From assembly GCA_030295235.1 (NCBI GenBank), contig AP026155.1, positions 124,001 to 188,000 of the forward strand: a stretch of DNA of 64,000 nucleotides, given 5' to 3'. Position 1 is the stretch's first letter. Each line of letters opens with the position of its first letter. This stretch comes from Fistulifera solaris. Lineage: Eukaryota. The position numbers were made by a program, and so were the translations under genes. The notes below the pieces were generated by a model. The model did no database searches and had not been told where the DNA came from. It saw nothing but the letters and a program-made list of their open reading frames with translations. This document shows, in pieces, positions 1-64,000 of the stretch.

Positions 1-65
1 AACGAAACGCTGGAAACGTTCGATCGCTTGGATACAAAAAAAAGAAGAAAGGGAAAAACAACACA

Positions 66-3058
66 ATGTGGAGAATCACATGGCTTTTATTAGCGCCTGT
101 TTTACTAGGCTACCAAGCCGAAGCACGTGCGATTTTGGGAATTGATTTGGGTAGTGTCTATATGAAAGTTGCCTTGGTGCAATCGGGAAGTCCGCTCGAA
201 ATTGTTACCAATCTACATTCGAAGCGAAAAACGGAACAAATGATTCTCTTTGATGGAAAAGATCAGCAACGATTTTATGGAGCCGATGCCGATGCCTTGT
301 TAGCGCGGAAAGCCGCAAGTACACCCACCAGTATGAGTGTCATGTTGGGACGGGAAGAACAACATCCGGCCGTCAAAGTATGTTTCATTCAACTATTTCA
401 TAGTTTTGGTTGCGTCCAATTCTTCCCGTTCTTACGTTCTTTCTCATAACCTTCCTCCTTCTTTTCTTCCGTTAGGTCCTCGCGGAACGATATTTCCCCG
501 TCACTCCCTATTACAACGAAACGCGTTGGGGTTTGTCCGTACAACTCGGCAAGAAAGAGACGGATCCGATCTACACACCCGAAGAATTAGTGGCCATGGT
601 ATTGCAACATGCGGTAGACATTAGTACCGCGTACGCGGCCGAACAGGGTCACGCCAGTATGTTGCCTCCGAAAGATATTGTCATTACCGTTCCATCCTTT
701 GCCACGCAACGAGAGCGTATGGCATTGTTGGATGCCGCGGCGTTGGTGGATTTGAATGTCTTACTCTTAATTGATGACAATACGGCGGCCGCACTGCAGT
801 ACAGTATGGACAAGACGTTCGCGGATGCGACCAATGAGCATTCGGAAGATCAGTGGATTCTGTTTTATAATGTTGGAGCGACTTCGGTGCAAGCCACACT
901 GGTGCACTTTTACTCGTATTTGCAGCCACAAAAGTACGGAAAGCCAAAACGTGTACCCACCGCCGAAGTAGTCGCCAAAGCGTGGGATGCCACCGCCGGT
1001 GGCTTGGCCTTGGATCATGTATTGGTAGAACATTTGGCAAACGCCTTTGAACAACAAAATCCGCAAATGAAGGGTTTGCGTGAGAATGTCCGGGCCATGA
1101 CCAAGTTGCGCATTCAAGCCAATAAGATCAAGCACGTATTGAGCGCCAATGCGGATATTCCCATCACTTTGGACGCCTTGCACAATGATGCCCCGTTGCA
1201 GCAACACATGACGCGTGCTGAATTGGAAAATCTTGCGGCTCCTTTGATTCAGCGAGCTGTGCAGCCAGCATTGGACTGTCTCCAGCGAGCCAATAAGACA
1301 ATTGCTGATTTGACGGCGGTGGAATTGATCGGTGGAGGTATGCGTGTTCCGGCCATCCAGAGTGGTTTGCAGGCGGCGTTAGGCTTGGAGGAACTTGGTT
1401 TGCATATGAACTCGGACGAAAGCATGGCCTTGGGAGCGGCGTTTGCGGGTGCTAATCATAGCACAGCGTTCCGTGTACGACACATTGGTTTGGTCGACGT
1501 GTGTCCCTTTGCTTATCAAGTTACTCTCAAGGATCTGAATCCTGATAAGAAGAGCGACGAGTGGAAGAAGCAGACCACTATGTTCAAGTCGTTTGGGAAA
1601 TTGGGCATCAAAAGACGATCACCTTCACACACGAGGCGGATTGCCTGTGCCAATTAGACTATTCCGAGGATGCGGAGCATGTTGGGTTGCTACCGGAAGG
1701 AACGGAGCGTTCGTTAGTCGAATACTCTATTACGGGCATTGCTGACTTTGCGACGAAAATGAAAGACAAGGGAGCTCCCAAGATTTCGCTGCAGTTTGAG
1801 CTGACCGCGTCGGGTATCGCGCACCTCGTCAAGGCGGAGGCGTCTGTGGAGGAAACGTACATGGCACAAGAAGAAATTGAAGTGGACGATGAAGAGGCTA
1901 CAACGGAAGAGGAAGCTGCCGAACCGGCCAAAGACAAGGCTGAAGACGATGCAGCAGATAAAGATGAAGCTTCGGCAAGTACTTCTGAGAATAAAGATGC
2001 TGACAGAGCGGACGAGACTGACAAGAAAACTGACGAAGAAAAGAGCAAAGAAAAGTCTAAGGACAAGAAACCCAAAGCAAAACCTAAGAAACGCATCACA
2101 GTAGAGAAGGTACGTTTTTATCATGGCAAAACTATCTACTCGCTGTGCTCACTGATTTGACTCACTCACTCAGTTGTTCGGTACCTTACACAAACCACCC
2201 GCCTTTGTTTCTAAGGAAAAAACGCGCATCATTAAAGAAACTCTGACCGTGACAGCGCGAAACAAGGGCAAAGTCCAGCCACTTTCTCCGGAACTTTTGG
2301 AAGCGTCGCGCGCCAAACTCGCGGCTCTGGCCGAAAAAGACAAGCTTCGCATTCTCCGAGAAGAAACTCGCAACAAATTAGAATCGTACATTTACAAAAT
2401 CAAAAACACCATTCAAGATGTGGAGGGGATCAAAGAGGTTGCAACAGAAGACCAACTGCAGGAGTGCATGGATTTGGCCTTGGCCGCACAAGAATGGATG
2501 GATGACGACGGATACGGTGCGGACATTGCTACGATGGAGAAAAAGTACACGACTCTTTCGGACCCATTCGAAAAAATCATGTTCCGATACAAAGAGAAAG
2601 AAGCTAGACCCGCGGCCGTGGCCGCCTTGCAAAAGCAGCTAACGGATATCGAGAAGCTTATGGAAAACTGGTCGACCAGCAAGCCACAGGTAACGGAGGC
2701 TGAACGGGCGGAAATCTTGGAAGAGGTAGAATTGGTCAAAAAGTGGTTGACAGAGAAGGAATCGGAACAAGCCGCCAGACAACCTCACGACGAGCCTGCC
2801 TTCACGAGCACGGATGTTCCCAAAATGATTCGAACGGCCGAAAAGAAGATTTTACTGCTCAGCAAGAAACCGAAACCGAAGCCACCAAAGAAAGAAAAGA
2901 ATGAAACGAAAGCGGAAAATGAAACCGCCACGGAAGGAGAAAGCTCCGAATCATCAGCCGATGGTTCGTCCGAACAACCGGCGGACGAGAAACCCTCGGA
3001 CGATGCTAATGAGGCGAAGGCTGACTCGACCGAGACAGATCCCAGTGATGAACTATAA
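66..3058 (+). CDS. HYOU1: ER-luminal Hsp70/Hsp110-family chaperone (GRP170/HYOU1/Lhs1-like)
   Basis: Signal peptide, then ILGIDLGS, ITVPSF, LIDDNTAAAL, ELIGGGMRVP, NSDESMALGA and RNKLESYIY motifs, ending in SDEL*. In-frame introns at 378-475 and 2110-2215. One homopolymer frameshift near 1612 (GIK-KTITF). Confidence 0.93.
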
Positions 3059-4399
3059 TCAATAAATAATGCTTTTCAAGATTTTACATCTAATACGCCT
3101 TGTGGATGGAGTGGGAACGATTGTTTGAGACGTGTAGTAACCGACCAGTACCGGGCCGGTTAAGTCTTGTTTACAGGCCGCTGTGGTTAGTATCGGTTGG
3201 GAAGTTCGCGGGTCTCTATCATTGGGAAAGAAAAAACAGTCTCCGTTCCGTTATCGTAATACGAGATACTCCAAGGATGTTGTTCTGTACATATTTAGAG
3301 TATTCACTGTGACGTAGTGTCGCTATGACTATACCAGTAGGATTTACAAGACACAGAGTTTTCGTTGTACGTTGCAGTCTTTGTTTGTTCCGTTGAAAAA
3401 CAATATAGAAAATTCCCGAGAGCGTTACGTACCAAGTACCAAACCCGATTCCAACCAATCGGCCAAAGCAAAAATACCAACCACATCGAGAAACACTTTC
3501 CAATTTCTGTTGCAAGACGGCGTTTGCCATAAATTCATTCTTCTTTTCAACGTGTAAGTCAAGTTGAACAAATAAATCCATATCGAATGACAATCTGCCT
3601 CGGGATAGTGCTGCAACGATGTTATAAAAGTCACCTCATGCCATGGACGGCGGAGAGTTTTCTTGGTTTTCTGGGTGAGCCGTTGTGAATACCGTATAAA
3701 ATTTCGACACTATGGGATATACTGATACAGTGCTCCCATTCGTCTAAATGGAAAACGTCGCAACCGATGGAACCCTCCTATTTTGAATCGACCATGGTGG
3801 AAAGAATGGCTTTTGACCACACAATCCGGCCTTTTCATCCCATTGAATCAATCAAAAATATGCGTGATGAAAAGAGATGAATGCTGGACGCTTTTATTAT
3901 CGCAGTTTGTCATGTTTATGTCATGCTTTTGTCTTTTCTGTACCCGTGACTTACATCGATCCTATTTTCCTTTTTCTTGTCTATTCAATTACTTTCCTTC
4001 CGTTTGCCTCTCTCTTCTGTTTGAAATATATGTGACATGCTATTTTACAAAATTGGTGGCTTATTCTGTTTCCATGGATCCTGTTATCCCACTTTCCATC
4101 ATGTGTGAATGTTTTCACGCCGGCGCCGTGGGTGCGGTTTTGAATTTCTACGTGACGGCTGGTACATTTTCTACAACACAACAATGCTCGGATGATTTTT
4201 GGACGTGAAATTATTTTTCGCAACCGATACTCCTTTGCTCGAAAACATTATCACAATTCCCCATCTTTCGTTTTCCTTCAATTCATTTCCATCCATAACC
4301 ATCGATCGATATCCATCAATCACATTACAACCAAACGATCCCTGCCCATTTCTCTCCCATAATCTCGGAAAACGCTGCTGGCAATCTTTCAAACAAAAC

Positions 4400-6590
4400 A
4401 TGCAGACAAATAAGCAATCTACCACCACTTGTCGTCCTCCGAGCTTTTCACTAGCTGCTCCACCCGGATTCGTCACATCCATGGTTCCTCCTTGTTTACC
4501 AACAGATCCTCTACAATCGATAGAGGCCTCTAATCGGACGGCGCGCGGGTCACCGGAAAAACCCATAAGAAATCTCAGTGAGGCCTTTGAGGCATTGTAT
4601 AGTGACGACTCGACGGCGGCTTCCAAGAGTATGGTTTCTCCGACCGGAGTCACCGATTTGGAGCAGACTGCTGTAACTGAAAAAGACACGCCTTTCATGT
4701 TTCGGCTTCATCCCGATTTACAGCGTGAATTGACGGAACATCATTTACAGAGAGTCTCTATTTACAGTCTGGTGCACGATATCAATAAGGAAGCCGCCGC
4801 GATGTATGCGCAGGATCCTTTGTATAGCAAAAGAATCCTTCGTCCTCAGAAGACGCACGAGGTGTTGATTCTCCTCTTATACAATTCGTCAACGGCAACA
4901 CATTGGAAGGAAAAAATGATCGAGATACCCATAATCCTAGAATTGCCATTATTGACGAAGAGCAATGGCTGCTTTCCGCAATATCACAACGTTCTCCCGA
5001 GGAAATAGCCACCTTAAGTGTCTCACAGTACCCTCCTACCTTTTTACAAGCCATGGGGGAGAGAGAATACGAAAATTCCCTTCCAGCTACCCGAACACAA
5101 CTTTGGAAACCGAGTCGGTCTTGGTGGGAAGCCAAATCGGGCAAAAATCCTTGGATTGAACCCATTAGTCACAACAAGAGGTGGCGGTACGTTACAGCAG
5201 TTGTGTTTGAGCAACAACGTCGACTCTTTTTCTCACTATTTACCGCAGATATTTATGGCCGCTGATTCATTACCACAAATTTCTGGCCAAGTGCATCAAA
5301 AAGCTGAGGCGAAACGGTATTGATGTAAGACAGGCAACATCTCCGGTGGCGGTCTTTTTACGGGAGGAAGTCTGCGCCATTTCGGATCACCTGGCAGCGG
5401 TTTCTTTGTTTGGTTCCGAAGAATGGATGGCCTGTCTCGTTCATTTCACGGGCTGGATTAATACATCGGAAGAGGTGGAATACCAATATCGAGAACTAGT
5501 CTCGAAGATGCAACTTCGTTCGATCGAGGAACCAGGGGACATCAAAAGTCCACTGCTTCGCAGCCAAATTGAGGATCATTTTTGCGAGCCATCATTGCGC
5601 ATAGAGAGCAAATACGTGAGTCTTCTTTTGTACCGGAGAAGCCGACGAATGGCACGGAAAGCGCGATCGAGCAAACAGTAGGGGACTCGGCAGTGCCCCC
5701 ATCGCTACCTCGGGGATCGAGCGGCTCCATTCCTACACATATTCATGGCGTCCGACGTCCCCGCTATTACACGTGGTGGAATGGGAGCAAATGGGAGCAG
5801 ACGCAAACCATGCCAACACCCGACAACTCGTCGGTCCACTCGGCGTTGTCGAGTGATAGTTTCGTGCACAATGGCAATTCAACGCAAATGTACGGAATCT
5901 ATCCCACGCACCCTTACGCCTACTGTCCTCCACCACACGGGTCGGAGTCGCAATGGTCCGATGGAACGGACCCGATGGCGTATCCACCGCCCATTGAGGG
6001 CTATTATCCTGTTTACGGACCTGGCTACTATCATCCACACTATTTAGCCGCCGCACCCCTGACGGAGGAGCCTCCCCATTCGCCGGATCAGAGCGATTCC
6101 GCGTCTACACCAGAAGAAACAGTGCTGTATGCTTCGCCCTATTGGGCGCACCTGGATCAAGCCACGCTTTCTATGGGACTGGCGACTCCAGGAAAAGCAT
6201 CTCCTGCGACACCGCGGCGCAAGAATGAAAGTTTCGAAAAACGAGCTGTCCCAGTCCAAGGACCACTCATCCGACAGCACTATTATGCTTATGCACCAGT
6301 AAGTTATCGTCATGACGATTTTCATTTCATTCTGCCAAGCCTTAACTAACAGTGTCGCTTCTTTCCAGTATGCTCCACCCAACGCCTACGGACCGCCCTC
6401 TCCTGCCACCCAGTTCATGATGACGCCACAAGCGAGCTTTGCTTATAAATATGGTTATGGTACGCCACACCGGCTTCGCTCCACGCCTCGTCGTAAGGGA
6501 AAATCAAACACGTCACCGAGAGTTGCGTCTCCCTCTGCGGTTCCCACTCCAGAGAACGTAAAGGCTGGGTCTGAATCGGAAACTATATGA
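4400..6590 (+). CDS. Hypothetical protein with a W-rich block (WKPSRSWWEAKSGKNPWIEP...HNKRWRYLWPLIHYHKF) and a Pro/Tyr-rich tail
   Basis: Chain of overlapping + ORFs (4199, 4903, 5346, 5582, 6312). Intron 5187-5248 restores the frame, a probable intron lies at ~6299-6368, and there are several frameshifts. Confidence 0.65.
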
Positions 6591-6687
6591 TGATTTCCGA
6601 ATAGAATAGGATTGATAGTAATTTTTGAAATAGAGTTATAATAGTATTAAAGTGAAGGCTAACAATGTATACATTTCCGGATAACGC

Positions 6688-7867
6688 TTAGATAGCGGAC
6701 GGTAAACGTGGCTTTTTGTGATGATAACAGCAGTGTTGCCAATGGTGAATCGTTTCGTTGAGAGCGGGAACCAATGTCTCGTAGATGGATTCAATTGGCA
6801 AACAGACATGTTGGGCACGTGCCTTTTGTCGTTGTTCCAAGGTATCATGCCACAGATTTTGTACTCCCGTGTCGACGGCATGATAAAGAGTCCGGCCGCC
6901 CCGGTGAGCGATCCGTAAAAGCGAGGCACAAAGTAATGTTGCGGAAATATTTCGTACACGTGCGCACATTGGGGTAAAAGGGGATACTGACCAGCTGTGC
7001 ACCATGAGGACTGATCAATACATCGGTTTGTTGCATGGTCTGTACTTGCTGTTCGAACGACGCTCCATCGAAGGAATCGACCACTTGCACACGCGCGTGT
7101 AATTGCGATGCCAGTATTTCTTTCAAGGCCACGGCGTTGTACAAGTGCCGACCACTGGAAACTTCTCGATTTAAGATGGTTATGCGCGGTTGTGGCAATT
7201 TCGACAAGTGGCCGTGCGGGCCTTGACAACCAGCCATGGCGGGCCATTCGGGATGACGTTCGCGGATGGTCTGTTGCAGGTAGGCGAAATCACCCGGACT
7301 ACGAACCTGATAGCCACCGGTATAGTCTGCAGCATCGAAGGAGTAATTCACCAAAGGATATACAATCGAATGTCCCTCTCGTGTGTCAACAAACTCGACA
7401 CGAAAGACTTGTTGGAGCGTCTGCAAAAAGCCTGTGACAAATGGAGATGTATCTTTGACTGGAGGCCAGAGAAAGTAATGTTGTTTCTCAGGATTCCGTA
7501 ACCACCACGAGAAACATCGATAAATTTGTTGCATAATGTGCGGTAAATGCTTGGCATCTTTGGAATGTCGCAAAAATCGGCATGTCGCATCCGTAACATT
7601 CTCATCATGCCAGTGCTCTAGACCGGGTCCTTGTACGAAATTGGGGACGGGAGATGCTCGGGGAAAGTGAAATTCTTCTATTTGGGGTTTGCGGTTGCTT
7701 TGCTGGCAAATTGATTCTTTATCTTCGTTTTGAGAAAGGGAAACGCGTTTGTTGGGATTTTGTGGGCGGCTGAGCCAATACATGGTTATTATCACAAAAG
7801 CCACCGAAACGATGGACAGCTTCCGTTTCAGCGGCATGCTATGGAGATTGGAGTTGTTTCTTGGCAT
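6688..7867 (-). CDS. Glycosyltransferase family 61 (DUF563)-like type II membrane protein
   Basis: N-terminal TM anchor and the GT61 C-terminal signature ITILNR...SFEQQVQTMQQTDVLISPHGAQL...VYEIFP. Two frameshifts near 6980 and 6880. Confidence 0.85.
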
Positions 7868-8123
7868 ACTCTGACCTTTTGTTGTATTTTATTTGACGCT
7901 ATCAACTTGCTTTCATCTTCCAGAGCTTGCCAAAGGATGCACTCAATGATTTGTTCGGAAAATATAGAAGTGCGCATATAGCGATCCCGATGACTTTATT
8001 GCCTGATGGGATGACCCTTTTTATATTGAGGACATGATTTCCTCAACTGAGGACATGATACCATTGCGATATAGTCGTGACTAAATGCTGATAAGTATGT
8101 GTCAAGGTGTATGCGACCTTTTT

Positions 8124-8148
8124 CCACGACTGCAGTTCAGTCATGAAT
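8124..8148 (-). promoter_or_regulatory. Palindromic motif CATGACTG-N5-CAGTCGTG (copy 1 of 5)
   Basis: ccacgactgcagttcagtcatgaat. Near-identical copies at 19829, 36095, 48732 and 58281, all intergenic. Regulatory function is inferred. Confidence 0.55.
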
Positions 8149-8306
8149 TGCAGCATTCAACGCGATCGATATATCCGATGTCTCGCATTATATTTATTCT
8201 TTACAATGAACATGATAAAATCAGTAAGAATGCTATGAAGTATTGCTAATGATAGTATCAAAGGTCGCATGGATGAGGGCGGTTTGTGGCGATACGGACG
8301 GCTGCA

Positions 8307-8421
8307 CAAATTTTCTGTGGACTTGAATTTACCACTTTTTCAGATTTTCTGGGAACGTGGAAACACCAACCACCCAGATTTTCTGTATAGGTGAAAATAC
8401 CACTCACCCAGATTTTCTGGG
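8307..8421 (-). repeat. Degenerate 34-bp tandem repeat (~3.4 units, core CAGATTTTCTG)
   Basis: Units start at 8307, 8341, 8375 and 8409. It is the reverse complement of the repeat family at 19290-19490. Confidence 0.85.
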
Positions 8422-8739
8422 CATCTCCATGACCCGACGCTATCGTATCCAATAATTCATTACAGGTACCTGCCCTACCTTATTATTTGTTACACAATAA
8501 TTCACTAATAAGAGACAGCTATCATCACGGCAAAAGACAGCAGAAAGACGTTCTTGTAAACGCGATAACAGACGGCACGTGTCGCCACCCAAGAAGTAGA
8601 CTGGTGACTTGCAAACTATTTCGTGCCTTCTTTCTACACAATCCAAATAATTGCTATGCCGCGATTAGCACCGAAGGTACACACAGCAATATCGTAACGC
8701 TTTCCCGCCATAGACCTCCGGGTCATTGACATCAAGGCA

Positions 8740-9460
8740 CCGGATTCCGAACGCGCTCTGTTAACGCTTTCAACAGATCCTGCGGCTTTTGGGCCTTTGT
8801 CATGATAACATCCACTTGCATATGAATCGATCGAGAAATGAGCACGAAACCAAGGATTTGTCGTTCCCAACGACACTGAAAATCTTCGACCGCGCACTCA
8901 AAGCTGCAGAGTTGGGGCCGGACTTGCGCGCTTCTCAGCTCTGTTGGCAAAGGATAGATAAGACCATCATTCACGCAAGGATCCGCGACGTGCATCAATG
9001 CGCCATCAACGACATTACCCATATCTGTTATACGGATCGGTGTCTTTCGCGCCGTCGCGCTTGAAAAAAGCGACAACCTCAAGACTCTGTCCTTCTTTTC
9101 CTTCCCAGGCAATTTGTTGGCAAAGGCGATTCGGACCTCCCGACTTCAAACCCAATCACTCCAAGTAAAGAAACCTGTGCCAATGGGGATTCGATTGCGA
9201 AACTGCAAGCAAGCAATTTAGGATTGAATAGATTATTGGGCATCGATCCGACCACAATTTTCGTCTCCATATCAAAAAGTTCCGATGGTTTCCGTCGCAT
9301 CGGCTGCTACGTTGCCGACGACGTCCTCTTTGGCATGCAACTGGAATTTCCCTCTCGTTCCAAAGCAGCCGTCTCTGATCAAGGACAATATATGTTTCGC
9401 CTAGCTCGCTTCTCATCAAGAAGCTGTCCGAGTAGGTTTTTGTAGGCAAGCATTTCAAAC
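8740..9460 (-). pseudogene. Degraded partial duplicate of the adjacent secreted repeat-protein gene
   Basis: Fragments in three frames match the neighbour: CLPTKTYSDSFLMRSELGETYI vs CLPTSAYTGSFLVGTEPGETYTI; ETKIVVGS...AIESP vs ETKLVVGS...PIDSP; MGNVVDGALMHV vs LGNVTKDGLMHV. No 5' portion is present. Confidence 0.75.
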
Positions 9461-9807
9461 TGCCACTTTTCCTTTCGCCCTAGTAGCTTGGAGCTAAAGT
9501 CATAGGGCTCGCTCACGTTACGAATCACTACAAAAGAATTGTTCCATTAACATCTGGAAACGAACATGGAGGCATGATGGGTAATTTGAGGAAAAACCCG
9601 CTCATCAGGCTTTCTGCATTCCACCAGACGCATGGTACGCATGTTTTTACTTATTGACGCACAAAAATATAATCTATGAATTTATTCATTGGAGATGAAA
9701 AAATACTTCTGGAAAAGTAATTCGACAGTTTAGAGTGTCTATGGCTTATTCTTTTCAATTTACGTGAATTGTAGTTTGTATCTCATTGGTTACGCTCTTT
9801 TTGTTGA

Positions 9808-12800
9808 TTAGAAATAGAATGCTAAAATCATCGCAAAACCGGCCAAGAGAGACATTCCTCGAACCGCGCAAACACCCGAGTTGGCCTGAAGAGCACGAAT
9901 TCTTCGTCCTGGGCTTGGCGCGGGGACCGAGGTCGATGCTGCATCACCCTCCAGTGGGTAAACCGGATAACCATATCCAAACATTTTCGTGCTGTCTTCA
10001 TACACCATCAATACAAATTCGTCATCGGATTCCGAGCAGCATGTGGACACAACAATATCATAAGTTTCTCCCGCTACAGACGGCCAGGTGAGTGACCTAG
10101 GGGAGTAAGATTCAGAACGTGCCCCTTCAATGCATTCGACGGATCCGCAAGCTCCTTTGACGACTGTTACGGAAACATCCACCAATTGATTCATTGTCGA
10201 CTGTGAAATGAAAGTAGAAGCAACCAAGGATTTGCCGTTTCCAACGACGCTGAACACCTTCGACCGTGCGCCAGAAACGACGTAATGTCCTTCGTACTCA
10301 CAGATGGTTTCGTTATCATCGGTTCCGTTACCAGATGTTAAATATGACCAACCGTTTAAAGATCCGACGTGCATCAGTCCGTCCTTTGTTACATTACCGA
10401 GAGCTTTCACGTCGTTGCACGGATTGCCGGAATTGGAACTTTTACTGAATCGCACAGCAAAGTCACCGACTGCATTCATGTCACAGCAACCGTGAACGAC
10501 AAGGTAGAGACTTTGTCCTTCTCTTCCTTCCCAAGTCACTTGTCGGTAGTCATGTCTTCCATGACATTCAATGCCACCCGAATCATCGGCTTGGAAAGAG
10601 ACAACTGAGCCTCGAACCCAAAACCGGACACACGAGCAGTAAAGAAGCCTGCGCCTGTGTCAAGTTTGTACACGGCAGCTGGAGAATCGATTGGAGCGTT
10701 GCAAACGGGCGATCCAGGATAGAAGAGTCCAGCTGAATTCGATCCCACCACAAGTTTCGTCTCATTGCCAACGGATTCGATCGTTTCGGTCGCGTCTGCT
10801 GTTACGTTTCCAGCAACAACTTTCTTGGCATGCAAGTTGAATGTCCCTCCGTTTCCTCCGGCACTGCAGCAGTCTCCGATTAGAATGGTGTACGTTTCAC
10901 CTGGTTCGGTTCCCACCAAGAAGCTGCCTGTATAGGCGCTCGTGGGCAAGCATTCCAAATTATCGCAACCGCCCTTAACAACAGTCGCCTGGGGGCTAAA
11001 ATTGTAAGCTTCACTCACGCTGAACATATATGCACTTCCATCACCAGTTAGAGTAAAGGTTGCGGCACGGGTTACCACAGAAGAATATCCATATTCTTGA
11101 TTACATGAAGTGGGGAGTGAAAACAAAGGAGCAGAGACTGTACTACCCTCAAACATGGCGCCCTCGTCTGGAATAGTTCCCAAGTCAACCGCGCTTTTAT
11201 TTTCGCATATCTGCGTCGTTTCTAAAGGCTTCACGTCAACTTGAAAGTCTCCAGTTGAGTACCAGTCATAGCTATTGCCAATCAGAACGTGGTAGGTGAC
11301 TCCAGTTTCGGCATTCCAGACGGAAGCGGGAATCATGGGTTCAATTTCATAGCTGCTTGCTCCAGTAAGGCAATCGCTGTTATCGCAATTTGTTAAAACC
11401 GTCACCTGAGGGTAGAAATTCGATTGATCAGGCTTGACCGTGACCATCATTGGTCCGTCAACCTCTGAAACGAACGAAAAGACACGAGCACGCGAAAAGG
11501 TCGAATAAAAATTGCAAAAGTTCAAATCTTTGTAAAACTCAGCAAATTCCATTGAAGCATTGACCGTTCGACCTGCACTCCCCACTGTTCCTAAATCAAC
11601 TGCATTTTCGCAAGGGGTTTTGCTGGAGATAGGTGTTAACTTCAAGTCGAAAGACTCCCGATTTTCTGGGTAATCGTTATAGACCGCCAAGTAATAGGTT
11701 TCACCGGCCACCGTATCAAGAGCAAGATAACTGTTGTAGTTGTCGCCCTGGACGCATTGTGGCGTCTCATCGCAGGAACTAACATTAAAAAGTGCCAACC
11801 TCACTTGTCCGATATACACATTTGGGTTCGAATGAACAGCGTAGGCTACATATGTATTTCCGTCACCCGTAATCTTGTAGATCACCGCCGGGCTATTGAT
11901 AGGGCCAGTCACCGCAATATTATAGGACGATGAGATCGATGACGTTTGTTGATCTGGCGACGAGACGGTATAGGTTTCTTCGTAATAAACCTCCGAGTGA
12001 CAGGCGAAAAGTTCCTTGTAGACTTTTCCTTTCGAAAGGTCGACGGGCGTTGAAAAGTTGCCGGAAGAGAGATCCGCCTCTGTAAAGTCTTCGCAAATAT
12101 CACCATACCTGGTAGTATTCACCGTCAACCGAAAGTCCGAAACATCGGAGGAGCAACACGAGTAGACAGAAATGAGATAGGTACTCCCGGCTTCCTCATT
12201 GTGGAAGGTAAGCACGTTGTTGCTGCTACGAGGTATGGATAAATAATCTTCTTTTGGGACTTCCGTCGGGACTTGGGTAGGATTGGGAACCATGTCGTCA
12301 TCGTCGGCTGTATTTGTAGAATCTTCCGCATACATTGGGGGATAGCCGTATCCGCCATTCATCGGAGCGGTACAGGTGTAATTGCTCTCGCAACTTCCTT
12401 GATACACCGTTACATAGGAATCGCCACCTTCCACAATTACCGAGACGGAAACGTCCGGCTCATCAACAGTGATTTTGTAGAGAACTGAAGCTGATTGCGA
12501 TTGGTAGTCACACTGCGGAAGATCCGTGACGAACACGCTGTTCTCGGGCCCGCCCAGTTTCTGCAATGAGCCTGTGGTGGAATTGACCATCCCGAGATCG
12601 ATGGGAACAACCGCGCTGTCACTGCTGCAAATCGGATTCGTCTCCACCGTTTCCAGTTGGAGAATAAAGTCGCTAGCGGACAAGCTCATGAAGGAATAGA
12701 CAACAATGGTGTACAATTGTCCCGCTTTTGAGTGCCAACGGGCGCCTTGGTAGTACTGACCGGCAACACAATTGCTGGCGATTGCAGGGTCGATGACCAC

Positions 12801-13301
12801 ACTCTTGCTGTTCCCATTGTTGTTGTTATTGTTGTTGTTATTGTTTCCGTTGCCGTTGCCATTGTTTCCATTGTTGCCGTTGCCGTTGTTACCCGAGTTA
12901 GAGGTATCACTGGCAGCGGCACCCGTTTCACCGGGGCATCCTTCAAAGACAGCCACTTCACTGGCCGATCCAAAAGGACCGGAAAGCAAGAAGACATCCA
13001 ACATAGCCCCGGTGCCTTCAATCTGGTACACCGTGGCTGGGACGGGGGATTGCTGATAGAACGAGCAATCCAAGAAGGAGAAGATCTTGGAATGAGTTCC
13101 GGCAATAATTGTGGGATTGCCATCCGTGGGAACAGTGAGTCCAGTGGTGTCTCCACAAAGAGAACCCACTTCAGTGAGAGGGATTCCCACAGAAGCAGTG
13201 AGAGGCGGTCCGGTTGGAGAGAAATCTTCGGCGGCAGTCCAAGGAAGGACACCACAGAGGATGATCATCGACGCCTTGAGCGATCGTACGTCAAAAATCA
13301 T
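9808..13301 (-). CDS. Large secreted/cell-surface protein (~1160 aa) of tandem Cys-containing beta-rich modules (PPC/CUB-like) with a hydrophobic C-terminus (possible GPI signal)
   Basis: 921-aa ORF joined to the 243-aa ORF by a frameshift near 10540. Signal peptide; about eight repeats of C...DLG...GxC...C...GxTYxIxV; Asn/Gly low-complexity insert at ~12815-12895; C-terminal MSLLAGFAMILAFYF. Confidence 0.75.
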
Positions 13302-14747
13302 GATCTTTGCTGCGAATTAAGAGATGCTGTAAAAAAGAAACAATTTATTGGGTGAGAATCTTGCTTCATGGAGCACTAATATCCAATGAAAAGAGCAACG
13401 AAGAGTTGATTCACGCTCGTCTCAAAGTTCTTCAATGTCATTCTCTCTTGCTTTTGCGTACCTCTTGGAAACTTTCGATCAAGCGAGCTTTATGTTTTTA
13501 GGTTTAGTTGTTGAGTGATTAGACAGCAACGCAGAATTATGAGATTGTGTGAAAGCAGGATAACAAGATGATCGCAAAAGCGCGTGCTTGTTAGTTTTGT
13601 TGCTTTCGAAGGCTTCACATTATTTTTTCATGAGGGCACGCCACGAGTTAAATTTCGTTGAATTTGCAAGTAACGGTCTCTCACTCAAATATCCTAATTG
13701 TAAAATGTCACGATGTCTCATTCATTTGGGTCATTTTGTGTAGGTTTCTACTGGATTTGGTACGTCATAAATCCAAACGTGCTTCGAAAAATGACTTGAA
13801 TTCCTATCGATTTCACTTCCGAGTGCCGGCTTCCGTATCGCTCATTTTTTCGCTGCCACGATTTACGTTTACGTTTAGGCTTATTCGAAGGCGTTTTGGT
13901 GTTGCTGGTTGCTGGCAACGGAAATCTCCTACCAGGTAGCTACTTGTAGCTCTCTACCTAGTAACAAGACGTTTGATCCGCGCAGAGCGCAGAGAGCAGA
14001 GTAAAGGATTACCTTTTGAACCATTTTACGGCGTCGACGGCCTAGCCTCGTGATATGTACGGGCAAATACTTGGTAATGAAAGGGGCACCCAATTCTATT
14101 CGACTGTGAGCTTCCCGGCCACTGGTTTCAATCATGAATCAATTCGCCCCCTTCTGCGAGACGCGTACCAGTACTCAGCGCACTGCCAAATGGAATTCTC
14201 GTTTTTCGTAGAATAAGGATGGGGGGGCGGTACGGAGTAGTTTCTTTCTAACTAGGGATAAGAATTTCAACATTTTCCGCTTTCATGTTTTACGCTATCT
14301 TCCCCTTTATTTCCCTTACTACTCTTTTCGCTCTATTCGACATGTTCTCCCACGGTTCGGCTTGTTCGAAAAGACCCAAACTAAAAATGGACGTCGGACA
14401 AAAAGTTCGGAAGTGCGGAAATTCCGAAAATATTAAGCACCCAGCACCACGCAGCACCCAACACCCAACACCCAGCAAACAGCAACGAGCAACTCCTAAC
14501 GTGTAATCGTACTTAAGAAAAGTGTATTTGTAGTGACTATAGTCTTTACTGTACGAGGTACGAGGTCCACCTTCCAAACAAGAGTAGGATGTGCTGTAGA
14601 ATGCTGGGCAACTCCTACTTTTTTCTCGTCGTTCAACCTGCTTTGTATTTCTTGCAAAACGCTTTTGAGAGGTCTGAGACCTCTTATTTTCAAAATGAAA
14701 CCTCTTTGCGAATGCCTGCCATTGTTGACACGAGTTTGACAAAAGTT

Positions 14748-16042
14748 ATGTTGTTAAGCAAGGACATGGCCAATAGCCCGGAAACAACTGGTTTAAATAA
14801 CCATAAAGTTGAAGGGAAAGATAGAAACATGTCGCAAGGTTGCGTTACCGAGAGGGAAAATCATGAAAAGTGCCCTCAAAGTCACTCGGACCTCGTCTCT
14901 CACGAATCGTCATCGTCCATCGCCAACGCTGTGGAGGTACAGAAGGAGACAACCAACGAGGAACCAGCTCTGAAACGACAGCGCTTGGAGGTAGAAACGG
15001 TCACCGAACCTGCAACTGCGCGAGCTGCCGAGACGAGCTCAAACGAAAATCTACAGCGAGGTAAGTTCTGATGGATAAACTTATCATGCGTTTTGATGCT
15101 AAGTAAGACTAACAATCCCGTTCTTTGCAACACACCTACAAAGATAATCCGACACTTGATGCACAACAGGCTCTTCTTCGTCAGTTACTGGGAAATGGAA
15201 ATCAAGCTCCATCCGCTCAAGACCTCGCCAATGCTGAGATAGCTGCGAACCTTCGCACTATCATGATGCAGCAGCAACTTTTGCTCAGCGGTGGTTACTT
15301 CCCGCCTCAATTTGGAGCGGCGCCGCCATTTCCTTCAAATGGAACGCTAAACGCTCTGGCCAGATTAGCGTCCTTGTCTGGTTTCGGGTATCCACCGGCT
15401 GCGATGGTGAACCCTCTCGCTCAATTGCAACTATTACAGCAGATGACCTCACAATTGACTGAAAATAGCGGATCAAGTGCAGCTGCAGCAGGCATTCTCG
15501 GTAGTTTGGCAGCGCCTAGTGTACCGGCATTGACGCCTCAAGTAACGGGGCGTCCGGCCGTTCCTCTCGCCATAGAAGCGGATCAAAGAACTTTGTCCGA
15601 GTTTCAGCGCCTAGTTCGTAAGCATATCGAGCTTTTTGAAGCGAAGCAGGAAGACGTCGAATCGAATGCTCAAGGAAGAAATCGTCCCATCGTACTAGGA
15701 CAAGTTGGTATTCGCTGCTGCCATTGCGCGCACTTACCTCCGAAGTTACGGTGTCGTGGTTCTACTTATTACCCTACAACGCTTCAAGGGCTTTATCAAG
15801 CCGCTCAAAACATGGCCACAGGTCATCTTTGCAAACGATGTAACCACATACCTTCGGATCTCCGTGAAGAACTCGTTCGATTAAAAGAATGCAAATCTTC
15901 CGCTGGAGGAGGAAAAACCTACTGGGGTGATGGAGTTCGTTCTCTGGGTGTGTTTGAAGCTCCTACTGGGCTTCGTTTTCTTCCCTCTGCCTTAAGTGCG
16001 CAAGGATTAGGGTGTGTTTGGTTGCAACAATTTAACACATGA
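14748..16042 (+). CDS. Putative Zn-binding nuclear protein (GQVGIRCxHC...YYP...LYQAAQNM...HL..C domain, a family I recognise from diatoms)
   Basis: Exon 1 contains an NLS-like LKRQR and a GTAAGT donor at 15061. Q/A-rich middle, then a C-terminal Cys/His domain. The exact start and acceptor are uncertain. Confidence 0.7.
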
Positions 16043-16380
16043 AAGAGTGAATGATAGATTTATTTACTTTGGAAGGATCGTGGTGGGTCATGCGTGGGCC
16101 GAAAAAAGCTCGGCAACAATTTTCTGAAGACGTAGCGCTGTGCTGACGTCATTTCTGCTTTTCATTACTCCGTATTACTTAATCATCTCTACAGGATCGA
16201 TTGATTACACGCGCAGGCAAAACCAGTAACAAAGTGCGGATTATTAAATTACAATCATGTTTGCATGAGAATTGAGTAATTGAATCAAAACAATGATATA
16301 TTATAGCAAAAAAAGCTAGGTCCATAGTCTAGAGATATAAACGCAACGTCTCGCTTAACCCAGGTTGAAACATTTACTTT

Positions 16381-17542
16381 TTAACCTTCGTAAGTGCAAG
16401 CCGATTCCAGAGTGGTACCCGACACTTGAATGATTTGACGGGCCGCCCAGTGTCCGGCCTTGACGCAAGCTTCCATGTCCTTGCCTTGCACCAGTTGAGC
16501 CAAGAATCCACCAACAAAGGCATCACCCGCACCGTTGGTATCCACCAATTGTTCCTTGGGCAAAGCCTCGACCGCATATTCCGTAACGACACCGTTGTGT
16601 GCGACCAAAGTCGATTGACTGCCTTGCGTAAAGATGACCGTACGAGGACGACCATTGTCTTTTTTGGGCAAGGCCGCGACCGCCAGAGCCACTTGTTTCA
16701 AGTCCTCCCCGAGTCCATTTTTTCTTGCCGTATGCCGCCGCTTCACTTTCGTTCCCAAACAAGAAATCGGCATATTCCATGGCGGTGGCCAACTGATCTC
16801 CAAAGAAATCCACGATGAATGGCGCCGACAAATTTAAGCAAAATACTTTTTTCTCCGCCACAGCGTGTTCGGCCACCTGCACCAACGATTCGACCGAGAC
16901 GGTCAAAAGAATCCGGCACAGTAATAATATTGTGCAGCTTGCACAATGGCTTTGGCCTGTTCCGTCTCCAAATGTGTCGGTTGGAAGTTGTTCGCGGCCG
17001 CCAAGTTGGCCACCAAGGCCCGTTCGCCCCCAAAATCAAAGCGGCACAGGTTCCGGTCGGAGTATTCGCATCTTTCATGTAATGCACCGTGACACCGTCT
17101 TTGGAAGCACAGGCTTCCAACTGTTCTCCGTACGAGTCATTGCCAACACATCCCATGAACGCGACACGGTTCGGTTGTTGCGCTGCCGTTAACATCCACT
17201 GGGCGACCCGCATCGAGTTTTGCGTTGCACCTCCGGCAATGTACTGCACTTCATAGTGTTGCACCAATTCTTGATACAAGGGTTGATGTTGATCTTCCGC
17301 CAAGATGGCCGTATCGAGTTTTACTTGGTATTTGTCGAGCAAGTCTTGACCGACATTGGCGCTAATGTCGAGTAGTGGGTTTCCCATGCCCATTAAAATG
17401 ATATCTGTTGATTATATAGCAGGAGTAATTTGAAAACAGGAGGCGTTTGAGTGCAAAACGATCGTCGAGTGAGTCAAATTGTTCGATTCTTTTCGGCCTA
17501 ACGAGCGACGCGTAAACAAGGCTTACCTGAATATTGCGACAT
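16381..17542 (-). CDS. ADK: Adenosine kinase (PfkB family)
   Basis: GMGNPLLDISA, IAGGATQNS, NLSAPFI, LFGNESEA and DTNGAGDAFVGGF motifs. A 16-nt exon 1 (17527-17542, MSQYS) and intron 17405-17526. Homopolymer frameshifts. Confidence 0.95.
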
Positions 17543-17843
17543 AATAACAGTAAAGTAAAGTATTCAAAAGATGAACGAAAGAAACTGAGTAGATTTAGAA
17601 TCAAATACTCCGTAAAAAAAAGATGAGAGTGAAGTAGACGTTGAAAATGACGAGCGATACGAAAAAAAGGTGGTGAAGGAGACGCATTGGCGCGACGAGA
17701 GTATACGTGGTGGCCAATGGTACGCGGATTCCACATAATAAGTCTATAGTCACGTTCATACATACGGGTTTTTTTAACTCGTCGTGATCGACCTAGCATT
17801 GTTAGCAAAAAACAATAGTAGTAGCCATCATCACCAATTCACT

Positions 17844-19199
17844 CTATCGAGCGGTTCCTCTTTGATACACATACACGCCCTTTATTTTCCAATAAGCTTC
17901 TTCCAGTGCCTCGGGCTCGGACGCCACATACGCATTGCACGTTGCCACCACATCGTCTTTGACGGCAAATTGCGCCGCCAGATCCGGACAATCCTGAACA
18001 AAACGATTGCCCGCTACCGTTCCACAAAAGGCCAAATTGAAAATAAGTCGCATATTCGAGAAATGATCCGACGAACACGAACTGTTGGCCCCAATCGCAA
18101 AGTAAGCGTACGGCGCTTGGTGCCAGTCGTTGGGATTGGGTGCCACGGGAGAATCAGATTCCGCCGACAATGTCGCTTGTTCCAAATTCGCGGGATAACC
18201 TTGGGATTGTGGAAAGACCCACGATTTAATGTATCCATGATCGGGATCCCAGTCTAGGACGTAGATACCACCTCCTTGTTCGTTGAAGCGAGCTCCTAAC
18301 GTATTGTTGTGAGAATGTGTCACAACACAACCTTGATTGCTCCATTGATGTGGCGCCAGTACCCAACAATTGTCGGCCGGAACACTGGTTTCGTGATCCA
18401 ATATGCCCGTATATGTATTCGGAATCCCCGTCGACCGATCCCATTCTCCCGTTTGAGCATACGGCGGCACTTGTGCGTACATACTGCACGACTCGGCCGT
18501 GTGGAGGGCCGTCTTGGCGTGGCTTTGATCATTGACGCCTTCCACAATATCAATTTCACCATGGTACGGCCAGTGGTCTTCGTCTGTCAACCAAAAGGCC
18601 GGCCACGTTCCGCATCCGGCCGGTATGTGATCGACGTGTAACACAAAGAGACCCCGATTGAACCGCCGCTTGCCTTCTAAACGGATCGAAAAGCGTTTGT
18701 TTCCGGCATTGGGTGCAGATTTCATGATGAGGGCACCGTCGGGATGGATCTGAAGTAATTGCAATTGATGAGCTCGTCGTCGACTCACGTACGTTTGAAA
18801 GCCTGCAGAACCGGCAGAATCGGGGCCGTCCAAGAAATCGTAATAGTTTAACAAGTTTGCTCCTTGTTGCAATTCAATTAATTGAAAGGGGCCCGTGTAG
18901 TGTGTATTGTTATTGTGTGAGTGTGATTTTGCGTTCGATGGCTGTTGTTGCTGATTCCGAGCATACCATCCGAGCAGGAATGTGACAATACCCATGAATA
19001 GAAATCCCATGGCTCGACTACTACAAAGAACCAGTGTTTGACGGTGATGATGTTGTTGCGACTTCATACTGTGTTGACCGTCGATCGAAAGGTAAATGTC
19101 ATGGTCACACGACGTCGAAGAAGAATCGGCTTCTTCTTCTTCATCATCTCCATCATCCTTATCACGAGACAGCAGTGCTGTTGATTCGTTTGGTGCCAT
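17844..19199 (-). CDS. Membrane-anchored GH16 endo-1,3(4)-beta-glucanase
   Basis: Intact 451-aa ORF with GCGTWPAFW, catalytic GEIDIVEG, and FNLAFCG motifs, plus one N-terminal TM segment. Confidence 0.92.
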   Translation of the reverse strand: MAPNESTALLSRDKDDGDDEEEEADSSSTSCDHDIYLSIDGQHSMKSQQHHHRQTLVLCSSRAMGFLFMGIVTFLLGWYARNQQQQPSNAKSHSHNNNTHYTGPFQLIELQQGANLLNYYDFLDGPDSAGSAGFQTYVSRRRAHQLQLLQIHPDGALIMKSAPNAGNKRFSIRLEGKRRFNRGLFVLHVDHIPAGCGTWPAFWLTDEDHWPYHGEIDIVEGVNDQSHAKTALHTAESCSMYAQVPPYAQTGEWDRSTGIPNTYTGILDHETSVPADNCWVLAPHQWSNQGCVVTHSHNNTLGARFNEQGGGIYVLDWDPDHGYIKSWVFPQSQGYPANLEQATLSAESDSPVAPNPNDWHQAPYAYFAIGANSSCSSDHFSNMRLIFNLAFCGTVAGNRFVQDCPDLAAQFAVKDDVVATCNAYVASEPEALEEAYWKIKGVYVYQRGTAR

Positions 19200-19289
19200 T
19201 CTGTTGCTTATTGTGGTCGTTAATTGTAATGTAAATTATTGCAATTTTGAAAAGGAAGTTATGATCGTCGTCGGCACGACCCTAAAACT

Positions 19290-19490
19290 CACGTCCCCAG
19301 AAAATCTGGGGGTGTGGGTGACTTCACATGCTGAATGATGTTTTCACGTCCACAGAAAATCTGGGGGTGCGGGTGACTTCACCTTCTAATAAGTGATGTT
19401 TTCACGTCCACAGAAAATCTGGCTCATTCAGATATTGACGTACACAGAAAGTCTGGGTGAGAGAGATATTCACGTCCACAAAGAATCAGT
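19290..19490 (+). repeat. Array of five CACGTCCACAGAAAATCTGG-core repeats (spacing 55, 58, 34, 34 bp)
   Basis: Cores at 19290, 19345, 19403, 19437 and 19471. Same family as 8307-8421, in inverted orientation. Confidence 0.88.
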
Positions 19491-19828
19491 GCATGGATGG
19501 TATCATAATGGTGGTGATGGCGACAAATTTTGCTTACCAGGTACTCCATACCAAGTAAGTAGATCGAATGGTGAATTGGTAAAGTCACCGCCGGCAAATC
19601 TCTAGATGATTCATGCCTGGGGCTACCGTAATTGTAAAAGAAAACGATCCGAAAGTTTGATTGATGAAACTTATCGCTGCATGCCAATCACGTGCTCGTT
19701 ACTTGAATCGTATTGTGTAAGCACATACTAAGCATTTATCTCATCAAGGGTATAGAACGAACGGTACCGGTACCGTAGTTCGGTAGAAGTAGAAGTTTGG
19801 CTCGGAAAAATTCTGGATTTCTTACTCA

Positions 19829-19850
19829 TCATGACTGAACTGCAGTCGTG
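19829..19850 (+). promoter_or_regulatory. Palindromic motif copy 2
   Basis: tcatgactgaactgcagtcgtg, between the divergent GH16 and O-fucosyltransferase genes. Confidence 0.55.
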
Positions 19851-20508
19851 TGTTGTCTCCCCGAGAAAACCAACAAAGTGTTTTGAATGTAAAAATAAAT
19901 GAGGGATGCAATAATGCAAGTGCTCGTTCATGTTCAATATTATTGTGCCAAAAAATAACGATGTAACTCACCCAGCCAGTAGAACAGAGGCTTGGTTCGG
20001 TGGACGGCTATGATGACGACGACTCTCCTCGATGTTTTGGACTCGTGAGTGAAATGTAGTCTTGGAGAAAAACGGAGTACACATTGAACGATAGACGATA
20101 GTCCATGGACGAAAAAGACGATCCGCAAAACTTCTCGATGTCAATTTAAGGGTGCATTACGGATGATTTTGAAGGTACTTATAATTAGTATCGCATCAGA
20201 TCCATGAGTCTGGGATACCTTCGGAAAAGACTTGGAAGGAATGAATAGTCTGTAGTGCTGGAAGTCTCGCGCGGAAAATTGTTGCTCATGACACATGACT
20301 GTATACTTTACGAGTGAGGAGTCGTCATGGACGCGCTGGGAACGACCGGGTTTTTTTGTGTGCGACAAAAGAAGAGTCATTTTCGACACGAGACTTTTTT
20401 TCGTTGTAACATCATTATCATCTTTACTCCTTCCATTTATTTGTATTGTGTTGTTACATTTGAATCAAAGCTCATAATAACAGAAGAATACTTTTGTTTG
20501 TGCAACGA

Positions 20509-22349
20509 ATGAGACGTACAATACCGACACGACGGACCGCCACACGCGGGTCCTTGCCGAGCCCCAATACACAAGTCGTTCAACTACTTGTCACGGCATC
20601 CGTCTGTTTAATTGTCATGAGTTTCTTGCCCATGATTGTATTGGAAGTATCAGAAGTCAATCACGAAGTCAGTGCCCTGTTAACGCACATGACTGGAGCG
20701 AATAATCACGAGGAACATCATGCTCCTGTAATAACGAGTGCGGGAGGAAACAGCAACTCGCAAAAAGGCAGCAAAAGTCGCACATTACCCAAACAACCAC
20801 AATCATCGGTACCACCACCACCACCCATGAAAACCACCAAAGACGGACGTCACATTTTCGATTTAACACTCGACGATTTGATTCCCGATCCACCGCAATG
20901 GGATCAAAAACCCGTCGCTCGCGGTGTCGCGGGCCGACCGTTGTCGCAAACACCGCACGTTGCTACCGCACGGCGGGCTCATTTAGATTGTGGTGACCTC
21001 GCCATGGATTCGTTGGCGTACTGGAATGTTGGTGGTGAAATACTCCAATCACCCTTTGCGACGACTCAACCCCATCAACAATACGTGACATTCAGTCCCG
21101 ATCGAGGGGGGATGGAACAATGTGCGCATGTCGTTGGAAATCATTTTTGTCATTGCGGCCGCGACGGGACGGACTTTGGTATTACCACCCAAGGAACCAC
21201 TTTATTTGATGCATCACGACAAAACGAATCGGTATCGTGGCTTTGGAGATTTCTTTCCTCTCGAACAGTTGCATCCCATCGTGCCGGTTTTGTCGTTTCA
21301 AGAATTTTTTACCAACAATCCGCACCGTCCATCCGTACCGTCGCAGATGGATGAAGCGGCCATCCACAAAGCCGCCGATCATTGTGACAAACGGGATGCT
21401 TCCGAAAATGCCTGTCGACATGTCTTTGAGTATTTGGAAGCCACGGGGTTCACCAAAATATCAGTGCCGTACACACCTGTCTCATTTTTGATGAAATGGC
21501 CTACGTGACGGGGAAGCCACCCACCAATGCCACCATACTGGAACACGTACAACAAGTCTGTGGCCCGACACGGGACCACGTGTACTTTACACAAGAAATG
21601 AATGATCCGGATATTCTCTTCTTTGCGGCAGGCAACAAAACCTTTCGTTTGTTGACACATTTCTATGGCATGATTCATTTTACCAATCCAGTCTTTGACA
21701 ACTACTTTCGAAGATTTGTACGTGATTACTTACATTATCATGAAGCTATTTATTGTGCGGCGGGGAAAATCGTCAAGGCGATTCAAAAAGAGGCGGCCTT
21801 GTTGAATGCTAACATCACGGACCCTAAATACGCGGTGAGTGCGGAAGATGGTTCTGGTGGATATTCGGCGCTGCACGTGCGGCGTGGTGATTTGCAGTAC
21901 AAGAAAGTGAAAATCCCGGCGCAGGAATGGTACGACAATACCAAAGATGTGTGGTATCCGAAGGAATTGTTGTATATCGCGACCGACGAACGGGACAAGT
22001 CATTTTTGATGATATCAGGAAACATCATGAACTGCGCTTTTTAGATGATTATTGGGAGTTGGCGGATCTGAGTTCCTTAGACCCCAACTACATGGGCATG
22101 ATAGATACCATTGTGGCCAGTCGAGGGAGGGCCTACGCGGGGACATGGTTTAGTACATTTTCGGGGTACATCAATCGGTTACGGGGATATCATGGCTTGA
22201 GTATGCAAGATTCATGGTATGGCTTCTTGCCCAAGAAAGAAGCCGTCCACGAGTGGAAATTGGTGAACGAATTCGCCTATGCCTATGAGTGGCCAGATGG
22301 TTGGATTGGAATTGATGCCGATGTATGGCCAGATAGAGATAAGTTTTAA
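20509..22349 (+). CDS. GDP-fucose protein O-fucosyltransferase-like protein
   Basis: N-terminal TM; DRGG(W)NNVRMS...AAATGRTLVLPP, YSALHVRRGD, LYIATDE and GTWFSTFSGYI motifs. Three frameshifts (~21110, ~21470, ~22005). Confidence 0.85.
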
Positions 22350-23102
22350 GCAACAAAAGCAAGTGCTCATTTGTAGACTATTCACGTAAGTATCCAAGGT
22401 GAATTCATCCAAACAGTTGATGTTTCCTCGACCAAAATTTTTTTCATAAAAACAGCGGAAACTCCACCAATTCAATTGCTTTGGTCAACAACATCAAAGC
22501 ATGTGGTTCCATTCGCTGCTACTCTCTTTGAAAGGAAGACTATGTGGAATGAGCTAATGTAACTTATGATTGAAAGTGGTTCTCACCATGTTTTTGCATT
22601 GCAATTTATCTTAAACTTCGTCGACGCTATCCGGGAGTGACATTACGTTTGAATCGTTGCAGAAAAAGAAGCCTACAATTTCAATCATTTTTCTTTGTCG
22701 CGCGATTGACGCCATACGTTGCAACAAAATCGTCAGGGTCAACAAAACCGGTAAAACTATTATGTAACGAAGTGAGATACTTGCATCGACTGGTCAAAAT
22801 ATTTCTAGACATAGTTCGGCCATTTCCAATGCGTTATTTTTCCGACAACGTTCGTTCGGGATCGAGTATCAGTCCAGCCTGCAATTCGAATCATAGTAAA
22901 AAAACTCATAACCTGTTGCGTGCAAAACCGTTCATCGGTGGTCTGCACGACGCACGGAAAGTGGTGGCAAAAAACGCGCTTTTTATTGTGCTCGATCCTT
23001 GCATTTTCCCCTAAATTACTTTCTGCTACCTGCTACTAGACTACGAACGAGCAAAGGGACCATTCCTTAGAGAATACCGGAACGAAAAGAACAACAAGTA
23101 AC

Positions 23103-26100
23103 ATGGCTTCGAAATTCTGGGCAGCAGACGGCAGCTCCGACTCGGAAAGTGACGCCTCCAGCGGATCCAGCTCGGGCTACAGCTCGGACGGACAGCGCGG
23201 AAATAATGACAACCGACTGGCTTATGTGTTCAGTGACAGCGACTCGAGTGACGATGAAGGACGCGTCGTCAAGTCGGGCAAAGAGCGTGCTCTAGAGAGC
23301 TTCCAAACCCATGGCAAAAATCTGCGTAAGCACATGAAGGATTCAGATTATTGGGAAATTCAACAAGAGTTTGATTTGTTGATGAAGACGATGATCAAAG
23401 CAAAGCAGTATCTTGCGGAGGGTGTCCCGCGGCCTTTGGTTAAGATCCTCGTTGATTTGGAAGATTATGTGACGGAAAAACTGAAAGATAAGACGGCTTT
23501 CAAAAAGTTGTCTGCTCGGCAGGGTCGTGCTTTGAATCGCATGAAATTGACGCTGAAGAAACACAACAAAGCTTACGAAGTTGTCATTCAAGCTTACCGT
23601 CAAAACCCCATGGTTTCAGACGATGAAGAGGCGGATGATGATTCCTCGAAGAGTAGTGGCAGCAGTAGTAACAGTAGCAGCAGCTCCAGTAGTAGTTCCA
23701 GCAGCTCGAGCTCCGACTCGAGCGCAAAGAAAAAGGAAGCGACAAGGACAGCGATTCGGTAAGTGCCTCGTTTCGTGCCTTCCAACTGATCCGGTTATAC
23801 CACAAGGATGCCCTTCACCTCGCTCGAGGTCGAATTCCTCGTTTCCGATGTCGCGTGGACGTTTTCTTGAGTTCGCTGTCAAAGCGATGCGAAGGATCTG
23901 TATTCACGATGAATGAGATTAATTCTGTGTAACGAACAGCTACTTTGAGTGATGATTTGCAGTCGAAAAGTCCCTCTTCTTATGTTCCTGTTGCTGACTT
24001 GTCTCTTTACTTTTCAGGACTCTGATGATGAATCGGATGATAGCGACGTGGATTGGGATGCCGATAGTTCGTCGTCCTCGTCCAGCGATGATGAAGCTGA
24101 AGGGGGTCTTTCGCAGCTTAAGGGACGAGCACTTTGGTTGAAGAAGACAGTCACTACCAAAAAGAAGGAAAATAAAGTCAAGAGTGATAAGCCGAAAGCT
24201 TCACAGGACTTGAAGAAAGCAGCGAGGTTGGCAGCGGAAGCCTTGACAGCAACCAAGTCAGTAATTCCGGCGGAAGGTTTAACTCCTAGTATTTTGGACC
24301 GCAAAGTCAAAGAGCTTGCGGCTCAACGCGGACGTCGTGGCAAAGATAATCGTCAACTGCTACGTGAACTGGAAGCGTTGTCGCGCCTTTCCCTCAAATT
24401 CGGACCACGCGTTGAGATCCCCATTCTCATGTACGTAATTTCGGCTCAGTTCGGACTCCAGCGTACTATGGAAGATTTCATGGATACGCTGACTTGGAAA
24501 GCTTGCGCTGGATATTTGCAACGTATTGCTGATGTTGTCGATGAAGGATATACTCTGAGTAATGAGGCTGTTGATGAAAGTGACTTGTTCCTTAGTTCAG
24601 GGGGTCACACGAAGATGAAGGCTGCGGCTAATGCGGCTGACGGTGCCATGGCTGCAGTAGCAGCCGACGAGAAGTTGGTCAACCCGCATACTGGTGAGGC
24701 TGAGACTCAAGATGAACGGGCTGAACGATTGCGCTTGGAAAAGAGAAGGCGATGACTGACGAAGAAAAGAAAGTCATACCTGTAGTGGGTTCTCTTGCTC
24801 TACACCTTAGCCGTTTGGAAGAGGAGTACACCAAAAGCTTGCAGAGAACATCGCATCACTCGCAAGAATATATTGCGCGCCTGCGAGACGAATCAAAACT
24901 GGTAGAACTTTTAGCGCGATTCCAGTCTTACTTTGAGAAGCAAAATATGTTCAGTGAAGCAGCTGCACTAGCTCAGCTACGAGTTGAACATCTGTACTAC
25001 CGCCACGACTCAATTGCACGCGAAGTCGACAAAGCCGCACTATTCAACGAGCGATTTGGAGACGTCGCTATGCTGCACCCATCGTGTCATGTGGTTGAGG
25101 AAGCCTTCACTGGTCCGCACGATTTCAGCAAAGTCCACCCAGGTGCCGTTCAAGGGAAGCCTTCCATTCAAAGTGAATCTGAGACCGATTTTGCCGGGCT
25201 TATTTCGGATCTTTGCAAGTATGTATACAAACATGGGACCGATCAGGCTAAAATGCGGGCTGTTATTTGCCACGTTTACCACCATGCTATCCACGACAGA
25301 TTTTTTGGATGCTAGGGACTTGTTGCTTATGTCGCATTTACAAGACAAGATTCATGACTGTGGTGATACGTCCACGATGATCATGTTCAACAGAATGATG
25401 GTGAACATTGGTATGTGTGCGTTCCGCCTGGGTCGCATCTACGACGCACATCAGTGTCTTGCCGACATCTGCTCTGTCCGTGTTCGCGAATTGTTGGCTC
25501 AGGGGGGTGACTATGGGCAGGTTCAACGAAAAGAGTGCGGAACAAGAAAAAAGCAGAGAAGCGTCGTCAGGTCCCTTATCATCAGCATATCAATCTTGAT
25601 TTGCTAGAGGCATGCCACTTGATCAGTGCAATGCTGTTGGAAGTTCCTAACATGGCTGGCGAGGTCTCCAATCGCCGTGGACGCGTTGTGTCGCGAACCT
25701 TCCGTAAATACCACGATCAATACAACCACCAAGTCTTTACTGGTCCTCCGGAGCAGACACGCGATTTCGTGATGTGCGCCGCAAAGCATCTCATGAAGGG
25801 CGAATGGCAAACATGTGCTGAGCTTGTGTCCAATCTCGACGTGTGGCAGCTCGTTCCAGGGGAAGATGCGGCCAAGAAGATTGGAAAGATGCTAACCGAG
25901 AAGGTAAAGCTGGAAGGTCTCCGCACGTATTTGTTCGCCTTCTCTACCCAATACGATTCCATGTCGCTTGCCCAGCTCTGTGCCATGTTTGAAATGACGA
26001 AGAATGAAGTGCATAGTGTTGTGTCGAAAATGATGATTAATCGCGAACTTTACGCTAGTTGGGATCAGCCTACGGAGACGATTGTTTTGCAGCGTGTGGA

Positions 26101-26440
26101 GCCTACGGCACTGCAGGTCATGGCTCTCCAATTTGCGGAGAAAGCAGGCGTTCTTATGGAAACCAACGAGAGACTGCTAGACGCTCAGACGGGAGGACAT
26201 GGATTTAAAGATGATCATTGGAAAAATAGCGATGGCGATGACCGTTGGCAAGGACGTGGAGGAAATCAACGGGGTCATCAGCGTGGAGGCCGAGGTGGAC
26301 GTGGAGGTGGAAACCAACGCGGTGGTAACCAACGAGGAGGAGGCTTCCAACGTGGCAAAGATCGTAACCAGGGACGCCGCACAGGTGGTGGTCGCGGTGG
26401 CGGCCGTGGTGGGGACAAGAATCGAGATCGCCGTAATTAA
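23103..26440 (+). CDS. eIF3c: Eukaryotic translation initiation factor 3 subunit C
   Basis: MASKFW...SDSESD N-terminus, ARDLLLMSHLQ, RRQVPYHQHINLDLLE and GPPE motifs, PCI domain and RGG tail. Intron 23759-24017 and several homopolymer frameshifts. Confidence 0.96.
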
Positions 26441-27361
26441 ATGTCACTGGTGCTCACGCATCAATTGCATTTAATCATTCTTGACACGTTAATTTAAGTG
26501 CGTGATAGATTCCACATGACTGTAAACACGATTCAATGTGCTTATGCGCCTGTATTTTATTTTCAATGAGCTCACGGAACAATAATCGACAAGTCGTCTA
26601 ATACAAGGAAGACACAACCCTTGGTCTAAAAGTGATATAATTATTTACTCTGGCTGCATGAGAACGCTCCGGCCTTTATCCCATTCAATGAAGACTTTTC
26701 CTTTCTGTTGCTTTCGTTCGAGACATATCAAATCGTTTATCATACTTGATGGTCGCGTCTAAGTTCGTGTTGCTCCACCGGAACCCAATCGCGTCCAATC
26801 GCTGTTTTCTATCGTCTGTCATACGAGACTAGGACGGTGCACGATGAATGATCCAATCGTGCGAACAAATAGAATATATTTCGGAACTATCCATGGTCCC
26901 GGGTATTAAAACATTTTGACTCCTCCTCGGTCCTCGGTCCTCGGGTAAGGTTCGGTGTATTGGCATCGCGTGCCCTTGTATGGAACGATCTTGGACTCGA
27001 TTTACATGTTGGTCGACGAACAAAATTTCTGCTCCATTAAATCCACAATATTTTGAAAATGTATTTAGGGAATCAATCTCGGAACGGACAAAACTTGGCA
27101 CGTTTTAAATTGTTTCCTAGCCCATGATCTTTAATTCCAAATACACTTATCTGAGTAGTATACACGAAACTGTAATCGGGAGAAGGCGCTTCTCTTTATG
27201 CTTATGCGGCCTCTCGGCGGGTCTTTTTGCATATGTCGACAGGGTGCAAGGGCGCTCGAGTGCAAGTGTACAAAGTATATCATTCCTTGACTATTCATTC
27301 TTTCTTCTCTTTTTATTATTTTTTGTTCTTTCTCGCGCACCGAGAAATAAGCAATAACAAG

Positions 27362-30081
27362 ATGATAGTTCGAGCGATTTATACCGTCTCTCTGCTAGCG
27401 CTGGCATCCGGTACGGACGTAAGACGAAGACGGCGCGTCTCATTTTTGGATGTCGATCCGCATGTGGGTGAAGTCCTTCACCACCAACAGGATATGTTTC
27501 TCGTAATCGAAGAAAGACAACAATTTTTAGAACTGTTTCAGTCGAATTCGTTGGGTAGTTTTTCCATGCCCACCGTCACGAAAGCACCAGCTGTAATTGC
27601 ACCGACTCCTCCCATCGTTGTACCGGTACCGGTACCCACCGTCCCTTCTTCTCCTACTCCTACCCCGTTGACTCCTTCCGTAATTGCGCCATCCGTTCCT
27701 TCTCCGGTAACCGAGCCGGCAGCTCCGACGATCATGGCGCCCTCGGTGCCTTCCGTGCCGACTCCGGATACTACGCCTACCGTCCCTACTACTCCGGTAG
27801 CAATCCCTACCGTTCCGTCCGTTATCATCACTCCAGCGGCTCCTTCGGTGATTGCACCGACAACACCTTCCGTGCCGACGCCAGATATTACGCCTACCGT
27901 TCCTTCGGTGGTACTCCCAACACCGGTAGCCGCACCCACAGTTCCTTCTCCCGTTATAACACCGACAACTATAGCGCCTTCGGTAATTGCACCAACAACT
28001 CTAGCGCCTTCGGTAATTGCACCAACAACTCTAGCGCCTTCGGTAGTTGCACCAACAACGCCCTTAGCTCCTTCGGTAGTTGCACCAACAACGCCTTCGG
28101 TAATTGCACCGACAGCTCCTTCGGGTGTGATGCCCACCGTTCCTACTTCTCCTGCCATACCGACTATTGTCGTTCCGGTGACCGGATCGCCGGTGGTTTC
28201 ACGCACAGCTGCGCCCAGCGCCGTTCATTCCGATATCCATTCGCTAGTACCCAGTGGAAGTGGTAGTTCCGACGTACCCAATGCCAGCATCGAAACTCCG
28301 GTACCCAGTACCAGCACTGGATCGCTCGTACCGGGTACCTCCGATGCTCCCGTTCAAGAACGCACCGAAGAACCCGTGGCGTGCCCTACTTCCCGTCAAG
28401 AAGCCTTGTTACAGACACTCAATGGAACTACCAGCACGGTGTTACTGCTCAACGCATCCTCACCCCAAGGACAAGCCTTTGCGTGGTTGTTGAACAATGA
28501 TACCACCTACAGTCCCTGCGCGGAAAATATTCCGCAACGGTACGCACTGGCCGTGTTGAATTATGGATGGCAAAACTTTGCGACCAAAAACAATACGGGG
28601 TGGTTGTCGGCGTCTTCGGAATGTGAATGGCAGTTTGTCGAGTGTGATCCCAGTTCGCGGGTTGTGGTGGAATTGGTATTCAGTAAGTCCCACTGCGATG
28701 ACATTTCCGTGCAAATGATCATGAAACGAAGGCACGGAACTGAATTGAACTGACCTGAACTAACCTTGTTGCTTTTTTTCTTCTTCATTTGCAGATAACT
28801 TGGGCGTATCGGGAACGATTCCTCCAGAAATCACCGTGTTATCCAGTTTGCGTACACTGTATCTGTTTGGTAACAATCTCATTGGCGCTTTCCCATCGGA
28901 ATTCGGTACGATGCGGGAGCTCACGGAACTCGATGTGGAAGAAAACTCGTTACAGGGCAATCCATGGGCTGTACTGAATCCATTGACCAATTTGCGACGT
29001 TTGCGATTGAGTTCAAACATGTTCACCGGTACCCTTCCGAACACGATTGGTGATATGGTGGAGTTGCGTGAACTGTGGGTCGCCGACAATATGTTTATGG
29101 GAACGCTGCCGACGCAACTGGCTCTCTTGTCTTCTCTTCGTAAGTGTATAAAGTGTGGCACTCACTTCGAATTCCATCATTCAAAGACTCACAAGAGTCA
29201 TCTTTACCCATTTGTTTCTTTCATTGCAGAGTCGCTCATTGTATTTGAAAATAGCTTTACTGGAACATTACCGAAGGAGCTGGCCAGCTTAGATCTTCTT
29301 GAACTCCGTGCTAACCAAAACCAGCTCACTGGAACTATACCGGCGGAAATAACGCAGAACAGCACGATGCAATTCTTGAGACTGGATAGTAATCAGTTTA
29401 CTGGTACCATCCCCTCAACAATCGGCGATATGACGGGATTAGTGGATCTTCGTCTGAATAACAATACCCTGACGGGTCCCATTCCTTTCACATTTTACGG
29501 TCTCAACCAACTGCGTAAGTCCCCGGTTTTACGTTTGCAGTCATCAAAGATGTATTCTGTTGATACTCACAAGCCATACAATCACAGTTGTGGTGGACCT
29601 CAGTTTTAATGCTCTGACTGGTTCTATTCGTGACTCTTTCAGCTTGTTTGAACAGCTCACACACTTTGACGTGTCAAACAATCAATTAACTGGTGTCATT
29701 CCAGCGTCTTTGTTCGACGTCCCCACGATTCGGTTGCTGTACTTAGCCCGTAACCAGCTTTTCGGCCCCATTCCGAGCAACTACGGTTCCGCCATGTCAT
29801 TACGCGATCTGTATCTACAAGGCAATCAATTGCAAGGTAGCGTACCTCCCATTTCGGCTGGGGGTCTAGCTTCCCTAACGGAATTTTTACTGCATGACAA
29901 CAATATTGAAGGGCAAATGCCGGCTTCCATCTGTGCCTTGCTTTCAACGCGGGCATTAGAAGATTTATGGGCCGATTGCGATGTGGGGGGTCTCATTGAG
30001 TGTTCTTGTTGCACTCAATGCAGCAATTTCCCCGCTGTAACTTATGAAACAGAGAGATACGGAATGCCAGGTTTAATTTGA
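27362..30081 (+). CDS. Secreted leucine-rich repeat protein with a Pro/Thr/Ser/Val mucin-like stalk
   Basis: Signal peptide, PT-rich repeats, an SPQGQAFAWL...QRYALAVL...ECEW cap and plant-type LxxLxLxxNxLxGxIP repeats. Introns near 28683, 29139 and 29515. Confidence 0.9.
27961..28125 (+). repeat. 30-bp coding minisatellite (TTLAPSVIAP)
   Basis: accaacaactctagcgccttcggtaattgc repeated about five times. Confidence 0.9.
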
Positions 30082-30336
30082 TGTTAAAGTAGAGATTATT
30101 ATTATTACTCCTTTCGCCTCCTTCTTGTGCAACAATGTTAATCCTTAATAGTTAACCCATTGCTAAGAGGAGCTACATCGACATAATAATAGGGACCAAT
30201 GTGGGCCGTACCGATCAGCAATGAGAGCAAATCCTTGGAGAGAAAGCCAAGAACGTGGAGTATCTCAAGCTATTCTATCATCTATCATTATCGGGTAGGA
30301 AAGTCAGTGTCCCCGAACTGTTTGGTATTGTCTACG

Positions 30337-32080
30337 TCAATGATGAAATGATTCCTGATAGCTCATTGACTCTGTATCATTGAAATCGTTGCCTAGCATC
30401 ACAGCTCGGGGCACTCGGCTACTGCTTCCACTCGGAGACGTTCCGTCCGTATCACTTGTTCTGCTCCGATCACTTGCATAGCGTCGTACCGCTCGAACGG
30501 GCTCGCGGTTTCCCGGAGATGTTTGGTACGAACTGCCATGTTTTTCTAAATCCATCGAGTTTTGCATTCGCATGTTCGGTGTCCGGGTCAAAACACGTCG
30601 TTGCGCCGAAGGTGTCTGCACTTCAGGTGGAGTCTCGATATCATTGCCCATAAGAGATCTCCTGCGAACAAAGACGGGGTTTCCGGAGGGACTAGCATGA
30701 GTGTCGGACGGGTCTGCCAAACGTATGACATTTTGTTGTCTGTCGGATGGAAGGACGCGACCAACGTTTTCCTTCATCGTCGCCGTGGACGATGTACCCG
30801 GTGACAAAAATATTGGAGCAGGTGAAAGCTGACGCATCGACGAGTTGATTCCTGATCTGCTACTGGTGGCTTGTGAATGGTCATCACGAGTAATCATCAT
30901 TCTCCTTCGACTTCCATCCGACCCAGCAGAAGACAGTACCGAACCACGCGAATTGGGTAGTCCCAAAGAAGCAGACTCAGATTGTGGTGTACTTGGTTCG
31001 TATAATGACCGCGAACGAGGTGGAATCCGGAAACTGCCGCTACGCTCCGAACCATGTCGGGATAAGCCAAATCTTTCTTCGATACGAGCAATGCTCTCTA
31101 CAATGCGCTGATGCTCTTCTACTTGCCGTGAAACACCCATAATGGAGAATGCCTGTATCAATGTATTTCGCTCCATTCTCAAAGTTTTACACTCGTTTTG
31201 AAGTTTTCGTATTTCTTCGTTCATTGTGGCGTTTTCGGCGGTGAGAGTTTGAATGGTTTTCTCGTGGTGGGCTTTTTGCTTGGTATCTACATCACTGGAG
31301 TCTCGTCTCAACAGATCCAAAGCAATCTGCTGGAAATCAATCCGATGAGAGTCTAACCGCAAATCGACTTCGACCATGGGACCGAAGGCTTCAAGCAAGA
31401 CGCGCGCCGACTCGGATGAAATCGGATTGCGTTCCAAAGACACGACATCCAATACACTGATAATTTTCTCCACTAGCGCCAAATCGGCAATACAACTGGC
31501 ATCTTCAATTTGATTCCCATTCAACTCGAGCCATTCCAAGGGCGGACGAGCACTTTTCAGTGCCGCAACGACCGCTTTGACTCCATTGTCGCGCAAGCCC
31601 ACGTCCCGCAACTTGAGGGTGCGCAATTGCCCCAACTGTCGTAGCGCACCACACAAACCGTCGTCTCCCAATTCACTGACACGAATCATCGAACCATCCA
31701 GTATGAGATGACGCAGGTTCAACGACTGCGTCATTTTCAATCCGGCCCATGGCAACGTCCCCGCAGCCCACCGGAACGATAACAACTGGGTACATTTGGC
31801 AACAAAGTCACACGCTTCCATGGCCGATTCTTCTCCTGGGGAGCGCACGAACACCAAATACAAGTCTTCTAATGTATTAACGGGAACGTAGGTCGTGAAT
31901 TCCTTCATACTGCGTGTATCCATCGAAACGTGATCGAGCAACAATTTGCGGATACATTGACAATGTCCAACATAGCGCCAAATGCTCGGTTGTAACGTAT
32001 TTTGACTCAAATTGAGAACTTCCACTGGACTCGTAGTTTTGAGTAATAAGGACGAGAGCAATATTTCCAAAGACTCGGCA

Positions 32081-32111
<31 letters not shown>

Positions 32112-32409
32112 CTTCCGACGTATGAATATCCTTCAACGACAATTGCACGACGGATGCTGCAAATTGCGACAAAAACGCGGCCAAACTGAGTGCCGCATCG
32201 CGATCCCGGAAGCGTACATGGACGACCTTCAAACGATCCGGTTGAATGTCGAGTTCTTGTTCAATGAAATGCGCCGCCGCCCAATTCACACATTCGGCAT
32301 CAACGAAGCGGGGCAATCGGACGGAAATTGTGTTGTCGTGACGATCGATCGTTACGACATCGACATCGGCGCTGCCTTCAATCGCCAGAGTTACAGTTCG
32401 TGATGTCAT
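30337..32409 (-). CDS. RNI-like LRR protein with coiled coil and Ser/Arg-rich disordered tail
   Basis: Intact 690-aa ORF; VLNLSQN, LRTLKLRDVGLRDNGV and LEWLELNGNQI repeats. Confidence 0.78.
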
Positions 32410-32851
32410 TGCAAATAGATGATTGTGCTTGAATTTCTATTGAAATGATATATATTCGTCTGTAACGATACAAGATCTTTTCATCATTGAGAATGATCTT
32501 TGAAGAAGTAGCAACGAGCGAGGTATGCTCGTTTGCATGATGTATCCACCCCGCTTCTTGTTTTTGTGTCTTGCTTGATCTTGGCGTATCGAGTAAGAAG
32601 TAGCTTCGGACAGAAATGTCGTTTTGTACTTAATTTAACTCTTGGCAAGTGACATGATGTCGCACGAAATATCAGTTTAGAGTACAGAAGGACCATCGAT
32701 GGACATTTTGGCAACGGGCAACTGGCAACCCACGACCCCGAATGCAGTTCCCGTGAACCTACCTTTTGTTTGAGCATTCGTTCAAATGTGGTGTCATGTA
32801 TTTTAAGATCTATCTTGTTATTATTTAGCTTGCTAAAGTGCCTAACTACTT

Positions 32852-34201
32852 CTAACAATCCTCGTCCTCCAGATCATCGTAATCGGGAACTAGCATACTG
32901 GTGGTGGGCGCTTTGTGAAAGAATTCGCGCTGAATCGCGCGCACGTCTTCCATTACCGCCAACATGGCAAATCGGGCAATGCAGTGCTTCCATCGTGCCA
33001 TGACACTTTGTGCTAAATCATCACTGGGAGCTTCCAACACCAACAGTTCGGCAGTCTCGGCCGTTCGTAGGGTCCAGCAACGACGCGGTCGGGCGTACGG
33101 GTACTGATGAGAACGCACTTGCAACGCAACAATCCGACAAATATTCAACAACCGCAAACGCCGTGGTCGACTCTCGTTCGGTTTCTTCCACATCAGCGAA
33201 GGTTCCAACATGTAGGGATCATGATGAAGGATTGTGCCTTTTTCGAGCCAGGCACGAATCACTACGGGATGCCCACCGTCGGAGGGGTGTAGCTTTAAAT
33301 CCCAAGTCATATTGAAAGATTCTTGTACAATTGCCGAAACATCCATATTGTTATGGAGGGACTGTTCGGTCGACATGCCATTTTCCATGATAACAGGTGT
33401 ATCGTTAAAAACGAACGACGCGGTGAAACACACGTCTTCGGGGTCACTATCGTACCCCAACTCAATTTTGGAAGGAGAAGCTTCTGGATTTAAAACTGAT
33501 TGTTGACGCAGCACGTTAATATCAAACGATCGTGTCTGCAAAACGGAGATGGGCGATGCACGGTGTATAATATCTCCTCGCGCTTCTCGCAAGCGCCGCA
33601 CTTTTCTAGCGCGTTGACGAAAGGTACGATGCTGTGGACGTTGCGGCCTTGCATCTTGCTGCTGGTGCGTCACAAGAGAATAACAAAAACACCCGTTCCA
33701 GAGGTATTGCAGTTCGGGAGTTGAAGGTTGCGTCACACAAGCGAGTATATCAAAGACATCGGATTGCACTTGCTCGGATAAATTATCTTCTTCCGCCGAG
33801 GATGAAGGTGATATGGAAGGAGAAAGCTGTAAATCAGGTACGTCACTTTTGTCGTGTTCCCTCGACTGTGTAAAGCAAAAGGACTCCATGAACTTCTCCG
33901 TCACTCGATCGAGCATTGAGTGTTTCGGAGTAATGGCGTTATTCGTTTTAAAGCAAGGCCGACAGAGAGGATGAGAAGGAGGAGTTGGAGGGCGTTCGTC
34001 GTTTATCACTACGACTCTGGTATTATTATGTAGGAGTTCCTCTTCTTCTTCGTCTTCTTCGTCTTCGTCAGCCATGTTGAGTAACGACGTGTGCGTGTTG
34101 ATTGTGATTCTCGATGTTTCCACGCAACCACTTTCGTCGGCGTCTTGCGTAAAAAGTATTCCTTCGCTACTCCTCATTCTCCCCACTTCTTCCTCGCTCA
34201 T
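32852..34201 (-). CDS. Hypothetical protein, C-terminus possibly PH-like
   Basis: Long intact ORF with a globular C-terminal block (LRLLNICRI...YPYARPRRCWTLRT...LVLEAPS...RWK). Confidence 0.6.
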   Translation of the reverse strand: MSEEEVGRMRSSEGILFTQDADESGCVETSRITINTHTSLLNMADEDEEDEEEEELLHNNTRVVVINDERPPTPPSHPLCRPCFKTNNAITPKHSMLDRVTEKFMESFCFTQSREHDKSDVPDLQLSPSISPSSSAEEDNLSEQVQSDVFDILACVTQPSTPELQYLWNGCFCYSLVTHQQQDARPQRPQHRTFRQRARKVRRLREARGDIIHRASPISVLQTRSFDINVLRQQSVLNPEASPSKIELGYDSDPEDVCFTASFVFNDTPVIMENGMSTEQSLHNNMDVSAIVQESFNMTWDLKLHPSDGGHPVVIRAWLEKGTILHHDPYMLEPSLMWKKPNESRPRRLRLLNICRIVALQVRSHQYPYARPRRCWTLRTAETAELLVLEAPSDDLAQSVMARWKHCIARFAMLAVMEDVRAIQREFFHKAPTTSMLVPDYDDLEDEDC

Positions 34202-34798
34202 TGGAAGAATCTCCCTTCGCTCCCTTTCAAACAAACATGAATACCAGGTAGATACAATAATGAAACCCCTCGTCGTCGTCTTTCCACCCACAAACGATTG
34301 CGCGGTTCGGAATTTCCATCCACGAAACAGAGCGGCTGGCGTTCTAAATTTTCGTCCACGTTCTAACGAAAAGTGATAGGTCCCGTTTGTCTATGTGTGA
34401 CGACGTCGACTCTGTAAGTATATGGCTCACTACTATTTATTTTGTACCTTTCAAAACTGGCTGGCTCGCACAGCGCGCGCTTGACGTCAGGACTTCATGC
34501 CGAAAAATTGCTAAGGGGCAATGCTTCAATAAAGTTGGAGCCGAACGGTAATGTTGCCAGTCGGCGGGAGGAAAAGCTCTTGAATAGTCAAAAACTAGGA
34601 ATGACATGAGCAAATTTGACAAGATCTTCGTTTACCCCGCTCAATGAACTCAAATAAGAGGAGCGGAGTTCAACGGCAAGAACCCATATACTATGTAATA
34701 TAACTTTAAAAAAATACTAACTTGATCAATAGACCCACTTCTACATAGGTACTGGTCACGTAAAGGAACCTGATTTTTTGAATTCATTTTAGATAACT

Positions 34799-35772
34799 TT
34801 ACGGACTTGCCGCATGGAGCGAGTTGGCTGTAACCGTCCCACTCGTGAATACGGAGGCAACCATCGATAGGATGGCTCCCAAGCGACACAGCTGAAACTG
34901 TAGATCGATATCTTTTTTCTGTACCGTAAGCTTCTTGTCAACGGACCACTTTTGCAGTGTATCCGCACACGCGAATAATGCCCATGAAATGACCGCGCCA
35001 AACAAAGGTGCTTGGCGCGCGAACGTACAAATCAGTCCCAAAACGCTAGCTAGAATAGCCGATCCGTGGCCTAGCCAGCGAAGTATTGCCACTGCCAACG
35101 CTTCATGCTCTTTCTTTTCCTAGGATTTCGAAACAAAACAGCGTAGACGCTACCATTCCAGTTGAGAAGGGATGCCGCGCACATCCAGCCAAAATGCAGG
35201 GATAGAGGTAGCCCAAATAACAAATAAGCACCAGCACTTAAAGGTCGCGATAGACTGTACGCCCTGTGGGCGCGACTCAAGGCATAAGCCGTCATAGTTA
35301 AGAAAAGTGGAGCGATAAAGGCAGTGGATGTATTTGCCATGTACTTTTTCCGAAAAGCCGCCGTCCACAGAATTTGACATATTTGAGCGACCATAAACGC
35401 AGGCCATACTTTGGACAAGGAAAGAGCCGTTCGGGATCTCGATTTCACAAAAAGTGCTCCTACTGAGGACATCAATTCACCCGCAAAGATCGGTCCCCAG
35501 ATCGCAAAGGCCCAACCGGCTGGAAACACCAAGGGTCGCACTCTGGGGTTCGGTAACTTGCTGAGATTCGTAGACTCCCCATCGAGACGACCGGTTCGAG
35601 AAGTTGCAACCAAATTGAGAAGAAAGAGTAAAGCATTGCTGGTTTTTAAAACAGACCAGGGAATGCGGCCAGACAAACAGGCCTGCTCGAATGCCGGCAA
35701 GACGGAAACAGCGGCGGCGCCGGCCGAAACGACAAGAGCCGGGTTGTTCAACACTTCTAGAGCAGCAGTCAT
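34799..35772 (-). CDS. Multi-pass membrane protein, TspO/MBR-related
   Basis: PAGWAFAIWGPIF and LHFGWMCAASLLN motifs with several TM helices. Frameshift near 35115. Confidence 0.68.
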
Positions 35773-36094
35773 TGATACTAGAAAAATACACGCTTCGTTG
35801 GTTTCCTTGGTGAGGAAATAATGCAGACAACAAAATGTTGATGAGTTGATGGGGAAAAATGACGTTGTTGTTTCTTTTGTCGGCATGTGGGAGTTCACGC
35901 CAGGTTAGCGTTCGGGATACCAAAAACGAAAACCCGCAAAAAGTAGCCGCGAGAAGGATTGGAGCCTCTAGTGGGCGTGCAAAATGCAACTTATTCTGCT
36001 GAGCGCAATAGAGATCGTATCAAAGACTTCAATAACGTGCTTGCAGGACGCTCCATGGTTCGAATGATATCTGCGGCTTGGGAAAATTACCATG

Positions 36095-36119
36095 ATTCAT
36101 GACTGAAATGCAGTCGTGG
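36095..36119 (+). promoter_or_regulatory. Palindromic motif copy 3
   Basis: attcatgactgaaatgcagtcgtgg, upstream of the TspO-like gene. Confidence 0.55.
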
Positions 36120-36390
36120 TTAAGTTGAGCCTACACTCTAGTTGATAGTGAATCCGAACGACAAATTATCCGCCGGCATGGATCGGCATGCAAAAGTTGC
36201 TGAGCGCAATCAACAGTCTAACAATGACAAAAAAGTGCTATCGTCCGATGTTCTACTCACCGTAAGTCTGAAATAATGAGTTAACGACCAAGAGCACAGC
36301 ACGGAAATACAGAGTTTTCCCCAGAGAATTGCCGAGAACTAGATTACAGTTCAGCCGAAAAGAATATATTGCCATCTATATAAAATAAAT

Positions 36391-39300
36391 TTTTTTTTTT
36401 TTTAATTCACATATATATTTTATTCCTAATTTTTTAATCGTCAGAATCTAATCTTGACATTCGACTGAATTTTCCACTTTTCATTCACATATATTTCAGT
36501 CTGACACTTCTCTGAGTAAACTTTGGTTCTAACTCCCTAGCCTTAGTGCGCTAGTAGAGGGCCAGTCCCGAGCCCGTTTCCCAATGAGGGGGATTCCGTT
36601 TTGGCATTCCTTCTCTTGGATTTCGCAGAAGCATACTAACTGACCTGACCAGGGAAAGACTCATGCGCGCCCGGATGAAGCCACAGATCTCGGAGTATGG
36701 CTTGTTCCACTTCCGCTGAAGTTTTCTTGCAAGCTGTCTCGATGCTGAAATAGCCTGTTGTCCCATCATTCCGTCAATGGAAAAGACCAGGGGAGTGAAG
36801 TCTCGTCTGCGTTCGTGGCAAGGGGGTCCGTACATGCTACGCTTTTCACGCTCTTGAGAAGCCAGAACCTTAATCGGGTCACGGTTTCTGTATGACGGTG
36901 CGTCGGTATCAGTAACTCGGACATCGAAAATGGTCGTTCGTCTCTCATTCCAAAAGCCATAGGCCGAAACATCTCCTCGAGGCTCTTGAACCTGTGTACT
37001 GTTGTTGCTGTTGCCAAATGTGTGAATGGTAGGCTCATCAGCGAACAGATTTGGGTCCAAAGGCTTGCGTGCAAAGAGACATGAATTCCGCTTTCAGATC
37101 GTCGTGTCTCTGGATAACAAGTCCACCGTTTTTGCATTGTTGTGCATGTTCGACTGTAAACGGTTTATTGCATCCATCACACTTCTTGGGGAGATCAAGA
37201 ATTGGGAGTCCTCAGCGAATTAAGTAGACTGTCACGGAATTCGTCTTTTGAGAGTTCGGTGTCCGTGAATGTCTGTGGGCACCGAGAGCCAAATTCCTGT
37301 CGATTTTGCTCGAAGAAGTCTTCGCCTTTCATCTGGTCTTCCAATACAGATTTCGTCAAGCGTTTGAATTTCGTTTTGAAATCGGATTTTTGCGGCACTG
37401 TTTTTCTCTACTGTGGCATGTGAAAGATGCTCTCCAACGTTTAATTCTGTGTTGCTGTATAAACTGTTTGAGATGAGTTTCGTGATGTCTTGTGAGGTAG
37501 AGAAGTTGTGTTCGCATGTCTTTACCGGGTTCCAAATGCCAATCCCCGCTGCCTTTGTGCTGAGAGAGAGAATTTCCGCAAGTCACCCGTGATCGGCTGA
37601 TCTTCGCCAAGTAGTGCCGGGAGGAATTTCTTCTGGATGCATTTCTCAAGGGGTGCAAAGAGATGAGATATTCCAGGAATGACTCGTTGGACGTATTGCC
37701 ATTCCATTTGGAGTGACCGACAAAATCCTGAATAGGGCGGCTTGGGGGTATCTTTTGGCGACTTCGGAAAGTGTCGTCAGAGTGCTTACCCATTCGTTGA
37801 TTTTTGCCGTAACCCACTTGTCGCGTTCGACTGATGAGCCAATAAATCCTCCCAAGTATCGATGTCCGCGTGTACTGAAACCCATATTTCTCGAGAATGA
37901 GCTTGCAGCTTTGTTTGTCGGATTTACGGCATACAACAATACTCTTTCGGGTTCTGGGAAGTAACCGCGATCTGGACCAAGTTGCATAAGAATTTGCATT
38001 GCCTTGTCAATACTGGACGCTTTACCTGCAAATGCTGCATCGTCGGCGTAGAAAGGTGATACAATGTCATCGACTTCGGTGCGAATGGTTTGGGTAATTG
38101 GAGCAAGAGCTAGTCCATAAAGGATCATGCTCAAGGGGTCTCCTTGAGCAACTCCTTCTCTGCTTTGGATCGTCATGGCAAATTCATTTTGTTTCCGAAT
38201 GAAGAGAGTTGAAGCATGGCGATAGCAATTGAATGCAAATCGAGATCCTTGTGGCCAAAGATGGCGGACAGTCCAGAGAAGTGAAAGTCGGCTGATTTCA
38301 TTAAATGCATTTCGTGCATCAACCAAAAGCATTAATTCAGGGTCGGATACAAATTCTTCAATTAGATCGTCATCAAGGAAATCATCATAATCATAAATCT
38401 CTTCTGTATCTTCAACTTCCATTTGAACTTCTAGTGCTGTAGGCCTTCCAAGTGAGTGATTTGTTTTTCTGCTGTTGCTTGGCGCGCCTTGATGTATTTC
38501 TGGTGCATTGCATGAACCGCCTTCCATTCCGGACGGTAACCCCACGCAAAGATTAAGATTTCCACAAACAACGGTCGCGGTGTATCCTGTGACTTTAAGA
38601 ACCGTTTTACCCATAAGTCTTCGGAAGATTTCGCCAACCGCAACAGGCCGAATTCCTGGCTTTTTGTCTAGAGCAATCAATCTAGCATTCATCAGAGCCC
38701 GAATAGCTGCATATGGTGGATTACCATTAGAAATCCATTCCGTCCATTCTGCCATTTCTTTTCTGAGAGCGTAGGATGCTTTGCCATGAGCAAGAAGCCA
38801 ATTCTTGAATGTGACAGAATCAATCCCGCTTGGTCCTCCACTTCCGTGTAGCTTGGTAGCCGTTGTTTCAATGGCATCTGATGAGATTCGGGCGGTATCA
38901 CTGGTGGGAGGTTGTCATGGTGTTCAAAAGCACTGTGCCCCCCGGGTCGATCAAGGTCAGGGACTCGCATCTCAGGGTGTTTTTCTTCTAACACGTCTAT
39001 GACTTTGCGTCCTGTTTTTTCATCGATTTCATCAGGGTCAAGTACACCGCCTTTTTGATGGGTAGTTTTGAGCTGTTGCATTGCTTCTTTTGTTCTTCCT
39101 GACTTTAATGTGAGGTCGAATTGTCGTGCCAGCTCTTCCATAGATTCTTTATGCGCTTCCGGGGAGCGCAAAGTGTCCGTAAACAGTGCTTCGAAATGTT
39201 CGTTTGCCCACATGTCCATTCGGTCATTGAGCCTGTTCGTGATGTTCCTATGTCCCTTGACTGTTGGGCATCGTTCCAGGATGACAATGCAGAAGACAAT

Positions 39301-40483
39301 TACTCGTTCAAAGTTGGCTGTTCTATGCACTCGGACATTCTTCATTTCTTCAACTAGGAGGTTTAGGAATCTTTTGATGTCGCACATTTAGACAGCATGT
39401 AGCTACGGGATGGGTAAGATACCAATTTGTAGTACCATTCTTGCCATTTTGCATCAATGTCCGCTGGTATTCCTCCCGTGAGATGGGTGCCGTCGTTGTT
39501 ATGGGGATGGTCTCCGTAGACTTCTTTGATTTTTTTTGTGTGCCTCTTCTTCAACGAAATCCGGAAGGTCCGCGCATCGGGTTCAGGGGTAAGGAAAGGT
39601 TCATAATTGTTGTGCGGTGTAAAGCTTTCTCCCCTTTCTGCCTCAGAGTCATCATCCGTGTCTTCGTTTAGTAGTCTACCATCATCAATCTCAATACGGG
39701 GCATAGTTGTTTCGCTGGTTCGGCTTCTTGTTTTAGTGCTGGTTCCCCATTATTGAATGGAAGTGCAATAGTGTCCTGGGCCTGATTGATGTTTTGAGTA
39801 TTGTCCCTTTGTCTGTTTTCGTCCGTGAGTCTAGTGCGATGGTGCCAAGGCACTTGAGCAGTTGTTGGTTGAACGACCTCGGCGACAATTTCGTCCGTTG
39901 ATGTTGTGAACGGAGGTGTCGTTGGTTTCCGTTGGTGCCGTTGGGGCAACGAAGTCTACAACAAGATCTCGTCCGTTAACGTTGTGAGTTGTGGTTGTGG
40001 TATCCGTAGCAGTTTCTTTGTTATGACAGTCAGCGCAGATACAGTTGGTACAATGGACTCCATTACGTTTACATGCGCATTTTTTCCGTTGTAGACAGTG
40101 AGAGCGCCGACTGCAGTCACAGCATCGTGATGCAGTACCGTTTGTCCCTAAGTGATTAGCGTTCTTAGTACTTTGAGATTCAGTGTGACTAGTACGAATA
40201 GCCGGTACTGTCTCTTCTTCTGTACTCGGTTCGAGACGTTCGACGTAGTGAATTTGATCTTCGCCAAACCTCACCGATCGCCGATTCCGAGGCTCTTCGG
40301 GCGTTTGGACCATGATTATCCATGCTGAAAAGCAAATGATCGGTTGATCTGATGAACTTTTGGAGTCGAAAATTGAATTCTGCGTAGTCGAATTGATCCA
40401 AACAGCTATTGTGAAGTTAACAAAGGACTCAGGAATAGTTACTTTAACCCTAACCGGTGCATGTTGGATCAAAACCTGGTCAA
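36391..40483 (-). mobile_element. Full-length non-LTR retrotransposon with restriction-like endonuclease, CRE-clade-like
   Basis: Poly(A) tail (T-run 36390-36403). 15-bp TSD: CTATATAAAATAAAT (36376-36390) and CTATAGAAAATAAAT (40484-40498). RT, CCHC knuckle and RLE motifs. Confidence 0.93.
36551..40313 (-). CDS. Retrotransposon polyprotein: CXC-like Cys cluster, reverse transcriptase, CCHC knuckle, RLE (frameshifted)
   Basis: CCDCSRRSHCLQRKKCACKRNGVHCTNCICADCHN; KKPGIRPVAVGE, LVDARNAFN, GVAQGDPLS, YADD, RYLGG; KCDGC..HAQQC..RHD; RGDVSAYGFW...FDVRVTD...EREK. Confidence 0.9.
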
Positions 40484-40705
40484 CTATAGAAAATAAATGA
40501 TATTTGGATCCAGTGTGCATTTAACAAAATTTTTTCAAACAGCTTATGCTGGCCATCACATCTGGAAAATTCTCGTTTGGTTTGGCCTGCATGTTGTATC
40601 GCGAGTAAATAATAATGTTGCTTTTCCAGTCAACAATTTTCTAACGTGGGGACGCGCTGCGTGTCAAGTCATCCTTCGGTAACCTGAGTTCGCTCTTGCC
40701 GACAT

Positions 40706-41510
40706 TCAATCAACAAATAAAAATATGTTTTCTTCCTCGGAAACGTCATCCCTCACCAAATAACGAGCGACTTCCATGACGCCCGTCACGCTTCTTCCAT
40801 AGTCGATAATTGTTCTTTTCAGCAAGTTTTCTTTCAGCCGGACTCCGTGGACAGACTTTGCCGTTTGCACAATTTCGTCAATCTCTTCGTTCGAAAGGAT
40901 TCGATTGCCGTCTTTGTCCATAGCCAACGCAACAGTGACGAGATTGTGCAGTAGCTCTGCTTTCCTATTACGAGCCATTTCCCTTAAAACTTGCTTTGAC
41001 TCTTCAAGATGCGTTCGGATCTCGTCTAGCGACGCCAACCCTAAACTTTTGACATCTTCGAGTGTTTGCTCTAGTTGTTGCAGACTAGGCATGAAAAAGG
41101 ATGAGAAGCATATTTTTACACCCTACACTGACCTTCGTATTGACTTACTGTGAAACAGAGGTACTCAATTCCTCCTCCTGGTGCTGCAATCGCGTGTTTT
41201 CAACTTGTAGTCTTCCTACCTCATCTTGCATTCGTACATTCGTCTCGGCCAAGACGCGAACTTGCACAAGCTTTCTTTGTTGAAACAGAGCGTACGGAGC
41301 TAGCAGCATTCCGAATACACCCGACCAGAAAACCGATGCTTGCGACGAAAATAGAACTAACAGCAGGTTTGTTCCGAATCCAAGCCCAGCCAATGTTGTA
41401 ACGATCTTTTCTTTGGACGTAGACCCTTCAGGTATCTCCGGAAGCGGTTCTTGCACAAGCGGGGTTCCCTCTCCGACCTCTACTCGATAAAGAACATCTA
41501 CTGATGGCAT
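40706..41510 (-). CDS. Small protein with two TM helices, a coiled coil and an EF-hand-like loop
   Basis: Two exons (intron ~41087-41148); DKDGNRILSNEE loop. Confidence 0.7.
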
Positions 41511-41951
41511 TTTCTATATGTAGAGTGAAGAAGAGGTCATTGTCAAACGAAGACGCAATGGATGGGGGGAAACGATGAATGTTGACAAACAATAAATACT
41601 GAGTAATTAGCAGCTTTCGTCGCGTTGCGTTGCAGGGAACGGCGTTAAAATTCTGCCTCGTCGTAGACGCTACGTCGAATCTTGTACTGGGAGGCAGATT
41701 AACGTCCTTCCCAGGCGGGGGGGGGGGGCGAGTAACGCTTCAGTCCCGCCTAGTGTGTTAATTCATTCGCTAGCCACCTACTCGCTATCCTAGCAGCTCA
41801 CAATAAAATTACTACGGAGTATTATTACGGAGTATAATTCGCAAAACGCTATTCGCGTAGCCACTGAAGAATGGTACGGTGTAGCATGAACAAAAGCAAC
41901 ATTGCAAAAGGCGTAGCTCTTTTTATAGCATTTATCTTATCAAAATTTCAG

Positions 41952-44900
41952 CTAAATTCGAGACGTTAACGTCATAGCAACAACAATGTTCGACAATCCG
42001 TCTTCTTTCGTTTGGTATTTAACATTGAGATGGCAAGGATTTCGGTCGTCACTGTTCATTAAAACATATTCTCGGATGGATGGCTCTGTTTCAGATACTT
42101 TTTCTCGAGTATTTTGATCGTTTGCAACGGATGCAAGAATTAATTCCTGTGCTTTCTTGTCGCTTATTTCAATTTGTGATCCTGGTGACTTCGCCATGAT
42201 ACTTTCTACGAGACGAACTTGGTGTGGTAGTTTGTTTAACAAGGATCTGGCTCGTGCTACTTGGACTTCTGCTTCACCAAGTGCTAGACAGGCCCTCCCA
42301 CAAGCAGCCAAAGATTCGATACTAACGACACTCATCATATTTGTGGAATCCGCCGTCGTTCGGTCTCCATACGTGGCATCGTGGGCAAGATGGCCCAATG
42401 CAGAAACGACGTGCTCTCGAAAGCGTACCAAGCTAGATCGAACCACGCTAACTGTAACGGCCTCACCAGCCGAAACAACCAACGTGAAGTACGACATGGC
42501 CAAGTTCACTGCCATAACTTGGCAAAGTAAACTCGCCGGGTGAATTGTTTCTAAATAATCGATTGCCATCTCAACGGAAGTCGAAGCATCAAAAGTGGAG
42601 CCTGGTCGACTGCTGGGATAGATTTCGCCTCATCCCATGTTCGCGCCCAAAACTTGCGGGTGTCATCGAGCACACGATTGGCTTCTGCTGCTTTTTCTGA
42701 CCTCATACTTGGTGAGGTCGCGGATGCACTATCTAAATTGCCGGTAAAGAAGTCCTTTTGATCGAAGCCTTCGAGCGGATTATCCGGATTGCCGTACCTT
42801 CGCATATAACCTTTAGTTGCAGATCAGAAAGAACAAAAAGAACAGAGTGGTACTGACTTACCAATTTACAAAATCTTCAAAGATAGCACCAGGATTAGCT
42901 GCCTTGAAGGCTTGCATGTCACTTAAAAGCTTAGGATGTTGAAGGCGTTGGGCCACTTCGATACGGTGCTTGATTGTCGAACTTCCTTTGACGGTTTTCT
43001 GGCGAGACATCATCAACCGACGTTGTGCCACTACGTCGTCTGTTAGAGGCATTGATCTTTGGAGGTAAGGAGCGTATACCTGATCAGCTGTTCGAATCAA
43101 AGTCGACCCCATGACTGGACACCTAATGCCTTTGCGACCCCCAGCTGTCGTATCTTCGTTCGGCTCGACATAACTGCCTTCCTCTGCGTCGAAAAACATG
43201 GACATCCTTGACATGTGACTCCGATAGGTTGACTGACTACGTGCTGTACCATGGCTCCTAACTGTGGAGTCGTCAGCATCCCTCATCGAAGGGAAGTTTT
43301 TTCCAGGTAGAGAGTCTACGATGGTATCTTTCATGTAATTACCACCAAAGCTAATTGTTTGCATAAATGAATTCTCCGAAATGTCGTCATCATCGTCATC
43401 CATTCCTTCATCTAGGTCTTCTATTTCATTCATCTCTTTGTTTATCATACTTTCCACGCAAATATTGAAGACCTGGTTGCCAATACCATGGATATGTTGA
43501 GAAAACAGAGCCTGGTTTGCCAGAAGAACCAAAATACAAACACCCAACGTACCTGTAGCTTTTGTCCAATCAGGCAATGTAAATCGTCCGGATCTGGTTC
43601 AAAACTGTTTATCAACGCAGCAAGCTTCGCACCACTTCCGACCGCCGAAAAACATTTCTTTTTGTAAGACGAATCGAACGGAGGATCAAGTCCAGGCACG
43701 AAATTCATATTGGGTAAGTTCTCGCGCCTTTCCCACCGCTGCCTAAGTTCTTCAATGAATACTTTCCATACAAGGACCATTGATGGTGGAGAATGAACAT
43801 TTGCCATTCGAACAAAAGTAGAGAGACAAGTCGTCCAGGTGGAGCCGACTTTTGCAATGCAGTCCAATCTTCAGTTTGCAGCTCAAAAAGATTCCTGGTC
43901 GGAGGTGTTGGAAATGACAAGGCTATTCGACCATCTAAAACTTCCCTGACAATAGCTTCTGCCTGGTCTCGGTCAATCATACTTTCAATAGCATTCTTCC
44001 AATCCATTGCCGTAACTTTACCAATAGAAAGAAATGGAGTGAGATATTTTCTACTCCATGTTCGTGTTGTATTGCACTTACCCAAAGCTTTCGTCGAATC
44101 GTCAACGCTGGCGCGAACCGCTACAGAATGTGCGATTCGATTTCCAGCCTCAATATCCCAATTTGAAATCACTGACTCGGTTATCAAATGCGTCAATAGA
44201 GTTTCTCGTGGCAACGTAGAAGCGCGGATTAAGGCAGCGAGGACACAGCGCTGTGTGGCAGCCAACGACGCCTCTGAAGTCTCTGCGTCGTAAAATACCT
44301 TGAAATGAAACGTGGTAGGCCGGTTCTTATCTAGAACACTCTGTTCAATGGATCTCTCCATTTCTAGACGGTCTTCCTGACTCACAGTTGACCTTGTCTT
44401 CAACGGCAAAGTCACCAATGGCATGCGGTCTTGCGATACAGGAACATCCCGGCTTTTGGAACTAGAAAATGGCGCAGGACTGTTCCACGTAAAAAGTGCA
44501 TGCATTGACCCTATTGGATCATCTCTGGGTCCCCAACTTGGATTCGTTCCCGACGAACCCGAAAACCGTTCCAGCAGACGAAGGGCCGTCAATCTAGATT
44601 CATGTCTGTAGGATTCAATCGGCTCTCGGGGAAGTGAATCAGGGGGCTGCTCCCGCCATGATTGTACGTCTCGAAAGCGATCACCCAATCCTGCGAGAAA
44701 GCTCTGAGACTTTTTGGTGGCTGGTTTGTACCACGAATAAATATGCCGCGCCGCCCACAATTGCACCGTGTCATCGGCATTTTGCCGACAGTGATGGAGG
44801 AGTACAGATCCCCATGTCGTCCACCGTATATCATCGAGCCATTTCTTTTCTCTATCGAGTGATGTGCACCAAAAGGTCGCCATACAATCGTTGGATCGCA

Positions 44901-45717
44901 CTTGTCCCGATACAATCGGTGGCATTTGACGCTCGTTGCAATGCGCCGTTAGCTGTCTCCCTTTGAAAAGGTATGGCTCCACGGTCTTGCACGGCAGGGA
45001 ATGGATCCACGTCGGTGATATGGACAACACCGGAGTGGTGTGTACCACCGGTGGTAGCATGGCTTCATACGATGCTCGAGAAGGATTGTACGAGCCCCAA
45101 ACTCCAATAATAGGAAAGCAACAATGACAGAAACTAGCCGCAACATTCAACGCCGATTGCAACCAACCCGACAGAACACTCTGCAAAACATCCCGACTCG
45201 TTCTCGACTTTTCGTGTCGTTGCAATATGGACTGATATAAAAAAATCAACAAATCTTCGGGAATTTGATCTGGATTGACGGGTGCTAAAGTAATGTGTTG
45301 TCCAATTCCGAAAACATGAGAAAAATTCTCCATACTATCGAGTGGAAGATCGATTCCGGCGGCCGCGACACGTTGTAGTGAAAAAGGAAGATGATCGTGT
45401 TCATCACTGGATGGCATTGATCGTGATTTGGGTGCATCCCAGAGACACAATTCTAAATTGATTTGACACGCAATTCGTTGACCGGAGAGTAAATGAAAGG
45501 ACAAGGCCCACACAATGGAATCCGAGCGAATCAATGCCACCCGGTGTCGATCTTCTTCCGATCCGCTATTTGATGTTTTGGGATGTACGGAAACGTGTCG
45601 ATCACTGCCCTGATCGACATGCCAAGCCCGCAATCGCGTTTCGACATCACGAGCGAGGCGTTCGAGTGATGTGGAACACGAATAGTCAATGTACTCGTCA
45701 TGAGCATTCGATTGCAT
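41952..45717 (-). CDS. RAB3GAP1: Rab3 GTPase-activating protein catalytic subunit
   Basis: DYSCSTSLERL, KSAPPG, CLIGQKLQ, YAPYLQ and LLSDMQAFKAANPGAIFEDFVNW motifs. Introns near 44020-44080, 43470-43552 and 42800-42861, plus frameshifts. Confidence 0.9.
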
Positions 45718-46294
45718 TTTTTGCTTGTGTTTCGAGTTGTGAAGTTTGTTTTTCAAGGAAGAGCACAGTTATTATTTCAAAATGGCTTTCGAACGCAAAA
45801 CAGGAAAGAATGCTTTTCTTTTTTTCTTATCGAGAAAAGTAGACGTCTAGATTCTTTTCTAGATCCATCGACCGCCGCAGCCCTTCCTTGATGCGACAAG
45901 TGCTTTCTTTTTATTATGAAGAGTAGTTTGTCGACGTTCTTTCTGTTTCAATGAAACAAACGAATTAGTTGAATGCAATTCATCATTCATCATCATTCGA
46001 TCCTTTTCACCCCTTCAGTGCAACTAGCTCAAGTTAGTTGCTGAAGGACCCTGTACCGGTATTTGTTTCATTATCTATGAAACCAAATGCAAGTTCTTGA
46101 TAGCGGCTTTAATACCGAACGACATGCAGTAAGTTTTGTTTCTGTAGGCTTTGCGGTTGACGGACAAACGTCCATAGCATTTTCTTTTCCTCGCGCAAAG
46201 TTTCACTATCAGCTAATTTCAACCTACGAGTAATCATTCGATTATCATCTCTTTATGCTTCCTGTTCTTCTTCACTTCATCAATTACTAAAACA

Positions 46295-46785
46295 ATGAAA
46301 TCCTTTTCTCAAATATTAATAATATCACTGAGTTGTTTCGGTGCAATCGCCAAGGTGCAACAACACGACAGCTGCACCGTCCTCGAATCGTGTCATCGTT
46401 GTACGGACGGAGATCGACGCGATCATCCCGAATGTCAATCTACCGGTATTATTCTAATTACCAAATGCTCTACCGAAGAAGAGGAATCTGTCATTTATCA
46501 AGTATGTCAAAGAACGAAAGCGGATGATGAATTTTTAATGATTCAACTGCAAATGTTCTGTTTGGTGTTGGGAGTGGTTTCCTTTTGTCAGTACGACGAC
46601 AACGAACGACCGCATCGAGTTTATTTGATCAACGGCAGCGCATGAAAACTCCTAGGGCTAGTGCTACAGGTACAATTGAATTGGGAACGACGAGTAAGAC
46701 GCGAAATCATGAGGGAGTTCTGTCGCGCATGAATTCGCGAGACGAAGAAAAAGTGCCTCTCACACAACCGTTAGATGTCATTTAA
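46295..46785 (+). CDS. JTB (jumping translocation breakpoint)-like single-pass membrane protein
   Basis: Signal peptide; six-Cys ectodomain C..ESCxxC...PECxxTG....C...C; TM followed by VRRQR after a frameshift near 46585. Confidence 0.65.
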
Positions 46786-46903
46786 TACGAATATGTATAC
46801 ATTTATTATAGAAACAACCAGGAGAGTACAGGAAGCTACCGGGATTTGCAAACAAAATCATGCTTTGAAGCGAAGGAAACATAAATTATTAATTCTCAAT
46901 GAG

Positions 46904-48561
46904 TTATTTAAAGCAATACGCTGCCGCTTCTTTTAGCTGTTGTAGACTTGATTCTTCATTTTCATTCAGTACAGTAAACTCAAAGACGCCACTGGAAATA
47001 CCATATTCGACTTCTTTCACGACTTCACGAATTTTATTGCGAATGGTGCTTTCCCGGGTTTCCTCTTCGTCAATTACAATGTCCCCGGAATCAATGGCGT
47101 CCCCCAAACGTTTCTCAAATTCATCCACACTGTTCAAACCGACCCACACTCCAATGATACGAAGACCCGGAATTCGTGTCAGTTTCTTGGATAAGTCGAC
47201 GCTGGCATCCACAATGACGACCGATTGGTTCTGCGCCGCGGCAGCCGCAGAAGAAAGAAGTCCTTCTTTCGTGATGCCGTACTTTCCTTCCGTCAAGAGC
47301 TCACCTCGTTGTGCCAGTCGCTCGTAGGTGGCGGGGTCGGACACCGGATCGATTTGGCGAGGTTCCACAAAACGACCTTCGCCTTCGGCTAAAAGACGCT
47401 TCACTAAATCGCTGCGACCCGTAGCTTGCGGACCCGATACCAAAAGAATGGTGGGCAAGCCAACATCGGTACCGGAGGTAGTTTCTACAGCGCCCGCGGA
47501 GGATTGCGCCAACTGAAGCGCCATTCCGACACTTCCGGGTAAAATGAGTCCTGGATCATTCTTATTGTTGGTAGTGTCCGCGAAGGCTTCCTGCAGCTGA
47601 ACAGCGAAGAGTGGTAAACGGTACGTCAAGAAACCGAGTATCGCAGCACCAAACTGTTCGGCCGTTACGTAATCAAAAGTTCCTTTCCTGCGACAGGACT
47701 CGCTTCTCCGCGACTTTGATTGTACAAGGCCACTCCGACCAACACAATCAACGGCATCGCAAATCGCAAATTCGATATGCCTTTGCCCATTTTAGCTTCG
47801 GGTGAAGCAATCGTGTCCGTCTTGATCGATAGCAAGAAGAGATACACCAAACTACTGAGCGCACCTGCACAATAAATGGCCGCATCTTCCGTGCCTCGGA
47901 CGAAATCGACGACCACGGTGCCGGCAGCACCGGTCAGGGCGACGAATTTGAATATCTTGTTTTTGATGGATCCGTACATTTCCAAATCCTGGGCCACCAC
48001 ATCGGTGTTAACATTCCGGACAGGTCCCGTATAATCGTCCAGGTCGTAGGTTTCGGCACGCACTTTGGGCATTCGATTAGGGCCCATGGGCAATTTGAAG
48101 GCATTTTCACTTTGCACAAAACTGGCCAGAATAGGACTCACGGCATCAATGTCGCGCAGTACCCGTTTTCCTCTCCGTTGTTGGGACGAGTACTCGGCAA
48201 AGTATCCGTCTCCGACGTCTTCGAGCGGTGTCACTTCAATCAACCATCCAGTTTTCCCGCCAGGTTGAATGAAGGAAATCTTTCCCACCAAGGCTTGTCC
48301 ATCGGCACGACCACCATCGAGATCGTAATAACGTACAATATCTCCAATCGCTGGATGTAATGACTTCTTAACTGTTGTTGCTTTACTGCCTTCTTCCCGC
48401 TGCGGAACGTACGCAGCGACAGTGACGCGTTGCCGTCGAAACGATTCCCAGTGAGTGGTGACGGATGTTCTTGTCAACAGTGGCGACAGGGTAAACGCCA
48501 GGCACGATGGCGCCCATAACAACAAATAATATAGGATCCAGTAGTGTCGTATAGCTGTCAT
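46904..48561 (-). CDS. Probably plastid-targeted protein: soluble N-domain, AtpI/CGL160-like TM block, guanylate-kinase-like C-domain
   Basis: Signal peptide ending CLA-F; about four TMs (GALSSLVYLFLL...NLRFAMP); ILLVSGPQATGRS, GKYGIT and FEFTVLNE motifs. Frameshift near 47670. Confidence 0.68.
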
Positions 48562-48731
48562 GATTTTTCGGCAGGAGTCGCAAAGAAGTGCGCAAAATAA
48601 GAGCGGATGTTGATCAAATAAATAATAATCAATGAAATGAGTAAGAGATGTCAATGTCAACGAAACCCGAGCGGAGTAATTGAGGCGCTGTGCTGCATTA
48701 GGGTTCGATGTACAAACAATCCTGGACAAAC

Positions 48732-48754
48732 TCATGACTAAAATTCAGTCTTGG
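48732..48754 (+). promoter_or_regulatory. Palindromic motif copy 4
   Basis: tcatgactaaaattcagtcttgg, about 170 bp upstream of the ATG at 48561. Confidence 0.5.
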
Positions 48755-48945
48755 TGAAAAACGGACAACACTTTGGACCGAAGTAAACTCGTAGGTCCCC
48801 AATACGGAGTCTATCAAAGACTTGGACGCAGTTTAACTTGTTATTTAAATTGCAGACAAAGCTTAACATTGGATACACGATATGAAACTGTTCCTATGTG
48901 CGGCAATCACAATCTTAGGCCTTAACTACCATCCTGCCTCATTCG

Positions 48946-49657
48946 TCACGACGTTCCATCCCACCATATGGCCACATTCCTACCGTCAAATGGCAAAATT
49001 GACTGCTGAATGCGGGGATGTTTGTTCATTAAATATTGACAAAATTGTTCGTACGAACGAACGGGTACTTCCCGTTCGGTTCCCTCCCTCGTCGCGGACT
49101 CGAATGGTCCGCGTATGAAATAACGTGGGAAACACACAACACGGCACAACACAAAATGGTTTTTTGTAACGAAGAGCCGTGTCTACGATGGCTTCCGTGG
49201 CTCCATCGGCGTGCATTCCGACCAGTAATGCAGCTTTTTGAATCAAGGCTTCCACTTTAGGATGTGTTGCCGCAGTATCGTCTTGGAAATACATTTGATA
49301 TTGCTGAAACCTTTCTTGAAACGTCTTTTCCAATATTTGGGCGTCTTCTTGTTGACGTCGTTGGAATCGACACCGCCACACGGCGGGTAATTTGGGTAAA
49401 ACGGTCTTTTCAAAACACAACGGTACGTTGGATTCCCGAGGATCAATCATAACCACCCGGAGTCGTTGACAGACAATGAGCCGTGCCGCCAATTCACCTT
49501 TGCCTCCCGCAATATCAATCACCAAAGGTGTTGACTCGAGTGGCGTCTCCATAGGTTGCTGGAGCAGTGTTCCGTCGGGTTGAATGTCTTGTGATTGCGT
49601 CCGGGGAACGTGGAGTTGCGGAAACGTTTGCAGGAGCCAGTTGATAAAGTACTTCAT
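48946..49657 (-). CDS. SAM-dependent methyltransferase-like protein
   Basis: VIDIAGGKGELA, VGMHADGATEAIVD and VVPCCVFP motifs. Frameshift near 49070; 5' end uncertain. Confidence 0.78.
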
Positions 49658-50832
49658 TTTGTGTTGATTCTTGACCCCGCTATATGTTCGAGTCTTTATT
49701 GAGGAAGAAGCCGCGTTAGTTGCATCTGAATGCTTTTCATCTTTCGCCGTTAGATTCGCGGAAAATTCGACAACTATCTCCGGCCAAAACGGTCATGCTC
49801 TTCAACCCGGTGACTTCTCGAGGCAATTCTTGGCTGGTAGTTACCCTATCAATGATGGAAACGCAATGCGAGGGCTCGCAAGTTCACTCCAATCGCCTAT
49901 TATTATTTAATCTAATAGGATGCGAGGGGGGGGGGGGGGGGGGGGGGCGGAGAAACGCGTAGATGGATGGCTGATTTGATTATCCTCCTTTTTTGTTTAA
50001 AAAAATAGCCATTGCTGATTTCCTAGAGAGAGAGAGTCGTCGTCGGAAAGCCAATACTTGTACGTAGTACGTAGTACGATATTCGTGATTTTTCGCCGTT
50101 TTTCTCAAACTCTCCCAAATAGTTCAGTTCTCTACTTTATGCTTTGTGTTGCCATTTGCCATTGTCACTCCAGTCATTACCAGGTACTTTTGGTCTCGAA
50201 GCATCTTTGAAAGAATGGTCTTGTTTCTGGTTGTTTTTCTTAATTGATGTAGTCTACGTCAGTCGTTCCGGTCATATTATATCCAAGAACATTGAGTTCA
50301 AAGTACAAAGTAGATTTGTCGTTTCGAGATTAACTTCATTTCCCGAAATTACCCTGTTCCGTCTTCTACTGAGTATATCAGAGTAAAGTGTGTCGCGTGT
50401 CGCAGATGACACCTCAATGCCGTCGGCCTACGCGGGTCGTCGTTGAAGGAGCAGGGGTAAGGCTTGTTCTTATCAGTGCACATGTGCAGCATATTTGCAC
50501 ATATTTTTCGAACTAACCCGGAAATGCGCGCCCGTCGGCCATTTTTTCGTGTGCACCGGCTCGATTAAAATTGCAAAACTCATCAATTATTTATAATTAT
50601 GCACATCCTTGCACATCGTTGGGAGTCTTGCACACGGATAATTTACGATCGTTCACGAATGCTTCTTAACAAAAAAACAACGCAAAATTTTTCGTCCCTA
50701 TTTCCATTTCGGCTTGCTCTCTTGTTTGCCATCCCCCGCGCGTTCTTCCGACCAACGTTTGCTCTCAGAACAACAGTAAATCGTTTGTGGTACTGCATTT
50801 ACCCTCATAATATAGCCCCATCGGTCAAGAAA

Positions 50833-52697
50833 ATGTCGGCAAGACTCAAGAAACATCCTGTGACAGGCCATCCCACGAAAGGGAATGCTAATAAGCCAGT
50901 GAAAAACAAGACAAAGACGGCCGCAACGGTGAAAACCAAAGCTCCGGCCGCAAAGGGAAAGCCGAAGAAGGCTGCCCCCTCAATGGAAGTGATGTTCACA
51001 GCACCCACTGAAGACCGGTCTGGCAAGGTCAAAAAGGTTATTGTGATCTCGGACATCCGAGATGCCAAAACCGCCACTTTGAACTTCGCAATCATTACAG
51101 GTGCGTAAAGTGTGGCTTTCAATTGCACAACAGTGAATTTGGCTGTGGGCATCCATACGACGACGCCGGGCCATGTAATTTGCCCTGATGGATTTGGTTG
51201 CGATTTGGGAAGGAAGATTCCTGCAAGAGGAAATCTTTCTTCGGATGACTCCAACGATGGCGATTCGTTTACTCCACAGGTAACCCATGTCAAACGTTCT
51301 GTGGCTCGACTTGATGACTCTTCTGATGAATCTGAATCTGAAATGGAGGACTCGGATTTGGGACGCTTGCATAGGAAGCGTCCACCGCAAACTCCAATGC
51401 TTCAGCGAACTTGTGCCCTTAAATGATGGGGAGTTTCCCATTCCGGATCCTTCTGATGATGATCAGACCACTGATGGCAAGCCAGCAGCTAAGGAGACCG
51501 GGTCGAAGAAAACATCATCCGCCAGCAAGACGAAGAAATCATCGCCCACAGACTCTGACGTTCCCGACAGTGACGGAAAACCTGTCAACTCTTTTTCCGA
51601 CTTTATTTTGACACCGACGGAAAGGTTGTGGGTTACGACAATAAGACCTGGAAAGAAATCTCTGCCCAAGCAATGCGCACTATTGTTTCACAATGCACTG
51701 GAATGGGTACGCGCAGTATGCCTAAACACGAAATGATCCAAGCCATGGAGAAGGAATATGACGAATGGGATCAAATGGGCCGCCCGCCACCCGGCAATAA
51801 TCTTGGAAGACACGGAAAACAGAAAGTTGCGCCCGATAAAGCAACTGCTAACTGCAAGATGCGTTTGTTCAATGTTGTCTTCTCAGCCGATCATGTGAGC
51901 GACTTAGAGAACTTGATGAAGAAGGGTGATGGAAGGGACAACCAAGACATTGCAATGGCAAAGCATCAACAGTGGTTCTGGAGACCCGTGCGTGAGTCTT
52001 ATGTTGATTCGATAGAAGAATATGGAATAAACAAGTACGAAGACAACGAGTACTTCAAGGATCGCCCGGTCTTGATCTTAATCACTTCTGTGAGCATCCT
52101 TGGAAGAAGTTGCGGGAGATGTGGAAAGCGTGTTGTGCGGAATACAATAGACACAAGAAGAACTACACTGCATCCGGGCAGCACTCGAATGACTTCTATC
52201 AGTTCACAAACGGTAATCTTGTCATGTATTACTTTCATTTGTGCTTGAGAGATAAACCTAACGTTATTGACGTCGTTGAGGCCGATCTTCCAGACCAAGA
52301 AGGACCTAAACGGTAATGCATAACAGTGGCAGCTGGAAACAAGCGGAAAAAGGAAACTGCTTTCACGGATATCTTGAAGGAGTTGGTCGATCGAGAACCG
52401 GAATCATCGGAAATCAAGGAACTGGTTGAGTTTCACAAGCAGTCGCATGAATTGGAGATCAAAAAGTTGCAATTTGCTCAATCAACTTACGATCTTGAAG
52501 AAGAGCGACGTCAAGAAGAGAAGAGAGCCGCATTATGGGAAGAACTCAAAGACGTAGACAATCGTCTTGAACGATTGTTTGTCATACTTGACAACGATCC
52601 TCCGCAACACCGTGTGGAGTATTACAGAAGCGATTTGACGACGTATATGAATAGGGAAAGAGGAGCTTAAAGCTATTCTGTTTCCAAAAGCCGATAA
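50833..52697 (+). CDS. Harbinger accessory (Myb/SANT-like DNA-binding) protein, frameshifted
   Basis: Lies inside the TIRs. K-rich N-terminus; FWRPVRESY...LREMWKACCAEYN...ASGQH...FYQF; C-terminal coiled coil. Exon structure uncertain. Confidence 0.65.
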
Positions 52698-52764
52698 CGA
52701 TCCTACACATAAAGCGGTTTAAAGAATACCATAACCTATGTAATGACAGTTAAACTTACTCAAA

Positions 52765-54034
52765 TTAGTATCCACCATTTCTAGTCAGGTTACGGGCGGT
52801 TCGGGCTACCCCCTTTTCAATGATCTTGTCGACGATTGCTTGCCGAACAAGGTTGGAATTTCTTTGCGGGCGACCTGCGCTTACAAGTTCCAAGTTTGCA
52901 GGCTCGCTTGCTGCTGGTCGGCGCCTACCTTGTGGGCTATCAAAGTAGGTGTGGGCCATGTCCTTTTGGTCAATACAAAAGTTATGTAGCCGAGCAATAC
53001 ACTGAATAAAAGTATAAATTCGGGTTTGTTTGATCAAGACCAAGGACCGAAGTACACGCCAGCGCGTCATCATACCAAACGCACATTCGATCTTCATCCG
53101 AAGCTGACTGAGAAAGTAATTGAAGTCGCTCTTTGATCGATCAGATCTCTGTGAGCCAGTAAAAGGAGTCAAAACCTTTGTTGAACACGTACGCACTATC
53201 CGCCACTATATATTTCCAATACGGTAGGTTAGCAACCAACTTTGGCAACTGGGTGCTGTTGAAGGCTCGACTATCACTGCAACTCCCAACCCCCCAGTAT
53301 CTATAAAGAGAAAACGAGATCTTTCATCGCACACAGCTTGTATGTTGACTCCGTACGAACTGTAATGACCAGAAAAATGAGCCATGGCCGTTTTAGTTTC
53401 CGAACTATAAGGAGCTCTTGTCTCTAAATGGTATCCATCGAGGCACCCAACACATCCACTCATTATTCCATGCGAGGAAATGTTCTTGAACTTCTTAGCT
53501 GCTTCGTCTATTTCGGTCGGAGTCGGGAAAATGTAGTTTCAGGGCGTCACATCTGACTATCGCCTGCATCACTTTATGGAGCAATCGGTAAAATGACTGC
53601 ATGCTGAGACCCATTTGATCGCTCACGTCGATGTATGACCCGCCAGCAAGCCAGCGTGAGGAGCATGTGAACCTGTACCTCAACTGGGATTGGCTTAGTT
53701 CCTGCTATCCCAGAAGAATAATGAACGGAAGGTGAGGCGAAATCAAGTCGACCAACAACAAAAATGACTGGATCTGCATCCTGTTCTTTCGGGAAAACTG
53801 TTTCTCGGATTGTCTCATTAGCCGTTGAACATAGAGATCCCAGTCCATACGCTCATAGACTACCTTGGGTTCTCTTGCTTTTAAAACAATACTGGCGGCT
53901 AGCATCAATTTCCTTAGGCTTTCTTTCGGAGCAACGTATTTCAACATTATGCACTCCTCCAGAGTTTTCGAGGAAACGACTGGTTTTGGTCGTTTCCAAT
54001 ACCTTCATAGGCTTCGCAGTAGAGAGCTTCATGG
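52765..54034 (-). pseudogene. Harbinger DDE transposase (DDE_Tnp_4), multiply frameshifted
   Basis: RMQIQSFLLLV, RWLAGGSYID, GCVGCLDGYH (D), NIQAVCD, YIVADSAY (D), FNYFLSQLRMKIECAFG (E), LHNFC. Confidence 0.9.
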
Positions 54035-54391
54035 TGTACAAATGAGAGAACATGAAGTTAAATAAATGGTCAAGCGCAATGCTAAAAACATTAGGCAAAA
54101 ATAAAAACAAGAGCAGCAACTTGCGATGAAATGCACAACGGGGGAGAAATGAAAGCGGTATTATTATTTAAGAAATTTTATGTCTGCTATGACATAAAGA
54201 ATGGTGTGCAGTTGCACAAGAAATGTGCACTGATAAGAAGGTGAGTTTTTGGGGCTTTTGCAATCCGATGGCAGGCCGGCGCGCGGTGTGCAGATGTGCT
54301 GCACATGTGCAGTGATAAGAACGTACCTAAATGATCAGGACCACTTCCTATATGATCATCTCTCCTGCATGTTGTCATCCCATTGGAGGCA

Positions 54392-57250
54392 ATGACGAAG
54401 AAAGAGGTAGTTCAAGAGAAAATGGCAGAGCAAAGAAAGGGGGAAGAAGCCTCTGCAGAAGATGAAAGCAAGGCAAATGAGAGCAGTACGAAACCTCCTC
54501 CATGGGATGTGGCGACAGTGGACGCATTATTTCCGCAAGCCGCCGCTCTTTCTGTAGCGGTGTGGTTACTTCTTGTCGTTCTTGTTACCACACAAACACC
54601 ACTCGAATATCACGAAATACTTCGAAACGAAGAACGAGTCGCTACATTTCTGTCTGCCGTCGTCATGTTTGTGACGCTTCTGGCGTTGCTGATGCCCTCT
54701 TTGCTATTCAAAAGTCCTACCCCAGCGGTATTGTGATTGCCGGTACCGCCGTCTGCTTTGTCGCCATGTGCACCAATCTACTCATGTGTCTTCGTCCCAC
54801 GGTGGTCGTTGTCGATCCGGTCACGAAAGCGCGCGTCTTTCTCCTCCGTTGGTGCGAATGGATACCACTTGGTGGTCTCATGACGTTCCTCTCCGAAGCG
54901 GTCTATGTGAGTGCCGAGACGGGAGGCATGGAGGGAGCTCTTTCTCGACTCTGTGTCAAACTCTGTCGATTGTCAATGGTATGATCTTTCCCCTCTGCAA
55001 CGATGTGGTGGTCTGGCGGTGCGTGTTTGTTTTTAGCTTCGTGACCTATACCGACATATTCCGTCGTGTATATATAAAACGAAAGGCCTATTTACAAAGC
55101 ATCCAAAAGAGTGAAGGCGTTCAGGATGAAAAACTACAAGATCAAGTCAAATTCGCGTATTTCCTTCTTTTGGCTTGCAGTATTGTGTGGTCGGTGCTGG
55201 TGGTTCTGTATTGTATCAATGTATGGATCCACACTCTGCCGGACTTGGAGACAAAATGGTATTACCGGGAGTCTCTCGCCATGATCGTAGATACGTCCTT
55301 TGACGTGCTGGCCAAGTCTGTCTACATGAAGTTAATTACCGATATTCATCAAGCGCTCTTCGACGAAACATACCAATGGAGAAAGCAGCTCACGGAAATG
55401 CGGCAACTGATCAGTGTCATGTGGGATTCGAGTTCCGATATCATTCTCATTTCAATTCGAACCAATCAAGCTTTATCGGCCATCTTATCACCGGCTTTCT
55501 TTCCGCTGGTAGGCGCCAAGCTGCCAGAATCGTTGCATAGAGGGGGCTCTGAAGTGGCGTTAATGTGTTCCGTCGACAGTTCGGGGCAAATTAAATGCGA
55601 CTATGTAGAGACAATTGATATACTCGTGGATCCACAACGCAATCATAAAATATTGCAGTGTGCCGAAAATCGAGAATCGGTATTGAAAGGGGCGAAAGAG
55701 CTTTTGAAATTGACTTGGAATTGCACAGTCGCGAAAGGAGTGTCAACTCCGTTGTTGGAGCATCCGCTTGACGGAGAAGACGGTATTATTCGACAATCGG
55801 AGATAAAAATATCATACTATTCTGAATCTGCCCGAGTAGGAGTCATTCGGGATGTTTCTGAACGGTATCTTCGGCTGGAAGCGGAACGAAAGGCGCACAT
55901 GGAAATGGTGGCGCGACAAAAAGACGCTCAAGCTGTCAATCGCTTCACCCGGCATGAAGTCAAGAATGGCTTATTAGAGGGGATTGAGCTATGTGATAGC
56001 CTTCGTTCGGCTGTGGAAGATCTTGTTGCTCAGGCCTCTATGGCTCCAACTCCGTCCAACTCAAGCCAGAGGAAAAGAAATGGCAGGGCTGGAAAAGAGT
56101 CCGATCGCGAAGTTGGTAGTCGCGCGGTCAGTGCTCTGACACGACGTTTTATCGAGGATCTTGATTACAATTTGCATAGCGTCTTGGACTGTGTTCTCGC
56201 CGAGGCAATGGCGAGAGACGTGGTCCATGGTGATTACAAGCCGAGACATGAAAGGATTGATGTAAAGGGAGTGCTTTCACATCCTGGACTTGGGATTGGA
56301 TTTACCGACAAATTCCCGATTGAAGTTTTGGGCGGGCCATTACCGTACGTAAGCTTGGATGCCCAACTGCTACGGCACATTCACCGAAATGCATTGTCAA
56401 ATGCATGCAAGTATGGCAAGGCAGGAGGGAAGGTTGTGACACAGTTATCTTTTGATTCACTTAGTAGGACGTTCACCATCAACGTGATTAACGAGCCGGG
56501 AGAGATGCATTCGAAGCTAGTAAGCATGGGAGAATCAGCAAAGGCGGCCGTCTTTCAACAAGGTGCTAGATTACACTCTCACTTGAACCTTGAAACTGGA
56601 CATATTTCTTCTGGCGATGGCGCATGGATCATGCAAAAATGTGCCAAAACACTCGACGGAGAATGCCAGATTGAATTTTTGGAAGACAAGACGGTATTTA
56701 CATTCTCTTGTCCGGCCCAGCCGCTCGTAGTAACGGATTGGAGCAAAACACAAGACTTTGAGGTTCCAACCAATACTTGGGGGTTGCGATTGATGATTCC
56801 AAAATTCAAAGACGGCTGCTGTCACGTATCTTCTTGTTCGCTGGCGTTCAGGAATCTAAAACTGTTGTTTTGGGGGAATCGTACTCGGAAGTAGCAGAAT
56901 TCAAAGAGAAGGTCCTTTCACTTGTTAAGGAATATCCCGACGATAGAATATTGATTCTGGTCGATGAAAATTTGGACTTTGGAAAAAGCAACGAAACGCC
57001 TCACGTCATGTCTGGATCGTTGTTGATGCAAGAAATCCTAAAATCAATGTCGCCAACCGAGGAGCAACATGTTCTTGCTCTAGTTCGGTCGGCAAACGAC
57101 TCGGCAGAAGAAACGGAACTATACTGCGAACGGACACATGGTTTCTTCCCCAAGGGTCCCTTACAGCGCGATCGAGTACGAGAAATTCTTGCTCCCCTGT
57201 GGGCCGATCGATTCATGAGAACCGACCTACAAGCAGCATCTTTATCGTAG
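54392..57250 (+). CDS. Hybrid sensor histidine kinase with an N-terminal microbial-rhodopsin-like domain (Rh, PAS-like, HisKA, HATPase, REC)
   Basis: LRWCEWIP (54847-54861) and FDVLAKSVY (K codon 55314-55316); FTRHEVKNGL (His codon 55953); NALSNACKYG; SSGDGAW; IDDS...LVDENL...RSAN...PK. Joining the ORFs requires frameshifts near 54713, 54940 and 56780. Confidence 0.85.
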
Positions 57251-57553
57251 ACTTCGGCATTGTGCGATAGGGCGTACATTCCGTGAGTGTTCGTTCGATT
57301 GCCTCCAGTGTATGAGTGAAAGCTTCTTCCCTACTCGTTTCGAGAAATCAAAAGTATTGGCAAGAATTTGTCTCCTTTCGCAATTTTTGCAATTTTCGTT
57401 CAAGTTTTCGCCGGTCGCCTAGTCAACCTTTTGTGAATGAAACACAGGCAATGCGCTCCATGGCGGGGGCTGAAACCTGGAACGGAATATATTGCTCGCA
57501 GCACTGACATATTGTGGAGCAGCACAGTAAAGCGTAATTAATAATAAAAGTAA

Positions 57554-57612
57554 GATTCTTGTGCTCAGTGTGTCATCGCCGATACAGGCTTGATTACTCT
57601 TCATTCAAAATC
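57554..57612 (-). promoter_or_regulatory. Candidate SECIS element (form II-like)
   Basis: Minus strand: gattttga-ATGA-agagtaatc-AA-gcc tgtatc ggc-gatgacacac-TGAG-cacaagaatc. The AUGA/GA core, apical AA and mini-stem are present, but helix II is short (9 nt) and imperfect. Confidence 0.45.
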
Positions 57613-57783
57613 CAGATTGGCCCAAGTTGTGTCGCTCCAACAAAGCCAGATTTGGTGTTTGTAGTCAAAAGAAGGGATCTACCCCGCTCGAGAGGGTGAC
57701 CTCCATTTCGTCATTCCTTCCGAAAAAAGGTAAATTTAGACCGTATCCAAGTATCAGCAATGAAATCAATTATTTACTCCTTC

Positions 57784-58165
57784 TTAGTCCTGTAAAAGCT
57801 CTTCGAGTCGCGTGACAATGGCTTCCCTCTCTCTCAACGATTCCGCTTTCCCTTGTCCTCCGTGTCGCTTCGAATGCAACACTTCACCCGTCTCAATGAC
57901 GGTCACTTCGAATTTTCCCGTCACCATGGGATCTTTCTTTCCGATCACAGCGACGCGATCAATTAGTTTGGGTTGTTTTGAAAGATAATCTTTCAAGGCC
58001 CGGAACTGTTTCCCGTAGCCTGTAATAGTTTTGATTAATGAAGCAGGACGTAAAAAGGCGGTCATGAGATTGAAAATGAATTTGGAAGGATTTTTGCAAC
58101 AAATTCATTTCCTCTTAGCCTCACCCGCCTCAATATTGCACTTGAATAGTAATAGTAGAGGTCAT
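57784..58165 (-). CDS. SelW/Rdx-family selenoprotein with a UxxU motif
   Basis: Exon 1 reads ATG..CAA TAT TGA GGC GGG TGA G, then intron 58020-58119, then exon 2 GC TAC GGG... The product is MTSTITIQVQY-U-GG-U-GYGKQF...TGKFEVTV...VLHSKRHGGQG. Confidence 0.85.
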
Positions 58166-58280
58166 TGTCCAATGAACAATTGTGATATGATGCAATGTTG
58201 TTCTAAATGAATGTTTGCACAAAGATACGAAAGGGACGACGATCGCGAATCATCGCGAGCACAGAAAAATCACTTGTGAC

Positions 58281-58303
58281 TCATGACTGAAATTCAGTCC
58301 TGA
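58281..58303 (+). promoter_or_regulatory. Palindromic motif copy 5
   Basis: tcatgactgaaattcagtcctga, about 115 bp upstream of the SelW-like ATG. Confidence 0.5.
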
Positions 58304-59369
58304 TATAACGTTTGCCTGGTCTACACTATGGGCAATACTAAAGACGCGGATCGTTTAGGTTCCTTCATTCCCTTGTCTAGAGGTGCATTGTAGATGCACA
58401 AATGCAATAAAAACAGAACCTCTTGTTAAACTTGTGGTTGGAAACAACTTATATCAAATTCAAGAAGAAGAAGAAGAAGAAAGCCTTACACTCTCTGTAT
58501 CACAAGAGCGAGAATGGTATGGGAGAAACTCATTCACGACTGCATTATAAACCCAGTCACGCCAAAGTTCGCTTACACCTTGGTACTATAGTCGCACGTA
58601 TGTCAGATACGGTAGTAGTAGTTTCTTTTGGCGGGGACGACGACGCGAGCACGCATGCTAATAAATACGGAGTACGGAGTAAAAAAGAGTCTTTGACTTT
58701 TTTGACCATGGCGACGACATCCGACCTACAACAATAGCAGCAATTTAAGTAGCTGTTCGATGATGATTCGACTCGGACGAACTACATTCCTCTCCTCTTT
58801 CGTGTAGCATCAGAATTTACGGCGTATAGCCGCTGCAAAGAAAGAGATCGCGCAATTCCTGCCTTTTCAATCATTTTAAATTGCTCGATCTCATCGTTTC
58901 AATTGACAAAGCCGTTACTGACTGTAGTATCATATGTGTTGCCTAACGCTGAACATGAGCCTTCCATCTGCGAATGTTGACTTTAATCATGTTACGGCAA
59001 AAATGGAGGGAGGAAAGGCAACTTTTGAGCCGTCAACAACTCCGTGAACGCAGTTGCATGCTTTTGTTTGTCACCCTCTGGGCAGCGAAGCGGAGAAGGA
59101 ACTGCCCCATGATGCCGCCGTATCACTATTTGTTCCGAATTTACCGTCAATGATGCCATAATCAGCCTGTTCCGGGCTTCTGATCCCTATTTATATTTTG
59201 AGAACCCTATCCAGGTGCCCAGAAGTCGTCGAATTCGAAAACGATTCTCGCGACGAAAGAAATAGCCTCGGAATTCCATCGACGAGAAGTCCATAGGTTG
59301 ATTCAGTTTGACTGATAAACCACAATCTCGTTCATGCATTATTCTTGCATAAAGAAATTGAAACTCATC

Positions 59370-61517
59370 ATGCCGTCCTTTGAATTGAAATGTATCAACA
59401 CCATTCGGGCTCTGTCCGCGGATCAGGCGGAAACGGCTGCGGCTGGACATCCCGGCGCACCCATGGGCTGTGCCCCCATTGCTTATCTGCTTTGGAGTGA
59501 GGTCATGAAGTATTCGTCGAAAGATCCGACTTGGATGAACCGAGATCGCTTCGTGTTGAGCAATGGTCATGCCTGTGCATTGCAATACTCGATGCTGCAT
59601 TTGACGGGTTACGATCTGTCGATTGAGGATCTGAAGCATTTTCGAAGTATCGATTCCAAGACTCCGGGACATCCCGAATCCTTTCAGACACCTGGTGAGT
59701 ATTGTGGCTGTGACCTGGCATTTGCAGTCTTGTCATCCAGTCATGTACGACACCTTACACGCTGTATTTTGTCGTTTTAATAAATATGCTAGGCGTCGAG
59801 CTTACGACTGGACCGTTGGGCCAAGGAATATCCAATGCTGTCGGTCTAGCCATCGCTGAGAGACACTTGGCCGCTCACTTTAACGAACCAGACATGCCTA
59901 TTTTTGATCATTATACCTATGTTCTCTGCGGGGACGGATGTCTACAGGAAGGAATTAGTGGAGAATCGGGATCATTGGCGGGTCACCTGGGTCTGGGAAA
60001 GTTAATTGTTTTGTACGACGACAACCAGATCACCATTGACGGAGATACAGCTCTCAGTTTCACGGAAGATGTACTGAAACGGTACGAAGCCTATGGATGG
60101 CACACACAAACAGTTATAGATATTGAAGAAACGGTTGGGAGTCTCCGAAAAGCTATTGAAACGGCGAGGAGTGTGACGGATAAGCCATCCATTATAAAAA
60201 TCAAGACGATCATTGGTTATGGAAGTCCGGGTAAGCAGGGCACGAAAGGAGTCCATGGTGCTCCGCTCGGAGAAGATGAGCTACGAAAGGCCAAGGAGTT
60301 TTATGAACTTCCTCCAGACGAGATGTTTTACATCCCGGACGATGTCCAGAAATTTTTCAAAGATGTCGCTGCGAAAGGAGAAACGAAGCGTAAAGACTGG
60401 GAGGACATGTTCGCGCAGTATTCTCACAAATTTCCTGACAAAGCCTCTGAGATTTCGCGCCGCATGGCTCGAAAGCTTCCTGAAGGTTTGTTCGATAAGC
60501 TTCCGACCTTCAAAGCTGGAGAGGATAAGGACATTGCGACTCGAAAACACAGCCACCAGATATTGGGTGCCATTGCGCCAAACATGCCAGAATTGATAGG
60601 TGGCTCAGCGGATTTGACGCCGTCCAATTTGACCGATTATGAAGATGTTATCGACTTTCAAAAGGACACCCCAGAAGGTCGCTACATTCGTTTTGGTGTA
60701 CGTGAGCACGCCATGGTGGCCATCTCGAACGGAATATTTGCACATGGTGGTCTGCGTCCGTATTGTGCGACATTCCTAAATTTTGCCGGCTATTGCGCAG
60801 GAGCTATCCGTTTGTCGGCACTTTCCAAATTCGGCGTAATTTTCGTCATGACCCACGACTCGATCGGTCTTGGCGAAGATGGACCAACACATCAACCGGT
60901 TGAAACGCTGGAAATGTTGCGTGCTACACCCAATCTGAATGTCTACCGACCGGGAGATGGGAACGAGACATCGGCAGCATATAAGAGCGCACTGGAGCAC
61001 ATTCATACCCCAACGGTGATTGCTCTATCTCGGTCGACGGTCAAGGCAATTCCAAACAGCTCAATTGAAAAAAGCTTGCAAAGGAGCTTACGTTGCCCAA
61101 GATGTCGATAACCCTTCCCTCATTATCATTGCCACCGGATCGGAGGTGGGACCATCACTTGAAGCTGCTTCTCATCTATCTGCCGAAGGTGTGCCCACGC
61201 GCGTCGTTTCGATGCCTTGTCAAGAGGTGTTTTTGGCTCAACCAGAATCCTACCAACGCGAGGTTCTTCCTGGAAATATTCCTACTCTAGCTGTTGAAGC
61301 TTCGGCCGTGCATGGTTGGCATCGCTTTTCTCATTCTTCCGTTAGTATAAGTACCTTCGGTATGAGCGGTCCAGGAGAGAAAGTCATGAAATTGTACGGT
61401 TATTCCGCAGAAAACATAGCAGAGAAAGGCAAGAAGCTCGATCATTTTTACAAGGATAATCCCGTTCCCTCTTTGCACAACCATCCAGACCCGTTCATCG
61501 TTAATGTACGCGAGTAA
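59370..61517 (+). CDS. TKL: Transketolase (no presequence, probably cytosolic)
   Basis: [41 protein letters not shown] and [16 protein letters not shown] motifs. Intron 59695-59792; frameshift near 61075. Confidence 0.97.
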
Positions 61518-61772
61518 GATTTAAACATGCATTAACTGTACTAAATCTTGCTTGGAAATTTTTCGTTGCATTAATGAGAAAGCGACTATTCATACTATCT
61601 CCTTTTGATATTTCATTGCTTACTGGGAGTCTCAACATCACTGTACATTTCAACAAACTATCGGAGGACCTAAATTAGGTGAACTTAACCCTAAATCGAG
61701 GATCTTTTCTTAACATCAATGGAAAGTGCAACCGTCCAAACCATCGCCCTCCGATACGTTTAGATTGCAAAT

Positions 61773-62717
61773 CTAGATATCTACGAAGGGAAACAAAGCA
61801 CCCTTGACTTGTCCTCTCCATTGTTGATACTTTGCCTGCTTTCCATACTTTTCAGCTTGTCGCTCTTCTAGTTTCTTTGTAGCGCCTTGCATGATCGTGA
61901 AAATTCCATACAAACCAACGGAACTTGCAGCCCAGCCTGCAATAGAATCACCAAAGCAACTTGCACCTGCTAAATAAAGACCTAACCAAAACAATACCTC
62001 TCCCGTGTAATTGGGGTGACGGGTAATCTGATAGACTCCCGTGGTCGGTCCTTCGAAGATTCCCGATTTCGCTTCTCCCTGCTTTTGCTTCAATGCGTAC
62101 TTTTGGAAATCGGCAATGGCTTCCATGATCGCTCCCACCCACGCTAAAAAAGACACCAGCCTGAGACAATGGAACGAGAATCGATGTTTCGGAAAAGTTG
62201 CTCATGACGTAGAGCAGTGGTGTTGTCAAAAAAGCGTAGAAAATAGCCAGGCTAATCGCGAAAGGGAAACGTTGCAAACGATCCCCCGAGTCGTCCGGCG
62301 GTAGCTTCTTATAGCTCGTCTGGTCTCGAAGGAGAAGAAAGCTACCTAAGCGAAGTCCATAGAAGACGGTAGCATAGGCCAGAGACGTAGGAAGAGCCGA
62401 AGACGTCTCTCCATACGTACTCAGCAACGTAACTCCGATTGCCGCCACCGAGAAGCCATAGGCAACACCAATTCCGTAGAGTTTTTGATCTGCGTTAACG
62501 GGACACAAACGGCACTGGCAATACACGTCAACGAGAGAACTCCATAAGGACCTGGTTGCAAATTTTCCGTGACCATAGAACTGATCTCGGCCGGAGACAT
62601 CAAATGGAGTGATGTACCTCCACGGACGTGCAAGGCAGCTGTATTGGGTGCTTTATTGACAAAAGCACTCACCAACGGAGCGCAAAGTAGTAGCAGTAGT
62701 ATTTTCGTGGCTTGCAT
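61773..62717 (-). CDS. DUF1295 / steroid 5-alpha-reductase-like membrane protein, probably plastid-targeted
   Basis: VSA-F presequence; YGLRLGSFLLLR, EAIADFQK and TRHPNYTGEVLFW motifs. Two frameshifts. Confidence 0.85.
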
Positions 62718-63094
62718 GTTATCGTTTTAAGGTTCTCTCAGGTTTTATGGCTTATTAAATGTGATGTTCGACGCCGTTTTCGCGATGTTGATGTTGATCG
62801 CATCGAACTATTTCGAAAAAACGCTTTGTTGCATGTCGGGCTTCTCATTCACCGCGTCGTTGCGGTTTTGCTATAAACCACAAATACCAAGCGAACCTAA
62901 CGTATAACTACTACGTACTTCATTGCTGCGATGGAGAAAGCCAAACATTATTATTAAATTGGAGACCACGTTAACCAAATAGAACACTCTAGTGGATCAT
63001 TATCTGATGATAAGTTCATCACATCGCATTTCAAAACTACACACCAAGCCATCAAAAGTCTTCCATCCCAGTCTGGGCTGCACATCATGCCTTC

Positions 63095-64000
63095 TTACTT
63101 GATCAACCATGGATGTTGTAGCACTAGCTGGATACTGGGACGCATATCTGGATTGGGGTTTAGCATAAATACAATCAAGTCGCGCGATTCGCGACTAGAC
63201 TTGGACGGAAAGAACCAGTGCGGCCCCAGAAAGTTCTTTTCGTCGGCATCCGTAATGTTGGGATTCAAGGCACCCATCAAAGTGCTACGGCGGCTACGGC
63301 CAGATGACTTTTGAGTTTCTTCATACCACTTATGATAGGATTGGAACCGAGGGCATCGCAATAAGTCCTCACCGAAAGGGAGCGAACGAAACAGCATGGC
63401 GTACAAAATCACTCCCGCACTCCATACATCGGCCTTTGTGCCGTCGTACCCTTTACTACTTCTCGTTTCTCTCGTTTACATTCGCTCTGCAGAATAATTT
63501 CGGGTGCGACATAATGTGGTGATCCTACAATCGAGGTCATGCGCCGCAAAGGAGAAGGTCCTCCTCCGTCCGAATCATCTATTCGCGGTCGGCACATGAT
63601 GTCTTCCACTGAACCACAGGTCAAAAACGACAAAGCATTTCCGCCCGCCACAAGGAATCGATCCATCTGCACTTTAATCGGCGAAGGACTTGGCGGGAAA
63701 CTCTCTCTTTCTTGGTCGCGGTATCTCGTGGAGTCTGGTGTGTTTAAAATAGAATTTGGTGGGCCGCCTACAAGCGATTCGACAACAGTATCATTATCGT
63801 TTTGAGCAATAGATCCAAACTCAGCAGAAAGACCAAAATCGGCAATTTTCAAAACGCAGTCTCCATTCGGGCTGTTGTGGACAAGGAGGTTCTCAGGTTT
63901 CAAATCACGGTGAGCTATGCCGTTACAGTGACAATAATGTATTCCGCTCGCCAGCTCCAAGAAAAACTTCCTCATCACCGTCTCGGACTCTGTGAAACCT
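63095..64000 (-). CDS. Ser/Thr protein kinase (CAMK/SNF1-like), 5' end outside the window
   Basis: [27 protein letters not shown] and HPW motifs, with a long activation-segment insert. Frameshift near 63455. Confidence 0.93.

Follow-up and report, generated by a model that had tools for sequence, protein, structure and literature searches.

On the minus strand of the window, the whole stretch of 64,000 nucleotides that was analysed, positions 58165-57784 are probably occupied by a nuclear gene with two exons, from a diatom-type organism, that would encode a real SelW-like protein of 93 residues with two selenocysteine (Sec, U) residues, its redox motif reading UGGU and not CGGU. Comparison with related loci showed that the double TGA, placed at both redox positions of the family, was kept together with the intron place in two clearly different sequences. 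Few selenoproteins are as widespread as those of the SelW-like kind, whose function has yet to be clarified.

The two TGA codons (58132-58130 and 58123-58121) are found 11 codons past the ATG and 100 nt before an open reading frame of the SelW/Rdx family, and an earlier note on this DNA had their letters and coordinates right, provided that the minus strand is read. This strand runs ATG (58165-58163) ACC TCT ACT ATT ACT ATT CAA GTG CAA TAT, the first TGA, GGC GGG, the second TGA and a single G (58120), then GCTAAG; the stretch 3′ of the second TGA-G is GCTAAGAGG. Translated with TGA as U, exon 1 gives MTSTITIQVQYUGGU. The stop-to-stop list of open reading frames held 57784..58104 alone at the locus (106 aa), in agreement with the remark of the earlier note that exon 2 was the only part visible there. 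The conserved part of this 106-aa frame begins with GC TAC GGG (58019), behind ...TTACAG (ending at 58020), and the exon 2 frame corresponds to (G)YGKQFRALKDYL...TGKFEVTV...LHSK...LLQD, with the YGKQF start and the stop TAA at its end. Exon 2 is an intact frame of 77 codons in which 16 of 16 invariant columns were kept, and its TGKFEV has a K where 22 of the 23 aligned sequences have N (TGNFEV). The motif TGAGGNGGNTGAGG occurred once in the 64-kb window against an expectation of 0.03 (100 shuffles, with a match in 3 of them), and the search for its Cys version, TGY-GGN-GGN-TGA-G, gave no match anywhere in the window. The features of the locus are collected in Table 1.

Table 1. Features of the SelW-like locus, one-base differences between the window and the contig of public run X1, and the motif region in the window and its two closest relatives. 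Positions are those of the window; a slash marks the exon-intron boundary.
Feature	Position	Strand	Remarks
Exon 1, coding part	58120..58165	-	ATG, 14 codons and first base of a Gly codon; IQVQY and motif common to L001, L002 and L003
First TGA	58130..58132	-	Place of the resolving Cys of CxxU; TGA in L001 and L002, TGT/TGC in 9 of 11 loci; unsubstituted in the X1 contig
Second TGA	58121..58123	-	Canonical Sec of CxxU, directly before G-Y; TGA in 11 of 11 related loci
Phase-1 intron, 100 nt, predicted	58020..58119	-	GC-AG (GCTAAG...TTACAG); sole pair giving UGGUGY in frame
Exon 2, coding part	57784..58019	-	Includes stop TAA (57786-57784); 88% identical to P0002
Candidate SECIS element	57660..57722	-	GGAATGAC (ATGA 57714-57711), helix GAAA-(T)-GGAGG / CCTTC-TTTT, GA 57666-57665
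X1 difference	behind 57666		An additional T, in the T-run preceding the GA of the SECIS candidate
X1 difference	behind 58090		One more A, in the intron
X1 difference	58119/58120		One G fewer, at the GC donor
Motif region, window			CAA GTG CAA TAT TGA GGC GGG TGA G/GCTAAG
Motif region, L001			CAA GTC CAA TAC TGA GGA GGA TGA G/GTACGA
Motif region, L002			CAA GTG CAG TAC TGA GGC GGA TGA G/GTGCGT

The assignment of the gene to the SelW/Rdx family, already made in the earlier note, was borne out by profile and structure searches. Exon 2 on its own reached 13.2 bits against Pfam Rdx (PF10262; E=0.1), under the cut-off of 22.6, because the N-terminal strand and the motif sit on exon 1; the three uninterrupted relatives L010, L005 and L006, read with TGA as a residue, all passed the same cut-off (54, 47.5 and 45.8 bits, respectively). 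In the search with the exon 2 protein, all 25 of 25 candidates qualified as homologues at E<=0.01, Seminavis being among their sources, and the best reached 1.9e-36 with 88% identity (P0002). Ten of them reached the G-Y dipeptide, each with unrelated residues in front of it and none running on into a Cys motif, and the remaining 15 began farther downstream; that all these database gene models break at the same place is what a TGA in front of G-Y would predict. A family profile made of the window's exon 2 and 22 relatives (23 sequences) matched a single solved structure, mouse selenoprotein W (2npb_A, 2NPB; E=3.7e-7), and in this alignment G-Y stood directly behind the Sec13 place, the residue before G-Y in 2npb_A being Sec13 of the native selenoprotein W. 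The place of the first TGA is that of Cys10 of mammalian SelW. After splicing, the redox motif would read IQVQY-U-G-G-U-G-Y, the UxxU variant of CxxU/CxxC followed by G-Y/F, and the match to 2NPB suggests for the product the thioredoxin-like beta-alpha-beta-beta-beta-alpha fold of the SelW/Rdx type.

Mammalian selenoprotein W (2NPB, PF10262) and the predicted protein share the G-Y behind Sec, the TGxFEVTV and HSK motifs and a length of about 90 residues, and the SECIS element in the 3′ UTR of the former has its counterpart in a SECIS candidate in the 3′ UTR of the latter. They differ in the motif itself, the mammalian protein being of the CxxU type, with a selenenylsulfide, and the window protein UxxU; moreover, the conserved acidic helix at the C-terminus (GQGKAES..ER..I...ELL) is longer in the diatom-type clade described below. 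The best match, P0002, shares a 90% cluster with P0027, a Fistulifera solaris protein, under the UniRef name 'Selenoprotein W'. This cluster member is the hypothetical protein FisN_19Hu076 (GAX19501.1), whose public model lacks the first exon and opens with apparently intron-derived residues (MTARRSCFHA) right before GY. Diatom gene models of the SelW-like family, the public Fistulifera solaris one among them, are thus truncated at the Sec codons.

The letters of the locus were compared with those of the public run X1. Its contigs over 57300-58450 had no substitutions and covered gene and spacer evenly, at a depth of about 15-16, which makes the run DNA-like; two other runs, X2 and X3, had no contig on this stretch. 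In the contig covering 57438-58166 (729 nt), from a run that may be the window's own source data, no letter was substituted and both TGAs were seen again. The earlier note had named TGT or TGC at 58132-58130 as the sign of an ordinary CxxU protein, and no read-derived contig showed either. Contig and window were separated by three one-base differences, all in homopolymer runs; such indels, with not one substitution beside them, have the look of a technology artefact in the data of either the window or the contig. Both data sets may be the one that carries homopolymer errors, which matters for frame-based readings elsewhere in the window. In favour of the window's letters, TGAGG plus T/C equals in length the TGAGGT of the relatives, and the window has open reading frames of up to 926 aa, which would not be possible with 3 indels in every 730 nt; against them, the extra T of X1 improves the fit of the SECIS candidate to the geometry seen in the relatives. 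As a separate observation, X1 record 6 (window 58140-58192) contained a second, about 10% divergent copy beside the ATG, with 5 other letters in 53 followed by a loose end, and junction pieces of 32-33 nt (57436-57467 and 58137-58169) had a double depth of about 30. Together these suggest two divergent haplotypes, homeologues or paralogues of the locus.

The conservation of the double TGA was followed in the DNA of relatives by a metagenome scan, which gave 11 loci from 80 pattern matches (L007/L008 and L009/L011 being duplicate pairs); a scan of viral contigs found no relative of the gene. At the second motif position TGA was present in 11 of the 11 loci. The first position was TGT or TGC in nine (L003-L011), making an ordinary CxxU, and TGA at both positions was found in two, L001 and L002, those with the highest exon 2 identity to the window (49% and 57%, respectively). 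The synonymous bases around the motif vary among the three sequences while both TGAs stay, which would not be expected of a sequencing error and speaks for selection acting on the first TGA. The placement of the TGAs at the two redox positions, as the earlier note had it, stands, with G-Y behind the Sec13 place and the double TGA retained in the two closest of the 11 loci. It could be supposed that the first TGA does not encode Sec at all, translation ending at codon 12 with an 11-residue peptide, or that it is a sequencing error for TGY in the gene of an ordinary CxxU SelW, as the TGY at that place in nine of the 11 loci would favour. However, the X1 contig shows the same TGA, two independent relatives have it within other synonymous flanks, and a terminator would not be kept across 43-51% divergence with the downstream frame intact, so that this explanation is judged very improbable.

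The 19-row tree placed the window together with L001, L002 and L003 (the last with CGGU) in one diatom-type clade of 14 rows, supported but unstarred (84/96), with unresolved branching inside the clade and CxxU in every row outside it; the tree includes 10 database rows without a known motif and leaves out the 15 homologues that begin downstream of G-Y. Three UGGU sequences are known so far, those of the window, L001 and L002, and by this tree their motif may go back to one origin or to more than one. It may be proposed, tentatively and with some doubt, that the diatom-type SelW-like clade, as a whole or in large part, uses UGGU as a conserved diselenide motif. Other features were observed in the related loci. 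In both L005 and L006, the Rdx domain is preceded by some 100 residues of a long N-terminal extension. The L005 gene, of the CGGU type, appears to carry in its 3′ UTR, about 41-100 and 181-240 nt after the stop, two ATGA...TTGA hairpins of near-identical apical sequence (…TTGGGTCTGTTT…), possibly two SECIS elements. In L009, a tRNA gene (63 bits) was found at 2172-2245, about 0.5 kb downstream of the SelW-like gene; ARAGORN found no tRNA within the window.

Splicing was assessed by enumeration of all GT/GC donors and AG acceptors reaching the conserved C-terminal part. With the window as given, nine pairs were in frame, and UGGUGY came from TGAG/GCTAAG with TTACAG/GC alone, giving a predicted product of 93 residues with IQVQY-U-G-G-U-GY. 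The donor GTGAGG, which the earlier note had raised as a site that could remove the second TGA, was rejected, since it yielded no in-frame product with any AG acceptor. In L001, L002, L003 and L009, a phase-1 intron lies directly after TGA-G, with GT donors and an acceptor restoring G-Y/F, and the predicted window intron (58119-58020) has the same place and phase, its donor being GC and not GT. GC-AG introns are functional in eukaryotes. In the X1-like version, with one G fewer, no donor/acceptor pair yielded UGGUGY. Hence, the splicing to YUGGUGY put forward in the earlier note is predicted for the window as given, by the in-frame junction of donor 58119 and acceptor 58020 at a conserved intron place, but the donor is a GC and X1 is one G short exactly there. 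It is mainly because of this conflicting G at 58119/58120 that the two-Sec reading is rated as probable and no higher.

The repeated TGAGGC of exon 1 offers a second way to splice. An upstream GC donor, TAT TGA G/GCGGGT, used with the same acceptor, would give the single-Sec product MTSTITIQVQY-U-GYGKQF..., in which the Sec has no resolving partner. With this pair the frame is kept whether the letters of the window or those of the X1-like version are used; for the X1-like letters it was the only pair found to keep G-Y behind Sec without an insertion, and all three X1 indels would then be non-coding. Yet GCGGGT is a poor donor, the equivalent site in L001 is GA and unusable, the four-residue motif (C/U)-x-x-U is kept by all relatives, and three residues of the active-site turn would be missing from such a protein. 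Little credence is accordingly given to it, and the two-Sec product of the downstream donor is preferred. On the same pre-mRNA, a hairpin was noted at 58056-58131 (minus strand) in which the TGA/donor stretch GAGGCGGGUGAGG pairs with the intron segment CCUCAUGACCGCCUU through a 13-bp inner stem (MFE -26.8 kcal/mol, z -2.62; 4 of 200 shuffles folded equally well). A similar pairing was present in L001, but the z-scores of the relatives were not significant, and the hairpin was therefore given no weight in the interpretation. A weak Rfam match to mir-962 (E=0.097) coincides with this hairpin; both it and a snoRNA-like match were rejected as below the thresholds of their families.

The decoding of UGA as Sec calls attention to the 3′ UTR. 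The Rfam SECIS families gave no score on the window (1.9 kb at E up to 10) nor on 101 nt around the candidate described here, and the same models gave no score in nine related loci, including L005, L006 and L010, whose CGGU messages are uninterrupted. The blank on the window is thus uninformative, the models being blind to this group, and Rfam SECIS models can be said to miss the SECIS elements of the diatom-type SelW-like genes. The 3′ UTRs of the window, L001, L004 and L009 share GGAATGAC (GGAATGAC/T in general form), with GGAATGAT in L002 and AGAATGAC in L003, and this shared element opens a hairpin of the form ATGA-N-helix-...-helix-N-GA. A SECIS descriptor was derived from the relatives (ATGA-N-helix-N-GA, with a helix of at least 7 pairs and at most one 1-nt bulge), and it matched once in each of the 3′ UTRs of seven of eight relatives, L010 being missed.

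The corresponding hairpin of the window lies 72 nt beyond the stop and forms 9 pairs (GAAA/TTTT, a bulged T and GGAGG/CCTTC), provided that either the unpaired 3′ N is left out or the additional T from X1 is taken in; as given, it takes the geometry of the relatives only with a shifted or 2-nt bulge. The background at 9 or more pairs was 3 sites (strict) or 8 (relaxed, candidate included) per 128 kb, and GGAATGAY occurred 6 times per 128 kb, from which the chance of their co-occurrence within 300 nt of the stop is estimated to be of the order of 1e-3 or less. The stability of the hairpin was ordinary (z -0.40; 71 of 200 shuffles folded equally well), helix I was not evident and there was no unpaired AA 5′ of the apical part. 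The hairpin is consequently regarded as a candidate SECIS element.

Several of these findings could also be read as signs of decay, the locus being a silent copy of a UGGU SelW-like gene whose splice donor was weakened or destroyed, and its SECIS possibly weakened, while a second, divergent copy does the work. Such a copy would account for the GC in place of the GT donor of L001, L002, L003 and L009, for the G missing from the X1 contig, which removes every UGGUGY splice, for the K at a position that is N in nearly all aligned sequences (22 of 23), for a SECIS geometry off by one base as given, and for the roughly 10% divergent copy that X1 shows next to the ATG. Nevertheless, exon 2 is intact over its 77 codons, 88% identical to its nearest relative and unchanged in all 16 invariant columns, and exon 1 retained the ATG, IQVQY and both TGAs. 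GC-AG introns, as a matter of general knowledge, work in eukaryotes, and the X1 differences, all in homopolymers and none a substitution, have the look of a sequencing artefact. Decay is for these reasons considered unlikely, and a working two-Sec gene remains the preferred explanation.

In the working gene proposed here, the pre-mRNA would be spliced at TGA-G/GCTAAG...TTACAG/GC through a GC-AG intron, and both UGAs, three codons apart, would be recoded as selenocysteine by the eukaryotic Sec machinery, with a single kink-turn hairpin of the SECIS type, some 72 nt past the stop, directing the recoding of both. The two Sec residues, which would lie where helix 1 starts, may then alternate between a pair of selenols and a diselenide in the manner of selenoprotein L, and diselenide formation by the UGGU protein would take the place of the selenenylsulfide that ordinary SelW forms. 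The first Sec would most likely go back to a TGY codon that became TGA when the gene was already equipped with a functional SECIS. Selenoprotein L, described by Shchedrina and co-workers (2007; cited in PMC3473315 and PMC2398784), reportedly has a UxxU redox motif served by one SECIS, with a diselenide proposed as its oxidised form. The likeness between it and the predicted protein, a UxxU motif served by one SECIS, concerns the mechanism only, since selenoprotein L is peroxiredoxin-like and not Rdx, whereas the sole solved-structure match of the window protein was SelW and the sole Pfam match Rdx.

The view of the earlier note that UxxU is known mainly from selenoprotein L was incomplete, since UxxU SELENOW is described from amphioxus and Ostreococcus lucimarinus. 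It is treated by Lobanov et al. 2007 (PMC2375036), where a SelW-like protein with two predicted Sec residues is given, by Jiang et al. in 2012 (PMC3473315) and again in 2020 (PMC7539508), the last of these papers also mentioning an algal protein with a GUGUU motif; no SelW is listed for Thalassiosira pseudonana by Lobanov et al. (PMC2375036). As described there, the amphioxus and O. lucimarinus proteins resemble the one predicted here in being SelW/Rdx proteins with a second Sec in place of the Cys of CxxU, and they were explained, as is proposed here, by a Cys-to-Sec change upstream of an existing SECIS. Compared by description, they are single cases from a cephalochordate and a green alga, whereas UGGU was found here in three diatom-type sequences 49-57% identical. 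No diatom UxxU SELENOW was found in the main texts of the literature searched, and the supplements of the 2020 algal survey (PMC7539508) may list one; the Fistulifera solaris protein GAX19501.1 is in the same 90% cluster as P0002, but its public model is without the first exon. The novelty is therefore modest: the UxxU kind of SELENOW is already known, to which a member from diatoms would now be added, along with the finding that UGGU recurs among three sequences that have diverged.

The gain is incremental, the kind of protein being already in print. If the clade-wide use of UGGU proposed above is true, this would be the first Rdx lineage with a UxxU centre held by selection across species, not a singleton. 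Its redox chemistry would be distinct from that of CxxU SelW, and one unusually long SECIS hairpin, lacking the unpaired AA, would have to serve efficiently for the decoding of two UGAs that are three codons apart. The UGGU and CGGU orthologues would also offer a natural comparison for the role of the resolving residue, and the locus would illustrate how Cys-to-Sec gains may arise once a SECIS is present.

Further observations concern the surroundings of the gene in the window. About 300 nt upstream of the ATG, on the minus strand, a CTT/GAA trinucleotide run (cttcttcttcttcttctt) was found at about 58462-58482. On the other side, a large convergent neighbour gene occupies 54693-57250 of the plus strand and ends about 530 nt from the SelW-like stop; the last piece of its open reading frame (56762-57250) resembles, by eye, a response-regulator receiver domain (…ILILVDENLDFG…).
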